In this document: positions 1 to 64,000 of the stretch, one piece after another
Numbering within the stretch: the first letter of the stretch is position 1
How the letters are laid out: each line of letters begins with the position of its first letter
Source of the DNA: Escherichia coli
GTDB taxonomy: Bacteria; Pseudomonadota; Gammaproteobacteria; Enterobacterales; Enterobacteriaceae
DNA: 64,000 nt
NCBI RefSeq assembly: GCF_030384885.1
Contig: NZ_CP128613.1
Direction: 5' to 3' (one strand)
The notes under the pieces: generated by a model
Seen by the model: only the letters and a program-made list of their open reading frames with translations
Told to the model about the DNA's origin: nothing
Database searches by the model: none
Position numbers and translations under genes: made by a program

Positions 1-39
1 GATACAGTAATATTAGGGTGGGATGCCAGTCTCAATAAT

Positions 40-783
40 ATGGATGGTCCGACAAAACAAGAATTTGAAGAGATGTTGGAACCAGAAGGTTTAGATTTGA
101 ATAATTATCTCACCGACTCTTGCACACCTGTCAGGAAGGTTACAATTTCCCCGATGCTGGTTGAAAGAAACGTTCACGCCGAACCAAGTTGGAAGGAAGT
201 ATCTCTTACGGACCCCCGCATCACAGAGAACAGCATGCTGCAAAAATTTCTGTCTGATTATATGGAAAAAATTAATCCTGGAGTTCACGAATTAAACGCA
301 AGATTGAGATTACAATATATAGATGGGGATTTATTTGCACAAATATATGAATCAATTAGCTATGATGAGTTACTTCAAAATATCCAAAGCAATAGTTTTG
401 ATCTTCCGAGCGAAGATGAATGGGAATATTTATGTGGCGGTGGTTCCAGGACACTCTGGCGCTGGGGGAATAATTTCGACTATCAAATGAAAATCCCATT
501 TATTACTTCAGAAGAACCAACAACCTGGGATATAGAATGGCCTAATCAGTTTGGGTTGCAGATTGCATTTGATCCCTATCTTCAGGAAATTATTAATGAT
601 AAAGATATTCTTCTGAAAGGTGGCGATGGTGGGTGCAATCTCTGCGGAGGTGCTAATGTTGTATTAGGATTCTTGCCTGTGGCAACTTATTACAAAGGAT
701 ATAATAAACATACGGACGAATTAGAATATATGGATGACATTGGAGACAATTATACTTCTTATCGCAGAATAATTCGTTTATGA
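40..783 (+). CDS. hypothetical protein with FGE-sulfatase-like (SUMF1/EgtB/PvdO-type) domain
   Basis: 247-aa ORF; motifs SEDEWEYLCGGG, WRWGNN and PNQFGLQ resemble the conserved core of formylglycine-generating-enzyme-family domains; sits in AT-rich DNA. Confidence 0.45.
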   Translation: MDGPTKQEFEEMLEPEGLDLNNYLTDSCTPVRKVTISPMLVERNVHAEPSWKEVSLTDPRITENSMLQKFLSDYMEKINPGVHELNARLRLQYIDGDLFAQIYESISYDELLQNIQSNSFDLPSEDEWEYLCGGGSRTLWRWGNNFDYQMKIPFITSEEPTTWDIEWPNQFGLQIAFDPYLQEIINDKDILLKGGDGGCNLCGGANVVLGFLPVATYYKGYNKHTDELEYMDDIGDNYTSYRRIIRL

Positions 784-834
784 GTAAAAATTATATTTCA
801 GGACAAGAAGTTATGCTCGAGTCAAGCTAATGAA

Positions 835-2346
835 TTGCTTAACGCAAGGAATAAAAACGTATTGATGAACACTGGGAATTTCGAGTCGATACAAATCATG
901 ATCGCCGCGCAAGAGTGGCGTAGCCTGCCGCTGCATCTGCGTTTGTATCAGGCTTTTCGTCAGTTGGTGATTTCTGGCGCGTTGTCTGATGGCGCAAAAC
1001 TGCCGTCCGCTCGCGCACTGGCCCAGCAACTGCACCTTTCCAGAGATACCATCGAAAATGCCTATTCCCAGCTCCACCGCGACGGTTTTATGGCTCGCAG
1101 GCAGGGGGCCGGGAGTTTCGCCAGCCGCCAGGGGATACCGCATATTCAGGGCCAGCATGCGCAACCACCCTCGCCCGGACAAGTACCGGCTTTAAGCGCT
1201 CGCTGGCAGCCAATTGCCGATCGCGCAGTCTCTTTCGATGCCCGCCAGATGCAGACCTTTACGCTTGGCCTGCCGGAAACGCGAAACTTCCCGCTAAACA
1301 TTTGGCAGAACTTTTCCCGCCAGATCCAACGTGAGCAGGCGCATACGCTGATGTTAAATAGCGATCCGCAGGGCGAGCCACAGCTGCGCCAGCAAATTGC
1401 GCATTACCTTAATTTTGAACGCGGCGCGAAGGTAGATGCCGGGCAGATTGTGATTGTCAGCGGCGCACGGCAGGCGTTCTGGCTGTGCGGGCAACTGCTG
1501 GCAGAGGCCGGACAGTCGGTGGCGATGGAAAATCCGGGCTATCCCGGCGCGCGTCAGGCGTTTTCTGCCGCACAGCTTAATCTTCTTCCCGTTGAAGTGG
1601 ATGACGCCGGGATCCGGGTGGATAAACTGCCGCCCGCGCCGCTGGTTTACGTCACGCCCTCGCACCAGTTTCCTTCCGGTCATTTGCTCACGCTGGCGCG
1701 GCGTCATGCCCTGATTGCCTGGGCGCAGGCGCACAATGCATGGATTATCGAAGACGACTACGACAGCGAATTTCACTACACCAGCGCGCCCGTCGCCTGT
1801 CTGCAAGGGTTAGACTGCGAGCAACGCACCCTGTATGTCGGCACTTTCAGCAAAACGCTCTATCCCGGCCTGCGCATCGGTTATCTGGTGGTGCCGACGT
1901 CGCTGGCTGCGCACTTTGCCGCCGCGCGTAATTTGCTTGATGGCGCAACGCCTGCGTTATCCCAACTAACGCTGGCGCGATTTATCGAGTCCGGTCATTT
2001 TGCCGCCCATATTCGCAACATGCGCAGTATGTACGCAGTGCGACAGGCGAGCCTGGCAGAGGCTATTCATCAACACTTAAGTGAATGGGTCACGCCAGTG
2101 GTGACATCCGGTGGGTTACAAATGCCCTGCTGGCTGCATGAAGGTATTGATGAGCAACAGACGCTAAATGCCGCGCGCCGCGCCGGGTTAAACATCGCCG
2201 GAATGCGCCAGTTCTGGCTGACGCACCCCGCGCCCGCGGGCTGGCTGCTGGGATTTGCCGCCTTTACCCCCTACGAGATTGAACAGGGCGTCAAGCGTCT
2301 GCGGGCTGCATTATGCACTGAAAACGTGCGCCCAGCCGGGTCATAA
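835..2346 (+). CDS. MocR/GntR-family transcriptional regulator with PLP-dependent aminotransferase-like domain
   Basis: 503-aa ORF; N-terminal HTH-like segment (LPSARALAQQLHLSRDTIENAY) followed by an aminotransferase-fold domain with candidate PLP lysine (TFSKTLYPG); true start probably an internal Met near 898. Confidence 0.7.
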   Translation: MLNARNKNVLMNTGNFESIQIMIAAQEWRSLPLHLRLYQAFRQLVISGALSDGAKLPSARALAQQLHLSRDTIENAYSQLHRDGFMARRQGAGSFASRQGIPHIQGQHAQPPSPGQVPALSARWQPIADRAVSFDARQMQTFTLGLPETRNFPLNIWQNFSRQIQREQAHTLMLNSDPQGEPQLRQQIAHYLNFERGAKVDAGQIVIVSGARQAFWLCGQLLAEAGQSVAMENPGYPGARQAFSAAQLNLLPVEVDDAGIRVDKLPPAPLVYVTPSHQFPSGHLLTLARRHALIAWAQAHNAWIIEDDYDSEFHYTSAPVACLQGLDCEQRTLYVGTFSKTLYPGLRIGYLVVPTSLAAHFAAARNLLDGATPALSQLTLARFIESGHFAAHIRNMRSMYAVRQASLAEAIHQHLSEWVTPVVTSGGLQMPCWLHEGIDEQQTLNAARRAGLNIAGMRQFWLTHPAPAGWLLGFAAFTPYEIEQGVKRLRAALCTENVRPAGS

Positions 2347-3397
2347 TCTCATACGGGATGGTGTTGCAGGCAGCGGCAACCTGTTCCAGCGTCTGGCCTG
2401 CGCCAATAAATTCCACCTTATCGCCCGCTGTCGGCGTGACGGCGCTGGCATCGACCATAAAGCTGTCCATACAAACCCGCCCCAATACCGGTAACCGCAC
2501 GCCGCGCCAGCATACGCCCGCCGGAGGACGCATATTTCGCGGAACGCCATCCGCGTAACCCGCGGATATCGTAGCGATACGCAGCGGACGCGTGGCGGTA
2601 ATCGTACTGCCATAGCCAACTGGCGTTCCCGCCGGGACATCCTGCACGCGCAGAATAGTTAGCGTCAGCGTAAAAGCCGGTTTTAGCGGCCTGGAAAACC
2701 ACGGCTGGGCGACGCCAAACAGCGCAATCCCCGGACGGCAGAGATCTTCCCGCCAACCTGGTTGCAAAAACATTCCGCAGGAGTTCGCCAGCGAAAATCG
2801 GCTGCTGGGGAAAACCGTTTTTGCCTGCTGGAATAGCGCGTGTTGCGCCACATTTAACGCATGATCCGGCCTGTCGGCGTTCGCCAGATGGCTGATGATA
2901 TAGTCCGGCGCAGGCCAGTTACGCTCACGAAATATCGCCGCCAGACGCATCAGTTGTTGCGGCATCACGCCCAGCCGCGACATACCGGAATCGAGCTGGA
3001 TCATCACCGCACGCCGCTGCTGGCGCGTTTCCAGTAACGTAAGCCACGCCATCACCTGGTCAATGGAATTGAGCAATGGCGTGATCTGCTGCGCGTAACA
3101 ATACGCCATCGCCTCCGGCATAACCCCATTAAGCACTACCACCATCGCATCAGTGGGCAGGATTTTACGCAGCGCCACGCCCTCCGAAAGCTGTGCCACA
3201 AAAAAGATCCGGCAGTTCGCCGCATACAGGGCGGGCGCAATCGCCTCCGCCCCCAGACCATAGGCATTGGCTTTCAACACCGCGCCACATTGCGCAGGGG
3301 CAACATGGCGCGCCAGCGTGCGATAATTATCGACGATGGCGGCGAGATTGACGCACATAACGCCGCACGCCGCCTGGATTTCAGTAGAAGTCATCAT
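2291..3397 (-). CDS. alanine racemase family protein (PLP-dependent)
   Basis: 368-aa ORF with PLP-lysine motif VLKANAYGLG typical of alanine racemases; start overlaps the stop of the upstream SHMT-like gene. Confidence 0.7.
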   Translation of the reverse strand: MMTSTEIQAACGVMCVNLAAIVDNYRTLARHVAPAQCGAVLKANAYGLGAEAIAPALYAANCRIFFVAQLSEGVALRKILPTDAMVVVLNGVMPEAMAYCYAQQITPLLNSIDQVMAWLTLLETRQQRRAVMIQLDSGMSRLGVMPQQLMRLAAIFRERNWPAPDYIISHLANADRPDHALNVAQHALFQQAKTVFPSSRFSLANSCGMFLQPGWREDLCRPGIALFGVAQPWFSRPLKPAFTLTLTILRVQDVPAGTPVGYGSTITATRPLRIATISAGYADGVPRNMRPPAGVCWRGVRLPVLGRVCMDSFMVDASAVTPTAGDKVEFIGAGQTLEQVAAACNTIPYEIMTRLGARFQCIMQPADA

Positions 3398-4632
3398 TGA
3401 TAAGACAACGGGTAGCGGTTGGTTAGTTGTATTACTTTTTGCTCAATATCGGCGCAAATGCCTGCGATATCTGACGAGTTGATGGCGAAAATGATTTCAC
3501 TTATCCAGTCAGCAATAAGCACAAAATCATCCGCCTTCATCCCACGCGTGGTGCAGGCCGCGCTGCCAATACGGACCCCGGAGGTAATCGACGGCGGCTG
3601 CGGATCGCCCGGCAGGGTGTTTTTATTGACCGTGATCCCCGCCAGTTCGAGAAAGTACTCCACCTGTGCGCCGGTTAACCCCTGCGGGCGCAGGTCGATA
3701 ATCCCCAGATGGCAGTCGGTGCCGCCCGTTAACAGCGTCAGACCGCGCTGCGCCAGTTGCTGGCACATCGCCTGCGCATTGTCGATAACCTACCCGGCGT
3801 AACGTTTAAATTCTGGTTGTAATGCCTCGCCAAGCGCCACCGCTTTCGCCGCGATAACGTGCATCAACGGCCCGCCCTGCAAACCGGGAAAGATGGCGCT
3901 GTCGATTTTTTTCGCAAGCCTGGCGTCATTGGTGAGGATCATGCCGCCGCGCGGCCCGCGCAACGTTTTATGCGTGGTGGTGGTGACCACATCAGCATAC
4001 GCCAGCGGCGAAGGAAAACAGCCGCCCGCCACCAGCCCGGCAAAGTGCGCCATATCCACCAGCAAAATGGCATCAACGGCATCGGCAATGCGGCGAAAAC
4101 GGGCAAAATCATAGTGGCGTGGATAAGCCGATCCTCCGGCAATAATTAACCGTGGGCGCTCGCGTAGCGCGATCATCTCGACCTCATCCATATCAATCAG
4201 GCCACTATGGGCATCGACGCCATAGTGAAAGGCGTTAAACCATTTGCCGGATTGATTGACCGGAGAACCGTGCGTGAGATGCCCGCCGCATTGCAGGCTC
4301 ATGCCAAGAATTTTGTCGCCGGGCTTCAGCAACGCCAGATAGACCGCCTGATTCGCCTGGCTGCCGGAGTGAGGCTGCACATTGACGTAACGCGCGCCAA
4401 AGAGCTGCTGCGCGCGGGTTATCGCCAGCATCTCAACCTCATCAATAAACTTACAGCCGCCGTAATAGCGATGCTGGTAATAACCTTCGGCGTATTTATT
4501 GGTTAACACCGACCCCTGCGCCGCGAGAACGGCGGGGCTTACGAAATTCTCCGAGGCAATCAGTTCCAGCGACTGCTGCTGGCGCTGTTGCTCCTGGTTA
4601 ATCAATGCAAAAAGTGGATCGTTATTTATCAT
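3394..4632 (-). pseudogene. serine hydroxymethyltransferase (GlyA-like) paralog interrupted by an in-frame TAG at 3790-3792
   Basis: ORFs 3790..4698 and 3394..3768 are in the same frame; both halves align to SHMT ([17 protein letters not shown]-lysine motif; GITVNKN); the stop sits where GlyA has a Gln in the YQQQV region. Confidence 0.65.
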
Positions 4633-4864
4633 GCGCTTCCCCCGCAAATTCATCATGCGATGATTTTCGCAGGGAAAACCTCGTCCGCACCCTGCCACTT
4701 TTTAGACTGAGCGCAGACCACCTATGTCGTTTTACTTAAAAGAAGAGGGAAGAAGGCTCCAGGCATCTCCATATGCGATTCTGGTTGGTAATACATCATA
4801 TTCCAGCTGCTCTTATCCGCCTACGTTATTGCATATACGGATAAGGCAGCCTCAATACGTACTT

Positions 4865-6430
4865 TTACTTGATATCTTTCACGCGCATACCGTTGATCTG
4901 TTCATCCGTGATGGTATTACCCGCTTTAAAGTAATCAACCACCGCGTGATAAACGTAATAACCGCCCGTCGTATTGCGCGCTTTACCCTCGGTAAACGCG
5001 GTAAAACCATCTCCACCATCAGCAAGGAAACTCTGAGTGGCAATGTGGTAAACCGTCGCATCTTCAATCGGTTCGCCATTCAGAGTCAGCGAGATAACCC
5101 GCTGACCAACCGGCTTGCTGCTGTCGTACTTCATTTCCAGGCCTTTCGATACCTGTAAAACGCCATTACTTAAACTTGCGCCGTGTTCCATCAAACTGCG
5201 TAATTGTTTACCCGTGAGTTCCATCGTCACCAGTTCGTTGGGGAACGGGAAGGTACTGATGACGCCACCCATCGTAATTGCACCCGCCGGGATCTCATTG
5301 CGGATACCGCCAGAGTTGGTTAACGCCAACTGGGTATTTTTACCCGCCGCTGCCAGCAAAGCGTCCGCCGCCAGATTCCCGAGAGAAGCCGATTCACCAT
5401 AGGCACGTTTCAATTCAACTGGCGATTGCGCCACCGTTTGCTGCACGACTTCATCCAGCTTTTTATTCCAACTATCAATCACCTGTTTTGTTTGCGGATC
5501 GGGCTTCCACTCGTCGGCGTAAAGGGTTTTAAGCTCGAAGTTTTTCACCGTAAAAGTGTGCGGCTTCTCTTTGTAGTCTAGAACCAGTTTACCCACATCA
5601 ATCCCGCCGCTGTCAGTGGAGAGGATTAACGTATTGCCGACTTTAATCGGTTCCGGCGTACCCACATGTGCATGCCCGGTGATCAAAATATCCAGCCCTT
5701 TCACCTGACTTGCCGTCTGAATATCTTTATCCAGTGCGCGGCGCACATCTGTGCCCCCCATACTGGACTGGCGGGCCGGAACACCTTCGTGAATCAGCGC
5801 AACGGTCAAATCAACCTTGCCTTTGAGTTCATCGATATAACGTTGTAGCCATTTAATTTCATCACGCGCCTCAATACCCACTCGCGTTGCCGCAGATACC
5901 GTATCATTAAAGGCAAATACACCGTGCAAACCAATCACGCCAATTTTCACGCCGTCTTTTTCAATGATGGTATAGGGCTTATCCCAGAATGATTTACTGC
6001 TGTTCTGATAAAAAACATTACCCTGCACAATCGGGAATTTTGCCTGACTCAACTGTAATAACGTATTGTCCCAGCCGTGATCAAATTCATGATTACCTAT
6101 AGTGGCCGCATCGAACGGCATGGTATTCATAATATCGATAATCGCCTTGCCTTTAGTCAGGCTGCTAATATACGGCCCGGTAAAATAGTCACCCGCATCA
6201 AAAAACCAGGTCGCTTTGTTTTTAGCTTTTTCTTGTTTAACAAGCGTAGTGATATTTGCCCAGCCGCCAATATCTCGTTTACCGTCAGCAATCCACGGCA
6301 CTTTATAAGGCTCTACATGTGCATGGAGGTCGTTGGTATAAATGATGGTGACATCTTTGGCGCAAGCCCAAAACGGCAGTGTTAATGCGATACCCGCAGC
6401 AAGCATTTTAATTTTCATAAACAATCCCAT
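4865..6430 (-). CDS. secreted bifunctional metallophosphatase / 5'-nucleotidase (UshA family), paralog 1
   Basis: 521-aa ORF; signal-peptide-like N-terminus; metallophosphatase motifs [23 protein letters not shown]; C-terminal 5'-nucleotidase domain. Confidence 0.8.
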
Positions 6431-6477
6431 CCAGTGAGATAAAGGATTGCTACATTACGTTCTGAAAGGCTTTTTTA

Positions 6478-6493
6478 TGTGAGAATACTCACA
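6478..6493. promoter_or_regulatory. perfect consensus CRP-type site TGTGA-N6-TCACA in divergent promoter region
   Basis: sequence TGTGAGAATACTCACA read directly between the divergent nucleotidase gene (4865..6430) and the zinc-ribbon gene (6551..7678). Confidence 0.4.
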
Positions 6494-6550
6494 TCCAGAG
6501 GCGATAACTGTAGGACAAAATCAACGACCTTATGAAATCGTTGGTGATAT

Positions 6551-7678
6551 ATGTCAAATCTGTTTGCGATTAATGTCTGTAAAACGTTCGGTTGTCGAAA
6601 TTTGGGATTGGCCTCATCGGAAGATTACAGTTGGCCAGACTATAAACTGGGTTTTCCGGCACTGCACTGCCAGGCATGCGGAAGTTACCCCCCTTTGTTT
6701 GATGAACAACAATTTCGTGACTGGTTGTCAGTTCACATGACTGCGTGTGCCATAGAAACAGGGCATTTTTGTCCATCATGCTATTGTAAAGAAAAGATTT
6801 TTTATGGCCACAACCCGCAGGGAACACAACGCGTTCAATGCCGTTCATGCAAAAAAGTCTGGACTCCGAAACAGCAGCCAGCAAGAGAAATTACGTATCC
6901 CCAGTCCATTGAAACCGTTCAACTGTTCATGCCCTTTCAAGGAGCCAGCGCAGTACAAAAGCTCTATGTTTTAGTCAGTCTTGACGCCACTCGTGGCAAC
7001 ATCCTTCATCTCTCCACGAATTATACGCAACATCAGACAGGAGACAGTCTGCGGTACAGTTACAGAGGCAATACAGAACCAACTGAGCACCATAGCGATA
7101 TTGCGCAGAGGGTAGATATGCGTGAAGCACAATTCTTGCGCCGGAGCCAGTTCGATGAAATTCAGTATGGCAGTGCTGTGCTCAAGCGCAACGGCAAGGG
7201 AGCCATACTACGCCCGGTTATCACGGCACACGGGCATTTCAGAATACTGAAAATCCGCTTTCCACATGTCAAAACGCATATCATTTCACACGAATGTTTT
7301 CTGAGAGGCGCAATTATTACAGCCTGGGCAGATCAGTTCCGCCAACAACAAGGCGAACTTTGGTTCGTAGAGGAAGAAATCAGCGACCGTAATGCTGATA
7401 TTCCCTGGCATTTTCAGGGAACGACATACCATGGTTGGTGGCAAAATCAGTGGCAACGCTGGGGGCAGGGGAATAACAGCAAGATGGTCTGCCTGCTCAC
7501 AGGAGTCTCCTTAGAAAGGGGCGCAAATGTTTCTCTGGCAACCAGTCGTTGCTTTATCACATGGCTGACAGACCAACACGACTTTACCCAAAGCGCGTTA
7601 TTATCCGCAGGTCGCGTAACGAAAATGCTGACCTCACTGGCGTTAAAATACAATGAATCGCTCACTCCATCTTGTTAG
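6551..7678 (+). CDS. hypothetical protein with N-terminal Cys-rich zinc-ribbon (IS1 InsA-like / transposase-type zinc finger)
   Basis: 375-aa ORF; Cys pattern CPSCYC...QRVQCRSCKKVW resembles InsA-type zinc ribbons; the rest has no motif I recognise. Confidence 0.45.
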   Translation: MSNLFAINVCKTFGCRNLGLASSEDYSWPDYKLGFPALHCQACGSYPPLFDEQQFRDWLSVHMTACAIETGHFCPSCYCKEKIFYGHNPQGTQRVQCRSCKKVWTPKQQPAREITYPQSIETVQLFMPFQGASAVQKLYVLVSLDATRGNILHLSTNYTQHQTGDSLRYSYRGNTEPTEHHSDIAQRVDMREAQFLRRSQFDEIQYGSAVLKRNGKGAILRPVITAHGHFRILKIRFPHVKTHIISHECFLRGAIITAWADQFRQQQGELWFVEEEISDRNADIPWHFQGTTYHGWWQNQWQRWGQGNNSKMVCLLTGVSLERGANVSLATSRCFITWLTDQHDFTQSALLSAGRVTKMLTSLALKYNESLTPSC

Positions 7679-7907
7679 TCAATACACTCGACAAACGACC
7701 ATAAATTAATGGGATCACTATTTCTCATTTAATTAAATATATGAATGTATGACTGAAAAATATAATCACAGTCAATGTTTAATTAATAACATTATTTGTT
7801 ACTAAGATCACATAATACTTTCCTGACCTATGTTTACATAAAAATAAGACACGGTGTTCCTTTTATTTAAATAATTCAACCAATGTAACAACCCCTATCA
7901 AGGAGGG

Positions 7908-9461
7908 ATGATGAGAACTGTATTTACGACTTTATCAGTCATATTCAGCGTGATGTTTTCTCACAGTATACTAGCTCAGGACGTTACTATTTATTATACG
8001 AATGATATTCACGCACATGTCAATCCGGCAAAAATTCCCGCTGTTGATAAGAACAGACTTGTAGGTGGTATGGCTAATATTGCAGGCATCGTTAATGAAG
8101 CGAAGAAAAAAAACAAAGATGTCTTTTTCTTTGATGCAGGCGACTATTTTACCGGTCCGTATATCAGTACCCTGACCAAAGGTGAAGCTATTATTGATAT
8201 CATGAACACCATGCCCTTTGATGCGGTGTCCGTTGGTAATCACGAGTTCGATCACGGCGTGCCCAATATGGTATCTCAGTTATCAAAAGCAAAATTCCCC
8301 ATTCTGCTGGGAAATATTTACTACACCGATACAAATAAACCAGTTTGGGATCATCCGTGGACCATTATCGAAAAAGATGGTTTAAAGATTGGTGTGATTG
8401 GATTGCATGGTGCATTCGCTTTCTATGATACAGTCGCGGCAAAAGCACGTGAAGGCGTAGAAGCCAGAGACGAAATTAAATATTTAAATAAAGCACTTGC
8501 AGAATTAAAAGGTAAAGTCGACATTACCGTTTTGCTAATTCACGAAGGTGTTCCGGCGCGTCAATCAAGCTTTGGTAGTAAAGATGTGGAGCGGCTACTA
8601 CAGGCAGATATTGAGACAGCTAAAAAAGTGAATGGTGTTGATGTCTTAATTACCGGTCACGCACATGTCGGAACACCGCAACCAATAAAAGTTAATAACA
8701 CATTAATTGTATCTACCGATGCATACGGCACCGACATCGGAAAACTTGTGCTTGATTACAATCCGAAAACAAAGAAAATTGATAGTTATAATGGTGAGTT
8801 AATCACCATCTTTGCAGATCAATTTAAACCTGACACCATCGTTCAAAATACTATCGATAAATGGAGCATAAAGCTTAACAAAATAACACAGGAAGTTGTC
8901 GGCCATTCTCCCGTAGTTTTAACACGTGAGTATGGCAGTTCTTCTTCTACCGGTAACCTTATTCTAGATGCAATGATGGAAAAAACACCTGATGCCATTG
9001 CCGGATTTCAAAATAGCGGTGGGATGCGAGCTGATTTTCCTAAAGGTGATATCACACTGGGAGATGTTATTAGCACATTCCCCTTTAATAATGACCTCAT
9101 CGAGATGGATTTGACGGGCCGCGATCTCAAATCATTGATGACGCATGCAACCAATCTAACTAACGGTGTGTTACAGGTTTCAAAAAGCGTTGCGGTTGTC
9201 TATGACAGCAAAAAACCACTCAACCAACGGTTAATCTCTTTCACCATTAACGGCAAACCCGTGGAAGATAATCAAACATATCGTATTGCCACGCACTCCT
9301 TTTGTGCCAGTGGTGGTGACGGTTTTGAAGCATTTTTGAATGGAAAAAATGTGAAGACGATACCGGGAACAACCTCGGCGGAATCTATCATCGATTATTT
9401 CAAAAATCATAAACCTGTCACCCCAGACTTAACTAAACGAGTCATGGACGTCGCCAAATAA
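7908..9461 (+). CDS. secreted bifunctional metallophosphatase / 5'-nucleotidase (UshA family), paralog 2
   Basis: 517-aa ORF; signal peptide; same metallophosphatase motifs as paralog 1 ([23 protein letters not shown]). Confidence 0.8.
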   Translation: MMRTVFTTLSVIFSVMFSHSILAQDVTIYYTNDIHAHVNPAKIPAVDKNRLVGGMANIAGIVNEAKKKNKDVFFFDAGDYFTGPYISTLTKGEAIIDIMNTMPFDAVSVGNHEFDHGVPNMVSQLSKAKFPILLGNIYYTDTNKPVWDHPWTIIEKDGLKIGVIGLHGAFAFYDTVAAKAREGVEARDEIKYLNKALAELKGKVDITVLLIHEGVPARQSSFGSKDVERLLQADIETAKKVNGVDVLITGHAHVGTPQPIKVNNTLIVSTDAYGTDIGKLVLDYNPKTKKIDSYNGELITIFADQFKPDTIVQNTIDKWSIKLNKITQEVVGHSPVVLTREYGSSSSTGNLILDAMMEKTPDAIAGFQNSGGMRADFPKGDITLGDVISTFPFNNDLIEMDLTGRDLKSLMTHATNLTNGVLQVSKSVAVVYDSKKPLNQRLISFTINGKPVEDNQTYRIATHSFCASGGDGFEAFLNGKNVKTIPGTTSAESIIDYFKNHKPVTPDLTKRVMDVAK

Positions 9462-9495
9462 AATATCATTTATCAGTCTATTTATTTAACAAGGA

Positions 9496-11121
9496 ATGCG
9501 AATGAAAACAGTGCAGCGTACTTTACTTGCCGCAACATTGCTGACTATTTTTTCGGTCTCGGTCATGGCGCAGGATGTCACGATTATTTATACAAATGAT
9601 CTTCACGCTCATGTGGATTCTTATAAAGTGCCGTATATCGCAGACGGAAAACGCGACATTGGCGGCTTTGCCAATATATCTACTTTAGTAAAACAAGAGA
9701 AAGCGAAAAATAAAGCCACCTTTTATTTTGATGCTGGAGACTATTTCACCGGCCCTTATATCAGCAGTCTGACAAAGGGCGAAGCAATAATTGACATTAT
9801 GAATACCATGCCTTTTGACGCAGTATCAATCGGTAATCATGAGTTTGACCATGGCTGGGATAATGCCCTGCGACAATTAAGCAAAGCGAATTTTCCTGTT
9901 TTATTGGGCAATGTTTATCATAAAGAGAGTGAAAAACCCTTCTGGAACAAGCCCTACACCATCCTGGAAAAAGATGGCATCAAGATTGGTATTATTGGGC
10001 TACACGGCGTATTTGCATTTAATGATACGGTCTCGGAGCTCTCTCTCCAGGGACTCGATAATGACAATAATAACCGCTTTGATAAATCTTCCGAGACCCT
10101 TAAGAATCAGGGGATTGAAGCACGTGATGAAGTGAAGTATTTGCAGCATTATATCGACGAGTTACGTGATAAGGTTGACCTCACTGTGGCGCTGGTTCAT
10201 GAAGGCGTTCCGGCGCGTCAGTCCAGCATTGGCAATACAGATGTTAGACGCGCTCTTGATAAAGATATTCAAACCGCTAGCAAGGTGAAAGGATTGGATA
10301 TTCTGATTACCGGGCATGCCCACGTCGGAACGCCAGAACCAATCAAAGTCGGCAACACCTTAATCCTTTCGACTGATAGTGGCGGTATCGATATTGGTAA
10401 ATTAGTCCTTGATGTCAACCCTACAGCTCGTACCCATAAAATGAAGAGCTTTGAGCTGAAAACAGTTTATGCCGATGAATGGATACCCGATCCAACGACA
10501 CAAAAAGTTATCAATGGCTGGAATAAAAAACTGGCGGATATTGTACGCCAACCAGTGGGTGAATCATCGATTGCATTAACTCGCGCCTATGGTGAGTCAT
10601 CGCAACTAGGCAACCTGTTTACCGATGCAATGCTTGTCGCTGCTCCGACTGCACAGATTGCATTGATAAACTCCGGCAGCTTACGTGCGGATATAAATGC
10701 AGGCACGATTACCTTTGGCGACATTACCAGTACATTCCCCTTCAAGAATGAACTTACTGAAATGGATCTCAGCGGTAAGGATCTGCGTAACCTACTGGAA
10801 CACGGGGCATCGCTTACCAATGGCATCCTGCAAATGTCAAAAGGCGCAGAAATGCGCTATACCCCGCAGAAACCAGTAGGTCAGCGCATAGTATCTTTTA
10901 AAATTAATGGTGAAGAGATCGTTGATACGAATATTTACCATGTTGCAACAACGACTTTCCTTGCACTGGGGGGCGATGGTTTTCTGGCATTCAAAGAAGG
11001 GAAAAATGTTCAGGTCCGCGCCGGAAAAAACATGTCCGATGTCGTGATCGATTATTTGAAGAAAGGCCACAAGATTACGCCTGCACAGGTAAATGAAATG
11101 CGGGTGGACGTTAGCAAATAA
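9496..11121 (+). CDS. secreted bifunctional metallophosphatase / 5'-nucleotidase (UshA family), paralog 3
   Basis: 541-aa ORF, closely similar to paralog 1 by eye, with a short inserted segment (LQGLDNDNNNRFDKSSETLKNQG). Confidence 0.8.
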   Translation: MRMKTVQRTLLAATLLTIFSVSVMAQDVTIIYTNDLHAHVDSYKVPYIADGKRDIGGFANISTLVKQEKAKNKATFYFDAGDYFTGPYISSLTKGEAIIDIMNTMPFDAVSIGNHEFDHGWDNALRQLSKANFPVLLGNVYHKESEKPFWNKPYTILEKDGIKIGIIGLHGVFAFNDTVSELSLQGLDNDNNNRFDKSSETLKNQGIEARDEVKYLQHYIDELRDKVDLTVALVHEGVPARQSSIGNTDVRRALDKDIQTASKVKGLDILITGHAHVGTPEPIKVGNTLILSTDSGGIDIGKLVLDVNPTARTHKMKSFELKTVYADEWIPDPTTQKVINGWNKKLADIVRQPVGESSIALTRAYGESSQLGNLFTDAMLVAAPTAQIALINSGSLRADINAGTITFGDITSTFPFKNELTEMDLSGKDLRNLLEHGASLTNGILQMSKGAEMRYTPQKPVGQRIVSFKINGEEIVDTNIYHVATTTFLALGGDGFLAFKEGKNVQVRAGKNMSDVVIDYLKKGHKITPAQVNEMRVDVSK

Positions 11122-11135
11122 TAAAAAAATTATAA

Positions 11136-11166
11136 TGCCATTCATTCACTGAATGGCATTATTTTC
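11136..11166 (+). terminator. rho-independent terminator after nucleotidase paralog 3
   Basis: inverted repeat AATGCCATTCA-ttcac-TGAATGGCATT followed by a T-run. Confidence 0.6.
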
Positions 11167-11198
11167 TCTAAATCAACAATAGATAATGAGATATATTT

Positions 11199-12059
11199 AT
11201 GTGTATAAAAAAGCACGGGATAGCTTTATCGATTCTATTAATACCTTGCATTGGAAACGCTCAGAAAATTAAAAGTGAGGAAGGCTGGTTACATCAAAGC
11301 TTGAATGTCATTGGTCGCACAGACTCTCGCTTTGGCCCAAGGCTGACTAACGACCTCTACCCTGAATATACTGTAGCAGGAAGAAAAGACTGGTTTGATT
11401 TTTATGGTTATGTTGATCTACCAAAATTCTTTGGCGTCGGCAGTCACTATGATGTTGGGATCTGGGATGAGGGCTCACCACTATTTACGGAAATAGAACC
11501 TCGGTTTTCCATTGACAAATTGACCGGATTAAATCTTGCGTTCGGCCCTTTTAAAGAATGGTTCATTGCAAACAACTATGTCTATGATATGGGTGACAAC
11601 CAGTCATCCCGGCAAAGTACATGGTATATGGGGCTTGGTACAGATATCGACACGGGTCTACCAATTAAGCTTTCTGCCAATATATACGCCAAGTATCAGT
11701 GGCAAAACTATGGTGCCGCTAATGAAAATGAATGGGACGGATATCGATTCAAAATAAAATATAGCATTCCTCTTACCCATTTATTCGGAGGGCGATTGGT
11801 ATACAATAGTTTTACTAACTTTGATTTTGGATCCGATCTTGCGGACAAATCACACAATAATAAACGAACCAGTAATGCTATTGCTTCAAGCCATATCCTT
11901 TCCCTGCTATATGAACACTGGAAATTTGCATTTACACTACGTTATTTTCACAACGGTGGACAATGGAATGCTGGGGAGAAAGTTAACTTCGGAGATGGTC
12001 CATTTGAATTAAAAAACACAGGATGGGGAACCTATACTACTATTGGTTATCAATTTTAA
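11199..12059 (+). CDS. nucleoside-specific outer-membrane channel, Tsx family (paralog of tsx)
   Basis: 286-aa ORF with signal peptide; long conserved blocks shared with Tsx ([15 protein letters not shown]; [26 protein letters not shown]); ends in aromatic residue typical of beta-barrels. Confidence 0.85.
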
Positions 12060-12240
12060 ATCAGGTGATGTTTTAGATATTTTTACTTAATGCCATTTTG
12101 TAATTGTCATAAATAACTTCACCATTCACACTGTGAATTCATCGCTCAACACAAAAGCCCCCTTATTACCGGGGCACTGACCAAAGGCAAAATGACAATC
12201 AATCACCACCTCCGCAGGAGGTGGTTTAGAGGTGACAACA

Positions 12241-12268
12241 AAAGCTGGCAACTGCCAGCTTTTGTTCA
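12241..12268 (-). terminator. rho-independent terminator downstream of metL
   Basis: palindrome AAAAGCTGGCAACTGCCAGCTTTT followed by a T-run on the minus strand, just after the metL stop. Confidence 0.6.
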
Positions 12269-12275
12269 ATAATCA

Positions 12276-14708
12276 CTACAACAACTGCGCCAGACGGTTA
12301 ATATCCGACTGAATCGCCCCGGCGGTGACGTCGCGCCCTGCGCCTGGCCCACGGATCACCAGCGGGTTGTCGCGATACCAGCGGCTTTCGATGGCAAAGA
12401 CGTTATCGCACGGTAGTAGTGATGCCAGCGGATGGTCTTCTCGCACCGCTTCCACGCCTACTCGCGCTTTGCCGTTAGCATCGAAACGCGCCACGTAGCG
12501 CAACACCAGCCCCATTTCACGGGCCGCTTCCAACCGTTGTACCATCTGCTCATTAAGTTCATCGCCATTTTCAAAGAAATGGTCGATGCTGCCACCTTCG
12601 CAATGGGTTGGCACCAGTGATTCAACACGCACCTGGTCCGGTTCAATGTTGTAACCCGCTTCACGCGCCAGAATCACCAGCTTGCGCATCACATCTTTGC
12701 CGGAGAGGTCATCACGCGGGTCAGGTTCAGTTAAGCCCTGCTGCCACGCCTGATCCACCAGCTCAGTAAACGGCACGCTACCGTCGAATTGCAGGAACAG
12801 CCAGGAGAGCGTGCCGGAGAAGATCCCGCTGATCGACAAAATAGTGTCGCCGCTGTCGATCAGATCGCGCACGGTATGGTTGATCGGCAAACCTGCGCCG
12901 ACGGTGGCGTTGTATAGCCAGTGACGCCCGGTTTTTTCGAACGCGTCGTGGATCTGTCGATATTTATTGCTGTCGCTGGCTCCCGCCAGTTTGTTGGCAC
13001 TGATGACGTGGAAACCGTGGCTGGCGAAATCGAGATACTGATCAGCAAGCTGCTGGCTGGCAGTAACGTCCAGCACCACTAAATCATCATACGGATGGGC
13101 ACGCATCCACAGGAACAGCGACTCTTCATCCTGTTCGACGGCTTCATCATTAAAGAAGGCTAGCGCACGGCTGGCGTCCAGCCCGTCATAGCTCAACAGG
13201 CTGCGACGGCTGTCCACCACGCCTGCCAGCACAAATTCAAAGCCGGTGCGCGCCGAGAGCGTGCTCTGCTCACGGGCGAACAGTTCCAGCCAGCGGGAAC
13301 CGATATTGCCCTTACCGAACAATACCAGGCCGATGCGTTTTTCTGCGCGGAAGACGGACTGATGCAGCCCCTGAATCAGGCTTTCGGTAGGTCCGGTACG
13401 CAGTACTGCCACCAGGCTGATGCCGTCATCGGACTGCCAGGTAAATTCGACCGGCTGGCCTTTCAGTTGCTGCCAGAAGCGGTGGCAATGCAGCGGGTTA
13501 CGGGTGACGCCTGCACCAACCATCGCCACCAGCGCCAGCCCCTGACGCAGGCGCAGTTCGCCAGGTAATCCTGCTTCGTCGAGGATTTTCAGCGCACTAT
13601 CGGCCACTTCCGAGGTGTAGCAAAATTGCAGCAACTGGCGATCGTTATGCACGCCAACCGCCAGTGGGCGCACCTGAGCACGTTTCAGGATTTGGTCGAT
13701 CTCTTTATGCGCCAGTTTGAAATCCTGACTGGCGGGCACCTGAAACTCAATCAAACAGACATCATCGTGGCTGGTGACAATACGCGCGCCAGTACCGGAA
13801 GCCAGCACGCGTTCAATGCGCGTGGAACCTTGATCCGGCGTGTAGCTACAGCGCAGCTGCAGGTCGATTTCACTGCCAGAAACTGGCTGTAAAGTACGGG
13901 CGTGAAGAACGGGGGCCGCCAGACGCGCCAGTTCACTGGCTTCATCAAGACGCAGCAATGGCAGCAGGCAGGCATCTTTCACTTTACGCGGGTCAGCGCT
14001 GTATACCCCGGCGACGTCGCTCCAGATGGTTACGCGGGAAACTCCCGCCAGCGCACCGATTTGTGTCGCGGAATAGTCGGAACCGTTACGCCCCAGCAGC
14101 ACCGTTTCACCGGCGTTGTTACGGCTGATAAACCCGGTCACCACCAGACGTTTGCCCGGATGTTGTACCAGTAGCTGTTGCAGCAACGGGTAAGAAAGCC
14201 CTTCATCAACCTGCGGCTGCGCGGCGCGTTCAGCGCGTAAAAACTCGCGGGCATCAAGCCAGGCCGCAGGCAATCCTTGTTGATTAAGTACCGCAGACAT
14301 CAGGCGCGCCGACCACACTTCACCGTGGCCCACCACTTCCGCATACACCGCATCGTTAATACCGCTGTCGAGCAGCGCCGCCAGGCGTTCCAGATCGCTG
14401 ACAAAAGCGCTAATGAGGCTATCGGCTTCTTCGGCGGGTAGCAGGCCGCTAATCAGATCGCACTGATAGCGACGCAGCGTTTGTTGAACCTGATGCGCAG
14501 AGAGACGATCGGTCTGGCTTAGTTTCAACCAGTTAATCAACTGGTTAGTGGTGCTACCGGCGGCGGAAACCACCATCATATCGTCAGGCTGAGAGTACTC
14601 CGCCATAATGCCCGCGACACGCAAATAACACTTCACATCAGCCAGACTACTGCCACCAAATTTATGCAGTTGACGACCTTTCGCCCCTGCCTGCGCAATC
14701 ACACTCAT
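12276..14708 (-). CDS. metL: bifunctional aspartokinase II / homoserine dehydrogenase II
   Basis: 810-aa ORF recognised as MetL; immediately downstream of metB as in the metBL operon. Confidence 0.95.
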   Translation of the reverse strand: MSVIAQAGAKGRQLHKFGGSSLADVKCYLRVAGIMAEYSQPDDMMVVSAAGSTTNQLINWLKLSQTDRLSAHQVQQTLRRYQCDLISGLLPAEEADSLISAFVSDLERLAALLDSGINDAVYAEVVGHGEVWSARLMSAVLNQQGLPAAWLDAREFLRAERAAQPQVDEGLSYPLLQQLLVQHPGKRLVVTGFISRNNAGETVLLGRNGSDYSATQIGALAGVSRVTIWSDVAGVYSADPRKVKDACLLPLLRLDEASELARLAAPVLHARTLQPVSGSEIDLQLRCSYTPDQGSTRIERVLASGTGARIVTSHDDVCLIEFQVPASQDFKLAHKEIDQILKRAQVRPLAVGVHNDRQLLQFCYTSEVADSALKILDEAGLPGELRLRQGLALVAMVGAGVTRNPLHCHRFWQQLKGQPVEFTWQSDDGISLVAVLRTGPTESLIQGLHQSVFRAEKRIGLVLFGKGNIGSRWLELFAREQSTLSARTGFEFVLAGVVDSRRSLLSYDGLDASRALAFFNDEAVEQDEESLFLWMRAHPYDDLVVLDVTASQQLADQYLDFASHGFHVISANKLAGASDSNKYRQIHDAFEKTGRHWLYNATVGAGLPINHTVRDLIDSGDTILSISGIFSGTLSWLFLQFDGSVPFTELVDQAWQQGLTEPDPRDDLSGKDVMRKLVILAREAGYNIEPDQVRVESLVPTHCEGGSIDHFFENGDELNEQMVQRLEAAREMGLVLRYVARFDANGKARVGVEAVREDHPLASLLPCDNVFAIESRWYRDNPLVIRGPGAGRDVTAGAIQSDINRLAQLL

Positions 14709-14710
14709 TT

Positions 14711-15871
14711 TTACCCCTTGTTTGCAGCCCGGAAGCCATTTTCCAGGTCGGCAATTAAATCTTCGCCATCTTCAATACCGGTGGAGATACGCAGCAGCGT
14801 CTCGGAGATCCCGGCGGCAGCACGCGCTTCTGGTGCCATGCCTGCATGTGTCATGGTTGCGGCGTGAGAGATTAAACTTTCCACTCCCCCTAATGATTCC
14901 GCCAGCGTAAACAACGACAACCCGCCCAGGAAACGACGCAGCGTCTGCTCATCGCCATCCAGTTCAAAACTCAACATTGCGCCAAAGCCTTTTTGCTGGC
15001 GCGCGGCAATTTCATGCCCCTGATTTTCCGGCAGCGACGGGTGATACAGTTTTTTCACTAACGGCTGGGTTTGCAGATATTTCACTATCGCCTGCGCGTT
15101 GCGCTGCGCCAGCTCCATACGCGGCACCAGCGTTCGCAAACCGCGCAGCAACAAATAACTGTCAAACGCGCCGCCCGTCACGCCAATATTGTTTGCCCAC
15201 CAGGCCAGTTCGGTGACAACGTCCGGGTCTTTAGCAATCACCACGCCAGCCACTACATCTGAGTGACCGTTCAGATATTTCGTGCATGAATGCAACACCA
15301 GATCGGCACCTAATGCCAGTGGATTTTGTAATGCCGGGCTTAAGAAGGTGTTATCCACCACGCTCACCGCCCCGACTTCCCTTGCCAGATGGCAGATTTT
15401 CGCAATATCCACGACGCGTAACAATGGATTACTTGGGCTTTCTACCAGTACTAGTTTGGGTTTTTCTGCCAGTGCAGCCTGCAATGCCTGCTCATCTCCT
15501 TGATCAACAAACAGCACGCGATAACAGCCGCGTTTCGCCAGGCTGTCGAACAGGCGATAGCTGCCGCCGTAGCAGTCGTGCGGCGCAACCAGCAAATCGC
15601 CAGGTTTCAAAAAGACGGTCGTTACCAGGTGGATGGCAGACATGCCGGTATTAGTCAGCACTGCACCAGCACCGCCTTCCAGTTCAGCCAGCGCACGCTG
15701 AACCACATCGCGCGTTGGGTTGCCGCGACGCGAGTAATCATGCGCGCGCGGTTCATTAAATCCGGTAAAGTTATAGGTGCTGGAAAGATGGATGGGAGGG
15801 ACAACGCAACCATACTGTTCGTCGTCATTTAACCCGCTACGCACTGCAATGGTGGCCTGTTTACGCGTCAT
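14711..15871 (-). CDS. metB: cystathionine gamma-synthase
   Basis: recognised as MetB (MTRKQATIAVRSGLNDDEQYG...); the track ORF extends further upstream, start moved to the Met matching the 386-aa protein. Confidence 0.95.
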   Translation of the reverse strand: MTRKQATIAVRSGLNDDEQYGCVVPPIHLSSTYNFTGFNEPRAHDYSRRGNPTRDVVQRALAELEGGAGAVLTNTGMSAIHLVTTVFLKPGDLLVAPHDCYGGSYRLFDSLAKRGCYRVLFVDQGDEQALQAALAEKPKLVLVESPSNPLLRVVDIAKICHLAREVGAVSVVDNTFLSPALQNPLALGADLVLHSCTKYLNGHSDVVAGVVIAKDPDVVTELAWWANNIGVTGGAFDSYLLLRGLRTLVPRMELAQRNAQAIVKYLQTQPLVKKLYHPSLPENQGHEIAARQQKGFGAMLSFELDGDEQTLRRFLGGLSLFTLAESLGGVESLISHAATMTHAGMAPEARAAAGISETLLRISTGIEDGEDLIADLENGFRAANKG

Positions 15872-15926
15872 GTGATGAAGTTCCCTGGGCTTGGTCGGTG
15901 AAATGTCAGGCACCAGAGTAAACATT

Positions 15927-15966
15927 GTGTTAATGGACGTCAATACATCTGGACATCTAAACTTCT
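15927..15966. promoter_or_regulatory. tandem met boxes (MetJ operator) in the metJ / metBL divergent control region
   Basis: tandem 8-bp repeats GGACGTCA ATACATCT GGACATCT AAACTTCT, matching the AGACGTCT met-box consensus. Confidence 0.6.
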
Positions 15967-16147
15967 TTGCGTATAGATTGAGCAAATCCCAAATAGCCGT
16001 TAAAATTATATGCATTATCACGCCGACAGGTGCATTACACGATGTCACGGTAACGCCTGTACGGTAAACTATGCGGGTTTACGGTCAGTACCCACATAAA
16101 TTGTGTGGTCTGATCTCAATTTATTGACGAAGAGGATTAAGTATCTC

Positions 16148-16465
16148 ATGGCTGAATGGAGCGGCGAATATATCAGCCCATACGCTGAGCACGGCAAGAA
16201 GAGTGAACAAGTCAAAAAGATTACGGTTTCCATTCCTCTTAAGGTGTTAAAAATCCTCACCGATGAACGCACGCGTCGTCAGGTGAACAACCTGCGTCAC
16301 GCTACCAACAGCGAGCTGCTGTGCGAAGCGTTTCTGCATGCCTTTACCGGGCAACCTCTGCCGGATGATGCCGACCTGCGTAAAGAGCGCAGCGACGAAA
16401 TCCCGGAAGCGGCAAAAGAGATCATGCGTGAGATGGGGATTAACCCGGAAACGTGGGAATACTAA
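16148..16465 (+). CDS. metJ: methionine repressor MetJ
   Basis: recognised as MetJ ([35 protein letters not shown]...); start moved to the Met matching the 105-aa protein. Confidence 0.95.
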
Positions 16466-16524
16466 AGCGGAAAAGAGCGGCGCGGAGTTAACCAGCCGCT
16501 TTTTTCATACATGGACGTTTAACT

Positions 16525-17133
16525 ATGAAATACAGGCTACTGATCCTCAACCTGCTGGTTTCTGTGCCTGCCTTTGCCTGGCAGCCGCAAACTGGCGACA
16601 TCATCTTTCAAATCTCTCGCTCATCGCAAAGTAAAGCGATCCAACTGGCGACCCATTCCGATTACAGCCACACCGGTATGCTGGTGATGCGTAACAAAAA
16701 GCCCTACGTTTTTGAAGCGGTCGGCCCGGTGAAATACACCCCGCTCAAGCAGTGGATCGCCCATGGTGAAAAGGGTAAATACGTTGTTCGCCGCGTTGAA
16801 GGCGGACTGAGTGTTGAACAACAGCAAAAACTGGCGCAAACGGCAAAACGTTATCTCGGAAAACCGTACGATTTCAGCTTCTCATGGAGCGACGATCGCC
16901 AGTACTGTTCGGAAGTGGTGTGGAAGGTTTACCAGAATGCGCTGGGGATGCGCGTGGGTGAACAGCAAAAACTGAAAGAGTTCGATCTCAGCAACCCGCT
17001 GGTTCAGGCGAAGCTCAAAGAACGTTACGGGAAAAATATTCCGCTTGAGGAAACGGTGGTCTCGCCACAAGCCGTTTTCGATGCGCCACAACTCACCACA
17101 GTCGCCAAAGAATGGCCGCTGTTTTCGTGGTAA
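16525..17133 (+). CDS. yiiX: YiiX family protein (putative lipid-binding hydrolase)
   Basis: 202-aa ORF with signal peptide; recognised as YiiX; position next to metJ matches K-12. Confidence 0.85.
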   Translation: MKYRLLILNLLVSVPAFAWQPQTGDIIFQISRSSQSKAIQLATHSDYSHTGMLVMRNKKPYVFEAVGPVKYTPLKQWIAHGEKGKYVVRRVEGGLSVEQQQKLAQTAKRYLGKPYDFSFSWSDDRQYCSEVVWKVYQNALGMRVGEQQKLKEFDLSNPLVQAKLKERYGKNIPLEETVVSPQAVFDAPQLTTVAKEWPLFSW

Positions 17134-17136
17134 TGG

Positions 17137-17250
17137 ATGATGAAAAAAATAATTCCCGCCGTAGTCTGTTTGTTGCTTTGTAGTTGCACGACCTTTCCGC
17201 AAGCTGTCGCTCCGGCAGGGAAAGATTACGAAAGCCCGCTCCCAGCAAGG
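17137..17250 (+). other. lipoprotein-like ORF fragment running into the ISAs1 element
   Basis: ORF 17137..17514 begins MMKKIIPAVVCLLLCSCTT (signal peptide with lipobox-like LCSC) and then overlaps the 3' end of the transposase gene on the opposite strand. Confidence 0.25.
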
Positions 17251-18480
17251 ACTGACGCCAGATACTTTCTGTCCATGGCTGCTTTTCGCATCTTACGTCT
17301 TAACCCTGCCTTGAATACCTTATCATTCGTTAAAATATTAATAGCGATGTGCCGTATCCCTGAAAATAATTCTGCGGCGTTTCCTCTTCGTATTTTGCAG
17401 TCGTCTTCATTCATTACCACGTCCAGACGCCAGTGCAGCTTATTCTCCACGTGCCAGTGGTTTCGGATTGCTGTGGCGAACTTTTCTGCGGTTAAATCAG
17501 CAGAACTGATATAATATCTGACCGTCATTTCTGGCTCTTTCTTTTGTTCTGCTATTATTGACCGAAAGGAGAATGCCACGCATAATTTCTTCAGTCCTTT
17601 CCATTCAAACGTGAAATCAATAAGTTCATCACGGACATCGCAAACAATATGAAGACGGATTTCTTCTCTGCCGTGACTCTTTTCACTCATTGCGTAACTG
17701 TCATGCTCTGGATTATTTAATTCTTTCAGCGGAAATTTTTCCTCGAAGGCTTTATTTAGCCGCCCCTGGTTTCCTTTTACAGCGAATACATAATCACCGC
17801 CCTGTTTTTGTATCTTCTCTGCAATATCTTTCTGGCAACCCATCGCATCAGTTGTGATGATTTTTCCTTTAATATCCAGCATGTTAAGAAGTTCAGGGAT
17901 AGCTGTAATTTCATTGGATTTCTCATCCGTCCTGATCTGTCCGATGACCAGACTGTGCATTGTTGAGAATGCACTAATGACATGAATCGCTCCCCTGCGG
18001 CGACTCTTGTCATAAGAATGCCGGAGTGTTTTTCCATCAATTGCGATGACGTCTTTATCATCTGAAGTATGGCAATCTCGCATCCAGTTAATAAAGCACT
18101 CGTGAAATTTTGAAGGACTGATACAGGATACAACTCTGGCGATGGTATCGTGAACAGGAATACCATTTTCAAAATCACCATATTGTTTTAAAAAATCGCG
18201 ATGTGCTTCCCCAAAATCCTCTATATGTTCCCAGCCTTCTGCACCAGAAATAACGGCGCAAATAGTCAACAGTAGAATATCCGATAATTTATGTTCCACT
18301 TTCCAGGTTTGTCTGTAATCGGGGATAATAGAAATATGTTCCATCAATTTTTTAAGTTCCATTCTTTTCTCCTTAATTATGTAAGGAGTATTTGATCATG
18401 TATAAGCAATAAAAAAACAGCTTCAGGCAATGAGGAATATCTCAATTTTTAAACATAAAATGCGAATTGTTTAGTACAAA
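17140..18480 (-). mobile_element. ISAs1-family insertion sequence (H-repeat element); ends approximate
   Basis: single transposase ORF filling a segment of about 1.3 kb, typical of H-rpt elements; terminal repeats not determined. Confidence 0.6.
17226..18362 (-). CDS. ISAs1-family transposase (H-repeat-associated protein)
   Basis: 378-aa ORF recognised as the H-repeat (H-rpt) protein found in Rhs elements. Confidence 0.85.
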
Positions 18481-18489
18481 AAAGCAGCG

Positions 18490-19100
18490 TTAAGTGAGTA
18501 GGCCACCGGAACCTCCCCGACAGCCTCTCGCAGAACCGTACGTGAAACTCTCGCTTCATACGGCTCCCGTCAGGCAAACGCGCTTCCTGGTCCTGCTTTC
18601 CAGTGGGCAAACAACTCCGGCTTCTCTTTTGACAGCCTTTCCATTAGCTGACACGCCTTCGTCTTTCTATACCGCAGGGTTTTATATTTCTTTCTCGCCC
18701 ACGCAATCAGCGTCAGATTAATATATCTGCATACTTTCTTCATCGCTGATTTGTGGTATCTCGCGTAATAATTCAGCCACCCCAATATTATCGGATTCAG
18801 CCACTTCGCAATATCTTCGAGACTCATCTCCACCCTGCGTCTGATCCACAGTTTCCTGAGTTTTCCAATCATGCCTTCGGGTTTACTCATCTCACTGTAT
18901 CTCACATAGGATCAGATCTCGTCTGATCGTTCCCCCTGCGCTCACTACCATGGCTCTTTACCACAGCAGCCGGGGTTGTTTGGGACCGACTTCCGACAGC
19001 AGATCCCGGTGGGCCTGCCACCATCTCTTCACAAGCTTATGCTTATTACATGCAAAACGTCCCGTTTTGCATCTTTGTGCCTACGGCACACCGTGATCTT
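18490..19100 (-). mobile_element. 5'-truncated group II intron remnant (maturase C-terminus plus RNA domains V and VI)
   Basis: ORF 18570..18905 carries a maturase-like motif (WLNPIILGWLNYYARY); downstream on the same strand, about 18532-18566, is GAGCCGTATGAAGCGAGAGTTTCACGTACGGTTCTG, which folds as a domain-V-like hairpin. Confidence 0.6.
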
Positions 19101-19111
19101 TCCCTGTCGGC

Positions 19112-19320
19112 ATGTTGACCACTGACGAATGGGGTAGTTACGCTAGAGAGTTACCAAAGGAGAAGCATCTGACTGGTAAGATTTTTACTCAGCATATTGA
19201 GCGTAACAATCTGACCCTGAGAACCCGAATCAAACGTCTGGCCCGCAGAACCATCTGTTTCTCGCGTTCTGTAGAACTTCATGAAAAAGTCATCGGTGCT
19301 TTTATCGAAAATATATGTTC
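19112..19320 (+). pseudogene. IS1-family transposase (InsB-like) C-terminal fragment
   Basis: ORF 19112..19426 contains TDEWGSYARELPK...FTQHIERNNLTLRTRIKRLARRTICFSRSVELHEKVIG, similar to the C-terminal part of IS1 InsB; no N-terminal part. Confidence 0.6.
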
Positions 19321-19395
19321 TACTAATTGGAGTCATCACCCTTCTGATGAGCTTTCCTTGGATGATTACCAGACTGAATACATAGCCAAAGATTT

Positions 19396-19719
19396 TTACC
19401 TCATTCTGCTTTTTTTTCTCAAATGACATATATTATATTTTACATCATATTCATAGGCATATGACATTCCCCCGCCCCCCATTATGTCATTGTGGGTTGA
19501 TGTTGGGCTTTCATAAAAAAATACATCTTTTTTTGAACTAGCATTAATTATATTTACTTTATATATTAAAATATTTTCTCCATCTGGAAATATTTTAGCC
19601 ACACAATATAAAGCAGCCAAATCCGAATTACTTAAAAATATATTGTCATCACTCATAACTCCAGCCATTAAATGACTGGAGACTAAAGCAAGGAAATAAC
19701 AACATTGTATTGCCTTCAT
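19396..19719 (-). CDS. putative immunity protein for the adjacent Rhs C-terminal toxin
   Basis: about 107 aa from internal Met (MKAIQCCYFLALVSSHLMAGV...), hydrophobic signal-peptide-like N-terminus; start codon lies 1 nt after the toxin stop with an AAGGGAG RBS; very AT-rich. Confidence 0.5.
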   Translation of the reverse strand: MKAIQCCYFLALVSSHLMAGVMSDDNIFLSNSDLAALYCVAKIFPDGENILIYKVNIINASSKKDVFFYESPTSTHNDIMGGGGMSYAYEYDVKYNICHLRKKSRMR

Positions 19720-19720
19720 T

Positions 19721-20275
19721 TTAATTACTCCCTTGCCTGATAATTGTAACTCCATTCCCTTTAGCTTTGGGATTATATTTTAGATAGGTGTTATTTGGTG
19801 TTCCCAAGTAACTACTGTATTCTTTTTTTCCCATTCCATTCATATAAGAATTCGTTAAATCTTTGCTTGAAAAATTTAGACTATCATAAACATCATTTTC
19901 TTTTGTTACTTTATTTCCTTTATCGTCAGAGTAAAAACCGTGAGTGTGATAATCGCCTACTCTCTCTGAACCTTCAGGGCATTTTATATTTCGCAAGTCT
20001 ACACTATCATTATCATTTGAACTTATCGGATTCATGGGGAAATATTCACCTTGCTTCTTACATATTAGTCCACCATATTCTTTATTCTCGTTAATTGATT
20101 CTCCATTACACATTGCCAATGCAAATATTCCAATATCATCTATATTTTTTGATTTAAATTCATATAATCCTAATGGATCCATGCCATTCACCGGGCTCAG
20201 CGGATATGTATACAGGTTCCATCCCCCCTTCAGCCCAATCGGATCCTGAGTGATATACCGCCCCTGTAACCGTCC
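19721..20275 (-). CDS. Rhs C-terminal tip: end of Rhs core (DPxGL motif) plus variable toxin domain
   Basis: reading frame encodes ...[35 protein letters not shown] followed by about 145 aa of low-GC sequence with conserved Cys/His (GDYHTHG); DPxGL marks the core/toxin boundary in Rhs proteins; no in-frame ATG at the 5' end. Confidence 0.6.
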
Positions 20276-20664
20276 TCACCGGGAAACAGGTGCTCAAAAT
20301 ACAGGCTTCTGCCGCCGTTATCACTGAGTATCAGAGTGTTATCGCGCAGCTGCAAGCGGATATCCGCAGGCATTTTCCAGCCGGGGCCGAGGCTCCCCAC
20401 CGGCGCGGGCGTTTTTGTCCGGTAACTGCTGTAGGTGCGGGAGAGGATGAACGGCAGCGGGCCGGGCAGGGCAAGGTCGGTTTCGCCGGGAAGGACCTTC
20501 GCACCGAGCAGCGGATTGACCGGATGGCCGGACGTCACCCCGCCGGGGCACACCGAACAGGCCACGCCGGTGGGGGCACCAATACGTACCCCGGCAGAAC
20601 CCTGGACAATGGGGCCACCATACTGCGTCATGTCGCCCTGACGCGCCGCCGGTTTTCCGCTCAT
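20230..20664 (-). pseudogene. Rhs N-terminal (PAAR-like) fragment, out of frame with the C-terminal tip
   Basis: 144-aa ORF MSGKPAARQGDMTQYGGPIVQGSAGVRIGAPTGVACSVCPGG... matches the conserved N-terminus of E. coli Rhs proteins for about 125 residues, then terminates. Confidence 0.7.
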
Positions 20665-20786
20665 CGTAAAATCCTTTTAAAATAAATAAGAACCAGAAGC
20701 CTAGCGCCAGTCAACAACAGGAAATGATAATGAGTTAACACCCCGGAATGTTTCAGAATTTATAAAAGGCAAATTACAGGCACAAA

Positions 20787-20815
20787 AAAAGCGCCGTGCG
20801 GCGCTTTTTTCGGAA
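20787..20815 (-). terminator. rho-independent terminator downstream of rpmE
   Basis: hairpin AAAAAAAGCGCCGTGCGGCGCTTTTTT immediately after the rpmE stop. Confidence 0.65.
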
Positions 20816-20823
20816 ATCCGGTC

Positions 20824-21075
<252 letters not shown>

Positions 21076-21079
21076 CTAA

Positions 21080-23437
<2,358 letters not shown>

Positions 23438-23592
23438 TGCGCAAACGATGCGAGGCGGATCGAAAAATTCAATATTCATCACACTTTTCATGAAAATTCT
23501 GTAACCGTTTTCACGCGCTATCTGCTAAAAATGTTGCCGATGTGAAGTAAACATGGAAGTAGTACGCCTGCCGTGCCGGGCGAGGAGTGAGT

Positions 23593-24618
23593 GTGAAAGC
23601 GAAGAAGCAGGAAACTGCCGCGACCATGAAAGACGTTGCCCTGAAGGCAAAAGTCTCTACAGCGACCGTCTCCCGAGCATTAATGAATCCCGATAAAGTC
23701 TCCCAGGCCACCCGTAATCGGGTTGAAAAAGCGGCCCGGGAAGTAGGTTATTTGCCGCAGCCTATGGGGCGCAACGTCAAACGTAATGAATCCCGCACCA
23801 TTCTGGTGATTGTCCCGGATATCTGCGATCCCTTCTTTAGCGAAATTATTCGCGGTATCGAAGTTACGGCGGCAAATCACGGATATCTGGTGCTGATTGG
23901 CGACTGTGCGCATCAAAATCAGCAGGAAAAAACCTTTATCGATTTGATTATCACCAAGCAAATTGATGGCATGTTGCTGCTGGGTTCAAGGCTGCCGTTT
24001 GATGCCAGCATTGAGGAACAGCGTAATCTGCCGCCGATGGTGATGGCGAACGAATTTGCGCCGGAACTGGAGCTGCCTACAGTTCATATCGACAATCTGA
24101 CCGCCGCATTTGATGCAGTAAATTATTTATATGAGCAAGGTCATAAACGGATTGGCTGTATAGCCGGTCCCGAAGAGATGCCGCTGTGTCACTACCGCCT
24201 GCAAGGCTACGTTCAGGCGCTGCGTCGCTGCGGCATTATGGTTGATCCGCAATACATCGCCCGGGGCGACTTCTCCTTTGAAGCCGGAAGCAAAGCGATG
24301 CAACAGCTGCTTGCTCTTCCGCAACCGCCTACTGCTGTCTTCTGCCATAGCGATGTAATGGCGCTCGGCGCACTTTCTCAGGCAAAACGCCAGGGGCTGA
24401 AAGTCCCGGAAGACCTTTCCATAATCGGTTTTGATAACATCGACCTGACGCAATTTTGTGATCCGCCGCTGACAACCATCGCGCAGCCGCGTTACGAAAT
24501 CGGTCGGGAAGCTATGCTGTTATTGCTTGATCAAATGCAGGGGCAACACGTTGGCAGTGGCTCTCGTTTAATGGACTGCGAACTTATCATCCGGGGATCA
24601 ACGCGCGCGTTACCTTAA
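23593..24618 (+). CDS. cytR: LacI-family transcriptional repressor CytR
   Basis: recognised as CytR; probable GTG start giving 341 aa. Confidence 0.9.
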   Translation: MKAKKQETAATMKDVALKAKVSTATVSRALMNPDKVSQATRNRVEKAAREVGYLPQPMGRNVKRNESRTILVIVPDICDPFFSEIIRGIEVTAANHGYLVLIGDCAHQNQQEKTFIDLIITKQIDGMLLLGSRLPFDASIEEQRNLPPMVMANEFAPELELPTVHIDNLTAAFDAVNYLYEQGHKRIGCIAGPEEMPLCHYRLQGYVQALRRCGIMVDPQYIARGDFSFEAGSKAMQQLLALPQPPTAVFCHSDVMALGALSQAKRQGLKVPEDLSIIGFDNIDLTQFCDPPLTTIAQPRYEIGREAMLLLLDQMQGQHVGSGSRLMDCELIIRGSTRALP

Positions 24619-24709
24619 AGTAAACCTTTAAGACTGCCGTGACTGGTCAAAGGCCCGCCGCTTAAGTAACATGGCGGGCTGACGAACGAATAAATACAGC
24701 GAAACGATA

Positions 24710-25657
24710 GTGGCACAACGAGATTATGTACGCCGCAGCCAACCGGCACCTTCGCGGCGAAAAAAAAGCACCTCACGGAAAAAGCAACGAAATCTGCCTG
24801 CGGTTTCTCCCGCAATGGTCGCTATTGCTGCCGCCGTTCTTGTGACCTTTATCGGTGGTCTGTACTTCATTACGCATCACAAGAAAGAAGAGTCCGAGAC
24901 ACTGCAAAGCCAGAAAGTGACCGGAAACGGATTACCACCGAAACCAGAAGAACGCTGGCGCTACATTAAAGAGCTGGAAAGTCGCCAGCCGGGTGTGCGT
25001 GCACCAACAGAACCTTCTGCCGGTGGTGAAGTGAAAACGCCGGAGCAACTGACACCAGAACAACGTCAGCTTCTTGAACAAATGCAGGCTGATATGCGCC
25101 AGCAACCAACGCAACTGGTTGAAGTCCCATGGAATGAACAGACGCCGGAACAGCGTCAGCAAACGCTTCAACGTCAGGCACAACAGCGTCAGATTCAGGC
25201 GGCTCAACAGCAGCAGCGTCAGGCTGAGCAGGCATATCAACAACCGCGTACCGCGCAAGCGCAGCAACCACCGCGCCAGACGCAGCAGACTCGCCAGGCG
25301 GCTCAGCAGCCGTACCAGGATCTCCTGCAAACGCCAGCACACACTGCCGCGGCGCAGCCGAAGTCACAGCAAGTCGCGCCTGTTAGCCGGGCCGCTGACG
25401 CGCCAAAACAGACGGCGGAGAAAAAAGACGAGCGGCGCTGGATGGTACAGTGCGGTTCGTTCCGAGGCGCGGAACAGGCAGAGACGGTACGTGCTCAGCT
25501 GGCGTTCGAAGGCTTTGACTCGAAAATTACCACCAACAATGGCTGGAATCGTGTGGTGATTGGCCCGATTAAAGGGAAAGAAAATGCCGACGGCACCCTG
25601 AATCGCCTGAAGATGGCGGGTCATACAAACTGTATTCGACTCGCTACCGGGGGTTGA
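24710..25657 (+). CDS. ftsN: cell division protein FtsN
   Basis: recognised as FtsN (GTG start; TM segment, Gln-rich linker, C-terminal SPOR domain). Confidence 0.9.
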   Translation: MAQRDYVRRSQPAPSRRKKSTSRKKQRNLPAVSPAMVAIAAAVLVTFIGGLYFITHHKKEESETLQSQKVTGNGLPPKPEERWRYIKELESRQPGVRAPTEPSAGGEVKTPEQLTPEQRQLLEQMQADMRQQPTQLVEVPWNEQTPEQRQQTLQRQAQQRQIQAAQQQQRQAEQAYQQPRTAQAQQPPRQTQQTRQAAQQPYQDLLQTPAHTAAAQPKSQQVAPVSRAADAPKQTAEKKDERRWMVQCGSFRGAEQAETVRAQLAFEGFDSKITTNNGWNRVVIGPIKGKENADGTLNRLKMAGHTNCIRLATGG

Positions 25658-25686
25658 AACCCTCAAAATCCCCCCCATCTATAATT
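25654..25686 (+). promoter_or_regulatory. sigma-32 heat-shock promoter of hslVU
   Basis: TTGAAA -35 and CCCCATCT -10 with 13-bp spacing, matching the sigma-32 consensus, upstream of hslV. Confidence 0.6.
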
Positions 25687-25749
25687 GCATTATGCCCCGT
25701 ACTTTTGTACGGGGTTTGTACTCTGTATTCGTAACCAAGGGGTCAGCTC

Positions 25750-26280
25750 GTGACAACTATAGTAAGCGTACGCCGTAACGGCCATGTGGTCATCGCTGGT
25801 GATGGTCAGGCCACGTTGGGCAATACCGTAATGAAAGGTAACGTGAAAAAGGTCCGCCGTCTGTACAACGACAAAGTCATCGCGGGCTTTGCGGGCGGTA
25901 CTGCGGATGCTTTTACGCTGTTCGAACTGTTTGAACGTAAACTGGAAATGCATCAGGGCCATCTGGTCAAAGCCGCCGTTGAGCTGGCAAAAGACTGGCG
26001 TACCGATCGCATGTTACGCAAACTTGAAGCACTGCTGGCAGTCGCGGATGAAACCGCTTCACTGATCATCACCGGTAACGGTGACGTGGTGCAGCCAGAA
26101 AACGATCTTATTGCTATCGGCTCCGGCGGCCCTTACGCCCAGGCTGCGGCGCGCGCGCTGTTAGAAAACACTGAACTAAGCGCCCGTGAAATTGCTGAAA
26201 AGGCGTTGGATATTGCAGGCGACATTTGCATCTATACCAACCATTTCCACACCATCGAAGAATTAAGCTACAAAGCGTAA
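25750..26280 (+). CDS. hslV: ATP-dependent protease subunit HslV
   Basis: 176-aa ORF recognised as HslV (N-terminal Thr after Met). Confidence 0.95.
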
Positions 26281-26289
26281 GGATCTCCC

Positions 26290-27621
26290 ATGTCTGAAAT
26301 GACCCCACGCGAAATCGTCAGCGAACTGGATAAGCACATCATCGGCCAGGACAACGCCAAGCGTTCCGTGGCGATTGCACTGCGTAACCGCTGGCGTCGC
26401 ATGCAGCTTAACGAAGAGCTGCGCCATGAAGTGACCCCGAAAAATATCCTGATGATCGGCCCGACCGGTGTCGGTAAAACTGAAATCGCTCGTCGTCTGG
26501 CTAAGCTGGCGAATGCGCCGTTCATTAAAGTTGAAGCGACCAAATTCACCGAAGTGGGCTATGTAGGTAAGGAAGTGGATTCTATTATCCGCGATCTGAC
26601 CGATGCCGCCGTGAAAATGGTACGCGTCCAGGCTATTGAGAAAAACCGTTATCGCGCTGAAGAACTGGCAGAAGAACGTATTCTCGACGTGCTGATCCCA
26701 CCGGCTAAAAACAACTGGGGACAGACCGAACAACAGCAGGAACCGTCCGCTGCTCGTCAGGCATTCCGCAAAAAACTGCGTGAAGGCCAGCTCGATGACA
26801 AAGAAATCGAGATCGATCTTGCCGCAGCACCGATGGGCGTTGAAATTATGGCGCCTCCGGGAATGGAAGAGATGACCAGCCAGCTGCAGTCCATGTTCCA
26901 GAACCTGGGTGGTCAGAAACAAAAAGCGCGTAAGCTGAAAATCAAAGACGCCATGAAGCTGCTGATTGAAGAAGAAGCGGCGAAACTGGTGAATCCGGAA
27001 GAGCTGAAGCAAGACGCTATCGACGCCGTTGAACAGCACGGGATCGTGTTTATTGACGAAATCGACAAAATCTGTAAGCGCGGCGAGTCTTCCGGTCCGG
27101 ATGTTTCTCGTGAAGGTGTTCAGCGTGACCTGCTGCCGCTGGTAGAAGGTTGCACCGTTTCCACCAAACACGGGATGGTCAAAACTGACCACATTCTGTT
27201 TATCGCTTCTGGCGCGTTCCAGATTGCGAAACCGTCTGACCTGATCCCGGAACTGCAAGGTCGTCTGCCAATCCGCGTTGAACTGCAGGCACTGACCACC
27301 AGCGACTTCGAGCGTATTCTGACCGAGCCGAATGCCTCTATCACCGTGCAGTACAAAGCACTGATGGCGACTGAAGGCGTAAATATCGAGTTCACCGACT
27401 CCGGTATTAAGCGGATCGCGGAAGCAGCATGGCAGGTGAACGAATCTACCGAAAACATCGGTGCTCGTCGTTTACATACTGTTCTGGAGCGTTTAATGGA
27501 AGAGATTTCCTACGACGCCAGCGATTTAAGCGGTCAAACCATCACTATTGACGCAGATTATGTGAGCAAACATCTGGATGCGTTGGTGGCAGATGAAGAT
27601 CTGAGCCGTTTTATCCTATAA
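26290..27621 (+). CDS. hslU: ATP-dependent protease ATPase subunit HslU
   Basis: 443-aa ORF recognised as HslU (Walker A GPTGVGKT). Confidence 0.95.
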
Positions 27622-27687
27622 TCGCGTTCAATCATTTTCATCATTGTTTGATGGGGCTGAAAGGCCCCATTTTTATTGGCGCGTATT

Positions 27688-28614
27688 ATGACTGAACAAC
27701 AAATTAGCCGAACTCAGGCGTGGCTGGAAAGTTTACGACCTAAAACCCTCCCCCTCGCCTTTGCTGCAATTATCGTCGGGACGGCGCTGGCATGGTGGCA
27801 AGGTCACTTCGATCCGCTGGTCGCCCTGCTGGCACTGATTACCGCCGGACTGCTTCAAATTCTCTCTAACCTCGCTAATGATTACGGCGATGCAGTAAAA
27901 GGCAGCGATAAACCTGACCGCATTGGCCCGCTACGTGGCATGCAAAAAGGGGTCATTACCCAGCAAGAGATGAAACGGGCGCTCATTATTACCGTCGTGC
28001 TCATCTGTCTCTCCGGGCTGGCACTGGTTGCAGTGGCGTGCCATACGCTGGCCGATTTTGTCGGTTTCCTGATTCTTGGCGGGTTGTCGATCATTGCCGC
28101 TATCACCTACACCGTGGGCAATCGTCCTTATGGTTATATCGGTTTGGGTGATATTTCCGTACTGGTTTTCTTTGGCTGGTTAAGCGTCATGGGCAGCTGG
28201 TATTTACAGGCTCATACATTGATTCCGGCACTGATCCTTCCGGCGACCGCATGCGGCCTGCTGGCAACGGCAGTACTGAACATTAATAACCTGCGTGATA
28301 TCAATAGCGACCGCGAAAATGGCAAAAACACGCTGGTAGTGCGCTTAGGTGAAGTGAACGCGCGTCGTTATCATGCCTGCCTGCTGATGGGCTCTCTGGT
28401 GTGTCTGGCGCTGTTTAATCTCTTTTCACTGCATAGCCTGTGGGGCTGGCTGTTCCTGCTGGCGGCACCATTACTGGTGAAGCAAGCCCGTTATGTGATG
28501 CGGGAAATGGACCCGGTGGCGATGCGACCGATGCTGGAACGCACTGTCAAGGGAGCGTTACTGACTAACGTGCTGTTTGTTTTAGGGATATTCCTAAGCC
28601 AGTGGGCAGCATAA
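27688..28614 (+). CDS. menA: 1,4-dihydroxy-2-naphthoate octaprenyltransferase
   Basis: recognised as MenA (polytopic membrane prenyltransferase); start moved to MTEQQ. Confidence 0.9.
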   Translation: MTEQQISRTQAWLESLRPKTLPLAFAAIIVGTALAWWQGHFDPLVALLALITAGLLQILSNLANDYGDAVKGSDKPDRIGPLRGMQKGVITQQEMKRALIITVVLICLSGLALVAVACHTLADFVGFLILGGLSIIAAITYTVGNRPYGYIGLGDISVLVFFGWLSVMGSWYLQAHTLIPALILPATACGLLATAVLNINNLRDINSDRENGKNTLVVRLGEVNARRYHACLLMGSLVCLALFNLFSLHSLWGWLFLLAAPLLVKQARYVMREMDPVAMRPMLERTVKGALLTNVLFVLGIFLSQWAA

Positions 28615-28706
28615 CTGACAAATATCAATTAACAATTGATGATTTTGCCAACAGCCCACATAGCGCGATATACTGAAAATTCTCGCAGCAACTGAATGTT
28701 AAGCCT

Positions 28707-29192
28707 ATGAAATACGATACTTCCGAGCTTTGTGACATCTATCAAGAAGATGTTAACGTCGTGGAACCGCTGTTCTCCAACTTTGGCGGACGGGCGTCGT
28801 TTGGCGGACAAATAATCACGGTAAAATGTTTCGAGGACAACGGGTTGCTGTACGATCTGCTCGAACAGAATGGCCGTGGTCGTGTTCTCGTCGTTGATGG
28901 CGGTGGTTCTGTTCGTCGCGCACTGGTCGATGCTGAGCTGGCGCGTCTGGCAGTACAAAATGAATGGGAAGGCCTGGTCATTTACGGCGCGGTGCGTCAG
29001 GTAGATGACCTGGAAGAGCTGGATATCGGCATCCAGGCGATGGCAGCAATTCCAGTCGGTGCCGCTGGCGAAGGCATTGGCGAAAGCGATGTCCGCGTTA
29101 ATTTTGGCGGCGTCACCTTCTTCTCCGGTGACCATCTTTATGCCGACAATACCGGAATTATTCTTTCAGAAGATCCGCTGGATATTGAATAA
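28707..29192 (+). CDS. rraA: ribonuclease E inhibitor RraA
   Basis: 161-aa ORF recognised as RraA (formerly MenG). Confidence 0.95.
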
Positions 29193-29207
29193 GTACCTGC
29201 CATGCGT

Positions 29208-29238
29208 TAAAAGGGGAATTAAATTCCCCTTTTTTATA
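29208..29238 (+). terminator. rho-independent terminator after rraA
   Basis: hairpin AAAAGGGGAATT-AAATTCCCCTTTTTT. Confidence 0.65.
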
Positions 29239-29450
29239 TGCAAAATATTCATAAAGACTATCATTTGTTTTTATTTAATTCATTTTAAATATCAATAGTT
29301 CACATCTGACAATATAAATTAATTATCGATAAATCATTTCATAAAAATATGCAGCATTAAAAATTAATGCTATATGGTAAATTAACTATTCTGGGAATAG
29401 GGATATGAATCATCGTTAGTAGCGAACGTATTATATAATAAGGGATTGAT

Positions 29451-30167
29451 ATGAGATACGTTATCTTATTAATACTATGGATAATAACTACTTTTCTTAG
29501 TCATCTTCAGCACAGCAACCTACTGTCTGGAGATCCTGGCATGGTTGGCGAGTATATCGGTTCAGTATTTCTGGGGCCGTTGTTACTTCCCGTGCTTGTG
29601 TCAGGTATTCTGTGCGCATTTATTAAAAAAAAACGTAACTTCGCCAGTTTTACTCGCGGGTGCTGTTGGGTATTGGGAATCCTGCTTTTATCCAAAGTCG
29701 GCAATACGTTTCGTATGTTTACCCCGTGGCAATATACCTTTGAGAATGCTGCGATAACCGTGACTATCCCGAACCGACACTGGAATACGGTTTCCATTAG
29801 TACTAATAAAACCATTGATATAAGAAGTGAGGATAATAGCGTCTTCATTTCTGCTTTCCGCCTGCCCGCAGGACGTAGCGCCGATGACCCGCTGGAAGCG
29901 TTAAAGAAGAAGCAGCGAGACAATCTCAAGGATCAATACAATGAGGAAGCCTTCCAGTTTCATGATTGTAATGCCAAACATTTCACCTGTAAGTATCAGG
30001 ATGTGTTGATAAATTTTGATGGTCAGCAGAAAAGAACCATCAGTGTTTATCTTGAAGACACCCCCAGGGCTGTGGGGATCATTGCATTAATGGCGCCAGA
30101 TACGGCAGATAAATATCGCCAACAGGCGATGGAGATTATGCTTTCCGCTAAAAATGCAGTGAAGTAA
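29451..30167 (+). CDS. hypothetical membrane-anchored protein on an AT-rich insert
   Basis: 238-aa ORF; two or three predicted N-terminal TM helices then a soluble domain; no motif I recognise; AT-rich upstream region. Confidence 0.5.
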   Translation: MRYVILLILWIITTFLSHLQHSNLLSGDPGMVGEYIGSVFLGPLLLPVLVSGILCAFIKKKRNFASFTRGCCWVLGILLLSKVGNTFRMFTPWQYTFENAAITVTIPNRHWNTVSISTNKTIDIRSEDNSVFISAFRLPAGRSADDPLEALKKKQRDNLKDQYNEEAFQFHDCNAKHFTCKYQDVLINFDGQQKRTISVYLEDTPRAVGIIALMAPDTADKYRQQAMEIMLSAKNAVK

Positions 30168-30169
30168 AA

Positions 30170-30195
30170 AATAAGGCGCCTTGCGGCGCCTCTGC
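30170..30195 (-). terminator. hairpin terminator between the 238-aa ORF and zapB (T-run on the zapB side)
   Basis: AAGGCGCC-ttgc-GGCGCCT stem with T-run on the minus strand. Confidence 0.55.
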
Positions 30196-30205
30196 GTGGA
30201 AGAGA

Positions 30206-30514
<309 letters not shown>

Positions 30515-30876
30515 TTAATAAATACGAGCGCACTTTAGTTAGCTCCGATTGTATGAAGCCGCGCCATCGCTGTCCAGCGGCACGCCTTGCAGATTACGGT
30601 TTGCCACACTTTTCATCCTTCTCCTGGAGACATAATCCACGCAAATCGAAAATGTTAATAAATTTGTTGCGCGAATGATCTAACAAACATGCATCATGTA
30701 CAATCAGATGGAATAAATGGCGCGATAACGCTCATTTTATGACGAAGCACACACATTTTAAGTTCGATATTTCTCGTTTTTGCTCGTTAACGATAAGTTT
30801 ACAGCATGCCTACAAGCATCGTGGAGGTCCGTGACTTTCACGCATACAACAAACATTAACTCTTCAGGATCCGATT

Positions 30877-33253
<2,377 letters not shown>

Positions 33254-33289
33254 TATCAGGCATCTGAACCAATTGCCTGATACTGATCG

Positions 33290-33376
33290 CCTGATGCGAC
33301 GCTTACGCGTCTTATCAGGCCTACGAGCCGATGCCATTTTGTGTAGGCCGGATAAGGCGTTCACGCCGCATCCGGC
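33290..33376. repeat. REP/BIME element (two inverted REP units) between glpK and glpX
   Basis: GCCTGATGCGACGCTTACGCGTCTTATCAGGCCTAC and GTAGGCCGGATAAGGCGTTCACGCCGCATCCGGCA. Confidence 0.8.
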
Positions 33377-33483
33377 ATGTCGTAGACTCTGAAATCGTGC
33401 GGGGGCAACCCCCGCACACATCAATAATCCCGCCCTTCCCCTGTGCTACACTTCGCGCCATTCCTTACTGCTTAGAGTTTGCT

Positions 33484-34494
33484 ATGAGACGAGAACTTGC
33501 CATCGAATTTTCCCGCGTCACCGAATCTGCGGCGCTGGCTGGCTACAAATGGTTAGGACGCGGCGATAAAAACACCGCGGACGGCGCAGCGGTTAACGCC
33601 ATGCGCATTATGCTCAACCAGGTCAACATTGACGGTACCATCGTCATTGGTGAAGGTGAAATCGACGAAGCACCGATGCTCTACATTGGTGAAAAAGTCG
33701 GTACCGGTCGCGGTGATGCGGTAGATATTGCTGTTGATCCGATTGAAGGCACGCGCATGACGGCGATGGGCCAGGCTAACGCGCTGGCGGTGCTGGCAGT
33801 AGGCGATAAAGGCTGCTTCCTCAACGCGCCAGATATGTATATGGAGAAGCTGATCGTCGGACCGGGAGCCAAAGGCACCATTGATCTGAACCTGCCGCTG
33901 GCGGATAACCTGCGCAATGTTGCGGCGGCGCTCGGCAAACCGTTAAGCGAACTGACGGTAACGATTCTGGCGAAACCACGCCACGATGCCGTTATCGCAG
34001 AAATGCAGCAACTCGGCGTGCGCGTGTTTGCCATTCCGGATGGTGACGTTGCGGCCTCGATTCTCACCTGTATGCCAGACAGCGAAGTTGACGTGCTGTA
34101 TGGCATTGGTGGCGCGCCGGAAGGCGTGGTTTCTGCGGCGGTGATCCGCGCATTAGATGGCGACATGAATGGTCGTCTGCTGGCACGTCATGACGTCAAA
34201 GGCGACAACGAAGAAAATCGCCGCATTGGCGAGCAGGAGCTGGCGCGCTGCAAAGCGATGGGCATCGAAGCGGGTAAAGTGTTGCGTCTGGGCGATATGG
34301 CGCGCAGCGACAACGTCATCTTTTCTGCCACTGGCATCACCAAAGGTGATCTGCTGGAAGGTATTAGCCGCAAAGGCAATATCGCCACCACCGAAACACT
34401 GCTGATCCGCGGTAAATCACGCACCATTCGTCGCATTCAATCCATCCACTATCTGGATCGTAAAGACCCGGAAATGCAGGTGCACATTCTCTGA
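33484..34494 (+). CDS. glpX: fructose-1,6-bisphosphatase class II
   Basis: recognised as GlpX (MRRELAIEFSRVTESAALAGYKWLGRGDKN...); start moved to give 336 aa. Confidence 0.95.
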   Translation: MRRELAIEFSRVTESAALAGYKWLGRGDKNTADGAAVNAMRIMLNQVNIDGTIVIGEGEIDEAPMLYIGEKVGTGRGDAVDIAVDPIEGTRMTAMGQANALAVLAVGDKGCFLNAPDMYMEKLIVGPGAKGTIDLNLPLADNLRNVAAALGKPLSELTVTILAKPRHDAVIAEMQQLGVRVFAIPDGDVAASILTCMPDSEVDVLYGIGGAPEGVVSAAVIRALDGDMNGRLLARHDVKGDNEENRRIGEQELARCKAMGIEAGKVLRLGDMARSDNVIFSATGITKGDLLEGISRKGNIATTETLLIRGKSRTIRRIQSIHYLDRKDPEMQVHIL

Positions 34495-34590
34495 GTGATT
34501 TGATCGATTGAGCCTTCCAGTCCTTCGGGACTGGAATTTTTTTGTTCGGAGAACGAAGATAAGGCAAGTCAATCAAAACAGGAGAAAAAC

Positions 34591-35337
34591 ATGGCTGATT
34601 GGGTAACAGGCAAAGTCACTAAAGTGCAGAACTGGACCGACGCCCTGTTTAGTCTCACCGTTCACGCTCCCGTGCTTCCATTTACTGCCGGGCAATTCAC
34701 CAAACTAGGCCTTGAAATTGACGGCGAACGCGTCCAGCGTGCCTATTCCTACGTTAACTCTCCTGATAATCCCGATCTGGAGTTTTACCTGGTGACCGTC
34801 CCCGATGGCAAATTAAGCCCACGACTGGCGGCACTGAAACCGGGCGATGAAGTGCAGGTGGTTAGCGAAGCAGCTGGCTTCTTTGTGCTGGATGAAGTAC
34901 CAGATTGCGAAACGCTATGGATGCTGGCAACCGGTACAGCGATTGGCCCTTATTTATCAATTCTGCAACTGGGCAAAGATTTAGATCGCTTCAAAAATCT
35001 GGTTCTGGTTCACGCCGCACGTTATGCCGCCGACTTAAGTTATCTGCCACTGATGCAAGAACTGGAAAAACGCTACGAAGGGAAACTGCGCATTCAGACG
35101 GTGGTCAGTCGGGAAACGGCGGCGGGTTCGCTCACCGGGCGAATACCGGCGTTAATTGAAAGTGGTGAACTGGAAAGTGCGGTGGGCTTGCCGATGGATA
35201 AAGAAACCAGCCATGTGATGCTGTGCGGCAATCCACAGATGGTTCGCGATACGCAACAGTTGCTAAAAGAAACCCGGCAGATGACGAAACATTTACGTCG
35301 TCGACCGGGCCATATGACAGCGGAGCATTACTGGTAA
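34591..35337 (+). CDS. fpr: ferredoxin/flavodoxin-NADP+ reductase
   Basis: 248-aa ORF recognised as Fpr. Confidence 0.95.
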   Translation: MADWVTGKVTKVQNWTDALFSLTVHAPVLPFTAGQFTKLGLEIDGERVQRAYSYVNSPDNPDLEFYLVTVPDGKLSPRLAALKPGDEVQVVSEAAGFFVLDEVPDCETLWMLATGTAIGPYLSILQLGKDLDRFKNLVLVHAARYAADLSYLPLMQELEKRYEGKLRIQTVVSRETAAGSLTGRIPALIESGELESAVGLPMDKETSHVMLCGNPQMVRDTQQLLKETRQMTKHLRRRPGHMTAEHYW

Positions 35338-35341
35338 GCGG

Positions 35342-35770
35342 TTACTTATCGATAAACGGCACGATGAGCAGATCCGCTTTCAACTTATTGATCATCCCGC
35401 GGTATGCCGGCATCAAACGGTTGATAAATGAGTGGTGATGACCACAGACAAGGAGGTCGCACTGCTCTTGTTGCATAATATCCAGCAGTGTTTCCGGCAT
35501 TTCCCCACGTTCAATACGCAGTTTTGTCTTCGGCCATTGAATATTTTTCGTCAGTTTATACAGCTTGTTATCCGACTTATTCTTCAACAATTGAAGAATA
35601 TCCTCTGTTGCAGGGAAGTAGATACCCGGATACAACTCGCTTAAGCCATCATCAATATGAATTAACGTCAGGTGAGCGTCATTATGTCTGGCGAGCTCCA
35701 GGGCTTTATTCACCAGTAAGGCATCTTCTTCATTCCCGGAAATTGCCACGCCAATGTGTTTATAAGCCAT
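35342..35770 (-). CDS. uspD: universal stress protein D
   Basis: 142-aa ORF recognised as UspD (YiiT). Confidence 0.9.
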
Positions 35771-35796
35771 GTTTAACTCCTTCTAAAGCAACTCCA

Positions 35797-36096
35797 TCAA
35801 GCTAACGAACGCAGTGATAACTCAAAAATAATCATCTCGGCCTGGCATGAGAAGGTGAAGGCCGCATCAAGTTCAACTTGCCCCTCCAGATCCTTAATCT
35901 TATAGGCCACGCTGGCCCCTTCATCCGCAGAGGATGCAGCGGTGGCAAGCTCTTTCAGTTTAGTCATAAAGGACTCTGCTTCTTCGCGGGTGGCAAAAAA
36001 GCGCGAAAACTTACTGGTACAGTTGTCGTTATCAATCACCGTACCGATATCAATCGCACATCCTTTAGTACTGCATTTATCTACGACATCTTTCAT
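35797..36096 (-). CDS. yiiS: YiiS family protein
   Basis: 99-aa ORF recognised as YiiS; position matches K-12. Confidence 0.85.
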
Positions 36097-36307
36097 AGGG
36101 CACCTCTGTATATTCGCCTCTCTGTCGATTACGACTTAAGAATAATGCGCCGTTAAGGGAAGAACAAACAAGTAATGATCTTATGGATTACCATTTTTTT
36201 TGATATTGCTTAAGGTGAAGAGCTCAGAAGGATTTTCCGGGCATTGTCATTTTCAACGTGGAAATAACAAACCCGGAAAAAAATAGCAGTAAGAGATATA
36301 TTAAAGG

Positions 36308-36748
36308 TTAATTACTTGATTTATTGTCGGCTTTATACTTCACATCCTGAGTATCTTTACCATATTTATTTTCGCCTTGTGTGCCAACAAACGCACCAAG
36401 ATCGATAAACATCATCACCAGAATCAACGTCGGGACAAAACGCCCCACCGCCCATTGCCAGACACCAGGTAAAATCGCCCAGTTACCCGCCAGCAGCATC
36501 CACGCCACAATCATCAGAAATGCCCATGCGCCGGAACGCCCGCGATCATGCAAGCGCTTAACGGTTACTGCCGCTGTTGGCCAAAGCAAGCACACAAGGC
36601 AAAACGCCGCGGTCTGAATATCGAGTAAATTTTTACCCGCCAGTGAGAAAAGCACCAGCATGCCTGCGAACCACAGGCCTATCCAAATCCAGAAATCACG
36701 GCGTCCAATACGCCCTTTAAATGAAAATAACCATTGCTGTATGGTCAT
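36308..36748 (-). CDS. yiiR: inner membrane protein YiiR
   Basis: 146-aa ORF with four predicted TM helices; recognised as YiiR. Confidence 0.85.
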   Translation of the reverse strand: MTIQQWLFSFKGRIGRRDFWIWIGLWFAGMLVLFSLAGKNLLDIQTAAFCLVCLLWPTAAVTVKRLHDRGRSGAWAFLMIVAWMLLAGNWAILPGVWQWAVGRFVPTLILVMMFIDLGAFVGTQGENKYGKDTQDVKYKADNKSSN

Positions 36749-36848
36749 GTAAGTTCCTTGATGGTTGTCTTTTCCAGGATTCTACCCTTTTGACAAGGGC
36801 GACAGATATCGTTTTAATCAGAGCCAGTCATAACAAAAGGTACTGTCA

Positions 36849-37448
36849 ATGAAGCCAGGGTGTACGCTGTTTTTTCTCTTATGTTCTGCATTAACCGTTA
36901 CAACAGCGGCGCATGCACAAACACCAGATACGGCAACGACCGCGCCTTATCTGCTGGCTGGAGCCCCTACTTTCGATCTCTCCATCAGCCAGTTTCGAGA
37001 AGACTTTAACAGCCAGAACCCCAGCCTGCCACTGAACGAATTTCGTGCCATCGACAGCAGTCCCGACAAAGCCAATCTCACTCGTGCTGCAAGTAAAATT
37101 AATGAGAACTTGTATGCTTCTACAGCGCTGGAGCGCGGTACCTTAAAAATCAAAAGCATTCAAATGACCTGGCTACCCATCCAGGGGCCAGAGCAAAAAG
37201 CCGCGAAAGCGAAAGCTCAGGAATACATGGCAGCGGTGATCCGCACACTCACCCCATTAATGACCAAAACACAAAGCCAGAAAAAACTGCAGTCGCTACT
37301 AACGGCGGGGAAAAACAAACGTTATTACACCGAGACCGAAGGTGCACTGCGTTATGTTGTCGCGGACAACGGCGAAAAGGGGCTGACCTTCGCTGTTGAA
37401 CCGATTAAGCTGGCGCTATCTGAATCGCTTGAAGGTTTGAATAAATGA
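36849..37448 (+). CDS. yiiQ: periplasmic protein YiiQ
   Basis: 199-aa ORF with signal peptide; recognised as YiiQ. Confidence 0.85.
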   Translation: MKPGCTLFFLLCSALTVTTAAHAQTPDTATTAPYLLAGAPTFDLSISQFREDFNSQNPSLPLNEFRAIDSSPDKANLTRAASKINENLYASTALERGTLKIKSIQMTWLPIQGPEQKAAKAKAQEYMAAVIRTLTPLMTKTQSQKKLQSLLTAGKNKRYYTETEGALRYVVADNGEKGLTFAVEPIKLALSESLEGLNK

Positions 37449-37555
37449 CAAAAAGCAAAGCCTTTGTGCCGATGAATCTCTATACTGTTTCACAGACCTG
37501 CTGCCCTGCGGGGCGGCCATCTTCCTTTATTCGCTTATAAGCGTGGAGAATTAAA

Positions 37556-38323
37556 ATGCGACATCCTTTAGTGATGGGTAACTGGAAACTGAACGGCAGC
37601 CGCCACATGGTTCACGAGCTGGTTTCTAACCTGCGTAAAGAGCTGGCAGGTGTTGCTGGCTGTGCGGTTGCAATCGCACCACCGGAAATGTACATCGATA
37701 TGGCGAAGCGCGAAGCTGAAGGCAGCCACATCATGCTGGGTGCGCAAAACGTGGACCTGAACCTGTCCGGCGCATTCACCGGTGAAACCTCTGCTGCTAT
37801 GCTGAAAGACATCGGCGCACAGTACATCATCATCGGCCACTCTGAACGTCGTACTTACCACAAAGAGTCTGACGAACTGATCGCGAAAAAATTCGCGGTG
37901 CTGAAAGAGCAGGGTCTGACTCCGGTTCTGTGCATCGGTGAAACCGAAGCTGAAAACGAAGCGGGCAAAACTGAAGAAGTTTGTGCACGTCAGATCGACG
38001 CGGTACTGAAAACTCAGGGTGCTGCAGCATTCGAAGGTGCGGTAATCGCTTACGAACCAGTATGGGCAATCGGTACTGGCAAATCGGCAACTCCGGCGCA
38101 GGCACAGGCTGTTCACAAGTTCATCCGTGACCACATCGCTAAAGTTGACGCTAACATCGCTGAACAAGTGATCATCCAGTACGGCGGCTCTGTAAACGCG
38201 TCTAACGCTGCAGAACTGTTTGCTCAGCCAGACATCGACGGCGCGCTGGTTGGCGGTGCTTCTCTGAAAGCTGACGCTTTCGCAGTGATCGTTAAAGCTG
38301 CAGAAGCGGCTAAACAGGCTTAA
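37556..38323 (+). CDS. tpiA: triosephosphate isomerase
   Basis: 255-aa ORF recognised as TpiA (active-site [15 protein letters not shown]). Confidence 0.97.
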
Positions 38324-38365
38324 GTCTGACAGGTGCCGGATTTCACATCCGGCACTTAACTCGCC

Positions 38366-39121
38366 TCAACGCAAAATCTCACATTGATGATCCTGGATTT
38401 CCTCGGCTGAAGCACGGTTCAGCGTCAGTAGATTTCGTTGTGTCGCCAGCAACACAAACGAATTATCACTCTGCCGCACCATCGCCAGCCCGTAGCTTCC
38501 CATATGTTCCCGCGCCTCAGGCACTTCTTCTGCAAGCATCATAAATGGGCTGCGTTGTACCAGTTCGCTTTCCGTTACCCGACGCGCCAGATATTCATGC
38601 CCGCGCAAGCCACCTGGCAGCGGCAACCAGCGACTGCTGATGTTCGCCAGATTGTTATCCAGCTGTTCGCGCACATCAGGGCGAATACAAGAGATATGAA
38701 TATGAAAATGGTTTTGCGTACGTCCGGTGCGGGAGTTAATCGCTAAAGAAACCGCGCGATCGGGAACCGGCTGGCCGTATTTTTTGCTCATAAAATCACG
38801 CGCCTGCCAGGCCAACCAAAAGAAGTTCGGCGTTGAAGGATCGGTCAACAAAGGACTTTCAGTACCGTTAATACGATACGTTGGCATCAACAGATATTGC
38901 AGTGGGCCATTAAGATCTTTTAAAACCACGTATCCGGCATTAGGTTTGACTTCCGCACATGGCGAAGGATTTTGATTTTGCTGCTGATTGGGCAAACATT
39001 CCTCAAGGACAATCTTACGTAATGTATCCGACTCTTCACCGGTTAATTTCCAGTAACCAATACCGGCAGCCACAACGGCGATAACTATCATCACCAAAAA
39101 AAGAAGACCCGCTTTTTTCAT
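38366..39121 (-). CDS. cdh: CDP-diacylglycerol pyrophosphatase
   Basis: recognised as Cdh ([20 protein letters not shown]...); start moved to give 251 aa. Confidence 0.9.
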
Positions 39122-39227
39122 CTTTTTTTCCCTGTACCTCAAAGAGATGCAAGGGTAACGCAAAATCGTGACAAATAAAAAACCCGGTCGCGAGAAACCA
39201 CCGGGTTTGATAATTATCCTGGGGAAA

Positions 39228-40217
39228 TCAGCGTTTGCTGATCTGATCGAACGTACCGCCGTTAGCAAAATGCTCTTTTTGCGCTTTCGTCCAGCCGCCG
39301 AACTCTTCATCAATGGTGAATAACTTCAATTTTGGAAACGCATTTTCGTACTTTTTCGCTACCTCAGCGTCGCGCGGACGGTAGTAGTTTTTCGCGGCAA
39401 TTTCCTGACCTTCTGGCGAGTAGAGATATTTCAGGTAGGCTTCCGCCACCTCTTTAGTACCTTTTTTCTCAACCACTTTATCGACCACCGACACGGTTGG
39501 CTCTGCGAGGATAGACTCACTCGGCGTGACGATTTCGAATTTATCTTTCCCCAGTTCATTCGCTGCCAGCAGAGCTTCGTTTTCCCAAGCAATCAGTACA
39601 TCGCCAATTCCGCGCTCGACAAAAGTGTTAGTGGAGCCGCGCGCGCCAGAATCCAGAACTTCGACGTTTTTATACAGTGCCCGAACAAAATCCTGCGCTT
39701 TTGCCTGATCGTTGTTGTTGTGGTGCAGCGCGTAGCCCCAGGCAGCCAGGTAGTTCCAGCGCGCGCCACCAGAGCTTTTCGGATTAGGCGTGATCACCGA
39801 AACACCCGGTTTAATCAGATCGTTCCAGTCATGGATCTGCTTCGGATTGCCCTTACGTACCAGGAAAACAATGGTGGAAGTGTACGGTGCGGAGTTATCC
39901 GGCAGACGTTTGATCCACTCTTTATCAATCCGCCCGCGTTCCGCAATTGCGTCCACGTCATAGGCCAGAGCCAGAGTGACAACATCAGCTTCAATACCAT
40001 TGATTACCGACGTCGCTTGTTTGCCTGAACCACCGTGTGACTGACGAATCACCACGTTATCGCCAGTTTGCTGTTTCCAGTGGGCGCTGAATGCCTTGTT
40101 GTACTGTTCGTACAATTCGCGCGTTGGATCATATGAAACGTTAAGAAGCTGAATATCCTTTGCCATAACGCTGGTTGCCGCCAGCAAAAATGTTAACCCT
40201 ACGCCCCACTTGTTCAT
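39228..40217 (-). CDS. sbp: sulfate-binding periplasmic protein
   Basis: 329-aa ORF with signal peptide; recognised as Sbp. Confidence 0.95.
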
Positions 40218-40382
40218 CGCCCGACTCTCTTATGTTGTGTTGTGATGAGCAAAGCGTGCCAGAAGGTTAACCAAACATTAAAGAATAAAAAAAGATTGGC
40301 TATAACTTGCGGGTATATGTTGGGGGATTAAAAAGGCGGAAGAAATCCGCCTCATATTGCTGACAAAGTGCGCTTTGTCCAT

Positions 40383-40481
40383 GCCATATGCGGCGCGAAC
40401 GCCTTACACGGCCTACAAAAGTTTGCAAATTCAATAAATTGCAGAATTCATGTAGGCCTGATAAGCGAAGCGCATCAGGCA
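40383..40481. repeat. REP/BIME element between sbp and pfkA
   Basis: GCCATATGCGGCGCGAACGCCTTACACGGCCTAC and TGTAGGCCTGATAAGCGAAGCGCATCAGGCA. Confidence 0.75.
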
Positions 40482-40536
40482 TTTTTGCTTCTGTCATCGG
40501 TTTCAGGCTAAAGGAATCTGCCTTTTTCCGAAATCA

Positions 40537-41499
40537 TTAATACAGTTTTTTCGCGCAGTCCAGCCAGTCGCCTTTGAACGGACGCTTCATGTTTTCGATA
40601 GCGTCGATGATGTCGTGGTGAACCAGCTGTTCGTTCTGGATACCTACACAACGACCGCCGTAACCTGCCAGCAGCAGTTCAATGGCGTAAGCACCCATAC
40701 GGGAAGCCAGAATACGGTCGTAAGGCACCGGAGAACCACCACGCTGAATGTGGCCCAACACAGTTGCACGGGTTTCACGACCAGTTTCTTTCTCGATGAA
40801 ATGCGCCAGTTCGTCAACATCACACATGTGTTCAGTAATCGCCACGATCGCGTGTTTTTTACCTTTCGCGATACCCGCTTTGATTTCGTTTACCAGGTCT
40901 TCACGGCTGAATTCAACTTCCGGAACTACAACGAATTCACAGCCACCGGCAATGGCCGCAGCCAGGGTCAGATCGCCACAATAACGACCCATCACTTCCA
41001 CCACGGAAATACGCTGGTGAGAAGAAGAGGTGTCACGCAGACGGTCGATCGCTTCTACAACGGTGCTCAGCGCAGTGAAGAAACCGATAGTGTAGTCAGT
41101 GCCTTTGATGTCGTTGTCGATAGTGCCCGGCAGGCCGATGCACGGGAAGCCCATTTCGGTCAGACGCATTGCACCCATGTAGGAACCGTCACCGCCGATA
41201 ACCACCAGCGCGTCGATACCACGTTTTTTCAGGTTTTCGATAGCCACAGCGCGGATGTTCTCGTCGCGGAATTCCGGGAAGCGTGCAGAACCGAGGAACG
41301 TACCGCCACGGTTAATCATGTCAGATACGCTGTAACGGTCTAGCTGTACCATACGGTCTTCATACAGACCCAGATAGCCGTCATAAATACCCATTACTTC
41401 CAGACCTTCTGTCAGCGCAGAACGAACAACCCCGCGAATTGCGGCGTTCATGCCTGGCGCATCACCGCCGCTTGTCAACACACCGATTTTCTTAATCAT
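40537..41499 (-). CDS. pfkA: ATP-dependent 6-phosphofructokinase I
   Basis: recognised as PfkA ([23 protein letters not shown]...); start moved to give 320 aa. Confidence 0.97.
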
Positions 41500-41679
41500 G
41501 ACTACCTCTGAACTTTGGAATGCAAAATGAAATCTGTTGCCGGAAGTCTTCTTGCACATCGAAGTGATCCAACGAATGTGCAAATAGTATAACAATCACT
41601 TCCTGCTGAATTGATTCAGGTCAGGCCAAATGGCGGTATTTTATACACAAAATGCGGGTCTGGCTCTCTTTTATACTGA

Positions 41680-42582
41680 TTATGAAAGCATAGACCGTTT
41701 ACCCTCCCTGGGTACGACGGAACAGGGGTCCTGATGGATAATCACATCCGATCCCGGAAAACGCCGTAAAATAGCCTGCTCTACCTGATCCGCCACCATA
41801 TGTGCCTGAACCAAAGGCAGAGAGTCTTCCATTTCCAAATGAATCTGAATAAAGCGGGTCGGCCCTGACTGCCGCGTGCGAAGATCGTGAGCGCCGCTAA
41901 CACCCGGCCAGGAAGTCACGATATCAATAATTTCTTGCCGTTCCTCATCAGGTAATGCGCGATCCAGTAATGACTGTACCGCCTCATATCCCATGCGTAA
42001 CGCGCTATATAAAATATAGATGCCGATTCCCAATGCAAACAGAGCATCGGCGCGATGCCAGCCGTACCAGGACAACCCCAGCGCCAGCAGAATTGCGCCG
42101 TTCATCATAACATCAGACTGGTAATGTAGCATATCAGCCCGCACCGCCTGGCTTTGCGTCCGGCGCACCACCCACCGCTGAAATGAGACAAGGATAATCG
42201 TACAAATTAGCGCCACAATTGTTACGATAACCCCGACGCCTGGATCTGTCATCGGTGTTGGAGATACCAGATGTTGAATACCCGTCAAAAACAGGAATAG
42301 TGCCGAACCGGAGATAAACATACTTTGCGCCAGCGCCGCGAGGGACTCAGCTTTACCGTGACCAAACGAGTGATTATCGTCGGCAGGTTGCAGGGAATAT
42401 CGCACCACCAGTAAATTCGTCAACGACGCGCCGATATCCACCAGCGAATCCACCAGCGCGGCGAGAATACTCACCGACCCGGTATACCACCATGCAAAAA
42501 TTTTAATCAGCAATAGCAGCGAAGCCATCGCCGTTGCAGCAATCGCCGCCCGACTGACCAGCCGTCCATAAGATTGATTCAT
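41680..42582 (-). CDS. fieF: cation diffusion facilitator family ferrous-iron/zinc efflux pump FieF
   Basis: recognised as FieF (YiiP); start moved to MNQSYGR. Confidence 0.9.
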
Positions 42583-42663
42583 AAATACTCCCGCTATCAA
42601 CTGACGGTAGTATAACGGAAGCAAATCATCTGCAATGCATTAAGCAGTAGGCAAATTGAGGAT

Positions 42664-42727
42664 AAAAAAAACCCCCACATCATGTGGGGGAAGACAGGGA
42701 TGGTGTCTATGGCAAGGAAAACAGGGT
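42664..42727 (-). ncRNA. cpxQ: CpxQ small RNA (processed 3' UTR of cpxP mRNA)
   Basis: segment after the cpxP stop ends in the terminator hairpin CCCCCACATGATGTGGGGG plus U-run; matches my recollection of CpxQ. Confidence 0.55.
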
Positions 42728-42730
42728 TTA

Positions 42731-43231
42731 CTACTGGGAACGTGAGTTGCTACTACTCAATAGCTTCAACGATGAACTTTTTTGCCATTGCGTCACGTCG
42801 CGCAACTGCTCCATTCGTTGTTGATGTTTCTCGTTTAAAACCGCTTGCTGCTCCGGCGTTAACAGGCGATACATTTGGTTGCGGACTTTTGCCATCTCAA
42901 CCTGACGAGCAATTTGCTCATTCGCCATTTTTTCTGCCTGTGCGCGCACAGCGTTTTCATCAAAATTTTCTGCGGTGACAAGGCGATGCATTGTCTCCAG
43001 TTCGCTAACATTAACAGGCGGCTGTTCGTGCCGGGCCTGTTGCATAAGATCTCGCATCTGCTGACGCTGATGTTCGGTTAAACTTATGCCGTCGAACATA
43101 TGGCTCTGCGTACTGCGCTGCGTAAGTTCTTCACCCGGATGCCAGTTATCGCCTGAACCGACTTCAGCAGCGTGGCTTAATGAACTGACTGCCAGCGTTG
43201 AGGCCATGACGGCAGCGGTAACTATGCGCAT
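42731..43231 (-). CDS. cpxP: periplasmic stress adaptor CpxP
   Basis: recognised as CpxP with signal peptide; start moved to second Met. Confidence 0.9.
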
Positions 43232-43310
43232 CATTTGCTCCCAAAATCTTTCTGTCGCGATTCAACGATAGAGAGTTTACGATTCAGGCTGCAAACATGC
43301 GTCAGGGGGT

Positions 43311-43325
43311 GTAAAACAACGTAAA
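43311..43325. promoter_or_regulatory. CpxR box (GTAAA-N5-GTAAA) in the cpxP / cpxRA divergent control region
   Basis: GTAAAACAACGTAAAG between cpxP and cpxR. Confidence 0.65.
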
Positions 43326-43380
43326 GTCATGGATTAGCGACGTCTGATGACGTAATTTCTGCCTCGGAGGTATTTAAACA

Positions 43381-44079
43381 ATGAATAAAATCCTGTTAGT
43401 TGATGATGACCGAGAGCTGACTTCCCTGTTAAAGGAGCTGCTCGAGATGGAAGGCTTCAACGTGATTGTTGCCCACGATGGGGAGCAGGCGCTTGATCTT
43501 CTGGACGACAGCATTGATTTACTTTTGCTTGATGTCATGATGCCGAAGAAAAATGGTATCGACACATTAAAAGCACTTCGCCAGACACACCAGACGCCTG
43601 TCATTATGTTGACGGCGCGCGGCAGTGAACTTGATCGCGTTCTCGGCCTTGAGCTGGGCGCAGATGACTATCTCCCGAAACCGTTTAATGATCGTGAGCT
43701 GGTGGCACGTATTCGCGCGATCCTGCGCCGTTCGCACTGGAGCGAGCAACAGCAAAACAACGACAACGGTTCACCGACACTGGAAGTTGATGCCTTAGTG
43801 CTGAATCCAGGCCGTCAGGAAGCCAGCTTCGACGGGCAAACGCTGGAGTTAACCGGCACTGAGTTTACCCTGCTCTATTTGCTGGCACAGCATCTGGGTC
43901 AGGTGGTTTCCCGTGAGCATTTAAGCCAGGAAGTGCTGGGCAAACGCCTGACGCCTTTCGACCGCGCTATCGATATGCACATTTCCAACCTGCGTCGTAA
44001 ACTGCCGGATCGTAAAGATGGTCACCCGTGGTTTAAAACCTTGCGTGGTCGCGGCTATCTGATGGTTTCTGCTTCATGA
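43381..44079 (+). CDS. cpxR: two-component response regulator CpxR (OmpR family)
   Basis: 232-aa ORF recognised as CpxR. Confidence 0.97.
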   Translation: MNKILLVDDDRELTSLLKELLEMEGFNVIVAHDGEQALDLLDDSIDLLLLDVMMPKKNGIDTLKALRQTHQTPVIMLTARGSELDRVLGLELGADDYLPKPFNDRELVARIRAILRRSHWSEQQQNNDNGSPTLEVDALVLNPGRQEASFDGQTLELTGTEFTLLYLLAQHLGQVVSREHLSQEVLGKRLTPFDRAIDMHISNLRRKLPDRKDGHPWFKTLRGRGYLMVSAS

Positions 44080-45449
44080 TAGGCAGCTTAACCGCGCGCA
44101 TCTTCGCCATCTTCTGGCTGACGCTGGCGCTGGTGTTGATGTTGGTTTTGATGTTACCCAAGCTCGATTCACGCCAGATGACCGAGCTTCTGGATAGCGA
44201 ACAGCGTCAGGGGCTGATGATTGAGCAGCATGTCGAAGCGGAACTGGCGAACGATCCGCCCAACGATTTAATGTGGTGGCGGCGTCTGTTCCGGGCGATT
44301 GATAAGTGGGCACCGCCAGGACAGCGTTTGTTATTGGTGACCACCGAGGGCCGCGTGATCGGCGCTGAACGCAGCGAAATGCAGATCATTCGTAACTTTA
44401 TTGGTCAGGCCGATAACGCCGATCATCCGCAGAAGAAAAAGTATGGCCGCGTGGAACTGGTCGGTCCGTTCTCAGTGCGTGATGGCGAAGATAATTACCA
44501 ACTTTATCTGATTCGTCCGGCCAGCAGTTCTCAATCCGATTTCATTAACTTACTGTTTGACCGCCCGCTATTACTGCTGATTGTCACCATGCTGGTCAGT
44601 ACGCCGCTGCTGTTGTGGTTGGCCTGGAGTCTGGCAAAACCGGCGCGTAAGCTGAAAAACGCGGCCGATGAAGTTGCCCAGGGAAACTTACGCCAGCACC
44701 CGGAACTTGAAGCGGGGCCACAGGAATTCCTTGCCGCTGGTGCCAGTTTTAACCAGATGGTCACCGCACTGGAACGTATGATGACCTCCCAGCAGCGCCT
44801 GCTTTCTGATATCTCTCACGAACTGCGCACGCCACTGACGCGCCTGCAACTGGGTACGGCGTTATTGCGCCGTCGTAGTGGTGAAAGCAAGGAACTGGAG
44901 CGTATTGAAACCGAAGCCCAGCGTCTGGACAGCATGATCAACGACCTGTTGGTGATGTCACGTAATCAGCAGAAAAACGCGCTGGTGAGCGAGACATTGA
45001 AAGCTAACCAGTTGTGGGGTGAAGTGCTGGATAACGCGGCGTTCGAAGCGGAACAAATGGGCAAGTCGTTTACGGTTAACTTCCCGCCTGGGCCGTGGCC
45101 TCTGTATGGCAACCCGAACGCTCTGGAAAGTGCGCTGGAAAACATTGTTCGTAATGCTCTGCGTTATTCCCATACGAAGATTGAGGTGGGCTTTGCGGTA
45201 GATAAAGATGGTATCACCATTACGGTGGACGACGATGGTCCTGGCGTTAGCCCGGAAGATCGCGAGCAGATTTTCCGTCCGTTCTATCGCACCGATGAAG
45301 CGCGCGATCGTGAATCTGGCGGTACAGGTCTTGGGCTGGCGATTGTCGAAACCGCCATCCAGCAGCATCGTGGCTGGGTTAAAGCGGAAGACAGCCCGCT
45401 GGGTGGTTTACGACTGGTGATTTGGCTGCCGCTGTATAAGCGGAGTTAA
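44076..45449 (+). CDS. cpxA: envelope-stress sensor histidine kinase CpxA
   Basis: 457-aa ORF recognised as CpxA (H-box SHELRTPLT; ATPase G-boxes); 4-bp overlap with cpxR. Confidence 0.97.
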   Translation: MIGSLTARIFAIFWLTLALVLMLVLMLPKLDSRQMTELLDSEQRQGLMIEQHVEAELANDPPNDLMWWRRLFRAIDKWAPPGQRLLLVTTEGRVIGAERSEMQIIRNFIGQADNADHPQKKKYGRVELVGPFSVRDGEDNYQLYLIRPASSSQSDFINLLFDRPLLLLIVTMLVSTPLLLWLAWSLAKPARKLKNAADEVAQGNLRQHPELEAGPQEFLAAGASFNQMVTALERMMTSQQRLLSDISHELRTPLTRLQLGTALLRRRSGESKELERIETEAQRLDSMINDLLVMSRNQQKNALVSETLKANQLWGEVLDNAAFEAEQMGKSFTVNFPPGPWPLYGNPNALESALENIVRNALRYSHTKIEVGFAVDKDGITITVDDDGPGVSPEDREQIFRPFYRTDEARDRESGGTGLGLAIVETAIQQHRGWVKAEDSPLGGLRLVIWLPLYKRS

Positions 45450-45459
45450 ACTCCGCATT

Positions 45460-45544
<85 letters not shown>

Positions 45545-45554
45545 TCTCCGGGGG

Positions 45555-46229
45555 TTATTTTCCCCACAACCGCCGTGAAAAATCTTCGATTTTGCCGCTC
45601 AGTCGGCGCTTCTGCATCGTTCGCGTCCAGCTTTTCGATAACCCGGCAGCGGAGAGTAAACGGTGATACTGCTCGTCATCAAACGGCATATGCCATGCGA
45701 TGGCAGCAGCCTCCTGCACGGTCAAATCGCTGACACGGGAAACCAACTCCAGCGGCGCATCAGCAGATACCAACCCTGGCGCAATCACGCTATACAACCA
45801 TCCCACTTTACCCGTGTTTTGCATCAACTGCGCTATATCGCTGATATCAAAATGGTAATTGAGTTTATAGCAAGGGGAGCGTGGCTGGCTGACCTGAATT
45901 AATGCCTCTCCCCAGCGGAAAATATCGCCAATATAAACATTACTTTCCGTCAGACCGTCGGTTGAGAGATTTTCGCCAAACGCAGGCGCAACAAACAACT
46001 CCGCCTGTTCAGGAAATTCCCGCGCCCAGTAGAGATAATGTTCGCGAGGATAATGACACAGCGCCCTGTCTGGCCCACCGTGAACGACTTTCTCTGCCTG
46101 CTCGTCACCTTCCAGCCCCAGCTCTGTAAGCATCAATTCGCCATCAACCTGGATTTTGGCAATTGCGCTGGGTTTGCCTTCGGGATAAGCCTGAATCTTG
46201 CCCGTGTATACATCAACCGGATATCGCAT
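45555..46229 (-). CDS. yiiM: MOSC-domain protein YiiM
   Basis: recognised as YiiM (MRYPVDVYTGKIQAYPEGKPSAIAK...); start moved to internal Met. Confidence 0.85.
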   Translation of the reverse strand: MRYPVDVYTGKIQAYPEGKPSAIAKIQVDGELMLTELGLEGDEQAEKVVHGGPDRALCHYPREHYLYWAREFPEQAELFVAPAFGENLSTDGLTESNVYIGDIFRWGEALIQVSQPRSPCYKLNYHFDISDIAQLMQNTGKVGWLYSVIAPGLVSADAPLELVSRVSDLTVQEAAAIAWHMPFDDEQYHRLLSAAGLSKSWTRTMQKRRLSGKIEDFSRRLWGK

Positions 46230-46377
46230 CTGTTCCCTCTCCACGAGAAATTTCCCCATTAGACCATATTTATTTTATGTCAGGCGTGCTGTTTTCGCGG
46301 TATGTATCCAGGCAGGAGCTCAATCGCAAACCGGACGAACGTTAGTTCATCCGGCTGTGGGGATTAAGGAAGCAGGT

Positions 46378-47361
46378 TTATTTTACCGTGCCTAAAATTT
46401 CGATTTTCGCCACTCTGGCTTTGACTTTACGTGACCAGATAGAGGTAAGGATTGGCACCAGAATCGAAGTCACAATGACCGCCGTCGCGACCAGCGAAGT
46501 TGCTGCCGGAGCCATCGGTTTCAACGCAGGCACCATTTCTGCAATCAGCACAGGTGTCGCTACCGCCGCCCCTGCGGAACTGGAAGCGGCAATTCCGGCA
46601 GTGCCATCGCCACCGCCAATCAATTTATCGGCGATAATCAACGGAATACCGGTCACGATAATTACTGCCACACCCAACAGGATCCCCAGCAAACCTGTCT
46701 GGGCAATTACAGTCAAATCAATGGTATTGCCCAGCGCGAAGGCAAAGAATGGAATCAGCGTCTGCACCGCTTTGCTGAAAAATTCTCGTAATTCAGGGTC
46801 AAGGTTCCCAAGGGCAAAGCCCACCAGGAACGGTAACACTGCGCCGACGAAAACATGCGGTTCAAACGAGGCAATCCCGGCAGTGCCCAGGATAATCATC
46901 GTCATGAGCGGCCCGGACTCCAATGACATCAACACAAATGCCCCAGCTTCTTCTTTCGTACCGTACTGCTGCATGATGGAAGCGTAAAGTCCGCCGTTGG
47001 TCATATCCATCGCCGCCACCAGCGCCAGCGTTGAAAGTCCGGCAAAGAATCCAACTTCAACACCATGTTCCGGAATAATGCGCGAGGCAATTGCCGCAAC
47101 CACCCACGCGACGGCAATTTTTGTTACCACCAGCGTACCGGATTTACGCAATACCGTTCCCGTCGCGCTTAATTTTATTGACGCCCCCATGCAAAAAAAC
47201 CACACCGCCAGAATGGGCACCGTACCGGTAATCATCCCGTTGGTGAATGATCCAAAATATTTCCCCGCCCCCGGCGAGAAGGTGTGGCACAGTGCGCCAA
47301 GGAATAGCGGGACGAGCATCATCCCCCCCGGGATTTTTTCAATCGAGCGTTTTATCTGCAT
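46378..47361 (-). CDS. kdgT: 2-keto-3-deoxygluconate permease
   Basis: recognised as KdgT (polytopic membrane protein); start moved to MQIKRSIEK. Confidence 0.9.
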
Positions 47362-47620
47362 TTCCATCACCTGTCGGCATATTTTTAAGGGCTGATGCGT
47401 AATTCCTCAACGGAGCATCAGTGTTGATGAAAACGAAGATAGACATTCATTTAATCAATAAAAGTGATCAAAACCACATCAATTGAAACACTGTTTTATT
47501 TTTATCGGATCATTGTTTTTATTTTGAAATTGATCACAAAAAAACCACCGCCGTTGGCGATGGTTCATTTTTTAAGCTGATATGCGGCGTAAACGCCTCA
47601 TTGCAGCAGGCGGCAAATGA

Positions 47621-48241
47621 TTATTTTTTCGCCGCGAAACGTGCCGCTGCTTCGTCCCAGTTCACCACGTTCCAGAACTCTTTGATGTAGTCAGGACGGC
47701 GGTTCTGGAATTTCAGGTAGTAAGCATGTTCCCACACATCCAGGCCCAGAATCGGGAAGCCGGAAGCGCCAGAAATAGCTTCACCCATCAGCGGGGAGTC
47801 CTGGTTAGCAGTAGAAACCACCGCCAGTTTATCGCCTTTCAGCACCAGCCATGCCCAGCCGGAACCAAAGCGGGAAGCTGCCGCTTTCTCAAATTCTGCT
47901 TTGAAGTTATCAACGGAGCCGAAGTCACGTTCGATAGCCGCTTTCAGGTCACCCTGTAAGGTGGTGCCTTTTTTCAAACCTTTCCAGAACAGGCTGTGGT
48001 TAGCGTGACCGCCAGCGTTGTTGCGCAGTACGGTTTTCTTGTCTGCTGGCAGCTGGTCCAGTTTGGTGATCAGCTCTTCAACCGGCAGGTTGGCAAATTC
48101 TGGCAGGCTTTCCAGCGCCGCGTTGGCGTTGTTGACGTAGGTCTGATGGTGTTTGGTGTGGTGGATTTCCATGGTCTGCTTATCGAAGTGCGGTTCCAGG
48201 GCATCGTAAGCATACGGCAGGGATGGCAGGGTATAGCTCAT
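47621..48241 (-). CDS. sodA: manganese superoxide dismutase
   Basis: recognised as SodA; start moved to [18 protein letters not shown]. Confidence 0.97.
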
Positions 48242-48299
48242 ATTCATCTCCAGTATTGTCGGGCGGCCGATTGTTAATGCCGCGTAAGCAGTTGGTTCA

Positions 48300-48335
48300 T
48301 TATAGTTAATTAAATGATATTGAAAATGATTATCA
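48300..48335 (-). promoter_or_regulatory. Fur-box-like operator in the sodA promoter region
   Basis: GATAATCATTTTCAATATCATTTAATTAACTATAATGAACC (reverse strand) contains GATAAT/ATCATT repeats resembling the Fur consensus plus a TATAAT -10. Confidence 0.5.
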
Positions 48336-48525
48336 ATGCCGTACTTTTCGTAAGGGTATGGTTTTGCAGGAAAATGCCCGAGATGTGAAGCAAATCACCC
48401 ACTTAATGCCGTGATTGCCAGTAAATCGACAACGGCGGCAACAGGCGAAAGGTTAATCGACAGCACGATTTTTACACTCATCTCGTCGGAGATGTGACGC
48501 GACGAAAAATGATGAGGATAAGAAG

Positions 48526-49560
48526 ATGAGTAACGCGATTACGATGGGGATATTTTGGCATTTGATCGGCGCGGCCAGTGCAGCCTGTTTTTACGCGCCG
48601 TTCAAAAAAGTAAAGAAATGGTCATGGGAAACCATGTGGTCAGTCGGTGGGATTGTTTCGTGGATTATTCTGCCGTGGGCCATCAGCGCCCTGTTACTAC
48701 CGAATTTCTGGGCGTATTACAGCTCGTTTAGTCTCTCTACGCTGCTGCCTGTTTTTCTGTTCGGCGCTATGTGGGGGATCGGTAATATCAACTACGGCCT
48801 GACCATGCGTTATCTCGGCATGTCGATGGGAATTGGCATCGCCATTGGCATTACGTTGATTGTCGGTACGCTGATGACGCCAATTATCAACGGCAATTTC
48901 GATGTTCTGATTAATACCGAAGGCGGACGCATGACGTTGCTCGGCGTTCTGGTGGCGCTGATTGGCGTAGGGATTGTAACTCGCGCCGGGCAGTTGAAAG
49001 AGCGCAAGATGGGCATAAAAGCCGAAGAGTTCAACCTGAAAAAAGGGCTGGTGCTGGCGGTGATGTGCGGCATTTTCTCTGCCGGGATGTCCTTTGCGAT
49101 GAACGCCGCAAAACCGATGCATGAAGCAGCTGCCGCACTGGGCGTCGATCCACTGTATGTCGCTCTGCCAAGCTATGTTGTCATCATGGGAGGCGGCGCG
49201 ATCATCAACCTCGGTTTCTGCTTCATTCGTCTGGCAAAAGTGAAGGATTTGTCGCTAAAAGCCGACTTTTCGCTGGCAAAACCGCTGATCATTCACAACG
49301 TGTTACTCTCGGCACTGGGCGGTTTGATGTGGTATCTGCAATTCTTTTTCTATGCCTGGGGCCACGCCCGCATTCCGGCGCAGTATGACTACATCAGCTG
49401 GATGCTGCATATGAGCTTCTATGTATTGTGCGGCGGTATCGTCGGGCTGGTGCTGAAAGAGTGGAACAATGCAGGTCGCCGTCCGGTAACGGTGTTGAGC
49501 CTCGGCTGTGTGGTGATTATTGTCGCCGCCAACATCGTCGGCATGGGCATGGCGAATTAA
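48526..49560 (+). CDS. rhaT: L-rhamnose-proton symporter
   Basis: 344-aa polytopic membrane ORF recognised as RhaT. Confidence 0.95.
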
Positions 49561-50495
49561 TCTTTCTGCGAATTGAGATGACGCCACTGGCTGGGCGTCA
49601 TCCCGGCTTCCCGGGTAAACACCACCGAAAAATAGTTACTATCTTCAAAGCCACATTCGGTTGAAATATCACTGATTAACAGGCGGCTATGCTGGAGAAG
49701 ATATTGCGCATGACACACTCTGACCTGCCGCAGATATTGATTGATGGTCATTCCAGTCTGCTGGCGAAATTGCTGACGCAAAACGCGCTCACTGCACGAT
49801 GCCTCATCACAAAATTCATCCAGCGCAAAGGGACTTTTCAGGCTGGCCGCCAGCCGGGTAATCAGCTTATCCAGCAACGTTTCGCTGGATGTTGGCGGCA
49901 ACGAATCACTGGTGTAACGATGGCGATTCAGCAACATCACCAACTGCCCGAACAGCAACTCTGCCATTTCGTTAGCAAACGGCACATGCTGACTACTTTC
50001 ATGCTCAAGCTGACCGATAACCTGCCGCGCCTGTGCCATCCCCATGCTACCTAAGCGCCAGTGTGGTTGCCCTGCGCTGGCGCTAAATCCCGGAATCGCC
50101 CCCTGCCAGTCAAGATTCAGCTTCAGCCGCTCCGGGCAATAAATAATATTCTGCAAAACCAGATCGTTAACGGAAGCGTAGGAGTGTTTATCGTCAGCAT
50201 GAATGTAAAAGAGATCGCCACGGGTAATGCGATAAGGGCGATCGTTGAGCACATGCAGACCATTACCGCGCCAGACAATCACCAGCTCACAAAAATCATG
50301 TGTATGTTCGGCAAAGACATCTTGCGGATAACGGTCAGCCACAGCGACTGCCTGCTGGTCGCTGGCAAAAAAATCATCTTTGAGAAGTTTTAACTGATGC
50401 GCCACCGTGGCTACCTCGGCCAGAGAACGAAGTTGATTATTCGCAATATGGCGAACAAATACGTTGAGAAGATTCGCGTTATTGCAGAAAGCCAT
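49557..50495 (-). CDS. rhaR: AraC-family transcriptional activator RhaR
   Basis: recognised as RhaR (cupin N-domain plus AraC HTH); start uncertain (312-aa and 282-aa forms both plausible). Confidence 0.85.
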
Positions 50496-51315
50496 CCCGT
50501 CCCTGGCGAATATCACGCGGTGACCAGTTAAACTCTCGGCGAAAAAGCGTCGAAAAGTGGTTACTGTCACTAAATCCGCAGCGATAGGCGATGTCAGTAA
50601 CGCTGGCCTCGCTGTGGCGTAGCAGATGTCGGGCTTTCATCAGTCGCAGGCGGTTCAGGTAACGCTGAGGCGTCAGTCCCGTTTTCTGCTTAAGCTGTCG
50701 ATGTAGCGTACGCAGCGAAAGAGAAAATTGATCCGCCACGGCATCCCAATTTACCTCATCGGCAAAATGGTCCTCCAGCCAGGCCAGAAGCAAGTTGAGA
50801 CGTGATGCGCTGTTTTCCAGGTTCTCCTGCAAACTGCTTTTACGCAGCAAGAGCAGTAATTGCATAAACAAGATCTCGCGACTGGCGGTCGAGGGTAAAT
50901 CATTTTCCCCTTCCTGCTGTTCCATCTGTGCAACCAGCTGTCGCACCTGCTGCAACACGCTGTGGTTAACGCGCCAGTGAGACGGATACTGCCCATCCTG
51001 CTCTTGTGGCAGCAACTGATTCAGCCCGGCGAGAAACTGAAATCGATCCGGCGAGCGATACAGTACATTGGTCAGACACAGATTATCGGTATGTTCATAC
51101 AGATGCCGATCATGATCGCGTACGAAACAGACAGTCCCACCGGTGATGGTATAGGGCTGCCCATTAAACACATGAATACCCGTGCCATGTTCGACAATCA
51201 CAATTTCATGAAAATCATGATGATGTTCAGGATAATCCGCCTGCGGGAGCCGGGGTTCTATCGCCACGGACGCGTTACCAGACGGAAAAAAATCCACACT
51301 ATGTAATACGGTCAT
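50479..51315 (-). CDS. rhaS: AraC-family transcriptional activator RhaS
   Basis: 278-aa ORF recognised as RhaS; overlaps rhaR start as in the rhaSR operon. Confidence 0.95.
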
Positions 51316-54328
<3,013 letters not shown>

Positions 54329-54332
54329 ACAC

Positions 54333-54367
54333 TGCCGGATGCGGCGCGAGCGCCTTATCCGGCCTAC
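54333..54367. repeat. REP element between rhaA and rhaD
   Basis: TGCCGGATGCGGCGCGAGCGCCTTATCCGGCCTAC. Confidence 0.75.
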
Positions 54368-54410
54368 GGGTCGTGCATCCGACAACACCGAATTTACAGG
54401 AACACAGAAC

Positions 54411-55235
54411 ATGCAAAACATTACCCAGTCCTGGTTTGTCCAGGGAATGATCAAAGCCACCACCGACGCCTGGCTGAAAGGCTGGGACGAGCGCAACGGC
54501 GGCAACCTGACGCTGCGCCTGGATGACGCCGATATCGCGCCTTATCACGACAACTTCCATGCACAACCGCGCTATATCCCGCTCAGCCAGCCCATGCCTT
54601 TACTGGCAAATACACCGTTTATTGTCACCGGCTCCGGCAAATTCTTTCGTAACATCCAGCTTGATCCTGCGGCTAACTTAGGCGTCGTAAAAGTCGACAG
54701 CGACGGCGCGGGCTACCACATTCTCTGGGGGCTAACTCACGAAGCCGTTCCAACCTCTGAACTTCCGGCTCACTTCCTTTCCCACTGCGAGCGCATTAAA
54801 GCCACCAACGGTAAAGATCGGGTGATCATGCACTGCCACGCCACCAACCTGATCGCCCTTACCTACGTACTGGAAAACGACACCGCGCTCTTCACTCGCC
54901 AGCTTTGGGAAGGCAGCACCGAGTGTCTGGTAGTGTTCCCGGATGGCGTCGGCATTTTGCCGTGGATGGTGCCCGGCACGGACGAAATCGGCCAGGCGAC
55001 CGCACAGGAAATGCAAAAACATTCGCTGGTGTTGTGGCCCTTCCACGGCGTCTTCGGCAGCGGTCCGACACTGGATGAAACATTCGGTTTAATCGACACC
55101 GCAGAAAAATCAGCACAAGTATTAGTGAAGGTTTATTCGATGGGCGGCATGAAACAGACCATCAGTCGTGAAGAGCTGATAGCACTCGGCCAGCGTTTCG
55201 GCGTTACACCACTAGCCAGTGCGCTGGCGCTGTAA
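54411..55235 (+). CDS. rhaD: rhamnulose-1-phosphate aldolase
   Basis: recognised as RhaD ([24 protein letters not shown]...); start moved to give 274 aa. Confidence 0.95.
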
Positions 55236-55244
55236 GGAGCAAAC

Positions 55245-55559
55245 ATGATCCGCAAAGCCTTTGTCATGCAGGTTAACCCCGACGCCCACGAAGAGTATCA
55301 GCGTCGGCATAATCCAATCTGGCCGGAACTGGAAGCAGTGTTGAAATCTCACGGTGCGCATAACTACGCCATTTACCTTGACAAAGCGCGTAATCTGCTG
55401 TTTGCCACGGTAGAGATTGAATCTGAAGAACGGTGGAATGCGGTAGCCAGTACTGATGTTTGCCAACGTTGGTGGAAGTATATGACCGACGTTATGCCAG
55501 CTAACCCGGATAACAGCCCAGTCAGTAGCGAGCTGCAAGAAGTGTTTTACCTGCCTTAA
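55245..55559 (+). CDS. rhaM: L-rhamnose mutarotase
   Basis: 104-aa ORF recognised as RhaM (YiiL). Confidence 0.95.
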
Positions 55560-55872
55560 TTGCCCAATGTGCCGGAAACGCCTCCGGCACAATACTTTTA
55601 ATTTCTACTTAAAAAAATAAACATATTGCACCTTCAATGAGTATATCCAGGCAAGTTATATTTCCCCGATACATTATGAGCAAATCACAAAAATAATGAA
55701 TAACTCATTAATGATTCATGTCGTTTATTTAAATAACCATTATTTGCATTACTCCGCAAACCTGACCTTTCCCTCTATCTCAAATTGTCATCGTTTGCCG
55801 ACATATCGACTCTCATCACTTAGTCGCTCCACCATTACAATGGGTTAAAATATATTTTATGGAGTTCGATTA

Positions 55873-56421
55873 ATGGCTGCTCTTACTGCAAGCTGTATTG
55901 CCTTGAATATTCAGGGCAATAGCGATTATTCCATTCTGAGACAGCTGGCTACAATAGCATGTCAAAATGGTTTCATTACCGATTCTCATACGTTTCTGCA
56001 GACCCTACTGCGACGCGAAAAAATGCACTCCACAGGATTTGGTTCTGGCATTGCCGTACCACACGGTAAAAGAGCCTGCGTTAAACTACCCTTCGTGTTA
56101 TTCGCCCGCAAAGCACAGGCCATTAACTGGAAAGCCAGCGACGGCTAAGGCGAAAACCTGATTGTTAATCGTCTCGCCATCCCACATGGCTGGAGCGAAC
56201 AGGAACGCCGTTTTCGTGGATTTTTTATTACCCTCGCCCAACCGCTCGAGGTGAATAACGAAGTCATTAACCATGTGTTGATCGCCTGTGCCGCCGCTGA
56301 TGCGCGCCACGAGTTGAAAATATTCAGCTCTCTGGCAAGCGTACTATGTACGTATCCGGCGGAGACTATTGCCGGGCTAACGGGATATGAAGGGTGTATA
56401 GCGTTACTTCGTCAGGAGTGA
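55873..56421 (+). pseudogene. frvA: frvA-like PTS EIIA (fructose-type) remnant with in-frame TAA at 56146-56148
   Basis: first 91 codons contain the EIIA phospho-His motif GSGIAVPHGK; after the stop the same frame stays open to about 56421 with a second IPHG-like motif; expected neighbours frvB/frvX/frvR not found before yiiG. Confidence 0.5.
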
Positions 56422-56458
56422 ATGATGTCGGATCCACGTTTGACACGGCTTAACGACG

Positions 56459-56494
56459 TGTAGGTCGGATAAAGCGTTTACGCCGCATCCGACC
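56459..56494. repeat. REP element upstream of the yiiG 3' end
   Basis: GTAGGTCGGATAAAGCGTTTACGCCGCATCCGACC. Confidence 0.75.
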
Positions 56495-56522
56495 TTGTAT
56501 TTCTCAGCAAAAATAAAAACGT

Positions 56523-57578
56523 TTAACGCAGGCGATTATAATCATCGACCATTTCGTTGTACTCACGTAATGCTCTCGGGAAAGAGTCGTCGACCATCCA
56601 ACTTGTGTTTGCATCCTGAAGTTGCTCTTTATCCCAGTCAGAATACGGAACTTTATCTCTGACGCGGCGAACATATTTTTTAGCCTCGAGTTGATACTGG
56701 TCTGCCGAATTAATGAACGAGAAATTCATACCGCCTTTATCCGCTTCTTTGGCCTGCGCCACCAGCGTTTCCAGTTCAGAGACTTTCTTCATTGCCGCAT
56801 CAACATCAAACTTCTCTTGCGAAATCAGGTTATTAATTTGTTTCGCTGAAATCATGACTGCCAGGGAGTAGTAGTGGAATGTTTTTCCTTCTGTTTCTTC
56901 AATATTTTTCAGTTCCGCAAGCTGACGCTTATCGTTAATTTCCTGAATCGCCGCATGATAAGATTCTGCTACAGGTTCAAAGGCTTCAAGATTTTTTAAG
57001 AATGTCTGGTGCAGCGTTTTCCCTTTCGCAAACGCATCGTCTTTATAATTTTCCTGGGTGTAATATTTATCCATTTCGTTAATGGTATTACCCAACGCCA
57101 CGGCAGCATCAATATAACTCACCGCCACGCCATCAATAGGTTGCAGCGCAGGCGTTAACGCCACAGCACTTTTTACGCCTTTTTCACACTCAGCGAGGTT
57201 GGATTCACTAATACCGTAGATACCATAAACAGTACGCTCTTCACCGGTAGGGCCCTGTTTAAAATCTTTCAGCCAGTCAGCATAACGCGCCAGACTGCTC
57301 TGTACAGGGATCTGTAACTTGTTGTAGCACTTGATATAGACATCCATTTTTTCGTCGAAAACCGCTTGTTCATCGACCACCGGTTGAGCAGGCGTTTCAG
57401 GTTTAACTTCTGCTTTTGCAACGGGAGCTTCAGCAGGTTTCGCTTCAGGAGCTGGTGCGGCAGGTTGACTATTGGCAGGCGGGGGCGTTTCTGTTTCGGA
57501 TTTTTTATCGTCACAACCCGTGAGACCGAGGGCCATTATGGCGACTATAATAGCGGAAGATAATAAATTCCTTTTCAT
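56523..57578 (-). CDS. yiiG: lipoprotein YiiG
   Basis: 351-aa ORF with lipoprotein signal (LTGCDDKK) and Pro/Ala-rich linker; recognised as YiiG. Confidence 0.85.
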   Translation of the reverse strand: MKRNLLSSAIIVAIMALGLTGCDDKKSETETPPPANSQPAAPAPEAKPAEAPVAKAEVKPETPAQPVVDEQAVFDEKMDVYIKCYNKLQIPVQSSLARYADWLKDFKQGPTGEERTVYGIYGISESNLAECEKGVKSAVALTPALQPIDGVAVSYIDAAVALGNTINEMDKYYTQENYKDDAFAKGKTLHQTFLKNLEAFEPVAESYHAAIQEINDKRQLAELKNIEETEGKTFHYYSLAVMISAKQINNLISQEKFDVDAAMKKVSELETLVAQAKEADKGGMNFSFINSADQYQLEAKKYVRRVRDKVPYSDWDKEQLQDANTSWMVDDSFPRALREYNEMVDDYNRLR

Positions 57579-57788
57579 TTAATTGCCTTATAAATAGATA
57601 AATAAGAGTGTGAATATAATAAATGAAAAAAGAAAATGTCACTACACGCGTTTTGTTTATAAATAAATCGATAATATTCATAAAATGAATAAGTCCTGTA
57701 ATTTAATTTCTAAATCACAGGACTTATTTTAACTAACGGCACAACCTTTGCGGGAGGGAGTGTCATGTCCCCCACCATTAATCATGCA

Positions 57789-60095
57789 CTACATCCCGTA
57801 GCGTTCGGCAATAGTGGCATGTTTCTCTTCATTCGCCCCGGCTTCTTTGGCGAGACGCCACCAGCACAACGGATGTTCCCAGTCAGCGGTCAATTCGTGC
57901 AAGGTCTTATCGATATCACCTTTAGAAATTGAACGCGGCGCACTGATAACAAAGTAGAATGCGGGAAGTGGCTGCGCATCTTCACCCTGATGACTGTCCG
58001 TTAACGTATAGTCGTCATTACTGTTGCTCCAGTAGTACCAGTTTCGTTCACGGAGCGCCTCACGGAAAGTATTAAACTCTTCTTCACCAGGCATGACACC
58101 TTCGCAGAACCAGGACTCGCCGTATTCGGTCGGGATAATGGTGTTCAGGCACCCATAAAGCGGAGTGAAATTCTTCCGTTCTTCCTCATCCTCTGGTTGG
58201 GTGTTCAATATTTCTGCATCGAATACCACAACTTCATCAACATGTTGCGGATAATCGGTCCGGTAAGTTGGCTCAATGATCCTTGCTGTTACCGGCCCAA
58301 TACGTTGAGCATAGTAATAGCGGTATTCATAATTTTCCCGGAAGCGGATGTTTAACAGCCCCCATTTTTCGTCAATAAAACCTTCGCCTTCCGTGAGCTC
58401 GATTTCCAGTTCAGCAGCAATAGCACGAACCAAATCCCATTGTTGCAGGATGCTGGCGGTCGCCATGATATCCCACTGGAGATTGCGAATATCTTCTTCA
58501 CGGCTAATCATCAGTTGCTGCAATTGTTGTAAATAATCCAGCTGTCGATCCCAGGCTTCCTGTTTTTGTGCTGCCCAAGAGCACATGCGATAAACGCCAA
58601 CCCACTCACGCCCTTTTTCGTGTTGCAGCAACTGTTGCCCAATCGACTCCAGTTCACTCCAGTCTTCCTGTTGGTTGAGCACTCGCGCACGGAACCACAA
58701 GGCCATATGTAGCAGCCCCGCCTGTTCATACTGCTTCGCCAGGTGCTCAATGGTTTGCAGATCGTCACGGTGGAGCAATAAATCCAACAGATCGAAGCAA
58801 AGACCATTATCTTCCTGGATGTGGCTTTCGACGTAGCGTTGCAGAAGTTCAATCGACTCATCAATCGCATTACAGGCGTTTAACGCATTGACCAGTTTGC
58901 CCAGCAATTCCGCATCATCTGGCGCGTTCAGGTAAGCGCGGCGGAATGTTTCGACGTCTTTTTCTGGATCTGGTTGCGTTTCTTCATCGCTATTTTCAGG
59001 TACTTCTACAACCGGACGAGCAAGCAACTCTGCTTCTTTGGCGGCGATTTTTTCACTCAGTTCGAGAAACTCACGATCAACCCCCAGTAACACGCGTAAT
59101 TTTGGCATGTGTCGCTGGGCCAGTTTCATCGCTATTTTGGCAACCCAGACGGATTCACGCTCCAGCGCCAGGGTAATTTGCAGTTTCGCCAGATCAACCA
59201 CTTTGCGGTGCGCTCCGGCCTGCGAGCGGTGCTCCAGCATTTTTTGGATGATGCGCGCCAGTTGCCAGTTGTTTCTTTGTGGATGACGGGGAAGTAACAC
59301 AGTAATGATTTTCAGCCATGACCCCCATGAATGGGGAGTCAGATCTGACCAACGCGGTAATTCCTCCCAGACTTCTTCGTCCTGCCCGCATAACGCCATG
59401 ATGTACAGTTTTTTGAGGTGATTACTAATGCGGTCGCGGCCCCAGTAATCATTGGCTTCTGTCAGCTCATCAATCAGTATGCGTGCTTCATCATAACGCT
59501 GAAGTTCAATCAGAATATCGGCACGAGTATAAAGTAATGCATCAATATCATCTTCCCCGGCTGCTTTAACTGCGTCGATTTGTCGATCCAGATAAGCCAA
59601 TGCCTCCTCTATTCTTTTGGAATCTATCAGTGCACTGGCATATTCAGTGGACAAACACTGAAAACAGCTCCAGGTCGGATCAATCCGCGCGATGGTTTCT
59701 TCACATACCGCCATACGTTCATTCGCCCAGCCAGGTGCATCAATATTTTCGTAGCAGGCGGATAAATCCTGGGTAACGCAGATAGATTGTGGGCAATCTT
59801 TTGTCTCTTCCCGGTGCGCTTTTTCAAACAGCGCCACTACGTCAGGCAGTACTTTTTCACCTTCTTCGCGGTTAGTCAGGCGATGGCGCATTTCCCAGTG
59901 ACCAATAAAAATCTCCAGCCACGGATTTTTTGCCACCTGGGTAAGTGCTTTTACTTCAGGTAACAGCGAATCGCACTTTTCCATTTGCAGGTGCATAACG
60001 CCTTCCGAATAATCATCGATAAGTTGCGGAATATATTCCTGCCCGGCATCGCGTAACTCCTTAGTATATTTGTGATACCACTCCCATATATCCAT
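57789..60095 (-). CDS. hypothetical 768-aa helical protein, translationally coupled partner of the Hsp90-like ATPase
   Basis: large acidic, predicted mostly alpha-helical protein with no motif I recognise; ATG lies 1 nt after the upstream stop with an AAGGAA RBS inside the upstream gene. Confidence 0.6.
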   Translation of the reverse strand: MDIWEWYHKYTKELRDAGQEYIPQLIDDYSEGVMHLQMEKCDSLLPEVKALTQVAKNPWLEIFIGHWEMRHRLTNREEGEKVLPDVVALFEKAHREETKDCPQSICVTQDLSACYENIDAPGWANERMAVCEETIARIDPTWSCFQCLSTEYASALIDSKRIEEALAYLDRQIDAVKAAGEDDIDALLYTRADILIELQRYDEARILIDELTEANDYWGRDRISNHLKKLYIMALCGQDEEVWEELPRWSDLTPHSWGSWLKIITVLLPRHPQRNNWQLARIIQKMLEHRSQAGAHRKVVDLAKLQITLALERESVWVAKIAMKLAQRHMPKLRVLLGVDREFLELSEKIAAKEAELLARPVVEVPENSDEETQPDPEKDVETFRRAYLNAPDDAELLGKLVNALNACNAIDESIELLQRYVESHIQEDNGLCFDLLDLLLHRDDLQTIEHLAKQYEQAGLLHMALWFRARVLNQQEDWSELESIGQQLLQHEKGREWVGVYRMCSWAAQKQEAWDRQLDYLQQLQQLMISREEDIRNLQWDIMATASILQQWDLVRAIAAELEIELTEGEGFIDEKWGLLNIRFRENYEYRYYYAQRIGPVTARIIEPTYRTDYPQHVDEVVVFDAEILNTQPEDEEERKNFTPLYGCLNTIIPTEYGESWFCEGVMPGEEEFNTFREALRERNWYYWSNSNDDYTLTDSHQGEDAQPLPAFYFVISAPRSISKGDIDKTLHELTADWEHPLCWWRLAKEAGANEEKHATIAERYGM

Positions 60096-60096
60096 T

Positions 60097-61932
60097 TTAT
60101 TTTCCTTGATTAATTAAGACAGGAATAACCTGAGTAAAATCTTCCAGTGCCTGATGTAAATCCCACTGCTGTTCTTTATTACCACTGGAGCACAAAATCA
60201 CTTTCAGCGATTTTAATAACCGTAATGCTGCCGCTGGCTGTTGATGGTGTTGTAATGCCGTCACCAGTTGCATGACACAGGGGTTATTAAGATTGATATA
60301 CAGACTTGAAGTTTTAGTCTTTTGGATTTGCGAGGTAAATTGCCGCGCCAGCATTAACGCTGCGGTGCTGATGCGTTTATCTGCGTCATCCTGTTCGAGA
60401 ATTTGTTTTAATTCTGCTTCGCGGTCTGGCGTGACCACGAGCGGTAAAACCGCTGGTTCGAAGCGGGAGATAATTAATTGCTCGCCGTCGCAAAGATGCT
60501 CTTCCAGATAAGCAACCTGCTCTTCAGGTAATTCTGCCAGGCTGAACAACTGCTCATTACCCGTTTGCGTACCGACTTCGATAATCCGGCAGTGATATAA
60601 CAGCGCCCAACGACGTAAAAATGGCACCACCGCATAACGATCGCCACGGGCTACGGGCCGTTGCAGAATATGAAACAACATCTCTTCAAAACCGCCGTCG
60701 CGGCTTAACAGAATATGAATGCTGTTATTAACGCGTAAATCCTTCGCCAGCAACGCCCCTTTTGACGTTGGCACCTGCAAGCGATCTTTGAGCAAATCAA
60801 ACAGACGGTCATCACATAATGCCGCACCGAGCAACGCTTCGTTGTGGCGCATTAATACACGCCGCCAGATTTCTGGCTGATTTTGTGCGAGATCGGACAA
60901 ACCAGAAATCAGCGCCTCTTTTAACGCCTCCTGCACCGCAACCCAGGTTTCGTCCCGCTGGAGATCTTCCCGGCTCGCCGTAGGCGTTAGTTTCGATGAC
61001 TCAATCACGCCGCCAATAAATCCGGCCCAGGGAGGTAACAACTCACGCGCTTCATCATCCAGTAACATACCGCGCAAAAACAGCGACAGGTTGCGGTTAT
61101 CGCTGGTGCCGTAGGTTGCGCCATCCTGAATCCATAAAATCCCGACCGCATCGCTCATACCCGCTGGCACCACCGGAATGGTGCAAATCGGTTCAAAGGA
61201 GGATTCAAACTGGGCGGCAAAGGCGAGATTTTTACGCTGCACCAGCGCGCGGTGTATGGTTACGCCTTCGGGGGCAACTTCACGCCACGGTGGTTGAAGT
61301 TTATTTACCGGCTCGCTGGCATCGCCGACATAGACCGGTTCGTGCAGCAATATGCAGTAGCGGGAAAGAACGCGGTTCAGCAGATTATTACTCGCCAGAT
61401 GGCTGTACTCTTCTTTGAGCGTCAGAATCACCTGCGTTCCCGGCGCCGAGGACTGATGCGGCGTAACGGTATATTTTTGCCCGTCGGTAGAGTGGTATTT
61501 CCAGCTCTGATCCGGCGTTTGCCAGGATGTGGTCAACACCGTGACCTCTTTCGCCAACACAAAGGCCGACAAAAAACCGAGGCCGAACATACCAATTAAA
61601 CCGGTGTTGTCATCCTGCTGGCGCAACATTCGGGTATAACCCACGCCCACTGTCGCCAGGAAGCCGTGAATTTCGCTTTCTGTCAGACCCGCACCGGTAT
61701 CGGTAATGGTGATGGTGGACTTCGCCACGTCTGCCACTACACGAATTTGGTTATCCTTTGGCGCATCGGGCTGCTCAATCCTGCGGCGAACGATCGCATC
61801 ATGGCCGTTCTGCACCAGCTCGCGCACGGCAACTACGGGAGTGGAGTAAAGATGCTTACTGAGCACCTCAATTAAACCGTTTAAATTAACTTCTGTAGAA
61901 TATGAACTGCCAGGTAACTGTAATGTACTCAT
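60097..61932 (-). CDS. Hsp90/HtpG-like GHKL (Bergerat-fold) ATPase family protein
   Basis: 611-aa ORF; GHKL motifs ELVQNGHDA (E-x3-N-x2-D), ITDTGAGLT (DxGxG), GMFGLGFLSAF (GxxGxG), in the order and spacing seen in HtpG; not the canonical htpG. Confidence 0.7.
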   Translation of the reverse strand: MSTLQLPGSSYSTEVNLNGLIEVLSKHLYSTPVVAVRELVQNGHDAIVRRRIEQPDAPKDNQIRVVADVAKSTITITDTGAGLTESEIHGFLATVGVGYTRMLRQQDDNTGLIGMFGLGFLSAFVLAKEVTVLTTSWQTPDQSWKYHSTDGQKYTVTPHQSSAPGTQVILTLKEEYSHLASNNLLNRVLSRYCILLHEPVYVGDASEPVNKLQPPWREVAPEGVTIHRALVQRKNLAFAAQFESSFEPICTIPVVPAGMSDAVGILWIQDGATYGTSDNRNLSLFLRGMLLDDEARELLPPWAGFIGGVIESSKLTPTASREDLQRDETWVAVQEALKEALISGLSDLAQNQPEIWRRVLMRHNEALLGAALCDDRLFDLLKDRLQVPTSKGALLAKDLRVNNSIHILLSRDGGFEEMLFHILQRPVARGDRYAVVPFLRRWALLYHCRIIEVGTQTGNEQLFSLAELPEEQVAYLEEHLCDGEQLIISRFEPAVLPLVVTPDREAELKQILEQDDADKRISTAALMLARQFTSQIQKTKTSSLYINLNNPCVMQLVTALQHHQQPAAALRLLKSLKVILCSSGNKEQQWDLHQALEDFTQVIPVLINQGK

Positions 61933-62207
61933 TTTTCAATACTCATAATCCATCACCTACTATTGAAAATACATTGCTGTTTTTTACAACCGGTGCAAGG
62001 TTTGTTATTTGCATTCACTCATCGGAAACATTTATTTATTGACGCGATGATTAAAACAAAATGTCTTATATAAATAATGATTAATTCTTAAAGGATTAAT
62101 GCGACTGGAGTATATCGATATAAACTGGAATTAACGAGATAATTTCTTGTGGTGAAATTATTATTTAAATGCTGAATAATATATTGAGGATTATTTAATA
62201 GAAAAAT

Positions 62208-62236
62208 AAAACCGCAATCCAGAATCAGAATTGCGG
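62208..62236 (-). terminator. rho-independent terminator downstream of fdhD
   Basis: hairpin ACCGCAATCC...AATTGCGGT with T-run on the minus strand after the fdhD stop. Confidence 0.55.
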
Positions 62237-62243
62237 TATTTCT

Positions 62244-63080
62244 TTAATTATGAATCAAACGCTGCGGATGGGTATAAACCGTTGCCCGACCCGGCTTACA
62301 AAAGCCCACCAGCGTCAAATTACAGCGCTCAGCCACTTCTACGGCAAGCGTGGTCGCGGCAGACACCGCAAACAAAATTTCTACGCCGCACATCGCTGAC
62401 TTTTGCACCATTTCATAACTGGCACGACTGGAAACCAGCACCGCACCTTGATGCCAGCTTTCCCCTTCTTGTGACCGGCGGCCTAACAGTTTATCCAGCG
62501 CCACATGGCGACCCACGTCTTCATGCCCGCCTACCAGTTCGCCAGATGGCAACATCCAGGCAGCGGCGTGAGTACAACCAGTCAGTTGCCCCACTGGCTG
62601 GAAATCATTGAGATGGCGTAATGCATCATCCAGTTTGTTGAGATCAAATGTCTGAGTGAACGGCAGCGGCTGCACCGGTTTACCGATGTCATTAAGTTGC
62701 TCCACGCCGCACACGCCACATCCCGTACGTCCCGCCAGTGCCCGACGACGCTCCTTCAACCCCATAAAGCGGCGGCTGGAAAGCTCAATTTGCACTTCCA
62801 GACCATTACAGGAAGGAACGACATCCATGCCAAAGATATCGCGCGGACTTTCGATAATCCCCTCGGAAAGCGAAAAACCGAGCGCAAAGTATTCAAGGTC
62901 TTTGGGCGACGCCATCATCACCACATGCGAAATGCCGTTGTAGACCAGCGCAACGGGAACCTCTTCCGCCACCTCATCTAACCGTGGGTGTTGTAAATCG
63001 TCACGCCGCCATAACTCAATTTGACGAACACCTGTGACATTTGTCACATTTTTGATTTCTTTTTGCTGTGTTTTTTTCAC
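62244..63080 (-). CDS. fdhD: formate dehydrogenase accessory sulfurtransferase FdhD
   Basis: 278-aa ORF recognised as FdhD. Confidence 0.95.
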
Positions 63081-63273
63081 TTTCTATTAACCGGATAAGA
63101 ACACACACACCAACATTATGGTATTCTGTTACAAACCCTTCCTGGATGGAGGGAAATTGAGCCAATTCTGGACCTTTGCGGCCCCTTCCGCAAAGAAAAA
63201 TAACTCCCACTCCCTGCACACGCAGCAAGCGAATGTAAATGGGACGTGACAATGTCGAAACAAGGAGCAATCC

Positions 63274-64000
63274 ATGCAGGTCAGCAGAAGGCAGTTCTTT
63301 AAGATCTGCGCTGGCGGTATGGCAGGCACCACGGCAGCGGCACTGGGTTTTGCACCCAGCGTAGCACTCGCGGAAACCCGGCAGTATAAACTGCTGCGCA
63401 CCCGCGAAACCCGTAATACCTGCACCTATTGTTCCGTAGGCTGTGGGCTGTTGATGTACAGCCTCGGTGACGGAGCAAAAAACGCCAAAGCATCTATCTT
63501 CCATATCGAAGGTGACCCGGATCACCCGGTCAACCGCGGTGCACTTTGTCCGAAAGGCGCTGGCCTGGTGGATTTCATCCACTCCGAAAGCCGTCTGAAG
63601 TTCCCGGAATACCGTGCCCCTGGTTCTGATAAATGGCAGCAAATCAGTTGGGAAGAAGCGTTTGATCGCATCGCCAAATTGATGAAAGAAGACCGCGATG
63701 CTAACTACATTGCGCAAAACGCCGAAGGCGTGACTGTTAACCGCTGGCTCTCCACCGGAATGCTGTGTGCTTCCGCGTCGAGTAACGAAACCGGCTATTT
63801 AACGCAAAAATTCTCCCGCGCGCTGGGTATGCTCGCGGTCGACAACCAGGCGCGTGTCTGACACGGACCAACGGTAGCAAGTCTTGCTCCAACATTTGGT
63901 CGCGGTGCGATGACCAACCACTGGGTCGACATCAAGAACGCCAACCTCGTCGTGGTGATGGGCGGTAACGCCGCTGAAGCTCACCCGGTCGGGTTCCGCT
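63274..64000 (+). CDS. fdoG: formate dehydrogenase-O major subunit (selenocysteine-containing), 5' part; continues past window end
   Basis: Tat signal (RRQFFK); track ORF stops at TGA 63859-63861 but the frame continues as HGPTVASLAPTFGRGAMTNHWVDIKN..., matching FdoG with Sec at codon 196. Confidence 0.9.

Follow-up and report, generated by a model that had tools for sequence, protein, structure and literature searches.

What a 375-residue protein with a transposase-like N-terminus is doing beside 5'-nucleotidase genes of Escherichia coli is the question raised by this locus. We examined it within a window of 64,000 nucleotides of E. coli DNA, which is 99.9% identical to E. coli strain 2013C-4282. 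A preliminary description had reported an open reading frame (ORF) whose product carries N-terminal cysteine pairs resembling the zinc ribbon of IS1 InsA, without a recognisable catalytic domain, and had proposed either a domesticated, transposase-derived DNA-binding protein, possibly the regulator of the flanking nucleotidase genes, or a degraded transposase. The ORF (6551..7678, plus strand) is present exactly as described; it opens with an ATG, and the N-terminus of its product aligns with all homologues. RefSeq lists the product, WP_074501000.1, as a 'cytoplasmic protein', and we regard it as a probable domesticated transposase-like protein. It had no match in PADLOC, and we found no description of the family in the literature.

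The ORF lies on an island between metF and metL, together with a MocR-type regulator, an alanine racemase, and a serine hydroxymethyltransferase pseudogene. Divergent from it is its conserved partner gene, a 5'-nucleotidase with Metallophos and 5_nucleotid_C domains (4865..6430, minus strand; RefSeq start at about 6418). Downstream on the same strand as the ORF are a second and a third 5'-nucleotidase paralogue (7908..9461 and 9496..11121, both plus strand) and a Tsx-family outer-membrane nucleoside channel (11199..12059, plus strand; Pfam Channel_Tsx, E = 4.9e-70, and RefSeq annotation). Inspection of the translations revealed signal-peptide-like N-termini on the partner enzymes and none on the 375-residue protein.

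A decaying insertion sequence (IS) remnant, that is, a degraded transposase without function, would account for a transposase-type zinc ribbon and fold from which catalytic residues are missing, and for some of the names that relatives bear. Family members appear in databases as 'cytoplasmic protein', 'hypothetical', and at times 'IS1 family transposase', 'transposase-like protein', or 'lactate dehydrogenase'; the labels 'IS1 family transposase' and 'lactate dehydrogenase' are wrong. The copy number, location, and evolution of the gene all argue against a remnant. A match was found in 1841 of 5426 complete E. coli genomes (about a third), with at least 80% of the query covered in 658, and each of the 1841 carries one copy. 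Many Citrobacter, Klebsiella, Enterobacter, and Vibrio genomes also carry family members, and in Escherichia, Citrobacter, Pseudocitrobacter, and Klebsiella the gene occupies a fixed metF-metL site. The preliminary description had suggested a check for flanking inverted repeats; around the ORF, the search for IS-type terminal repeats returned only short, low-identity inverted matches at chance level.

The 375-residue ORF is intact and under strong purifying selection, with a dN/dS of 0.08-0.10 against four orthologues at a synonymous divergence of 0.67-0.74, which is near saturation. A full-length ORF has been kept from Escherichia to Vibrio, and the family is small, vertically inherited, and found in Enterobacteriaceae and Vibrionaceae. 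Its neighbours and control region are likewise conserved. These selection and synteny data refute the degraded transposase, which we consider extremely improbable, while the single copy, the fixed site, the lack of terminal repeats, and the low dN/dS uphold the other proposal, a domesticated protein of transposase origin.

To place the protein, we searched 1.84 billion representative proteins, which yielded 123 relatives down to about 20% identity; a profile search using distant members gave few new sequences. An alignment of 73 relatives, including distant ones from the representative search, was used for structure modelling. The N-terminal cysteine pairs proved to be real and form two Cys4 clusters conserved across the 73 members, with counts below referring to members that have residues at the columns in question. 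The first cluster, at residues 8-44 (C10, C15, C40, C43; 6572..6682, plus strand), reads NxCKxxGCxNxG...CxxCG, with C10 and C15 present in 64/64 and C40 and C43 in 66/66 members each. It has strands at residues 26-30 and 37-40 in the AF2 model and appears to be a family-specific zinc-ribbon-like module; no library model matched it in a scan of the 375-residue protein and 50 family members. The second, at residues 74-105 (C74, C77, C97, C100; 6770..6865, plus strand), resembles transposase zinc ribbons of the IS1 InsA, IS1595, and IS256-variant type, with C74 in 60/69, C77 in 67/69, and C97 and C100 each in 69/69 members.

Taken alone, the 375-residue protein matches ribbon models below threshold. 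Pfam Zn_ribbon_InsA scored 10.1 bits (E = 0.69) against a cut-off of 26.1, NCBIfam IS1_IS1595_Zn (NF050000) 15.1 bits against a cut-off of 28, and NCBIfam transpos_IS1 (NF033558) 20.4 bits against a cut-off of 100, covering only residues 74-136. The ribbon also gave the sole PHROGs match (PHROG 1191 'transposase', E = 0.0027), and a sequence search of the PDB returned spurious C2H2 zinc-finger matches only. Across the family the signal is stronger: IS1_IS1595_Zn was matched by 40 of 50 members (best E = 1.8e-10) and the IS256-variant 4-Cys domain by 29 of 50. In a separate scan, two of ten relatives, P0253 (38.9 bits) and P0123 (31.4 bits), passed the curated IS1_IS1595_Zn cut-off. An hhalign comparison of the family profile with residues 5-87 of IS1 InsAB' gave a probability of 96.6% (E = 5.4e-10). 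As judged from these profile comparisons, the likeness of the CPSC...CRSC segment (residues 74-105) to the InsA ribbon is beyond chance at the family level only, which is where the earlier ribbon assignment holds.

In InsA the ribbon is followed by a helix-turn-helix (HTH), and the family differs internally at this point. Distant relatives of 400-530 residues contain a segment of about 55 residues that aligns to the InsA HTH, and one relative, P0140, aligned to the NCBIfam IS1 model up to position 130 of 199, beyond the InsA part. The clade to which the E. coli protein belongs (57-100% identity, 375-391 residues) has lost the HTH segment, and the AF2 model of the 375-residue protein has no helices at residues 105-119. 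With the HTH gone from this clade, DNA binding cannot be transferred from InsA without reservation; the homology of the ribbon stands.

The remainder of the protein was accessible only through modelling. No sequence library recognised residues 106-375 in any of 50 family members, and Pfam DDE domains matched none of the 50. The AF2 model built on the 73-member alignment reached a pLDDT of 94.6 and a pTM of 0.93, against a pLDDT of 40.6 for a model built from 26 close homologues alone. In it, residues 119-264 (6905..7342, plus strand) comprise strand 1 (119-129), strand 2 (136-145), strand 3 (151-156), a helix (184-197), strand 4 (218-220), a helix (222-236), strand 5 (242-246), and helices at 249-264. 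The result is a mixed sheet of five strands flanked by helices, arranged strand 1-strand 2-strand 3-helix-strand 4-helix-strand 5, as in the DDE transposase/integrase core, and on the basis of the model the segment can be firmly assigned to an RNase-H-like fold. The core is followed by a predicted four-stranded sheet with a GWWxNxW motif (residues 269-315; W296, W297, W301) and a C-terminal helical bundle (residues 322-370; N368), together encoded at 7343..7675 (plus strand).

Searches with this model and sequence place the core far from characterised relatives. Foldseek found nothing at E < 1e-3 against the PDB and one weak match, to an IS4 transposase, against viral structures (E = 5e-3). 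With hhalign, residues 112-375 showed no similarity to the IS1 catalytic domain (probability 0.35%) in a comparison with an IS1 alignment for which the homologue search had supplied near-identical sequences only. The preliminary view that the protein has no DDE motif is borne out by the Pfam scan and by the alignment columns described next, but its failure to find any other domain is not, given the DDE transposase/integrase fold predicted for the core.

Column statistics over the 73 members revealed no metal-binding carboxylate triad. Strand 1 has no acidic column, and position 122 is T or S in 66 of 71 members; the second-Asp site of DDE enzymes, after strand 4, is occupied by R/K221 and P222 (P in 70 of 73). 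All 73 members have an acidic residue at E248, the opening position of the helix that follows strand 5 and close to the place of the Glu in DDE enzymes. E248 might be a relic of the catalytic Glu. Alternatively, T257 marks the catalytic-Glu position, with R264 seven residues further on, as in the E-N7-R of IS1. As read from the alignment, at least two of the three catalytic carboxylates are gone from the entire family. R198, H229, and W301 are invariant in the core, H247 and R252 are near-invariant, and Y169, N157, W296, W297, and N368 are also conserved.

Such conservation could mean that the protein is still an enzyme, in which a new His/Glu-based active site (H229, H247, E248, R198, D202) cleaves or rearranges nucleic acid, for instance by nicking or recombining DNA site-specifically at the inverted repeat described below, or by acting as an RNase on the operon transcript. 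The invariant and near-invariant residues would suit this proposal, as would the acidic residues kept across paralogues (E248 in every member and D202 in 64 of 73) and the location of E248. Conversely, both canonical Asp positions are non-acidic family-wide, and no nuclease-family library model matches. With the DNA features described below also taken into account, we consider an enzyme quite unlikely. The core residues are common to paralogues on different pathways, which is a better fit to a common activity or structural role than to pathway-specific ligand sensing.

We next considered the genomic company of the family, clustering every ORF within 6 kb, with no labels assigned beforehand, at 54 loci from Enterobacteriaceae and Vibrionaceae. 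The dominant neighbour cluster was the 5'-nucleotidase (Metallophos + 5_nucleotid_C), found within 6 kb at 40 of the 54 loci with a median gap of 133 bp; at nine further loci the family gene terminates a Tsx-sulfatase-maturase operon. Linkage to a candidate target operon thus recurs across taxa, in three arrangements. In arrangement A, the nucleotidase is divergent (Escherichia, Citrobacter, Klebsiella, Pluralibacter, Atlantibacter, Enterovibrio, and some Vibrio). In arrangement B, the family gene follows the nucleotidase on the same strand after 23-37 bp (Vibrio and Photobacterium). Arrangement C corresponds to a paralogous branch in Franconibacter, Buttiauxella, Phytobacter, Kosakonia, Citrobacter, and Atlantibacter, where Pfam matches identify a Tsx channel, a sulfatase, and a radical-SAM/SPASM maturase, followed after 13-24 bp by the family gene.

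Other relatives adjoin a NupC-type nucleoside transporter and a nucleoside phosphorylase or directly follow a nucleoside phosphorylase, and the locus of one relative has no nucleoside-related neighbour. Inspection of the neighbour table gave about 20 different kinds of outer flank, which indicates that the pairing of gene and hydrolase has been kept independently of location. These comparisons strongly support a link between the family gene and the flanking nucleotidase gene. That part of the preliminary proposal is substantiated by comparative genomics, but the role of regulator is one that we infer. In two of the three arrangements the family gene is the last of the hydrolase operon, a place also typical of accessory proteins.

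The same gene order could reflect a protein that assists the neighbouring periplasmic enzymes from the cytoplasm, or one that binds RNA and acts after transcription, rather than a DNA-binding regulator. The 13-37 bp gaps at the end of the operon in the Vibrionaceae and sulfatase arrangements would fit such a factor, as would the absence of the HTH from the E. coli clade and the capacity of zinc ribbons to bind RNA or protein as well. However, the partner enzymes are unrelated to each other (metallophosphoesterase versus sulfatase), and the sulfatase comes with a radical-SAM maturase of its own. An RNA target is also disfavoured by the predicted 5'-leader hairpin, whose stability does not exceed that of shuffled sequence (z = -0.74). 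Two further points count against such a factor: the N-terminal module shares ancestry with a protein known to bind DNA sequence-specifically, and a conserved box at a fixed spacing from a CRP site accompanies the gene. We therefore regard an accessory or RNA-binding factor as unlikely.

That box is an ACCAAC-containing candidate operator, ACCAACGATTTCATAAGGT when read towards the 5'-nucleotidase (6527..6545, minus strand), which ends 6 nt before the ATG of the 375-residue ORF. The divergent control region also contains a CRP-type box, TGTGAgaatacTCACA (6478..6493), in which both consensus half-sites are perfect and which is conserved in orthologous and paralogous loci. We read control regions towards the hydrolase gene and used the best CRP-type box (TGTGA-N6-TCACA) as an anchor. 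Measured between their first bases, the ACCAAC box is exactly 52 bp upstream of the CRP box in 34 of 48 control regions, including those of every main-clade arrangement-A locus with a CRP box (18 loci, the window among them), 13 of 15 Vibrionaceae arrangement-B loci, and three paralogue loci (L028-L030). In arrangement C the offset is 49-51 bp at seven of nine loci. In Vibrio, a GCAAACGTTTGC palindrome of LacI-family type is found between the box and the CRP site.

A weight matrix was built from the arrangement-B (Vibrionaceae) sites only and scanned over both strands of entire 21-kb loci of the other arrangements. At seven loci (L034, L035, L030, L032, L033, L042, and L044), the top match of the whole 21-kb locus fell in the control region. 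The three arrangements have control regions that cannot be aligned with one another beyond the ACCAAC box and the CRP site, and the proteins are about 25% identical, so a hexamer at a specified offset cannot be neutral inheritance. The window has a second CRP-like site (7797-7812), and direct reading of the sequence found no ACCAAC box 52 bp upstream of it.

Overlapping the box is an inverted repeat, CAACGAcc-N6-aaTCGTTG (6522..6543), made up of two AyCAACGA half-sites. No second copy occurs in the window, where chance would give 0.07, and the repeat is conserved in Escherichia, Citrobacter, and Pluralibacter; the half-site AAATCGTTGG with up to two mismatches occurred at chance level in the window. 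The 135-bp upstream control region has a mean column identity of 87% in a comparison of the window with the common E. coli allele and Citrobacter, whose proteins are 72% and 61% identical to that of the window, respectively. A phase-variation invertase acting here was considered and rejected, since all orthologues have a colinear control region and the repeat has a spacer of just 10 bp. The same two observations, and the absence of any sign of rearrangement, weigh against the enzyme discussed above.

The right half of the box differs with the architecture of the protein. In clades that keep the HTH it follows G-x-x-A-x-T (GGAAACT, GTCACT, GTCAGT); in the HTH-less E. coli clade it is not conserved, and the second, inverted AyCAACGA half-site is found instead. 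The HTH of the protein and the right half of the box thus co-vary, which is the best available hint that the 375-residue protein reads the box, and we infer as much from this pattern. The box could also belong to another factor. Within it, in some clades, the sequence TGTCA resembles half of a Pho-box repeat.

Without cutting residues or signs of movement, and with steady hydrolase neighbours and an associated DNA box, the family is most likely one of regulators. Specifically, we propose that the 375-residue protein is a domesticated, catalytically disabled DDE-transposase-like protein that acts with CRP as a DNA-binding regulator of the adjacent periplasmic hydrolase gene, an account we hold to be somewhat more probable than not. 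In its architecture, an RNase-H-like core without either catalytic aspartate follows a pair of zinc ribbons, of which the second is of the IS1 InsA type. Through the ribbon or ribbons, and the HTH where it has been kept, it would bind the ACCAAC box, whose fixed 52-bp distance from the CRP box corresponds to about five helical turns. From there it could modulate CRP-dependent transcription of the 5'-nucleotidase, with activation and repression both compatible with the sequence. In the divergent E. coli layout, binding so close to its own start codon might also block its own transcription. The dead core, with its conserved arginine, histidine, tryptophan, and acidic residues, could serve in oligomerisation, effector sensing, or both.

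A broader proposal is that the family represents an undescribed class of bacterial transcription factor derived from an IS1-like DDE transposase. Its ribbon, with the HTH where that has been kept, would read a box five turns upstream of CRP, where the distal CRP dimer sits in CytR-type nucleoside promoters; its dead pocket (R198, H229, H247, E248) would have been converted to an effector-sensing or oligomerisation site; and separate recruitment events would have brought its paralogues to 5'-nucleotidase, nucleoside transporter/phosphorylase, and Tsx-sulfatase operons. We consider this generalisation possible, at somewhat less than an even chance. If true, a layer of control would be added to extracellular nucleotide scavenging.

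A domesticated transposase acting as a regulator is a known concept, and the recruitment of DDE transposases as host regulators is well documented in eukaryotes; we found no described bacterial case of a DDE transposase so recruited. The family and its fold assignment appear to be new, as do the linkage to 5'-nucleotidase and Tsx-sulfatase operons and the ACCAAC-52-CRP architecture. Here a transposase fold and a dead active site come together, within one whole family, with vertical inheritance, a conserved partner gene, and a candidate operator phased with CRP, which makes the family a clean and testable case. It also exposes an annotation gap, with a family present in about a third of complete E. 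coli genomes carried under uninformative or wrong names. The clade that lacks the HTH also lacks the right half of the box and offers a natural experiment on how DNA recognition is rebuilt.

One of the closest known systems is IS1. InsA requires both its zinc finger and its HTH to bind the IS1 terminal repeats, and it represses IS1 transposition and binds the left inverted repeat of IS1 (PMC12428005). Like IS1 InsAB', the family has a Cys4 ribbon, with an HTH in distant relatives, homologous to InsAB' residues 5-87, and in the 375-residue protein, as in InsAB', the ribbon module precedes an RNase-H-like core. By analogy, repression by InsA from the left repeat parallels the self-repression proposed beside the start codon here. 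In contrast to InsAB', the 375-residue protein lacks the DDE triad and has no detectable sequence similarity to the InsB core, and its gene has no frameshift, terminal repeats, mobility, multiple copies, or variable sites. It has a further Cys4 module at the N-terminus, an additional beta-sheet, and a helical tail, for a length of 375 residues compared with 232. The HTH deletion in the E. coli clade and the score of 20.4 bits against a curated 100 set it further apart. The solved DDE cores, namely the integrase of the Tn7 TnsABCD transpososome, ISCth4 of the IS256/Mutator family, PFV and HIV integrase, Mos1, Tn5, and MuA, are 6-14% identical to the 375-residue protein, which lacks their catalytic Asp residues; with no Foldseek match at E < 1e-3, the relation to them is distant.

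The control region invites comparison with the CRP-CytR-CRP cassettes of udp, deo, tsx, nupG, and cdd, in which nucleoside-scavenging genes, Tsx included, are controlled by CRP and a second factor at fixed spacing. In the udp cassette, the two CRP operators are 30-31 bp apart (PMC3454398). At the 375-residue locus, the 52 bp from start to start leaves a similar 33 bp between the 19-bp box and the CRP box. The distal site of the CytR cassettes is a CRP box, whereas here it is ACCAAC, and its presumed binder is not of the LacI family. We identified one perfect CRP box only and no CytR half-sites in the E. coli control region. Given that the distal site is not a CRP box, the likeness to CytR promoters is one of analogy only.

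Two bacterial groups resemble the family in evolutionary trajectory, with folds and mechanisms unrelated to those of the 375-residue protein. RayT (TnpA-REP) proteins are domesticated IS200/IS605 transposases, HUH Y1 enzymes that are still catalytic, and TldR proteins are nuclease-dead, TnpB-derived, RNA-guided RuvC-like repressors encoded beside their target genes. Both, as proposed for the 375-residue protein, are transposon-encoded proteins without mobility that have been recruited to a host function. In the reading we favour, the 375-residue protein would, like TldR, be a catalytically dead regulator adjoining its target genes.

The window carries a single island that includes three paralogous periplasmic 5'-nucleotidase genes (4865-6430, 7908-9461 and 9496-11121) and a Tsx-family channel gene (11199-12059), with the ORF for the 375-aa transposase-like protein at 6551-7678. 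The common E. coli allele of the same metF-metL site has one nucleotidase and the ORF only (loci L003 and L004), and a second three-nucleotidase locus occurs elsewhere in a subset of genomes of E. coli and E. albertii (L019 and L020).

A serine hydroxymethyltransferase-like gene (3394-4698, minus strand) is split by an internal stop into two ORFs of 124 and 302 aa; in strain 2013C-4282, which is nearly identical, RefSeq lists it as a pseudogene. It adjoins an alanine racemase gene (2291-3397, minus strand), which overlaps at its 3' end with the 3' end of a gene for a MocR-type GntR/aminotransferase regulator (835-2346, plus strand). Further along, a 378-aa ORF (17226-18362, minus strand) matches a gene that RefSeq annotates in 2013C-4282 as a transposase of the ISAs1 family. 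In that strain it is followed by a group II intron reverse transcriptase, a fragment of IS1 and an RHS element; the ORF pattern of the window was compared as far as approximately 19 kb.

Three family members, P0251, P0252 and P0253, bear doubtful names in public records. The name 'lactate dehydrogenase', given in Vibrio and Parasalinivibrio, and the name 'IS1 family transposase', given in Cronobacter, both appear to be misannotations. Short products of 184-265 aa were called in Klebsiella oxytoca (L023), K. pneumoniae ATCC 13883 (L025) and Enterobacter vonholyi (L027) using a simple ORF caller that accepts ATG starts only, while tblastn covered residues 1-372 in all three; these calls reflect either different start codons or frameshifts in the alleles. 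An E. coli variant of the family, P0375, has 303 aa.

In a paralogous branch (L034-L041 and L047), the family member is the last gene of an operon, after a Tsx-like channel, a sulfatase with a CSPSR formylglycine motif and a radical-SAM/SPASM maturase. Three of these loci, L034, L035 and L047, also have a gene for an arylsulfotransferase upstream, encoded on the other strand. A Tsx-type channel devoted to a sulfated substrate would, if true, be unusual in itself.

The divergent control region between the ORF and the first nucleotidase gene contains a perfect CRP consensus box, TGTGAgaatacTCACA (6478-6493). A box with one mismatch, TGTTActaagaTCACA, lies at 7797-7812, approximately 100 bp upstream of the second nucleotidase gene, and a second perfect box was found at 63033-63048. 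Seven boxes of this kind were observed in the window versus 1.8 expected.

Among the Vibrionaceae loci examined (L012 and L043-L059), twelve regions upstream of the 5'-nucleotidase gene were listed, six of which (L012, L045, L048, L051, L052 and L059) contain a palindrome, either GCAAACGTTTGC itself or a similar sequence (GCAAACGATTGC, GAAACGTTTGC). Where a strong CRP box is also present, in four regions, the palindrome lies between that box and the ACCAAC box, the conserved candidate operator upstream of it, an arrangement that suggests a three-factor cassette. The palindrome itself looks like a LacI-family operator of the PurR/CytR type.

Follow-up and report, generated by a model that had tools for sequence, protein, structure and literature searches.

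In IS200, the inverted repeat at nucleotides (nt) 12 to 34 of the left end acts as a bidirectional terminator and keeps transcription from outside away from tnpA, whose own transcription starts near nt 40 (PMC4513863). Terminators borne at the 5′ side of insertion sequences (ISs), also called "mobile attenuators," block incoming transcription (PMC2965389). In Borrelia, solo IS200/IS605 end hairpins are found near gene 3′ ends (Delihas 2011, PMC3184786). The interval between metL and metF has a published 7.8-kb form, GR 31 "metL..metF," which ExPEC and APEC strains have in common (PMC12928451).

Here we describe the spacer between metL and a tsx paralogue in a 64-kb stretch of Escherichia coli DNA (64,000 nt, the window). 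We think it highly probable that this spacer is the metL 3′ flank of an island haplotype, that one of its two hairpins (HP2) is a terminator and the other (HP1) belongs to a 40-nt IS200/IS605 stub, and that the boundary with K-12 lies at the metL stop codon.

Two hairpins between a tsx paralogue and metL

We took the annotation from NZ_CP027579.1 (E. coli 2013C-4282, locus L001), in which window position 1 corresponds to L001 2102. The features at issue are as follows.

11199..12059, plus strand: tsx paralogue, last gene of the island; a 286-aa ORF that NZ_CP027579.1 annotates as Tsx
12060-12275, no strand: the convergent spacer between the tsx paralogue and metL, exactly 216 bp, all of it without a K-12 counterpart
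12157-12175, minus strand: a third hairpin, GCCCC / GGGGC with a 9-nt loop, followed by TTTTGTG on the minus strand (from sequence inspection)
12205-12225, minus strand: HP1, arms 12205-12213 and 12217-12225, 9 bp, 100% complementary, 3-nt loop
12237-12266, no strand: HP2, arms 12237-12250 and 12253-12266, 14 bp, 100% complementary, a perfect palindrome
12276..14708, minus strand: metL, an 810-aa ORF that is also annotated; its stop codon, TAG at 12276-12278, is where K-12 homology starts

The tsx-like ORF at 11199..12059 matches the Pfam family Channel_Tsx (E = 4.9e-70). An earlier note on this DNA had reported two inverted repeats between its stop codon and that of metL, and both are indeed present and fold far better than shuffled sequence. 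The HP1 sequence given there, CCACCTCCGCAGGAGGTGG, lies at 12206-12224. The HP2 palindrome, AAAAGCTGGCAACTGCCAGCTTTT, is likewise real, but its true position is 12240-12263, a few bases from the "about 12241-12268" first assigned to it. Folded as RNA, the minus strand of the 89-nt stretch with both hairpins reaches −40.9 kcal/mol and the plus strand −38.6, compared with −19.7 and −16.9 for shuffles (z about −7), and none of 200 shuffles folded equally well. When the hairpins were folded singly, HP2 had a z of −4.7 to −6.4, and HP1 came to about −16 kcal/mol with a z of about −4. At 0 mismatches, the HP1 pattern occurs once within the 64-kb window.

The third hairpin, which the earlier note did not list, looks like a terminator in the metL direction. 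A further 13-bp hairpin, ATAATGCCATTCA...TGAATGGCATTAT, sits at 11132-11162, flanked on either side by T-runs, between the third 5′-nucleotidase gene and the tsx paralogue and looks like an internal terminator or attenuator. An Rfam search of 12060-12275 gave no match at E ≤ 10. We rejected as spurious a 47-aa ORF on the minus strand (12126..12269) that runs over both hairpins, as it has a TTG start and lies wholly within terminator and stub DNA.

The variable region starts at the metL stop codon

The earlier note stated that metF follows metL in K-12, which is the case, with a 348-bp spacer between the two genes. It also took the DNA to the left of metL to be extra in the window strain. An alignment to K-12, named beforehand as what might refute this, showed no counterpart of that DNA in K-12. 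The breakpoint, however, had been put near ~12200, which is 76 bp off. The K-12 match begins at window position 12277, the second base of the metL stop codon (TAG here, TAA in K-12), and the break is therefore at 12276/12277. Since K-12 homology ends at this stop codon, both hairpins are in strain-specific DNA. The far end of the island is beyond the window (L001 1716/1717); there, K-12 homology ceases 159 bp before the metF ATG. Altogether, 12.66 kb stands in for 190 bp of K-12 sequence between metL and the metF promoter. Within those 190 bp (L002 3811-4000) are a REP-like palindrome, GCCGGATTCGTCGTAAACGCTTAATCCGGCC, and a hypothetical ORF of 44 aa, which is annotated.

When a 601-bp probe was compared with 5426 complete E. 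coli genomes, its metL part matched in every genome except one, and the spacer together with tsx matched in only 660. The metL-metF locus is built of modules, and at least four structural types of it can be told apart.

Type A, K-12: only the 348-bp spacer between metF and metL
Type B, IHE3034: five genes, 7.8 kb between metF and metL
Type C, this window: nine genes, 12.66 kb between metF and metL
Type D, isolate 624: two genes, the second of which overlaps the metL 3′ end by 37 bp

Upstream of metF, the points at which these four types diverge lie within ~10 bp of each other; on the other side, divergence sets in directly after the metL stop codon. The GC content of the island ranges from 37% to 60%. 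On its metF side, the 12.66-kb version has a hypothetical gene, a PLP-dependent aminotransferase family gene, an alanine racemase gene, and a serine hydroxymethyltransferase pseudogene; this pseudogene (~3394-4653; L001 5495-6754) contains an internal stop and lies beside the alanine racemase and aminotransferase family genes. In isolate 624, the Cys-rich hypothetical gene runs 37 bp into the metL 3′ end on the opposite strand, and therefore no terminator hairpin follows metL. Its product (L006 3906-5036) is 73% identical to the protein encoded at window 6551-7678 and has several CxxC motifs and no Pfam match. To look for the island in other species, we also scanned the genome collection with the Tsx paralogue, which returned only loci with tsx homologues at 58 to 68% identity. 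Neither metL, the 5′-nucleotidase gene, nor the hypothetical gene is near those homologues, and the IS hairpin is absent from their loci.

Per 200-bp window, metL is unusually polymorphic between E. coli strains, at 91 to 97% identity among K-12, strain 150, IHE3034, and isolate 624, and the values follow no clean gradient. MetL of the window and of isolate 624 have the same protein accession. Most of metB (14711-16048) is 97.5 to 100% identical, apart from two divergent 200-bp windows at 89 to 95%, and metJ is also 97.5 to 100% identical. Farther on, the yiiX-rpmE interval (~17200-25200; L001 19327-27294) contains an ISAs1-family transposase gene, an ltrA group II intron reverse transcriptase gene, an IS1 fragment, and genes for an RHS core protein and its dsORF; in IHE3034, yiiX is followed directly by rpmE.

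Because the hairpins adjoin the boundary of the variable region, it is tempting to see them as att-like or recombination sites at which a site-specific recombinase integrated the island beside metL. The earlier note had proposed looking for att-like sequences or direct repeats at this boundary, but the two ends of the island share no 8-mer or longer, direct or inverted. Nor is any integrase or recombinase gene annotated in the island, which has metL and metF as its neighbors and carries no integration machinery. Moreover, the K-12 breakpoint is 10 nt beyond HP2, at the stop codon, and in the four haplotypes that we aligned this same stop codon is abutted by three different sequences. We give integration at these hairpins hardly any credence.

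HP1 is the left-end hairpin of an IS200/IS605-family element

A sensitive search with the spacer showed that 12198-12244 alone recurs elsewhere, at ~194 plasmid sites and some chromosomal sites. It comprises two features.

12198..12237, minus strand: IS stub, corresponding to nt 1-40 of an IS200/IS605-family (IS200-group) left end
12238..12243, minus strand (read from 12243 to 12238): TTTTGT, by sequence both the T-tract of HP2 and the IS insertion target

In IS numbering, nt 1 is at 12237 (or 12236, given a 1-nt ambiguity), nt 40 is at 12198, and HP1 covers nt 13 to 33. Read on the minus strand from 12243 to 12198, the sequence is TTTTGTTGTCACCTCTAAACCACCTCCTGCGGAGGTGGTGATTGAT, which shares 41 of 46 positions with the left end of an intact IS in E. 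coli CUPF09 (score 67, compared with 18 ± 2 for shuffles). Another locus, L104, has a flank identical to that of the window site.

Intact copies, in which a stub-like sequence lies just upstream of an IS200/IS605-family tnpA, were found on an IncX1 plasmid (L011), on a Vibrio plasmid (L009), in E. coli N2456 (L014), and in E. coli CUPF09 between mdh and degS (L013), a genome with nine copies. Comparison with these copies shows that the identity covers the non-stem flanks as well, namely, 12 nt before the stem and 8 nt after it, and in the Vibrio copy a compensatory change from T-A to G-C preserves the hairpin. The stub thus has a subterminal hairpin whose conserved flank bases stand at a fixed distance from the tip. 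There is no tnpA in or beside 12198-12237, according to the ORF list and the annotation, and no right-end terminal hairpin in 12060-12197. The stub is therefore a remnant and not an IS. The third hairpin (12157-12175) was tried as the inner hairpin of an IS right end and rejected, as its local alignment scores of 17 to 24 are within the range of shuffles (18 ± 2.2; maximum, 30).

On this reading, HP1 is neither a dedicated terminator of the island gene nor part of the junction, the two possibilities that the earlier note raised for it, nor an att-like site. We also considered that HP1 might be a terminator or regulatory hairpin that the island brought with the tsx paralogue, its IS likeness being convergent or captured. 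HP1 does lie in the tsx 3′ untranslated region (UTR) and is stable on the plus strand (−16 kcal/mol). However, neither convergence nor capture sits well with identity that reaches 12 nt 5′ and 8 nt 3′ of the stem, and these 40 nt also make up the tip of mobile units not present at empty sites. In addition, the plus-strand U-tract is poor, and the hairpin decays in the major island allele. We regard a tsx-borne origin as very improbable.

On both strands, the sequence 3′ of the stem is poor in U (plus strand, TTTAGAGG; minus strand, GATTGATTGT). In the commoner allele, found in about 550 of the 660 carriers, the HP1 stem has one compensatory change and one mismatch; the mismatch argues against strong selection on HP1, and suggests that there is little or none. 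Because both island alleles carry the stub, it is old and would predate their split. No tsx-metL spacer without the stub was found among the 5426 E. coli genomes, and with a synthetic stub-less query, all of the best matches carried the 40 nt, aligning in two pieces that spanned 341 nt. Unannotated 40-nt IS200-family footprints of this kind at island borders can be mistaken for att sites or regulatory hairpins.

HP2 as a predicted two-way terminator

Folded as RNA from either strand, HP2 has a stem of 13 bp, a loop of 4 nt, and an energy of −21 to −23.5 kcal/mol, and UUUUGUU comes after it. In the DNA, an A-tract, a GCTGGC/GCCAGC core, and a T-tract follow one another. HP2 begins 10 nt past the metL stop codon and is 178 nt past the tsx stop codon. 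A GC-rich stem-loop and U-tract just past a stop codon is the layout of an intrinsic terminator. The segment 12233-12290 is identical between the window and IHE3034 alleles, although the spacer otherwise differs by 7% (93% identical overall). Judged by sequence features, HP2 is a two-way rho-independent terminator common to the convergent metL (minus strand) and tsx paralogue (plus strand), and we infer that it stops both transcripts in vivo. As the metL terminator proposed in the earlier note, it thus has every expected sequence feature, but it would not be the metL terminator of K-12, because the K-12 sequence at that place is unrelated and folds weakly.

Could HP2 instead be a REP-like repeat, or a palindrome to which a protein binds? 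Its 14-bp arms do make it a perfect palindrome, and the counterpart region of K-12 does contain REP-like sequence. On the other hand, the A-tract, GC core, and T-tract of HP2 are laid out as in two-way terminators, its stem is single-copy in E. coli genomes and bears no resemblance to the REP-like sequence of K-12, and HP2 was chosen as a target by an IS family that is sited mostly at terminators (see below). A non-terminator role for HP2 therefore seems to us quite improbable. Searching for REP or BIME elements likewise led to no candidate: no second copy of the HP2 stem was found in E. coli genomes, within the spacer only the IS-derived 12198-12244 is repeated, and the REP-like sequence belongs to the K-12 haplotype.

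The parent IS and its preference for terminators

The transposase of the intact elements is of the Y1 type (PF01797, E = 5e-40; NF033573, 153 bits against a cutoff of 55), and the parent IS is about 630 bp long with tnpA as its only gene. We determined the IS ends from the mdh-degS site, which is filled in L013 and empty in L015. The IS begins TGTTATCCC... and ends ...GGAGGTGGTCTTTTAC, and it inserts after TTTTTTGT with no target duplication and a 1-nt ambiguity; the empty site reads TTTTTTGT/TTTGAGC, where the slash marks the insertion point. The relatives of the stub accordingly have no terminal inverted repeats, make no target-site duplication, and insert 3′ of a short specific sequence. 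Rfam searches of the parent IS and related loci gave nothing significant, including no match to the IS200 RNA STnc490 in the 5′ UTR; one run on related loci returned a weak partial STnc490 match on the palindromic stem (13 bits, E = 3.4). Lacking this match, the parent IS is a different member of the IS200 group, a relative of IS200 rather than IS200 itself.

Where does this family insert? We scanned metagenome contigs with the exact left-end hairpin pattern, which yielded 89 loci with 68 distinct upstream flanks; as an exact stem was required, the sample represents close lineages. Terminators were called with a simple script of our own under a strict rule (a perfectly paired stem, 5 bp or longer and including 3 or more GC pairs; a loop of 3 to 8 nt; and a T-run abutting the tip). 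Intrinsic terminators were present at the IS tip in 50 of the 68 distinct sites, compared with 76 of 1533 control TTTT[AG]T sites on the same contigs (5%; odds ratio, 53; p = 9e-45), and several of the 18 sites that failed the strict rule are terminators with a bulge. The final six bases of the flank, exactly at the IS tip, were TTTTAT in 33 of 68 and TTTTGT in 12 of 68 (45 of 68 together). The IS has the same orientation as the terminated transcript and follows the T-tract at a fixed offset. This preference supports HP2 as a genuine terminator oriented toward metL transcription, and HP1 as an arrival.

Other derivatives of the parent IS were also seen. In E. coli EC6622, a ~235-bp derivative without tnpA but with left and right ends, MITE-like in form, lies between queD and dpdD (L004 ~2810-3045), after the dpdD terminator in the Dpd (7-deazaguanine DNA modification) island. 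A left-end remnant of ~115 bp is fixed between genes for a ProQ/FinO-family protein and an ars-type permease (pSMS35_130; L003 2931-3047); more than 400 plasmids from E. coli, Salmonella, and Klebsiella carry it, with identities of 99% or higher. Finally, one locus (L121 ~1255-1320) has a tandem partial duplication of the left end, with nt 1 to 38 followed by a second copy from nt 3, which looks as if one copy had inserted into the GATTGT of another's left end.

A recurrent 40-nt stub

Among 77 distinct elements with the left end, 66 run on as IS sequence. At six independent loci, however, the IS stops at exactly nt 40 (GATTGAT/T), with unrelated DNA after it: the metL site, L097, L098/L140, L141, L144, and L150. 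Two further loci stop at nt 38 and nt 41, and L164 and L170 were also entered with the stub loci. Position 40 is 8 nt after the stem, and the right-end terminus (TCTTTTAC/) is equally far from the right-end stem, which has the same sequence. An identical end at six unrelated loci makes random truncation less likely, and we infer that a specific process made the stub. TnpA may have used the left-end hairpin in a "right-end mode," leaving either a 40-nt mini-element or the footprint of an aberrant excision. If there was such a process, the DNA to the left of 12198 would be the original flank of the terminator, and HP1 would not be a scar of island assembly.

HP1 could, alternatively, mark the junction at which the tsx module met the metL flank, a full IS after the metL terminator having been truncated by the arrival of the island or by a deletion. 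The IS homology does stop abruptly at 12198, followed by unrelated DNA that leads to tsx, and the structural types of this modular locus, at least four in number, have the same outer limits. Yet random truncation would not be expected to give the same nt-40 end at unrelated loci with unrelated right flanks, and the stub is followed by a T, as are 30 of the 32 right flanks of intact copies. We therefore consider a junction unlikely.

We return to the model of a resident terminator with an IS stub, which can be set out as a series of events. The 216-bp spacer would be the 3′ flank that belongs to the island-bearing metL-metF haplotype, and HP2 would be a resident two-way terminator, there before any IS arrived. 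A tnpA-only IS200/IS605-family element would then have entered the metL sense strand two bases past the T-tract of HP2, at a site predicted to have read ...GCCAGCTTTTGT/TGTCATTTTGCC... before the insertion. All of the IS save its first 40 nt would later have been lost. HP1 would be what remains of the subterminal left-end hairpin, the recognition target of the Y1 transposase. By analogy with the equivalent IS200 hairpin, it could be at most a weak back-up terminator.

It is also possible, though we put it forward tentatively and with some doubt, that the stub did not arise by decay but is the signature of an undescribed behavior in an IS200-group lineage, which would combine homing to terminator T-tracts with the leaving or spreading of a discrete 40-nt, single-hairpin unit. 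A terminator hairpin with its T-run might then mimic the IS right end (a hairpin plus TCTTTTAC), and TnpA might take the left-end hairpin for both ends, cutting 12 nt 5′ and 8 nt 3′ of the stem. If so, the 40-nt unit would be a REP-like minimal transposable unit seeded at terminators. The lineage would then be a clean natural example of a single-strand transposase guided to its targets by structure, and its footprints would be one way for extra hairpins to build up at the 3′ ends of genes. In the literature that we searched, with older subscription papers mostly outside it, we found a description neither of the recurrent 40-nt unit nor of terminator targeting by IS200-group elements, and we claim novelty for neither. 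The most relevant older work on such targeting is reportedly that of Odaert from 1998, on IS1541 insertions.

Comparison with known systems

Each component of the spacer is of a known kind: a published variable region, a two-way terminator, and an IS200/IS605 end hairpin without a transposase. Our analysis moves the island boundary to the metL stop codon and explains both hairpins by these known kinds of element. The 7.8-kb GR 31 has the same four genes beside metL in the same position, the tsx paralogue and three UshA-like 5′-nucleotidases (PMC12928451). The window version differs in being 12.66 kb long, with four extra genes on the metF side. In the parts of that paper that we searched, neither the hairpins nor the IS stub is mentioned.

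HP2 resembles known two-way terminators between convergent genes in its GC-rich core stem, 4-nt loop, upstream A-tract, and downstream T-tract; K-12, in contrast, has a different and much weaker-looking sequence after metL. The stub is close to IS200 in several respects. Its hairpin is at nt 13 to 33, compared with nt 12 to 34 in IS200, and its intact relatives encode a Y1 (HUH) TnpA, lack terminal inverted repeats and target duplication, and have left-end and right-end hairpins with the same stem. It differs from IS200 in that the window has only 40 nt, without tnpA or a right end, and in that its parent IS is ~630 bp long rather than 707 bp.

As with the solo hairpins of Borrelia, transposase-less IS ends persist here beside gene 3′ ends. 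Unlike those hairpins and the mobile attenuators, however, the stub has a fixed length of 40 nt, recurs at unrelated loci, and is located at a terminator T-tract. A further parallel comes from group IIC introns, which insert after intrinsic terminators, as Robart, Seo and Zimmerly reportedly found in 2007. In both cases, a mobile element homes to a terminator stem-loop and T-tract, in the orientation of the terminated transcript. The difference is in the machinery, as a group IIC intron is a retroelement with an RNA-based mechanism, whereas the IS lineage here is a single-strand DNA transposon with a Y1 transposase.

Follow-up and report, generated by a model that had tools for sequence, protein, structure and literature searches.

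A deleted copy of the group II intron E.c.I9, nested in an ISAs1-family element that truncates IS1, in an Rhs remnant of Escherichia coli

The window analysed here is the whole stretch of 64,000 nucleotides, which is E. coli DNA with the gene order metL-metB-metJ-yiiX ... rpmE-priA. The initial annotation had called for comparison with a strain lacking the insertion, and an alignment with K-12 MG1655 placed the island junctions: homology ends at window position 17134 and restarts at 20770. The island between them is 3.6 kb long and takes the place of about 12 bp of K-12 intergenic DNA. K-12 has no island, and its yiiX and rpmE are spaced by only 60 bp. In the feature list below, comparator loci are called L001 (strain 2013C-4282), L002 and L004.

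17135-20769, no strand assigned: Rhs-element remnant, the whole island between yiiX and rpmE (K-12 MG1655 alignment)
17216-19106, minus strand: ISAs1-family (H-repeat/ISEc1-like) insertion sequence (IS) with terminal inverted repeats at both ends
17216-17230, plus strand: ISAs1 right inverted repeat, CAGGGAAAGATTACG
17226-18362, minus strand: ISAs1 transposase gene, intact, 378 aa (NCBIfam NF033564)
18493-19091, minus strand: group II intron E.c.I9 with an internal deletion, 599 of 1,887 nt left
18493-18568, minus strand: intron domains V and VI (Rfam RF00029)
18570-18872, minus strand: remnant of the intron-encoded protein, last ~100 codons, maturase/X only (TIGR04416, Pfam GIIM)
18876-18877, no strand assigned: junction of the 1,288-bp deletion (intron nt ~216-1503), with a 2-nt AA microhomology (L001 alignment)
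18876-19091, minus strand: intron 5' segment, nt 1-216, the 5' part of domain I (RF01999 and L001 alignment)
19092-19106, minus strand: ISAs1 left inverted repeat, CAGGGAAAGATCACG, which doubles as the intron 5' exon
19107-19340, plus strand: IS1 remnant, insB C-terminus and right inverted repeat, cut by the ISAs1 end
19396-19719, minus strand: Rhs downstream ORF dsORF-f3, 107 aa (WP_001612119.1, 'RHS element protein dsORF-f3', in L001 and L002)
19721-20191, minus strand: C-terminal tip of Rhs, orphaned and of DUF4329 type (the called gene, 130 aa, matches Pfam PF14220)
20230-20664, minus strand: Rhs core N-terminal fragment (NF041261 RHS_core, positions 1-139 of 1261, E=4.7e-85)
20264-20266, no strand assigned: junction of a 3,241-bp frameshifting deletion in the Rhs core gene, with a 3-nt microhomology (against L004)

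The Rhs element is not full-length: the core is reduced to its N-terminal fragment, and the C-terminal tip and dsORF-f3 are kept. In L004, the 3' end of the RHS core gene aligns collinearly with the tip, and the position of dsORF-f3 suggests that it is the cognate immunity-type gene. The Rhs deletion junction had no match at 99% identity or more among complete genomes.

The ISAs1 element itself accounts for 1,292 bp, the intron remnant brings it to 1,891 bp, and its two inverted repeats are identical at 14 of 15 nt. The transposase matched the NF033564 model, 'ISAs1 family transposase', over its whole length (1-314 of 314; E=1.2e-124; 415.6 bits, cut-off 70), and Pfam DDE_Tnp_1_assoc and DDE_Tnp_1 are recorded for an identical gene. 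Its DNA is 100% identical to the gene of WP_106907682.1 in 2013C-4282, and an AAGGAG ribosome-binding site lies upstream. A promoter and terminator scan of 17100-19500 showed no excess, with 5 sites against 4.2 expected in shuffled sequence. The flanks of the element are unlike, being yiiX-side island DNA on one side and IS1 interior on the other, and comparison of ...GCTCCGG with TCGGCATG... revealed no repeat. This lack of a target-site duplication, which we attribute to the 5' part of IS1 having been lost beside the right end, is no argument against the ISAs1 family.

The element resembles the H-repeat (H-rpt)/ISEc1 group in its 378-aa ISAs1 transposase, its size of ~1.29 kb without the intron, its CAGGGAAAGAT... 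terminal repeats and its position at the distal end of an Rhs element. Unlike that group, it has no target duplication and carries an intron remnant. Compared with the annotated ISEc1 copy in L002, it is 95% identical, and its left end differs at positions 14-27.

IS1 homology begins at 19107, directly outside the ISAs1 left repeat, and corresponds to about nt 531-764 of a 764-bp IS1H-like element. L002 has a whole IS1, whose 3' part shares 99.4% identity with the piece, and the plus-strand ORF at 19112-19426 aligned with positions 155-199 of 199 in the IS1 transposase model NF033558 (E=1.7e-15). The InsA and InsB genes and the pair of inverted repeats are incomplete; this is a fragment only, and it is inert. 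Profile and Rfam matches thus confirmed that the three mobile-element types read by the initial annotation next to or within the Rhs remnant are all real, including the intact-looking 378-aa ISAs1/H-repeat transposase, which belongs to that family and to no other IS family, and the IS1 InsB-like C-terminal fragment on the opposite strand.

The third element is a group II intron located inside ISAs1, 15 bp from its left end, between the left inverted repeat and the transposase gene. The canonical 5' end GUGYG is present as GUGUG at 19091-19087 (minus strand), right after the ISAs1 exon ...GAUCACG. Rfam RF01999 (group-II-D1D4-2) matched 18905-19022 on the minus strand with 93.1 bits (gathering 36), and RF00029 matched domains V and VI with 62.8 bits (gathering 40). 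These domains contain the AGC triad, the 2-nt bulge, a GAGA loop and a bulged branch-point A in CCUACUC; they fold at -36 kcal/mol (z = -3.4), and the hairpin GAGCCGUAUG...CGUACGGUUC is domain V. The longest maturase ORF begins with GTG at 18905 and encodes 111 aa (18570-18905, minus strand). It matched Pfam GIIM and only the last 65 positions of TIGR04416 (group II RT/maturase; 289-353 of 353, E=8.6e-11), and neither TIGR04416 nor Pfam detected an RT domain in it. Exact-protein look-ups gave no match for the 111-aa and 106-aa versions of this ORF, and the 100-aa version matched in a public draft assembly, GCA_025467095.1. The earlier description of an intron with a domain V hairpin and a maturase C-terminus but no RT therefore holds, and the Rfam search suggested as its check did find domains V and VI; the view that only a 3' end remains does not hold, since GUGUG and 216 nt of domain I are present.

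The exact intron boundaries rest on uninterrupted ISAs1 left ends, GATCACG/TAACG, for which exact 60-nt matches exist. At 99% identity or more, G-type empty sites were found in 179 records versus 45 for the T type. We rejected an alternative boundary, GGUGUG...CUCAC, derived from the T-type empty site in EC42405, because G-type sites are exact and commoner. It was also disfavoured by the 13-nt site GATCACG/TTAACG, which has no exact full-length match, and by the pairing of the predicted EBS1 with AUCACG. EC42405 has the only intron-less ISAs1 found at the yiiX-rpmE locus, with T and not G at exon position -1, and is therefore an imperfect empty-site control. From the G-type empty site and the Rfam alignment, the intron 3' end would read ...CUCACU, compared with the usual ...AY. 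Exon positions -6 to -1 are complementary to CGUGAU, which in the full-length copy (nt 266-271) lies in the loop of a predicted hairpin. We propose AUCACG, the last 6 nt of the ISAs1 left repeat, as IBS1, with CGUGAU as its putative EBS1 partner, a call made by complementarity search and a local fold whose z-score is unremarkable (-1.1). For EBS2 and EBS3, complementarity alone yielded no convincing assignment.

Comparison with strain 2013C-4282 showed what the intron has lost. This strain is near-isogenic with the window (1 SNP in ~10 kb), with 100% identity over 13400-18877 and 18876-20266. At the same site, between 100% identical flanks, it carries a full 1,887-nt intron, that is, 1,288 bp more than the window, including an intact 440-aa ltrA. 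This copy occupies L001 5094-6980 on the minus strand. In the LtrA protein of this full-length ortholog, RVT_1 spans residues 92-312 and GIIM 339-410. The deletion has taken domains II, III and IVa, RT codons 1-339 and the remainder of domain I, where the predicted EBS1 lies. Complete domains I-IV with exon-binding sites are absent from the window copy, as is a domain IV protein with both RT and maturase (X) domains. Because nt ~216-1503, with the predicted EBS1, are deleted, the window copy is a remnant and not a functional member, and it would no longer be able to splice or move. The Rfam matches to domains V/VI and to D1-D4 are identical for the dead and the live copy, so that only the full-length comparison reveals the deletion. 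The intron deletion junction occurred in none of 5,426 complete genomes. The deletion allele was found in one public draft assembly, the GCA_025467095.1 mentioned above, which has the same 8.3 kb with both the intron and the Rhs core deletion.

By sequence, the intron is E.c.I9, a bacterial class D intron that bears this name in the Zimmerly database and has already been published. Leclercq and Cordaux (2012; PMC3522654) reported that E.c.I9 targets Rhs-associated IS specifically; they gave this name to sequences with at least 90% nucleotide identity to its copies, listed 'E.c.I9' fragments of 193 bp in Sakai and 159 bp in BL21 (Tables S2/S3), and listed ATCC 8739 with a full-length E.c.I9. 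We found that nt 1-193 of the window intron are 99.5% identical to the Sakai Rhs-region fragment and that its 3' 381 nt are 94.2% identical to the ATCC 8739 copy, both above the naming threshold. A 160-nt fragment in BL21, at 242512-242671, agrees with the published E.c.I9 coordinates and length. The window intron shares with E.c.I9 its sequence, the Rhs-associated ISAs1/ISEc1-type target, the Rhs-region context and, in the full-length copy, an intron protein with RT and X domains and no endonuclease domain. It differs in lying at the yiiX-rpmE Rhs locus, outside the Rhs regions listed in PMC3522654. Furthermore, the published remnants (193 bp and 159 bp) keep the 5' end only, whereas the window copy keeps both ends and has lost 1,288 bp inside.

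Pieces of E.c.I9 are common, occurring in 2,565 of 5,426 complete E. coli genomes (47%). These are 5' fragments, and the 3' part was found in only 87 genomes (1.6%). In O157:H7, BL21, strain 100181 and at a second locus of 2013C-4282, an ISAs1 transposase gene is immediately preceded by the intron or a fragment of it, and three of the four loci also have an Rhs core upstream of the intron. Of the further loci examined, three with the intron just before an ISAs1 transposase gene lie at two other chromosomal sites. The second 2013C-4282 copy encodes an identical LtrA protein. Here and at four other loci, the homing site in the Rhs-associated IS is the same, 15 bp inside the ISAs1 left end. The suggestion that a group II intron remnant is less usual in this context was thus not borne out, given the published homing of E.c.I9 into Rhs IS (PMC3522654) and its presence in 47% of genomes.

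The other E. coli group II intron that homes into Rhs IS, E.c.I2, uses a different position in the IS (Dai and Zimmerly 2002, as cited in PMC3522654); its host is UMN026 (NC_011751). The two are alike in class (D), in having an H-repeat/Rhs IS as host element and in their life inside mobile DNA, and differ in sequence and in target position. The ~71%-identical matches that contain ltrA may be E.c.I2 or another relative. In Sinorhizobium, remnants of RmInt1 are reportedly fragmented group II introns. Their likeness to the present case lies in inactivated copies that persist inside IS elements; the intron class and the host are different.

Together, these results make it highly probable that the locus is a nested Rhs remnant, with E.c.I9 inside ISAs1 and ISAs1 inside IS1, in which the intron was killed by the 1,288-bp internal deletion. 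The coordinates, the nesting, both deletions, the identity of the intron and its recurring target site are established by the data; for the insertions and the truncation of IS1, we infer the following order. An IS1 would have been present downstream of the Rhs toxin and immunity genes, and an ISAs1-family 'H-repeat' element would have inserted into it; a later loss, reaching the ISAs1 right end, would have removed the 5' part of IS1 (~530 bp) together with 5 bp of flanking DNA. The order of ISAs1 insertion and IS1 truncation is read from three comparator strains only. E.c.I9 would then have retrohomed to its specific target between ...GAUCACG and UAACGC..., 15 bp in from the ISAs1 left end, in the same direction as the transposase gene and the upstream Rhs genes. 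In this lineage, the intron then lost nt ~216-1503 in a deletion between 2-nt microhomologies, and the separate 3,241-bp deletion inactivated the Rhs core gene.

A rival reading has three independent remnants side by side in a hot spot that was hit repeatedly, with the intron piece a 3' end that lost its 5' part through incomplete insertion or a deletion from outside. In its favour are the presence of three element types within 2.3 kb, the truncated IS1 and an ISAs1 that lacks a target-site duplication. We consider this reading very unlikely. The intron still has its 5' end and 216 nt of domain I, it lies between the ISAs1 inverted repeats, and at other chromosomal loci it is found at the same position in ISAs1. 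The full-length ortholog in 2013C-4282 and the positions of the inverted repeats already refute it: the intron is nested in ISAs1, and ISAs1 truncates IS1. Of the earlier proposal, successive insertions and deletions stand and a single hot-spot target does not, because the recurrence of the intron at the same position in ISAs1 copies elsewhere indicates homing to the element and not a hot spot at the locus. We also give very little credence to the idea that both deletions are draft-assembly artefacts and that the true locus is as in 2013C-4282. Both deleted segments are in repeated DNA, the complete genomes contain neither junction (the Rhs one at 99% identity or more), and the sole other record is a draft assembly. 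However, the junctions share just 2-3 nt of microhomology. Overlap and de Bruijn assemblers need spanning reads for joins on such short microhomology, and repeat collapse normally breaks contigs and does not produce a precise internal deletion. Moreover, the 151-kb contig is continuous through the whole island.

Compared with a dead remnant, a functional derivative appears extremely unlikely, whether a non-autonomous mini-intron that full-length E.c.I9 mobilizes in trans, or a 5' RNA or maturase-only gene with a function for the host or the IS, such as a block to re-invasion. A GIIM ORF of 100-111 aa is still open, both intron ends and domains V and VI are kept, and any insertion at the homing site destroys the target. 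The excess of 5' fragments over the 3' part points in the same direction. However, catalysis and target recognition depend on parts that the deletion has taken away: the predicted EBS1, domains II and III and half of domain I. No further locus and none of the complete genomes contained this deletion junction, so that there is no sign of spread, and the widespread 5' fragments represent a few old orthologous events. The maturase ORF may also lack translation signals of its own. Retention for a function (immunity to re-invasion, a 5' RNA or a maturase-only product), be it of the remnant itself or of the 5' pieces of E.c.I9 that precede ISAs1 transposase genes in nearly half of the genomes, is likewise improbable in our view, with only a slight chance of being correct. 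The asymmetry itself (2,565 versus 87 genomes) is only partly explained by the present evidence.

The biology found here is already known: the locus is an ordinary E. coli Rhs remnant with E.c.I9 at its usual homing site. Its importance lies mainly in correct annotation, and the lesson for annotation pipelines is that Rfam matches alone miss a dead intron copy. Published work pictures group II introns of E. coli as residents of other mobile elements that soon become inactive. The locus illustrates this clearly, and the near-isogenic pair, which differs by clean deletions in the intron and in the Rhs toxin gene, shows this decay in progress.

The elements lie in a locus flanked by metL, metB, metJ and yiiX on one side and by rpmE and priA on the other, as seen from the ORFs. 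The window matched essentially all of 5,426 complete E. coli genomes by megablast. In K-12 MG1655 yiiX and rpmE are 60 bp apart, and homology of the window to this strain ends at 17134 and restarts at 20770, indicating that 17135-20769 is an island. NCBIfam matches and comparator annotations identify it as a Rhs-element remnant, which contains the N-terminus of an RHS core, a C-terminal tip, the Rhs downstream ORF dsORF-f3, IS1, ISAs1 and a group II intron. The adjacent yiiX (16496-17134) is 94.7% identical to K-12, compared with 98.4-99.5% for the DNA on both sides, which suggests a diverged allele in linkage with the island. An ORF on the plus strand (17137-17514) begins in the 81 bp of island DNA beside yiiX (17135-17215), continues into the ISAs1 end and has a signal-peptide/lipobox-like N-terminus (MMKKIIPAVVCLLLCSC...); it looks like a truncated gene from the far end of the Rhs element. 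The same 81 bp also stand ahead of a whole IS1 in strain ETEC6335. The other gathering-level Rfam matches in the window (63856-63914, 45464-45541, 25695-25752, 21043-21095 and 40418-40459) are all ordinary in E. coli: SECIS_3, naRNA4 (REP-type), the ClpQY promoter, the L31 leader upstream of rpmE and the ES036 sRNA.

We found the following mobile-element features in the island.

17226-18362, minus strand: ISAs1 transposase ORF, 378 aa, with a full-length match to the ISAs1 transposase model (E=1.2e-124)
18493-18568, minus strand: group II intron domains V/VI, Rfam at gathering threshold, 62.8 bits
18905-19022, minus strand: domain I segment, group-II-D1D4-2, Rfam at gathering threshold, 93.1 bits
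19112-19426, plus strand: IS1 ORF, with a match to the final 45 positions of the IS1 transposase model

These matches agree with an initial annotation that had described an intact-looking transposase, an IS1 C-terminal fragment and a maturase C-terminus ORF, and had proposed an Infernal/Rfam check for domains V/VI. Of the group II RT/maturase model, the ORF between the two Rfam matches covers only the C-terminal maturase portion, and it carries Pfam GIIM. The annotation had also reported an intron 3' end. That end is present, but the domain I match had been overlooked and the piece comprises more than a 3' end. Similarly, debris does lie beside the Rhs remnant, but what had been called a graveyard consists of nested elements. 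The arms 17212-17230 and 19092-19110 form the best inverted repeat within 17100-19450 and enclose the intron, and the repeat core CAGGGAAAGAT(T/C)ACG also terminates the ISEc1 copy of ETEC6335. Therefore, ISAs1 spans 17216-19106 with the intron inside, and measures 1,292 bp without it. IS1 homology (19107-19340) begins immediately beyond the left end of ISAs1 and stops at the IS1 right repeat, and the ISAs1 right end adjoins island DNA 17135-17215. In ETEC6335 the equivalent island DNA is followed by TAAAC and then by the IS1 left end. We infer that ISAs1 inserted into IS1 and that the IS1 5' part (~530 bp) was later lost through a deletion ending at the ISAs1 terminus, which would account for the lack of an ISAs1 target duplication.

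The near-isogenic strain 2013C-4282 is identical to window 13400-23895 save one SNP and two extra segments. The first, of 1,288 bp, lies within the intron and includes most of an intact 440-aa ltrA, the intron-encoded RT/maturase gene (RVT_1 92-312, GIIM 339-410, without an endonuclease domain); the second, of 3,241 bp, lies within the RHS core gene. The intron piece is thus internally deleted, not 5'-truncated as the earlier reading implied. Relative to the full-length 1,887-nt copy, nt ~216-1503 are missing. The lost stretch contains the 3' part of domain I, in which the predicted exon-binding site EBS1 lies, the rest of the sequence before the ORF, which starts at nt 488 (by position, domains II, III and IVa), and the first 339 codons of ltrA. 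Nucleotides 1-216 and 1503-1887 (maturase tail, domain V and domain VI) are kept. Catalysis by group II introns needs the exon-binding sites of domain I and domain III, and mobility needs the RT. With the predicted EBS1, domain III (by position) and the RT domain missing, the remnant should be able neither to splice nor to move. The Rfam matches are identical for the dead and the intact copy, and the deletion is revealed only through comparison with the latter.

The intron deletion junction was found in none of the 5,426 complete E. coli genomes. An exact-protein look-up of the 100-aa remnant ORF led to NCBI assembly GCA_025467095.1, in which a 151-kb contig is 100% identical to window 14570-22872, both deletions included; the window probably derives from this assembly or from a sibling. 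Microhomology at both window junctions is only 2-3 nt; assemblers would not invent a join at such a length, and both deletions are therefore treated as real. The Rhs deletion (junction 20264-20266) is frameshifting and leaves a 139-aa N-terminal stub (20230-20664) and an orphaned DUF4329-type tip (19721-20191) with dsORF-f3. Just 1.4 kb separates the two deletions, whose junctions are of the same short-microhomology type. ETEC6335 has a whole 764-bp IS1 beside yiiX and ISEc1 elsewhere, in the Rhs core, an island type found in 24 complete genomes. Only 13 bp separate the end of this ISEc1 (L002, the ETEC6335 locus, 4497-5784) from the endpoint of the Rhs deletion (window 20266-20279), a proximity that may reflect chance or a fragile spot.

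Across the two intron boundaries the minus strand reads ...CAGGGAAAGATCACG GTGTGCCG ... GGCCTACTCACT TAACGCTGC... As the initial annotation had proposed, we compared strains lacking the insertion. In EC42405 ISAs1 and the IS1 fragment are the same, but there is no intron, and the site reads GATCAC-T-TAACG. The boundary implied by this T-type site would force a non-canonical GGUGUG start and was rejected, G-type sites being commoner. Uninterrupted GATCACG-TAACG left ends occur as exact 60-mers in complete genomes, with 179 records at at least 99% identity compared with 45 for the T variant, and a 13-nt version of the empty site had no exact match across complete genomes. In addition, CGUGAU at nt 266-271 of the full-length copy, in a predicted hairpin loop, is the complement of AUCACG (exon positions -6 to -1) and is the putative EBS1. 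The intron is therefore placed at 19091 to 18493 (minus strand), a length of 599 nt compared with 1,887 nt for the full copy; it then starts with GUGUG, ends in ...CCUACUCACU and has a bulged A 7 nt from its end, consistent with the Rfam alignment. In the intron-less ISAs1 of EC42405 at the same locus (L003 5095-5100, equivalent to window 19092), exon position -1 is T instead of G. Because this would mismatch the predicted EBS1, it may be a homing-resistant target variant.

Sequence matches identify the intron as E.c.I9, a class D intron 'in a Rhs region' (PMC3522654 Table S2). E.c.I2 and E.c.I9 specifically target Rhs IS (ISEc1-5), at differing positions (Leclercq & Cordaux, PMC3522654), and the window intron shares both target and setting with the published E.c.I9. 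Of the latter, ATCC 8739 carries a full-length copy, O157:H7, among others, a fragment of 193 bp, and BL21/REL606 one of 159 bp (PMC3522654 Table S2). The full-length 2013C-4282 copy matches O157:H7 genomes over nt 1-194 (in Sakai exactly 193 nt, 99.5% identity) and BL21 over nt 1-160, where the match is at 242512-242671 and the published position is 242507-242665 (PMC3522654); in the complete ATCC 8739 copy, identity over the 3' part is 94%. All elements here fit known families and a published intron-target relationship.

At four further loci, E.c.I9 or a fragment of it immediately precedes an ISAs1 transposase gene and shares its orientation. These are the ydcC locus of O157:H7, the yafV locus of BL21, one locus in strain 100181 and a second one in 2013C-4282. 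At three of the four it lies downstream of a Rhs core, and the LtrA proteins encoded by the two 2013C-4282 copies have one and the same accession. The intron 5' part has 0-2 mismatches in 210-230 nt between loci (window 18876-19106 vs L006, L007 and L008, at other chromosomal sites), whereas the adjacent ISAs1 bodies differ by 3-5%, a disparity in divergence which suggests that the intron homed recently, and separately each time, into IS copies that were old and had diverged. Full-length E.c.I9 is present in 83 of the 5,426 genomes and any piece in 2,565, with the 3' 384 nt in only 87. The 5' 160-194 nt are carried by 2,565 of the 5,426 (e.g. L006 3501-3694, L007 3501-3660). Among the matches listed, partial copies keep the 5' end, apart from the window copy, which keeps both ends, and two 3'-only pieces (H175, H176). 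Counted by genome, much of the 5'-fragment abundance is vertical inheritance of two old fragments. A group II intron had been thought less usual here, yet the presence of E.c.I9 at this published Rhs-IS target is the norm. Together, its recurrence upstream of ISAs1 transposase genes and the genome counts indicate that the Rhs/ISAs1 setting is the rule for E.c.I9, and no oddity.

Follow-up and report, generated by a model that had tools for sequence, protein, structure and literature searches.

A lipoprotein-like reading frame downstream of yiiX in Escherichia coli is very probably the 5' remnant of a TIGR02117/DUF2459 gene whose body was replaced by mobile DNA

The open reading frame with a lipoprotein-like start that lies directly after yiiX in E. 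coli contig NZ_CP128613.1 (assembly GCF_030384885.1) is very probably a dead 5' remnant of an ancestral gene that followed yiiX and whose body was replaced, step by step, by mobile DNA. We analysed a 64,000-nt stretch of this contig, here called the window, in which the locus corresponds to the E. coli metB-metJ-yiiX…rpmE-priA region. Judged by its alignment with intact loci, the lipoprotein-like start is the leftover of a known 207-residue lipoprotein gene and thus an ordinary pseudogene remnant; the family to which that gene belongs, TIGR02117/DUF2459, is already annotated. The coordinates of the features are collected in Table 1.

The stub ORF is 125 codons long (17137..17514, + strand) and begins MMKKIIPAVVCLLLCSCTTFPQAVAPAG. 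Its first ATG, at 17137, follows 3 nt after the yiiX stop codon (17131-17133), and its second, at 17140, is equal to the NCBI-annotated start in the intact orthologue; the call of yiiX itself is also backed by the RefSeq annotation of an identical locus. The earlier note had described a new ORF immediately after yiiX, which is borne out with a start 3-6 nt past the yiiX stop, and had seen its frame run into an opposite-strand transposase gene after about 35 codons, with the ORF start cut off at the ISAs1 boundary. The transposase gene is indeed there, but the native part of the ORF already ends at 17215, after 26 codons, and the frame is not cut off at this point: it stays open for 125 codons, past the native end, with codons 27-125 being antisense read-through of the transposase gene. 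The 125-aa product of this ORF had no match in Pfam or NCBIfam, and its exact sequence was absent from a collection of 15 billion proteins.

The lipoprotein signal that had looked genuine at first reading held up. We applied a lipoprotein rule of the PROSITE PS51257 type, which asks for a basic n-region, an uncharged h-region and the pattern [LIVMFWSTAG]2-[LIVMFYSTAGCQ]-[AGS]-C with the Cys at position 15-35. The rule was computed on protein P0001, whose N-terminus is identical to that of the stub and which passes. The stub peptide, MKKIIPAVVCLLLCS followed by Cys, has a K/K n-region, an uncharged h-region and the lipobox L-C-S/C with the cysteine at residue 16 (17 if counted from the first ATG), and it is predicted to be the N-terminus of a lipoprotein precursor, lipidation and cleavage by LspA being read from the sequence. 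The native part of the ORF keeps both start codons, the complete signal peptide including the lipobox, and 9 mature residues (CTTFPQAVAP).

To identify the source of this native part, we compared positions 17134-17260 with 5426 complete E. coli genomes by megablast. The matches fall into two clearly separate sets on either side of query base 82 (window position 17215): the left part matched the yiiX-downstream region of thousands of genomes, annotated as 'TIGR02117 family protein' in some of them, and the right part matched scattered ISAs1/ISEc1 copies. The comparison with other yiiX-downstream regions, which the earlier note had called for, thereby turned up an intact 207-aa TIGR02117 gene at this locus. 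In strain ECJXMCRH7 this gene (624 nt, WP_000720774.1) lies 6 nt after yiiX and 54 nt before rpmE, and its product reaches 225.1 bits against TIGR02117 (cutoff 131) and 156.9 bits against PF09601/DUF2459 (cutoff 27). Bases 17140-17215 of the window are identical to its 5' end at 75 of 76 positions (blastn E 3.7e-33, tblastn E 1.5e-12), an alignment far beyond chance, and the single mismatch changes the +2 residue from Ser to Thr in the window. The stub begins at the same distance after yiiX as the intact gene and is nucleotide-continuous with it. By whole-protein HMM score the stub ORF does not belong to TIGR02117/DUF2459, and the 25-26 residues kept lie upstream of the domain (residues 36-196); the stub is the remnant of a family member, not itself a member.

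These results bear on the second possibility raised in the earlier note, namely a fortuitous ORF at the IS end, with the lipoprotein-like peptide arising by chance from sequence at or within the terminus of ISAs1. This is true of codons 27-125, which are indeed fortuitous, but as an account of the lipoprotein-like peptide it is almost certainly wrong. The start and the first 26 codons occupy 79 nt outside the IS, they match a family-assigned gene at the same locus, and left of 17215 the window has nothing in common with other ISAs1 copies. Moreover, the N-terminal peptide has homologues, the intact gene being present in 289 E. coli genomes as well as in Citrobacter and Salmonella.

Table 1. 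Features of the yiiX-rpmE interval in the window (positions in the 64,000-nt stretch)
Feature	Position	Strand	Basis or remark
yiiX, YiiX-family permuted papain-like enzyme (Peptidase_C92)	16525..17133	+	NCBIfam NF007458 355.9 bits, Pfam PF05708 166 bits
5' stub of TIGR02117/DUF2459 lipoprotein gene	17137..17215	+	75 of 76 nt identical to the intact gene (L001:4007-4082)
Tail of the 125-codon ORF (read-through)	17216..17514	+	Antisense to ISAs1 transposase gene; not native coding sequence
ISAs1-family (ISEc1/H-rpt-like) element, main segment	17216..18493	-	PF13808 + PF01609; 97-99% nt identity to annotated copies
ISAs1 left terminal inverted repeat CAGGGAAAGATTACG	17216-17230		
Intact ISAs1 transposase gene, 378 aa	17226-18362	-	PF13808 115.1 bits, PF01609 108.8 bits
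Group II intron remnant	18494..19091	-	15 nt from ISAs1 right end; 5' GTGTG at 19091
ISAs1 right terminal inverted repeat CGTGATCTTTCCCTG	19092..19106	-	Intron lies between it and the rest of the element
IS1-family element, right-hand 234 nt	19107..19340	+	Window 19107-20266 = L002 4618-5777 (blastn); right inverted repeat ends at 19340
Rhs element remnant	19396..20664	-	RefSeq annotation of collinear loci; Pfam; blastn against L005
dsORF-f3	19396-19719	-	
Rhs C-terminal tip (DUF4329)	19721-20191	-	
Rhs N-terminus (DUF6531)	20230-20664	-	
Right edge of replaced interval, rpmE terminator and rpmE	20777..21036	-	Window 20777-21200 = L001 4638-5061, 100% (blastn)

The element that adjoins the stub carries a transposase with the DDE_Tnp_1_assoc and DDE_Tnp_1 domains of the ISAs1 family and is bounded by terminal inverted repeats, CAGGGAAAGATTACG and CAGGGAAAGATCACG (the reverse complement of 19092-19106), which match at 14 of 15 positions. 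Its left end was set by aligning the window with three independent ISAs1/ISEc1 copies, located in an O-antigen cluster, beside nrfB and in K-12 RhsC. The aligned copies agree from (G)CAGGGAAAGATTACG onward to the right and have no sequence in common on its left, which places the left end of the IS at 17216 +/- 1 nt and defines the left terminal repeat, as the earlier note had suggested doing. Altogether, four independent copies share sequence from GCAGGGAAAGATTACG on, with homology beginning at 17215/17216 in four contexts. Native homology stops at 17215, and the junction between stub and ISAs1 lies between 17215 and 17216.

At the other end, reference ISAs1 copies terminate in …GTGATCTTTCCCTG(G), and in the window this sequence sits at 19092-19106 rather than near position 18500; an uninterrupted right end is present in EC42405 and three other copies. 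An inverted-repeat search over 17150-18560 did not find the true IS ends because the intron displaces the right repeat. Beyond it, the ISAs1 right end adjoins IS1-internal sequence (position 4618 in the common allele described below). A target-site duplication was not found, as the flanks GTCGCTCCGG and TCGGCATGTT differ. Such an absence is expected if one flank was deleted after insertion; it tells how the junction may have arisen and leaves the identity of the element untouched.

The intron remnant gave two Rfam matches, RF00029 at 18493-18568 (-) for domains V-VI and RF01999 at 18905-19022 (-) for D1-D4, and its maturase is reduced to the C-terminal 111 aa, with the GIIM domain kept. Compared with strain 2013C-4282, which has a full-length intron with ltrA, the window intron is internally shorter by 1286 bp, most of the reverse transcriptase/maturase being missing. 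Strain EC42405 carries the ISAs1 element with identical outer junctions and with the intron absent (…AAGTGATCTTTCCCTG/TCGGCATG). The IS1 fragment that follows covers only positions 61-127 of PF03400, the left 530 nt having gone along with 5 nt of the stub. Relative to 14EC029, the Rhs core has a 3238-bp internal deletion at about 20264-20266, which is not a multiple of 3 and leaves two separate ORFs. The intron and Rhs core deletions set the window apart from the otherwise 100% identical 2013C-4282; both could be real or could reflect collapse of repeats in the assembly. RefSeq names the ORF downstream of the rpmE-yiiX Rhs element 'dsORF-f3', a name from the RhsF nomenclature of Hill's laboratory. 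We considered a paper on EHEC 'RhsF/RhsFI' (PMC7618764) as a source for the locus and set it aside, as it deals with S-loop 44 and contains no mention of rpmE or IS1. For strains W and Crooks, Table 6 of the E. coli W genome paper (PMC3032704), the one usable source in our literature search on the background of H-rpt, group II introns and Rhs, lists an Rhs element between b3936 and b3937 (rpmE-yiiX).

A census of the yiiX-rpmE interval across the 5426 complete E. coli genomes revealed four alleles. The most frequent one is the empty K-12-type junction, with 12 nt between yiiX and the terminator (2956 genomes). In 2175 genomes, an 81-nt stub ending …GCTCCGGTAAAC runs into the left inverted repeat of an IS1-family element, followed by dsORF-f3 and an Rhs core gene; this stub is 5 nt longer than that of the window. 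The intact gene is present in 289 genomes, and the window junction between stub and ISAs1 (…GCTCCGG/CAGGGAAAG) in just two, 2013C-4282 (100% identity) and EC42405 (99.6%). In an alignment of three alleles, the shared backbone reads …TCGTGGTAAT on the left side and CAGGCACAAAAAAAGCGCCGTGCGGCGC… on the right, the latter belonging to the rpmE terminator.

In the window, a 3.56-kb island consisting of ISAs1 with the group II intron, the IS1 fragment and the Rhs element stands in place of the gene body. Its right junction is at 20776/20777, where the backbone resumes 7 nt past the stop codon position of the intact TIGR02117 gene. Because the right edge of the island lies beyond this position, the gene body was replaced and not just interrupted. 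The remaining 548 nt of the gene were found neither anywhere in the 64-kb window nor in any remnant-bearing genome, and the 3' 536 nt are present in exactly the 289 intact genomes and no others of the 5426. The earlier note's suggestion that a small lipoprotein gene was disrupted by the insertion was right in that a genuine lipoprotein gene, with homologues in E. coli, Citrobacter and Salmonella, was disrupted; at 207 aa, however, the gene is not small, its body was replaced rather than split, and ISAs1 is secondary to IS1. A simple ISAs1 insertion that split the intact gene would account for a stub ending exactly at the IS inverted repeat, but it would leave the 3' half of the gene beyond the IS and a target-site duplication, and we consider it very improbable. 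No 3' part and no flanking direct repeats are present, the other end of ISAs1 adjoins the interior of IS1, and 2175 genomes have the older junction between stub and IS1, located 5 nt further in. On this comparison of alleles, the simplest reading is that the junction between stub and ISAs1 is a rare secondary event, later than the junction with IS1, and that ISAs1 was not the original disruptor.

The gene is also found at this locus outside the E. coli genomes of the census. Citrobacter werkmanii has the order metL-metB-metJ-yiiX-DUF2459 with the same 6-nt spacing as E. coli, a divergent Escherichia lineage likewise has metJ-yiiX-DUF2459, and in Salmonella the DUF2459 gene directly adjoins rpmE. 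Because all three have the gene at the locus, we take the intact gene as the ancestral state, and the empty junction and the stub as two losses that arose independently. Salmonella keeps only the DUF2459 gene at the locus, beside an arylsulfotransferase gene.

Taken together, the alleles point to a stepwise replacement of the gene body. In an ancestor of about 40% of E. coli, the gene would have been truncated at nt 81 at the left end of IS1, with the Rhs element following. In the rare lineage of the window, an ISAs1/ISEc1-like element would then have entered the IS1 of the common allele, and an adjacent deletion or IS-mediated recombination would have taken away 530 nt at the left of IS1 together with 5 nt of the stub, so that the left inverted repeat of ISAs1 came to abut codon 26 and no target-site duplication is present. 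The group II intron would have homed into the right end of ISAs1 later. As a net result, 548 nt of the gene and 7 nt past its stop were replaced by mobile DNA. For the first two steps, the states come from the comparison of alleles, and their order and mechanism are inferred from present-day alleles: the IS1 step may have been an IS1-mediated deletion or a replacement by recombination, and the ISAs1 step an adjacent deletion or a recombination between IS copies.

The surroundings of the interval show some variation of their own. The metJ-yiiX spacer of the window (16466-16524) lacks about 130 bp found in ECJXMCRH7 and 14EC029, and the yiiX allele is 95.4% identical to that of these two strains, with flanking DNA at 98-100%, which suggests that the spacer and yiiX form a divergent or recombinant segment. 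In both genomes that share the window allele, a gene annotated as Tsx (nucleoside-specific channel protein) adjoins metL (L003:66-926, L011:1-160). Upstream of rpmE lies the L31 ribosomal protein leader RF03157 (21043-21095, -), an ordinary and expected feature.

What was lost with the gene body can be judged from the intact protein. A database search with its sequence returned 1221 homologues, all of them DUF2459 proteins and mostly 215-245 aa long. In an alignment of 60 family members, the lipobox cysteine (C16) is at least 90% conserved, H41, W43, H44, H104, N174 and N177 do not vary, and C176 is almost invariant. In at least one DUF2459 protein of the alignment (A5), P0094 from Methylomicrobium lacus, the putative catalytic Cys176 is replaced by Ser (LLNTSNKW). 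Among 113 homologues, 85 pass a strict lipobox pattern and 104 a relaxed pattern of a hydrophobic stretch followed by [GAS]-C; the 28 turned down by the strict pattern failed on minor points, among them Cys at a position below 15, Trp at -2 and over-long predicted N-termini. Inspection by eye found a comparable [GAS]-C motif in 8 of the 9 that fail the relaxed pattern, and none only in P0029. The +2 residue directs lipoproteins in E. coli, with Ser or Thr at this position leading to the outer membrane, and the intact protein is probably anchored there.

An AlphaFold2 model built from the 60 sequences (pLDDT 86.9, pTM 0.85) shows a predicted papain-like core in which His-bearing strands precede the Cys-bearing helix, the order of a permuted fold, with C176 at the N-terminus of helix 176-186. 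The model agrees with an independent classification of DUF2459 as a newly recognised papain-like family with a Cys-His dyad (PMC10318531). From this we predict that the intact protein is a lipid-anchored, circularly permuted NlpC/P60-type papain-like Cys-His hydrolase, and what was lost would most likely have been a periplasmic thiol hydrolase with a lipid anchor, its activity being predicted from the model. YiiX-type enzymes have been proposed to be lipid-peptide amidases (PMC3142127). Pairwise BLASTP of the intact protein against YiiX gave no significant similarity (E 0.76), and the relation between the two is visible at fold level only. A family profile search against PDB sequences gave nothing significant (best E 0.6), a literature search on DUF2459, a family named in just one paper of the library searched, found no experimental activity data, and the genomic context of distant homologues in Pragia, Methylomicrobium and Desulfogranum showed no conserved neighbour and no functional clue. 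The yiiX and DUF2459 genes of Escherichia and Citrobacter stand in a tight tandem that encodes two exported enzymes of permuted papain-like fold (L001:3392-4630; L012:3386-4729; L010:2386-3627).

Several properties of the stub would fit a working mini-gene that is coupled to yiiX, exported and lipidated and has a retained or new role. The start codons, the 3-6 nt gap after yiiX and the complete lipobox are all preserved, a 33-aa version is kept in 2175 genomes and is named 'putative lipoprotein' in some GenBank records, that of E24377A (ABV18848.1) among them, and no terminator-like site was found on the + strand between yiiX and 17700. We nevertheless regard such a gene as very unlikely, and the same holds for its supposed products, a 33-aa precursor giving a 17-aa mature lipopeptide in the common allele and a 108-residue chimeric lipoprotein in the window. 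The two stub alleles share only their first 26 residues, i.e., the signal peptide and 9 mature residues. Nothing beyond the signal peptide is conserved between them because the C-terminal parts differ completely, being NGDASN* in the IS1 allele and 99 antisense IS codons in the window. Moreover, 2956 genomes, more than half of E. coli, are without any stub, RefSeq leaves the stub unannotated, and high nucleotide identity is expected of any E. coli spacer and thus gives no evidence of selection. It is highly unlikely that the stub is translated, exported and lipidated, as a 17-residue lipopeptide in about 40% of E. coli and as a chimeric lipoprotein in the window allele, and the chance of a real function is correspondingly slight. 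The 125-codon ORF is unable to encode the catalytic domain of the family. If the chimeric lipoprotein encoded antisense to the transposase were real, gene decay would have given rise to a small envelope protein de novo.

For a dead remnant, the finding matters little beyond annotation: the 125-codon ORF ought not to be annotated as a gene, and the stub ought to be marked as a pseudogene fragment of the TIGR02117 gene. Decay of this sort, brought about by well-known mobile elements, is ordinary in E. coli. The locus offers a worked example of stepwise decay, from the intact gene through replacement by IS1 and Rhs and deletion by ISAs1 to intron homing, with exact allele counts for the series across 5426 genomes. 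The uncharacterised DUF2459 lipoprotein is related in fold to YiiX, which is encoded next to it, and most E. coli do without it: 95% have dispensed with this second enzyme of the tandem, a point that may be mildly useful to enzyme researchers.

Like YiiX/YaeF (Peptidase_C92) and TseH, which are permuted NlpC/P60 papain-like enzymes, the intact DUF2459 protein has a predicted permuted papain-like fold, but it constitutes a separate Pfam family, is reported to have a Cys-His dyad rather than a triad (PMC10318531) and has no detectable pairwise similarity to YiiX. The mobile element shares 97-99% nucleotide identity, the 378-aa DDE transposase and the termini CAGGGAAAGAT…ATCTTTCCCTG with ISEc1/H-rpt (ISAs1 family) of E. 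coli Rhs loci and O-antigen clusters, and differs from these copies by its missing target duplication and by the intron remnant 15 nt from its right end. The chromosomal interval and the collinear arrangement of IS1, dsORF-f3 and Rhs core are those of rhsW7 in strain W and EcolC_4081 in Crooks, whereas in the window the Rhs core carries the 3238-bp deletion and IS1 is cut to 234 nt by the intron-bearing ISAs1. ABV18848.1 (33 aa, E24377A), which represents the common allele with IS1, is a remnant of the same gene with its first 26 residues identical to those of the window stub; it is 5 nt longer (…APVN), and its frame closes after 6 codons within the inverted repeat of IS1, whereas the window stub stops at …AP and its frame continues for 99 codons antisense to ISAs1. 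Finally, the WP_000720774.1 gene between yiiX and rpmE, as in E. coli C and ECJXMCRH7, has the locus, start, signal peptide and lipobox in common with the stub, and differs in that the window retains only residues 1-25 of 207, with the whole DUF2459 domain gone and with Thr instead of Ser at +2.

Follow-up and report, generated by a model that had tools for sequence, protein, structure and literature searches.

A decayed Rhs element between rpmE and yiiX of Escherichia coli, very probably inactivated by a single internal deletion, with a predicted Tox-JAB-2 tip and an intact putative immunity gene

The stretch of E. coli DNA analysed here (64,000 nucleotides of contig NZ_CP128613.1, referred to below as the window) carries an island bordered by metL, metB, metJ and yiiX on one side and by rpmE, priA, cytR and ftsN on the other, in which two pieces of an rhs gene are followed by a small intact gene, dsORF-f3, and by insertion sequence and group II intron material. 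The features are as follows, in window coordinates:

17226..18362, minus strand: intact ISAs1-family (H-repeat) transposase gene, 378 aa, taken from the list of open reading frames and annotated as 'ISAs1 family transposase' in the reference island described below
18493..19022, minus strand: group II intron remnant (Rfam RF01999 at 18905-19022, RF00029 at 18493-18568)
19115..19312, plus strand: IS1 transposase remnant, within an open reading frame at 19112-19426, mapped by alignment to 'IS1 family transposase, incomplete' at 8859-9056 of the reference island
19396..19719, minus strand: dsORF-f3, intact, 107 aa, encoding a putative cognate immunity protein (identity to WP_001612119.1)
19721..20164, minus strand: predicted toxin domain, DUF4329 / Tox-JAB-2, 147 aa and a stop codon (Pfam match, motif and structural model)
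20165..20266, minus strand: Rhs core end, the final 34 codons of the core, read in a different frame from the N-terminal fragment (NF041261 match and translation)
20230..20664, minus strand: open reading frame of 144 aa, consisting of 133 native residues and 11 out-of-frame residues before a TGA stop (list of open reading frames)
20264..20266, minus strand: deletion junction, a CAG common to both sides (3-bp microhomology; blastn against the reference island)
20264..20664, minus strand: Rhs N-terminal fragment, codons 1-133 plus 2 nt (NF041261, DUF6531 and alignment to the reference island)

The IS1 remnant marks the downstream boundary of the Rhs element, and the ISAs1 transposase gene is the final element of the island ahead of yiiX. 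Base composition changes sharply along the element, the GC content being 64% in the N-terminal piece, 31% in the toxin tip and 30% in the small open reading frame, with a window average of 50%. Searches with an intact rhs gene (blastn and tblastn) found no further rhs sequence elsewhere in the 64-kb window.

The reference is the corresponding island of E. coli 2013C-4282 (NZ_CP027579.1, locus L002), to which positions 15001-24000 of the window are 99.97-100% identical apart from two deletions. In that strain the island comprises an intact rhs gene (4185 nt, 1394 aa, WP_106907683.1, annotated as 'RHS element core protein'), dsORF-f3, the IS1 remnant, a group II intron with ltrA and the ISAs1 transposase gene. 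One of the two deletions lies within rhs and the other has its junction at 18876/18877 of the window, where 1,286 bp of the group II intron, including most of ltrA, are gone. Of 5426 complete E. coli genomes, 2169 contain the toxin tip together with dsORF-f3 (775 nt), in most cases at an identity of at least 99%, and O157:H7 is among them; an intact version of the toxin occurs in about 40% of E. coli. The counterpart in EDL933 is z5488 (called RhsB), and the DUF4329 domain at its C-terminus has already been noted (PMC7216683). The element is well catalogued, with annotations in thousands of E. coli genomes, and the window carries a pseudogene allele of it; we consider it very likely that this is the Rhs element common to many E. 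coli strains between rpmE and yiiX, inactivated via a single internal deletion.

The N-terminal fragment starts with MSGKPAARQGD, which contains the PAAR motif (a weak match, E 0.037), carries Pfam DUF6531 (E 3.7e-19) and is 99.75% identical to rhs nt 1-401 of 2013C-4282, while the open reading frame to which it belongs matches positions 1-139 of the NCBIfam model NF041261 (RHS_core) with an E-value of 4.7e-85. The original prediction had placed about 125 residues of the Rhs N-terminus on the minus strand, followed in a shifted frame by about 30 residues of the core end; both pieces, the strand and the frame shift are as described, with the counts corrected to 133 native residues and 34 residues, respectively. 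It had further taken the DPxGL motif as the boundary between core and toxin, which agrees with the arrangement found: the core end corresponds to positions 1227-1261 of the 1261 positions of NF041261 (E 9.4e-14), carries DPIGL-x18-DPLGL and is followed by the AT-rich tip and then by the small open reading frame. The same match establishes the similarity of the tip region to Rhs core ends, on which that prediction depended, while TIGR03696 falls just below its cut-off on this segment (32.2 bits against 32.5). Nor do the two pieces form one continuous full-length frame, as the tip and the N-terminal fragment are in different frames, that of the tip opening only at approximately 20275, directly after several stops just upstream of the junction. 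Only rhs nt 1-401 and 3640-4185 are found in the window and the continuous, shell-forming YD-repeat core (about 1,100 residues) is absent; the total NF041261 score of 286 bits is far short of the 2000-bit cut-off. The gene is thus a pseudogene remnant of the E. coli Rhs (NF041261) family and not a functional member of it.

The limits of the deletion were determined by blastn against the 2013C-4282 locus, in which window positions 24000-20264 correspond to positions 930-4666 and window positions 20266-18876 to positions 7905-9295. What is missing is the segment 4667-7904 of that locus, i.e., rhs nt 402-3639, or 3,238 bp of the YD-repeat core, and because 3,238 leaves a remainder of 1 when divided by 3 the tip is out of frame. 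Alignment to the full-length gene therefore bears out the expected loss of the core, although not its estimated size of about 3.5 kb.

Since rhs cores are multi-copy repeats, rhs-like pieces being found at 7 places in the median E. coli genome, the deletion could in principle be an assembly or sequencing artefact of a strain that really possesses a full-length rhs. Two sequences that otherwise agree completely differ in where the adjoining group II intron is deleted, which resembles assembly problems at repeats, and the junction occurs in no complete E. coli genome: in 5,426 of these a 120-nt probe gave no contiguous megablast match, its halves being matched only separately, and the 33-nt junction had 0 matches in the contigs of species-representative genomes, as is to be expected of a collection with one genome per species. 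Against this, the exact 144-aa fusion open reading frame and the identical junction are present in an independent public sequence, the 95.9-kb contig CAJGVI010000014.1 of NCBI draft assembly GCA_904842275.1 (two contigs on record), which across the junction agrees with the window at 100% identity for 7,789 nt. Moreover, the 3 bp of overlap at the join are far too few for an assembler to bridge falsely, and the junction is flanked by unique sequence on the rpmE side and by the AT-rich tip on the other. An artefact is consequently highly improbable; the allele is already in public assemblies, and because at least one NCBI draft assembly contains the same junction we take the deletion to be real and recent.

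The domain that follows DPLGL was originally described as an AT-rich stretch of about 145 aa that could not be named. Its extent and composition agree with the 147 aa and 31% GC found here, and a name is available, as Pfam DUF4329 (PF14220) matches the tip with an E-value of 3.9e-16 (model positions 6-108 of 116) and is the family to which Zhang et al. 2012 gave the name Tox-JAB-2 (PMC3482391) and for which they list E, H[ST]H, S and D as the motif. A JAMM-type motif is intact in the tip (E29...H73-T-H75...S99-x-x-D102), and in an alignment of 46 sequences, whose other members are 25-71% identical to the tip, residues E29, G32, Y72, H73, T74, H75, G76, S99, D102 and P123 are invariant. The AlphaFold2 model of the domain shows a JAB/MPN fold with a pLDDT of 94.8 and a pTM of 0.90, and a sequence search of the PDB returned nothing beyond a chance-level match (E 0.17). 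Taken together, the family match, the motif and the predicted fold identify the tip as a Tox-JAB-2 (DUF4329) domain with a predicted JAMM-type metal site. The conserved Cys and His residues pointed out earlier hold for His (H73 and H75 being invariant) but not for Cys, which is conserved among close relatives only, and the idea of a catalytic Cys/His arrangement was rejected on the grounds that Cys is not conserved family-wide in the 46-sequence alignment.

With regard to activity, Zhang et al. predicted Tox-JAB-2 to be a nuclease by analogy with RadC (PMC3482391). An 'RNase' label for DUF4329 has been repeated in later papers, one of which, a preprint (bioRxiv 10.1101/2024.03.05.583533), gives both the activity and the substrate as still unknown; no experimental report of DUF4329 activity was found in the literature searched.

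The small open reading frame was predicted to be directly coupled to the toxin, and this is the case: the ATG of dsORF-f3 (at 19719) lies a single base after the toxin stop, with GGGAG ahead of it, and all 324 of its 324 nucleotides are identical to the coding sequence of WP_001612119.1 ('RHS element protein dsORF-f3') in 2013C-4282. Neither Pfam (E<=10) nor NCBIfam searches with the protein gave a match. When 1.84 billion representative proteins were searched exhaustively, only 27 matches were obtained, most of them fragments of the E. coli protein, leaving five real homologues at 26-50% identity, and the family alignment shows a conserved GGGG motif. One homologue (48% identical, locus L005) stands after a DUF4329 tip of the same subfamily, which by eye is about 70% identical to the tip in the window, with the same 1-nt spacer; another (29% identical, locus L006) follows a decayed DUF4329 remnant of the Salmonella type. 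A conserved pairing with the toxin, combined with divergence faster than that of the toxin, is what would be expected of a cognate immunity protein, and dsORF-f3 fits this role of putative cognate partner of the tip. The earlier reading of the pair as a toxin tip with its immunity gene is supported in this respect, homologues of dsORF-f3 directly following homologous tips in other bacteria.

By sequence, dsORF-f3 is unrelated to Imm-NTF2-2 (PF15631), the immunity family given for Tox-JAB-2: there was no Pfam match at E<=10, and the hhalign probability against a PF15631 protein was only 0.2%; this family is described as having a conserved Y and W (PMC3482391), and dsORF-f3 contains no Trp. Nor is dsORF-f3 the EHEC immunity protein RhsFI, which binds RNA (PMC7618764) and belongs to locus ECs0604/z0705, a different Rhs element. 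The predicted structure of mature dsORF-f3 is suggestive of a cystatin/PepSY/NTF2-like fold. While intact in the window, the gene is frameshifted at two other loci (L001 and L003), and O157:H7 strain SS17 has kept the full toxin with a frameshifted dsORF-f3, an allele which implies that cells can do without the gene, at least those in which type VI secretion is silent.

In all six members of the dsORF-f3 family a short charged segment comes first, followed by a hydrophobic stretch and then a site of small residues; this N-terminus is unconserved in sequence and conserved in character, and in the model of dsORF-f3 it forms a low-confidence helix detached from the core. Signal-peptide-like starts were also found in the Pfam Imm-NTF2-2 protein of a Scandinavium DUF4329 cassette array and in the open reading frame downstream of a DUF4329 protein in Luteimonas, and Zhang et al. 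describe a lipoprotein as the partner of Tox-JAB-1, the sister clade (PMC3482391). The N-termini of the dsORF-f3 family suggest that dsORF-f3 is probably exported and that the toxin probably acts in the periplasm. This may not hold family-wide, as the partner downstream of a PAAR-DUF4329 protein encoded beside vgrG (locus L009) has no signal peptide. A check of stand-alone DUF4329 proteins for signal peptides was uninformative, the set consisting mostly of fragments or Rhs/PAAR tips.

The signal-peptide-like sequences thus suggest a periplasmic target, contrary to the RNase role given in the literature, and a JAMM site combined with periplasmic action would make the toxin more likely a metallopeptidase than a nuclease. 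We put forward, tentatively, on mixed support and as a possibility that we rate at somewhat below even, that the enterobacterial Tox-JAB-2 tips may not be cytoplasmic RNases at all but periplasmic JAMM-type metallopeptidases or isopeptidases acting on an envelope substrate (peptidoglycan cross-links or the Lpp-peptidoglycan link), which would be neutralised by the exported, cystatin/PepSY-like dsORF-f3 family. If this were true, the repeated decay of the toxin with the immunity gene kept would amount to selection for immunity-only cells. In any case, the exported-looking partner of a JAB-fold toxin calls into question the 'RNase' label on DUF4329 tips, and this apparent export is the sole lead from the locus that is worth an experiment.

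The same observations bear on whether the tip, translated from an internal start, and dsORF-f3 might form a regulatory or toxin-antitoxin-like pair that works within the cell producing them. The toxin domain and dsORF-f3 each remain undamaged, with 100% identity to their counterparts at the intact locus, an in-frame GTG (20191) and an in-frame ATG (20182, the Met of NGMDPLGL) precede DPLGL, and there are precedents in the orphan Rhs of Salmonella (PMC7043789) and in the RhsFint-RhsFI pair of EHEC, which is encoded at a different locus (PMC7618764). These starts nevertheless have no convincing ribosome-binding site, and a promoter/terminator scan of positions 19000-21200 returned 6 sites compared with 4.8 +/- 2.4 expected from shuffling, which is the chance level. 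Furthermore, toxin and partner would be in different compartments if dsORF-f3 is exported, and independent decays, at the rpmE-yiiX locus and in elements of the Salmonella type, have destroyed the toxin and kept the immunity gene. An intracellular pair of this kind is accordingly improbable.

Internal deletions different from the one in the window are found at the same locus in other strains, so that the core has been lost repeatedly between rpmE and yiiX, and nothing but its shifted frame sets the window allele apart. In Ecol_AZ147 the missing part is rhs nt 1475-3504, with a 13-bp overlap and an in-frame open reading frame of 715 aa; VTB97432v lacks nt 971-3204, with a 22-bp overlap and 642 aa in frame; and PSS-07 lacks both approximately nt 400-2895 (with an overlap of about 7 bp at this first junction) and nt 3380-3451, leaving 531 aa in frame. 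The distance from head to tip is short enough for mini-Rhs-like alleles in 50 genomes. In-frame mini-Rhs alleles of 531-715 aa at this very locus, together with the natural 248-aa PAAR-DUF4329 fusions beside vgrG (L009), lend some appeal to the notion that ribosomal frameshifting at the junction could yield a shortened but functional PAAR-toxin effector devoid of a shell. In the window allele, however, the two parts are in different frames and stop codons lie directly upstream of the junction in the frame of the tip, no slippery heptamer is present there (GGTTACAGGGGCGG), and the N-terminal fragment lacks the autoproteolysis context of the core end, making such an effector barely conceivable.

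The course of events that we favour is decay of the weapon by one deletion. Loss of 3,238 bp at the 3-bp CAG removed the entire YD-repeat shell and put the tip out of frame with the PAAR/DUF6531 fragment. Lacking both a shell and translational continuity, the toxin could not be enclosed, nor could it be loaded onto the type VI secretion spike, which most likely leaves the locus dead as a weapon and only the immunity gene still useful. The region upstream of rhs is unchanged with respect to the intact 2013C-4282 locus, and dsORF-f3, if transcribed from it, would protect against neighbours firing the intact toxin; the chance-level outcome of the promoter scan carries no information on its expression. 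Repair could in principle occur via gene conversion from a paralogous rhs copy; such reactivation is plausible because the deletion is flanked by the 401-nt head and about 100 nt of core end, both of which are conserved among paralogues, the median number of such places in an E. coli genome being 7. While the locus is in itself of little importance, it provides a clean and datable case of Rhs weapon decay, in which one microhomology deletion kills the toxin gene and the immunity gene is kept, and the allele fits the idea that losing the weapon while keeping the shield is favoured.

Relative to the intact rpmE-yiiX element (2013C-4282, and z5488 of O157:H7), the window has the same site, the same IS1, group II intron and ISAs1 flanks and an identical N-terminus, core end, tip and dsORF-f3, and differs in the absence of rhs nt 402-3639, which leaves the gene split and frameshifted, and, in the comparison with 2013C-4282, of the 1,286 bp of intron. 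The tip resembles Tox-JAB-2 as described (PMC3482391) in its Pfam match, its E / H[ST]H / S / D motif, its predicted JAB/MPN fold and its attachment to an Rhs with PAAR, but departs from that listing in that the immunity partner at this locus is not Imm-NTF2-2. As in the mini-Rhs alleles of Ecol_AZ147, VTB97432v and PSS-07, the YD-repeat core has been lost internally while the N-terminus, the core end, the tip and dsORF-f3 have been kept; unlike these in-frame alleles, that of the window is out of frame and has an overlap of only 3 bp.

The original prediction mentioned orphan toxin/immunity pairs, of which the locus is not a classic example, as no intact rhs lies in the window and the main gene is the one that has lost its middle. 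The orphans of Salmonella Typhimurium (PMC3967940, PMC7043789) are located downstream of an intact main rhs and result from C-terminal displacement, whereas in the window the main gene itself is internally deleted and keeps its own N-terminus and upstream region. What the two have in common is a tip that stands after a short core-end stretch, with no delivery part of its own, and is followed by an immunity gene. Recombination has restored orphan tips to activity in Salmonella (PMC3967940), and the core homology retained in the window, like that of those orphans, could serve for recombination with an rhs of full length.

The left breakpoint of the rhs deletion in the window, GGTTACAG (rhs nt 401; window 20264-20266), lies 2 bases from that of an independent, in-frame rhs deletion in E. 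coli PSS-07 (L008 829-835), which is at GGTTAC (rhs nt 399), and this near coincidence of left breakpoints in the two strains may reflect either a local hot spot or chance. A further E. coli protein (P0004, annotated as 'hypothetical protein B7C52_12490') carries the N-terminus of an ISAs1 (H-repeat) transposase joined in frame to a core-end stretch and the same DUF4329 tip; this rearrangement differs from that of the window, and the core end is broken at nearly the same point.

The group II intron adjoining the Rhs remnant is itself incomplete, 1,286 bp being missing at a junction at 18876-18877 on the minus strand when compared with positions 9296-10581 of L002, the intact reference locus of E. 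coli 2013C-4282. In L004 (7790-8254), a public contig whose rhs junction is identical to that of the window, the intron deletion is smaller and nested, corresponding to L002 9538-10351. These differing intron deletions represent either successive deletions or different assembly of a multi-copy intron. On the other side of the remnant, an L31 ribosomal-protein leader was found upstream of rpmE (window 21043-21095, minus strand; Rfam RF03157, 60 bits), which is ordinary and expected.

The putative immunity gene dsORF-f3 is frameshifted in two strains in which the toxin frame is open: in O157:H7 SS17 (L003 8452-8774) an A-run is shorter by 1 nt, and in Ecol_AZ147 (L001 8280-8602) a T-run is shorter by 1 nt, these being independent events. 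The reverse state is found in the window, where the toxin gene is broken and dsORF-f3 is intact. Either a silent T6SS or a site of toxin action outside the cytoplasm would make it easier for a strain to tolerate a broken immunity gene beside an intact toxin.

Related elements were found at two other loci. A Salmonella-type element in more advanced decay (L006 77-972) has an Rhs head of 100 residues leading straight into the middle of the DUF4329 domain, with an intact gene of the dsORF-f3 family after this remnant and a second, separate rhs core-end fragment close downstream (1084-1395). In Scandinavium sp., an apparent array of orphan cassettes occupies L012 2035-3501: first a Pfam Imm-NTF2-2 protein whose start resembles a signal peptide, next a 234-aa DUF4329 tip and then a 76-aa ORF. 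In architecture this ORF is similar to the C-terminal half of dsORF-f3, and the hydrophobic start is absent from it.

Follow-up and report, generated by a model that had tools for sequence, protein, structure and literature searches.

The locus between yiiX and rpmE

The window, the whole stretch of DNA that was analysed (64,000 nt), carries the E. coli chromosomal gene order metL-metB-metJ-yiiX ... rpmE-priA-cytR-ftsN-hslV, and a decayed Rhs element lies between yiiX and rpmE. Read from rpmE along the minus strand, the element contains an Rhs N-terminal ORF, a toxin tip and an immunity ORF, then fragments of IS1 and of a group II intron maturase, together with an ISAs1 transposase. The GC content drops from 61–69% in the N-terminal ORF to 27–33% over the toxin tip and the immunity ORF, which is the classic composite pattern of Rhs elements. 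The toxin side of the element comprises the following features:

20230..20664, minus strand: truncated Rhs N-terminal ORF, 144 aa, with a PAAR motif and DUF6531, ended by a premature TGA past the deletion junction
20264..20266, no strand: deletion junction with a 3-nt microhomology (blastn of the window against L001)
20165..20179, minus strand: DPLGL motif that closes the Rhs core ahead of the tip (from the sequence; aligned in the homologues L007, L008 and P0052)
19721..20164, minus strand: toxin tip, DUF4329 / Tox-JAB-2, JAMM fold, including its TAA (19723–19721)
19940..19948, minus strand: H-T-H codons (H74, T75, H76) of the JAMM zinc-binding motif

A blastn comparison with the intact locus of strain 2013C-4282 (L001), where the Rhs gene at the same position is 4,185 nt long, shows that 3,241 bp of the Rhs core are missing from the window. 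Because this core deletion breaks the reading frame, the Rhs toxin gene in the window is a pseudogene, and the toxin/immunity pair is a remnant; the toxin tip and the immunity ORF themselves were untouched by the deletion and are 100% identical to the intact locus. Thus, of the toxin/immunity pair described in an earlier, sequence-only reading of this DNA, the coupling of the two genes stands, but the toxin gene of this copy has been inactivated. The adjoining group II intron (18570–18905) is also truncated, with a junction at 18876/18877 and the maturase end alone left; the 1,286 bp that were lost, comprising most of ltrA, are found in L001 (8392–9677) and are missing from the window. Decay resembling the window's is seen in other species (L005 77–668, and L013), where an Rhs N-terminal fragment is deletion-fused to the last part of a DUF4329 tip and the immunity gene is intact. 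A scan for promoters gave matches at chance level.

The toxin tip matches Pfam DUF4329 with 60.7 bits (cut-off 28.6), a family that Zhang et al. 2012 equate with Tox-JAB-2 (PMC3482391). In a 26-sequence toxin alignment, E30, H74, H76 and D103 are invariant and S100 is nearly so; all catalytic residues of the JAMM site, E...HxH...SxxD, are intact in the tip, and its AlphaFold model is confident (pLDDT 93.7).

Directly after the toxin tip, the immunity gene and its ribosome binding site are arranged as follows:

19728..19734, minus strand: Shine-Dalgarno sequence AAGGGAG, 8 nt before the ATG, within the 3′ end of the toxin gene (from the sequence)
19396..19719, minus strand: immunity gene, annotated 'RHS element protein dsORF-f3', 107 codons plus TAA (from the ORF; identical CDS in L001)

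The immunity ORF runs from its ATG at 19719–19717 to its TAA at 19398–19396, its start codon lies 1 nt after the toxin TAA, and its protein begins MKAIQCCYFLALVSSHLMAGV. An identical RefSeq CDS (WP_001612119.1; 324 nt; 100% nucleotide identity) is present in L001 at the same rpmE-yiiX locus, and the stop/start geometry is kept in other genera, either as a stop, 1 nt and a start or as an ATGA overlap. The downstream methionine codons M18 and M22 have no usable ribosome binding site (a GGAG stands just 2 nt ahead of M22), and the alternative 119-aa reading from the ATG at 19755 merely lengthens the n-region, leaving an N-terminus that is still leader-like. The start codon is therefore secure; the coordinates and N-terminus that the sequence-only reading had described are correct, and the strong ribosome binding site, the coupling and the RefSeq annotation place the start ahead of the hydrophobic segment, not downstream of it. 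Its assignment of the small ORF as a toxin-coupled immunity gene is likewise borne out by the relatives that were examined, all of which (30+ loci) lie directly 3′ of a DUF4329 toxin or its remnant. The immunity protein has no Pfam match at E ≤ 1 and no NCBIfam HMM match, and the name dsORF-f3 was presumably assigned by other means than an NCBIfam HMM.

The N-terminal leader and the mature domain

The immunity ORF divides into two parts:

19663..19719, minus strand: predicted Sec-type signal peptide, codons 1–19 (rule set, shuffles, clade pattern, low pLDDT)
19399..19662, minus strand: mature immunity domain, codons 20–107 (AlphaFold model m68d0033d5df5, conserved columns)

The predicted leader has an n-region MK, an h-region AIQCCYFLALV and a c-region SSHLMA, with putative cleavage at LMA↓GV, an inferred position. 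N-termini were assessed with a crude rule set of the von Heijne type, calling for K/R in the n-region, an uncharged 8-residue core with a mean Kyte-Doolittle (KD) value of at least 2.3, and small residues at −3/−1. The immunity protein passes as signal-peptide-like: K2 is the positive n-region residue, the best 8-residue KD value is 2.51 in the h-region, and there is no charge between positions 3 and 19. Across the window, the rule set flags 8 of the 47 long ORFs, all of exported type judging by their N-termini; none of the recognised cytoplasmic enzymes is flagged, and one borderline leader-like N-terminus is missed. The h-region of the E. coli protein is moderately hydrophobic, with Q, Y, S, S and H within it, and a Leu at −3 of the cleavage site is tolerated, if uncommon; besides LMA↓G after residue 19, alternative cleavage sites are VSS↓H and LVS↓S. 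A lipoprotein reading of the leader's QCC was rejected, as A-I-Q-C-C does not fit the lipobox [LVI][ASTVI][GAS]C; lipobox-like strings occur in a few distant relatives (LASC in L011 and ATAGC in L040).

The structure predicted by AlphaFold2 on a 17-sequence alignment separates the leader from the remainder of the protein. In particular, residues 1–20 have a pLDDT of about 46–50 and residues 15–24 are below 50, with a disordered linker after the leader; in the mature domain, block means are 78–94, except for a loop at 71–80 (mean 52). The modelled domain has a helix (residues 31–43) and four antiparallel strands, with a GGGG loop (81–84) and a C-terminal Arg. One helix across a four-stranded antiparallel sheet is also the topology of the cystatin/monellin-like roll, and cystatins, monellin, fetuin-B and SQAPI are among the weak Foldseek matches, a resemblance of topology alone; against the PDB, Foldseek found no significant match to the model (best E 0.14, TM 0.2–0.4), and sequence searches of the PDB with the immunity and toxin profiles found nothing. 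C39 and C98 form a candidate disulfide that is conserved in the closest four subfamilies and not in more distant members.

A word-indexed search for relatives of the immunity protein returned the E. coli copies alone, and an exhaustive phmmer and profile search found diverged relatives in Enterobacter, Salmonella, Hafnia and metagenomes, with mature-domain identities of 16–52% and a Salmonella cluster of 520 sequences; scans of toxin loci added relatives from Rahnella, Superficieibacter, Buttiauxella and Acidovorax. The leader is present in every full-length member of this Enterobacterales/Acidovorax clade, conserved in its pattern and not in its sequence. K or R occupies position 2–3 in 12 of 14 clade representatives, every full-length member has 10–15 uncharged hydrophobic residues followed by a small −3/−1 site, and the predicted cleavage sites include SYA↓T, LMA↓E, LSG↓V, CNA↓F, ATG↓E and CMS↓E. 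The leaders of the relatives are just 14–44% identical to that of the window protein, the pattern recurring in at least 5 diverged subfamilies, and charged residues account for 4.8% of leader positions versus 26.9% of mature positions in the clade. A variable sequence with a constant physico-chemical pattern and low AlphaFold confidence is what would be expected of a targeting signal, and the leader of the E. coli protein appears, on this comparative evidence, to be a maintained and functional feature.

Two Salmonella observations concern proteins without an annotated leader. In Salmonella salamae (L004 3396–3440), the leader frame MKYIIFF... is split from the gene body by a frame break in a T8 run, so that the product assigned by gene callers is leaderless and 84 aa long; where the Salmonella gene is intact, it encodes 100 aa, leader included (P0085). 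As evidence against an exported antidote, a survey of Salmonella SPI-6 has 'No' in its signal peptide entries for the immunity proteins of DUF4329 toxins (PMC10469887); these entries may concern another immunity family or a start that was truncated, and a frame break of the L004 type may explain them.

The same data bear on the possibility that the protein is cytoplasmic and that its hydrophobic N-terminus is a by-product of AT-rich DNA, a buried helix, or a segment ahead of a true start at M22. The low GC content of the region favours codons for F, I, L and Y, residues 5–18 are helical in the AlphaFold model, and gene callers sometimes report leaderless forms (P0083, P0084 and P0086), all of which would agree with a cytoplasmic protein. 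However, only 297 of 20,000 residue shuffles of the immunity protein (1.5%), matched in composition, pass the rule set, so that AT-rich composition does not explain the leader; moreover, the pattern recurs across the diverged subfamilies in spite of their low leader identity, the modelled helix has a pLDDT of about 50 and leads into the disordered linker, M22 has no usable ribosome binding site, and the short Salmonella form is explained by its T8-run frame break. We consider a cytoplasmic immunity protein very unlikely.

A second possibility is that the N-terminal segment is an uncleaved signal-anchor, so that the domain would face the periplasm while held at the inner membrane. Positions 3–23 of the E. 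coli protein form an uncharged run of 21 residues, with K2 before it and D24/D25 after it, which would give an N-in, C-out orientation; several relatives have poor −3 residues (the Y in YEA and YNA) or an R or C near the site. An in silico study of EHEC also reported a weak 'TMEM126' membrane-protein motif in RhsBI of the z5488 locus, which has a DUF4329 tip (PMC7216683) and is taken to be the same locus as the window's. Against an anchor, the mean KD value over 19 residues is just 1.55, the uncharged h-region of many relatives, at 9–15 residues, is short for a membrane span, and every member has at least one plausible small −3/−1 site. An anchor is accordingly improbable, if a little less so than a cytoplasmic protein. 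Overall, the resemblance to a signal peptide that had been noted from the sequence is upheld by the rule set, the shuffles, the leader in all full-length clade members and the low AlphaFold confidence, and export of the E. coli immunity protein is the best reading of its leader, one that we hold to be quite probable.

A superfamily of immunity proteins with and without leaders

One genome per species was scanned with the toxin alignment, and the ORF after each toxin was inspected. The scan found 31 toxin loci in Proteobacteria, Acidobacteriota, Myxococcota, Planctomycetota, Spirochaetota and Cyanobacteria. All-against-all phmmer comparisons link 23 of 32 post-toxin sequences, and a profile-profile alignment of the enterobacterial group with the others (hhalign) has a probability of 91% and E = 9e-7, with the alignment starting from residue 31. 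From these comparisons, most post-toxin ORFs and the window protein belong to one superfamily that extends across many phyla. The superfamily has no Pfam match (window protein and 21 relatives, E ≤ 1) and no PDB sequence match.

The leader is not a constant part of this superfamily. Among about 27 loci whose leader status was assessed, 14 have a clear leader, 4 are ambiguous or lipoprotein-like, and 9 have none (L016, L017, L019, L020, L021, L024, L028, L029 and L032). The leaderless proteins begin where the mature domain begins in the leader-bearing ones, and these starts, together with an alignment that begins after the leader, fit a leader that would act as a removable targeting module. On a tree of toxin similarity, leaders occur throughout the window's clade (Enterobacterales and Acidovorax); within the second clade, the leader state flips between close relatives, for example between L022 (with a leader) and L020 (without), whose toxins are 79% identical. 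More broadly, L022 and L018 carry the leader and L020, L024 and L019 do not, with toxins that are 59–79% identical.

Several loci of this set have further peculiarities. At the leaderless loci among L018–L020 and L022–L024, 45–58 nt of non-coding sequence stand where the leader codons would be. Tandem two-domain immunity proteins occur at L018–L020 and L022–L024 (Acidobacteriota, Myxococcota and Planctomycetota). At L006 (1–3053), the tip of an Rhs protein resembles phospholipase A2 weakly, below threshold, and the next protein has ankyrin repeats and a lipobox (FSGC); the tail of an orphan DUF4329 toxin and an immunity gene with a leader come after these and make the locus a poly-immunity array.

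The toxin's compartment and activity

The sequence-only reading had argued from an exported antidote to a toxin that acts in the periplasm or at the membrane, and had taken this to narrow the toxin's likely activity. The first step is in part sustained: an antidote that is exported speaks for a periplasmic or envelope target, and the leader is fixed in the window's own clade, but leaderless homologues, including one of the 79%-identical toxin pair, exist at 9 of about 27 loci, and because of them export of the antidote does not fix the compartment of the toxin. The second step began from immunity to cytoplasmic nucleases, a premise that is not established here, since the tip has a JAMM/JAB metallopeptidase fold and its nuclease label is, in the sources read, a prediction.

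The closest structural neighbours of the toxin are mostly peptidases, and all of those with known chemistry are (iso)peptidases. The toxin is 10–17% identical to JAMM/MPN+ isopeptidases (BRCC36, Rpn11, AMSH, archaeal JAMM1, CBASS Cap3 and BilC) and to RadC, and differs from them in forming the C-terminal domain, some 150 residues long, of an Rhs protein. In the sources read (PMC3482391, PMC3239186), the 'nuclease/RNase' label of Tox-JAB-2 is a prediction by analogy to the gene contexts of RadC; two later papers (PMC9635880, PMC7216683) present Tox-JAB-2 as a characterised nuclease/RNase toxin, citing Ma et al. 2017. Whether this clade's toxin is a zinc (iso)peptidase on a periplasmic or envelope substrate, and not a nuclease, is in our estimate an even question, and the same balance applies to a periplasmic or envelope target as such. 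An argument in the other direction, for cytoplasmic delivery by the Rhs vehicle on account of a prePAAR/TMD, was rejected: the N-terminus MSGKPAARQGDMTQY has a PAAR string and lacks AARxxDxxxH, and no transmembrane domain could be demonstrated.

In the mechanism that we propose, the immunity protein would be made as a precursor with the Sec-type signal peptide described above, and after export a domain of about 88 residues would reside in the periplasm, where it would bind, and so block, the toxin that sibling cells deliver by their type VI secretion system (T6SS). The immunity gene of the window is an orphan, and its product could still protect against neighbours that have the intact toxin. 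Taken as a whole, an exported antidote that acts in the periplasm against an Rhs toxin is a probable account of this protein.

The main competing account accepts the leader and the export of the antidote and places the toxin in the cytoplasm, acting on nucleic acid or a protein tail; the antidote would intercept it in transit, or the precursor would work before export. Most characterised Rhs tips act in the cytoplasm. The toggling of the leader among close homologues (toxins 59–79% identical), the further leaderless loci (L016, L017, L032, L021, L028 and L029), and the homology of leader-bearing and leaderless groups in the hhalign comparison are all consistent with a cytoplasmic toxin, as is the literature that treats Tox-JAB-2 as a nuclease/RNase (PMC3482391, PMC9635880, PMC7216683). 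However, no full-length member of the toxin's own clade lacks the leader, the nuclease label derives, in the sources read, from the RadC analogy (PMC3239186), and the closest structural neighbours with known chemistry are all (iso)peptidases. For the proposed interception in the periplasm, we know of no precedent among immunity proteins. A cytoplasmic toxin with an exported antidote is a serious contender, though we give it somewhat less than an even chance.

A natural variant bears on what the antidote does for the producing cell. In O157:H7 SS52 (L041 642–964), the annotation gives an intact toxin gene of 4,185 nt with no pseudogene flag, and the immunity gene has an A7-to-A6 slip at about codon 62 and is labelled 'frameshifted' in RefSeq. 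Because the toxin gene is annotated as intact and its neighbour is frameshifted, the producer's own cytoplasm does not require the immunity protein for its protection, which favours a periplasmic target; the Rhs cage could also explain this combination. The protein database contains many truncated variants from this region (for example P0033 and P0020, which diverge after SSKK).

Among known systems, the nearest in arrangement are the immunity proteins of periplasmic T6SS effectors (Tsi1/Tsi3, Tai and Tli) and of colicin M and pesticin (Cmi and Pim), in which a small gene right after the toxin encodes a protein with a Sec leader or anchor that is taken to neutralise the incoming toxin in the periplasm. 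The window protein is like them in gene position and leader, and has no detectable sequence or fold relationship to them. It differs in its partner, a JAMM-fold Rhs tip that is no known cell-wall or lipid hydrolase, and in that about one third of its superfamily is leaderless. Imm65, a lipoprotein, is the immunity protein of Tox-JAB-1, the other JAB toxin family, and resembles the window protein in being exported and strictly linked to an Rhs-borne JAB-fold toxin (PMC3482391); compared by description only, it differs in having a lipobox, which the window protein lacks, and in its restriction to Bacteroidetes (PMC3482391). A lipoprotein antidote in this sister toxin family speaks for a periplasmic target. 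Imm-NTF2-2 (PF15631), the immunity family catalogued for Tox-JAB-2, is, like the window protein, a small alpha+beta protein that partners Tox-JAB-2 in E. coli, and its pairing with these tips counts against a periplasmic target; it has a conserved Y and W, whereas the window protein contains no Trp and has no PF15631 match at E ≤ 1.

These comparisons define what is and is not new. The gene is already annotated and common, and exported immunity proteins are a familiar kind; modestly new are the conserved leader in an Rhs immunity family, the wide and uncatalogued Tox-JAB-2-cognate superfamily, and the toggling of its leader. An exported immunity protein is the usual hallmark of T6SS effectors that act in the periplasm, and Rhs tips are mostly cytoplasmic toxins; a conserved leader paired with a JAMM peptidase fold is thus a concrete reason to re-examine the toxin's site and activity. 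At the same time, the switching of leaders among close homologues cautions against reading the target compartment from the antidote alone.

The immunity proteins also have features that suggest how they might engage the toxin. Of 34 superfamily sequences, 32 end in Arg or Lys (K and R together make up 11.7% of all residues), and alignments of the superfamily place an invariant Gly within [R/M/Q]-G-G/S in the loop that joins strands 2 and 3. In JAMM enzymes, a tail of the form ...LRGG lies extended in a narrow groove that leads to the zinc (PMC3239186), and by analogy the immunity protein may plug the JAMM groove through mimicry of an LRGG-type tail. A broader conjecture would join these elements: Tox-JAB-2 Rhs tips, at least in the enterobacterial clade, would be zinc (iso)peptidases on an envelope or periplasmic substrate and not nucleases; their immunity proteins, an uncatalogued superfamily, would plug the JAMM groove by the [R/M/Q]-G-G loop or the carboxylate of the almost invariant C-terminal Arg/Lys; and the toggling of the leader would mean that the toxin can be neutralised in the cytoplasm as well as in the periplasm. 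In this full form, the conjecture is unlikely.

Searches of phage records with the E. coli and Luteimonas toxins gave no tblastn match, despite reported secreted phage versions of Tox-JAB-2, and a distant blastn for other DUF4329 tips in E. coli genomes found this allele alone. Among 5,426 complete E. coli genomes, 2,169 (40%) carry the immunity gene, as a single chromosomal copy; the toxin/immunity pair has this same 40% occurrence, O157:H7 included, and is a system that in silico surveys routinely label 'RNase'. Identity reaches at least 99% in 2,073 genomes for the tip and in just 562 for the immunity gene, which is 95–99% identical in 1,607, such that the tip is more uniform within E. coli than the immunity gene.

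Follow-up and report, generated by a model that had tools for sequence, protein, structure and literature searches.

Both ends of an Escherichia coli rhs gene between rpmE and yiiX: a probable single 3,241-bp deletion whose left breakpoint recurs in other rhs alleles

The rhs island between rpmE and yiiX

We analyzed a 64,000-nucleotide stretch of Escherichia coli DNA (contig NZ_CP128613.1; hereafter the window, with positions counted from its first nucleotide) that carries an island between rpmE and yiiX at 16.5-21.1 kb. Read along the minus strand after rpmE, the island consists of a 144-codon ORF, a frame-shifted ORF, a 107-codon ORF, an IS1 fragment, a truncated group II intron maturase and an ISAs1-family transposase (Table 1).

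Table 1. Features of the rhs island and its flanks in the window, with L001-L006 denoting loci of other strains used for comparison
Feature	Position	Strand	Basis or remark
rpmE (ribosomal protein L31), conserved left flank of the island	20824..21036	-	70-aa ORF; rpmE annotated likewise in L001, L005 and other loci
N-terminal stub ORF, 144 codons	20664..20230	-	133 native Rhs residues and an 11-residue out-of-frame tail, then TGA
Deletion junction, lone kept copy of CAG	20264..20266	-	blastn against the intact allele; equals intact-gene nt 399-401 and nt 3640-3642
Dual-frame open stretch, sole place for a -1 shift	20233..20275	-	43 nt
C-terminal rhs fragment, -1 frame	19721..20263	-	Last 33 core residues after the junction Gln, then toxin domain; stop at 19723-19721
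Core-end motif of the PxxxxDPxGL type	20165..20194	-	Read from the translation
DUF4329 / Tox-JAB-2 toxin domain	19763..20125	-	Pfam PF14220, E 2.7e-16; DYHTHG is the H[ST]H motif
dsORF-f3, presumed immunity gene, 107 aa, intact	19396..19719	-	'RHS element protein dsORF-f3' annotated in L001-L006
IS1 transposase fragment	19115..19312	+	L005 annotation 7955-8152 mapped via 100% alignment; InsB-like ORF
Group II intron reverse transcriptase/maturase (ltrA) remnant	18570..18905	-	ORF list; L005 annotation and alignment
ISAs1-family (H-repeat) transposase, 378 aa	17226..18362	-	ORF and L005 annotation
yiiX, conserved right flank of the island	16525..17133	+	ORF and annotated loci

Of an Rhs toxin gene, the window holds both ends but lacks the middle. 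The stub begins with MSGKPAARQGD, with the PAAR motif KPAARQGD at residues 4-11, and matches Pfam DUF6531 over amino acids 46-123 (E 2.9e-19); a protein identical to it over all 144 aa is on record as CAD6104945.1. The C-terminal piece, which matches Pfam DUF4329, lies in the -1 frame of the N-terminal ORF and is closed upstream by a TGA at 20278-20276, while the N-terminal ORF stops at 20232-20230, so that a continuous frame from the N-terminus to the toxin is broken by a single base. Two sets of Rhs features are accordingly present, namely the PAAR region with DUF6531, and the core-end motif with toxin tip and immunity gene. Absent are two properties by which functional Rhs toxins are defined, a continuous frame and the repeat shell: neither fragment matched Pfam RHS_repeat, unlike longer alleles of the gene in which Pfam found RHS repeats, and nt 402-3642 of the intact gene are missing. 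The two ORFs, hence, are fragments of one pseudogene and not two genes, which corrects the annotation. A gene deprived of its shell and frameshifted would yield no Rhs toxin that could be delivered, so the rhs gene of the window is, judged from its sequence, probably non-functional.

The toxin tip and its presumed immunity gene are widespread. The pair occurs in 2,164 of the 5,426 complete E. coli genomes, O157:H7 included, and the copy in the window is 100% identical to that of strain 2013C-4282 and 97-99% identical to those of ~2,160 other complete genomes. The name dsORF-f3 presumably refers to Hill's RhsF of ECOR-50. In EDL933, the homologue is z5488, called 'RhsB' (PMC7216683). DUF4329 corresponds to Tox-JAB-2, a domain of JAB/deaminase-like fold with conserved E, H[ST]H, S and D positions, for which a nuclease rather than a peptidase activity was proposed (Zhang et al. 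2012, PMC3482391). We also considered whether the element described as 'RhsF/RhsFI' (NAR 2025, PMC7618764) is the same one, and rejected this because it lies at a different locus (ECs0604 region, S-loop 44). The dsORF-f3 gene starts 1 nt past the toxin stop, and its product had no Pfam match. Its N-terminus is hydrophobic and resembles a signal peptide (MKAIQCCYFLALVSSHLMAG), which would place the protein outside the cytoplasm; such a predicted location makes it an odd partner for a toxin of the predicted nuclease-type JAB family.

An in-frame ATG at 20182 on the minus strand (MDPLGL...) lies 5 nt after a Shine-Dalgarno-like GGTGA (window 20182-20200). The PxxxxDPxGL motif marks the site of Rhs C-terminal autocleavage (e.g. 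PMC8636562). Initiation at this ATG would begin a free toxin domain almost at that motif, and in the draft assembly GCA_904842275.1 a gene caller predicted a 153-aa DUF4329 ORF from the same start. A scan of 19300-20900 for promoters and terminators gave counts at chance level.

The junction and its origin

Searching with the whole island against the 5,426 complete genomes led to strain 2013C-4282 (NZ_CP027579.1, locus L005), in which the gene order equals that of the window (priA, rpmE, rhs, dsORF-f3, IS1 fragment, group II intron, ISAs1, yiiX) and the rhs CDS at the same rpmE-yiiX locus, annotated 'RHS element core protein', is uninterrupted and in frame (4,185 bp, 1,394 aa). On the right side of the junction, identity to L005 is 100% throughout. 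Upon alignment by blastn, three blocks were obtained: window 24025-20264 matched L005 1-3762 with one mismatch, window 20266-18876 matched L005 7001-8391 with none, and window 18877-9500 matched L005 9678-19055 with none. The two loci thus differ by one synonymous mismatch in ~14.5 kb and by two clean deletions, and by nothing else. The lone mismatch, at window 20353, falls on the third position of stub codon 104, at a distance of 87 nt from the junction, and leaves residues 1-133 the same in both proteins. The locus in GCA_904842275.1 is 100% identical to the window at this place and agrees with it at 20353.

The first of the two deletions removed most of the rhs gene. The stub equals nt 1-401 of the intact gene and the C-terminal piece equals nt 3640-4185 at 100%, with an overlap of 3 nt (CAG), such that nt 401 is joined to nt 3643 with the frame shifted by one base. 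The loss amounts to 4185 - 944 = 3,241 bp, or 1,080 codons and one base (3241 mod 3 = 1), and comprises codons 134-1213, which make up essentially the whole YD-repeat shell. CAG is found at both breakpoints and one copy is kept, whereas neither an IS end nor filler DNA was found at 20264-20266. Because the junction is defined by 100% identity to the intact allele on both sides, it does not reflect a chance resemblance. A first-pass annotation of the window had put the junction within about 20 bp inside 20230-20290 and asked for an alignment with an intact rhs gene; this alignment narrows the position to the 3 bp of CAG at 20266-20264, and revealed neither a contiguous in-frame rhs gene in the window nor a breakpoint elsewhere. 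The same annotation let N-terminal homology end near FEHLFPGE, a peptide that is indeed native. It lies at 20298-20275, however, and homology continues through GEDGY up to 20266-20264. Likewise, the core-end piece was said to begin, in another frame, at about 20269, which holds for the open stretch but not for the core homology, as the latter starts only with the CAG. The leucine at 20269 is accidental, since its TTA codon is read across the N-terminal GGT TAC while the intact gene has CTG.

The second deletion concerns the adjacent group II intron. At window 18876-18877, 1,288 bp were lost relative to L005 with an overlap of 2 bp (AA), which took the 5' two-thirds of the ltrA ORF and about 270 nt upstream. 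GCA_904842275.1 carries a different and smaller intron deletion (L005 about 8634-9447, 7-nt overlap) that lies inside the interval deleted in the window.

We conclude that the scar very probably stems from a single recent loss of 3,241 bp within the rhs gene between rpmE and yiiX, presumably by illegitimate (RecA-independent) deletion. The deletion may have used the 3-bp microhomology CAG, by replication slippage or by microhomology-mediated end joining, and would have produced a PAAR/DUF6531 stub, an out-of-frame fragment of core end and toxin with its DPLGL cleavage motif, and an intact immunity gene. For the short repeats suspected in the first-pass annotation, the one kept CAG is a candidate, at a level weakly above chance: by our calculation, at least 3 bp are expected at ~5% of random junctions, and for that reason the microhomology fits the mechanism without proving it, and the mechanistic label is a soft one. 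The junction was absent from all 5,426 complete genomes, in the sense that no one-piece match spanned it, although 2,164 of them carry the toxin-immunity module, which indicates that the event is young and restricted to a lineage. The junction does occur in the draft assembly GCA_904842275.1, one contig of which matches the window there at 100% identity. That a near-identical strain has a contiguous 1,394-aa gene, from which the window differs by one clean loss, strongly supports a single step from the intact allele, as had been suggested before. The accompanying statement that the gene had not decayed gradually is borne out for the allele in the window but not for the locus: across the species, the rpmE locus shows stepwise, repeated decay by several deletion alleles and IS insertions.

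These other rpmE-locus alleles are given here with their breakpoints as left|right nt of the intact gene. The L001 type (1474|3505) has 13 bp of junction homology, encoding EYDE in two YD repeats, the L002 type (970|3205) has 22 bp of imperfect homology, and the L003 type (399|2896) bears a second small deletion; all three are in frame. L004 corresponds to the L001 form, except that its toxin tip carries an additional IS1 insertion. In the L006 type, present in 25 genomes (L006:1437-4140 and 24 similar ones), an ISEc1 (an H-repeat, ISAs1-like element) lies between nt 383 and core nt 3157, which it abuts, and marks an IS-associated deletion 15-18 nt from the recurrent breakpoint described below. 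The in-frame ORFs, L001:4137-6278 (713 aa), L002:1637-3565 (642 aa) and L003:1637-3232 (531 aa), can be viewed as 'mini-Rhs' ORFs in which the N-terminus, a portion of the shell and the cleavage motif are still present along with the toxin and the immunity gene. In RefSeq, the L001 ORF is divided into a pseudogene and an overlapping CDS despite its continuous frame; we considered from these two overlapping annotations that L001 might be an out-of-frame allele, and rejected this as its translation gives one continuous ORF of 713 aa.

As an addition to the deletion history, the remnant, that is the stub and/or a free toxin fragment from the ATG at 20182 together with dsORF-f3, might have been kept because it is useful, either as immunity against neighbors with an intact toxin or as a module resembling a toxin-antitoxin system. 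Such a role would fit the immunity ORF and toxin domain, which are intact and 100% identical to those of the intact allele, as well as the 153-aa ORF called in the sister assembly. It would also fit the retention of dsORF-f3 in every rpmE-locus deletion allele examined and of ybfB (five of the six annotated rhsC-locus alleles) or ybfC (one) in the corresponding position. In EHEC, toxin tips of Rhs proteins and the cognate immunity genes were reported to be expressed from internal transcripts, which serves as an analogy only, as it concerns another locus (PMC7618764); internal transcription of Rhs toxin-immunity pairs, and orphan modules of toxin-antitoxin type, are reported in that work and in Salmonella (PMC7043789). 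Against this stands the chance-level outcome of the promoter scan. Furthermore, the deletion is so recent, with zero changes in either direction, that intactness is uninformative about selection. We hence regard a retained function as unlikely.

Very improbable, in our view, is a stepwise decay of the allele in the window by at least two nested deletions, for instance through a left end at codon 133 like that of L003 that was later extended rightwards. As many alleles share the same left breakpoint, a two-step history of this kind is conceivable: the left end at nt 398-402 recurs, so that a persisting hot spot could act twice, the rpmE-locus alleles keep varied amounts of the core (713, 642 and 531 aa, besides a form disrupted by an IS), L003 bears two separate deletions, and the neighboring intron has two different deletions in the sister genomes. 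Yet, both flanks in the window are 100% identical to intact L005 with no further differences, the native AG after TAC (nt 400-401) is kept in the window and absent from the L003-type junction, and GCA_904842275.1 already has the same rhs junction with no intermediate seen there.

A programmed -1 ribosomal frameshift within the 43-nt overlap at 20275-20233 would yield a compact fusion of PAAR, DUF6531 and toxin. The offset of the two overlapping frames by -1 and a GGGG run created by the junction (20264-20261) beside a rare AGG codon would suit such a shift, but the 144-codon stub ORF contains no slippery X_XXY_YYZ heptamer anywhere, and the arrangement was made by a 3,241-bp deletion of a gene that survives in frame in a near-identical strain. 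The two-frame arrangement is conserved in 0 of the 5,426 complete genomes and is private to its lineage, and of the gene's other deletion alleles, some are in frame and some are not. We therefore share the earlier skepticism on this point and consider a programmed frameshift extremely implausible. Finally, an assembly artefact, in which a repeated gene family was collapsed or joined chimerically, has a negligible chance of being correct, because even though rhs is multi-copy (the 100 bases left of the junction match 11,753 places in 3,883 genomes) and draft assemblies often break in it (many 'partial' proteins were among the stub-search matches), the 3 bp shared at the join are far below the k-mer of any assembler, the independent public assembly GCA_904842275.1 has the identical junction, and similar junctions occur in many finished genomes.

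A recurrent left breakpoint at codon 133

The single recent deletion that we favor shares its left end with other alleles. The left breakpoint in the window lies at GACGGTTA^CAG in codon 133 (window 20264-20270, intact-gene nt 396-402), and the same left breakpoint, within ~4 nt, recurs in no fewer than 10 further rhs deletion alleles of independent origin. Together with the window, this makes at least 11 distinct junctions with left ends at nt 396-402, with differing right ends and microhomologies of 1 to 8 nt; most of them fit a break at GGTTA^C. The alleles span three loci, rhsA, rhsC and rpmE (L003, L007, L009, L011, L015, L016 and L017). Using a short junction-spanning query, we found rhsC-locus remnants on the kdpA-ybfA side, with deletions at 398|3565 (L007, L009) and 398|3480 (L011), and with others elsewhere in the gene (467|3350, 493|3596, 726|3572 and 722|3408). 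The left ends 722 and 726 belong to two independent rhsC alleles (L013 and L014) and are 4 nt apart, which hints at a minor second cluster.

When the stub served as a protein query, many of the short E. coli proteins it matched were native through GEDGY and then jump, among other places, to TRTQY (nt 2934), HYDSQ (nt 2901), RYDRH (nt 2811), SYSTT (nt 2631), TPAGQ (nt 2511) or PAAGAAV (the L007 type); in a further allele, the sequence passes from GEDG into the middle of an IS3-type transposase. Checks at the DNA level placed L015 at the rhsA locus with breakpoints 394-402|2627 and 8 nt of GTTACAGC, L016 at the rhsA locus with nt 398 followed by sequence from inside an IS3-family element, and L017 at the rhsC locus, where the left end is nt 402. 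Among the matches listed (at most 252 aa), we counted as distinct stub-like alleles those proteins whose identity to the query was 94% or more and whose tail diverged; 10 of these 17 diverge at residues 132-134, while the others scatter over residues 150-184. Our queries were centered on this region, and some of the 'alleles' with a frameshift tail could be small indels. In the complete genomes, 186 of the ~11,750 places that match the 100-mer of the rhs N-terminus (1.6%) lose homology at nt 399-401, a figure that conveys scale and not the number of independent events, as clonal expansion of other alleles (e.g. O157) dominates these counts.

From these alignments, the shared left breakpoint looks like a deletion hot spot. 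We found no mention of the pattern in the literature passages searched. We tentatively propose, while judging it somewhat less probable than its negation, that codon 133 of clade I rhs genes may be a site-specific hot spot that repeatedly turns full-length genes into a PAAR/DUF6531 stub and a 5'-truncated core/toxin/immunity module at several loci, as a general and previously undescribed route.

As for a cause, a GC-rich hairpin at gene nt 401-435 lies directly 3' of the breakpoint. In a 40-nt scan, it reached -11.0 kcal/mol on the coding strand and -9.6 kcal/mol on the complement, making it the fourth strongest in the 4.2-kb gene and placing it in roughly the 1% tail. Replication might stall at this hairpin, with the coding-sense nascent strand stopping at about nt 398; the stalled strand could then switch forward and re-anneal, via its last few bases, at a microhomology downstream. 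We put this stalling forward as a weak hypothesis. A 101-nt fold around the breakpoint was no better than shuffles on either strand (z -0.38 and -0.51), and no strong hairpins were found next to the other left ends (467, 493, 722, 726, 970 and 1474). Chi was rejected as a cause, since neither the only true Chi at nt 633 nor the 7/8 chi-like GCTGGTGC at nt 420 predicts nt 398-402. Insertion sequences were rejected as a general cause because most codon-133 alleles involve no IS ends, and an IS-mediated deletion was discarded for the window, L003, L007, L011 and L015, at whose junctions no IS abuts. Selection for a clean boundary of the PAAR/DUF6531 region could contribute, given that the Pfam domain ends at residue 123, but it would be insufficient, as the 4-nt precision is found in both in-frame and out-of-frame alleles.

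By itself, the junction documents to the base the death of one Rhs toxin gene with survival of its immunity gene, which alone matters little. It is the recurrent breakpoint at codon 133 that deserves follow-up. If this site is fragile, it would help to explain the common stubs annotated as 'DUF6531 domain-containing protein, partial' and the 5'-truncated toxin modules in E. coli annotations, would show how immunity genes outlast toxins, and would provide a tractable natural model in which to ask how one end of a microhomology-mediated deletion becomes fixed. A true hot spot would, moreover, provide a route of origin for orphan-like toxin-immunity modules and for in-frame 'mini-Rhs' proteins, with the junction in the window as one instance.

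Comparison with known rhs remnants and deletions

Short-homology illegitimate deletions in E. coli resemble the event in the window in that DNA is cleanly lost between very short repeats, one copy is kept, and neither filler nor a mobile element is left behind. Compared with these, the repeat in the window is 3 bp and the interval is long (3.2 kb), and the mechanism is a presumed one.

In orphan rhs modules, which are located downstream of a main rhs gene, a core truncated at its 5' end is followed by a toxin tip and an immunity gene (Poole et al. 2011, PMC3150448; Jackson et al. 2009). The part to the right of the junction has the same composition, a short core end with DPxGL, a toxin domain and an immunity gene. 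However, classical orphans are thought to arise by displacement of the C-terminus and stand behind an intact main gene, whereas the module in the window would have been made in place by deletion of the body of the main gene, and the locus has no intact main gene. With the intact rpmE-yiiX rhs element that carries dsORF-f3, the window shares the site, the DUF4329 tip and the immunity gene, but it lacks codons 134-1213 and is frameshifted.

A close parallel is offered by clade I rhs loci of E. coli, which Jackson et al. (2009, BMC Genomics 10:584, PMC2935791) describe as intact in some strains and as fragments in others, with frequent and strain-specific loss by deletion. Like the rhs pseudogenes or 'relics' of that study, the window represents a positional rhs locus reduced to fragments. 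While that work scored loci as present, pseudogene or relic, with no breakpoints given in the passages searched, here the exact junction, the size of the loss and the microhomology are provided. Overall, the feature in the window is an rhs pseudogene or 'relic', an otherwise ordinary dead gene, in the form of a new, lineage-restricted allele.
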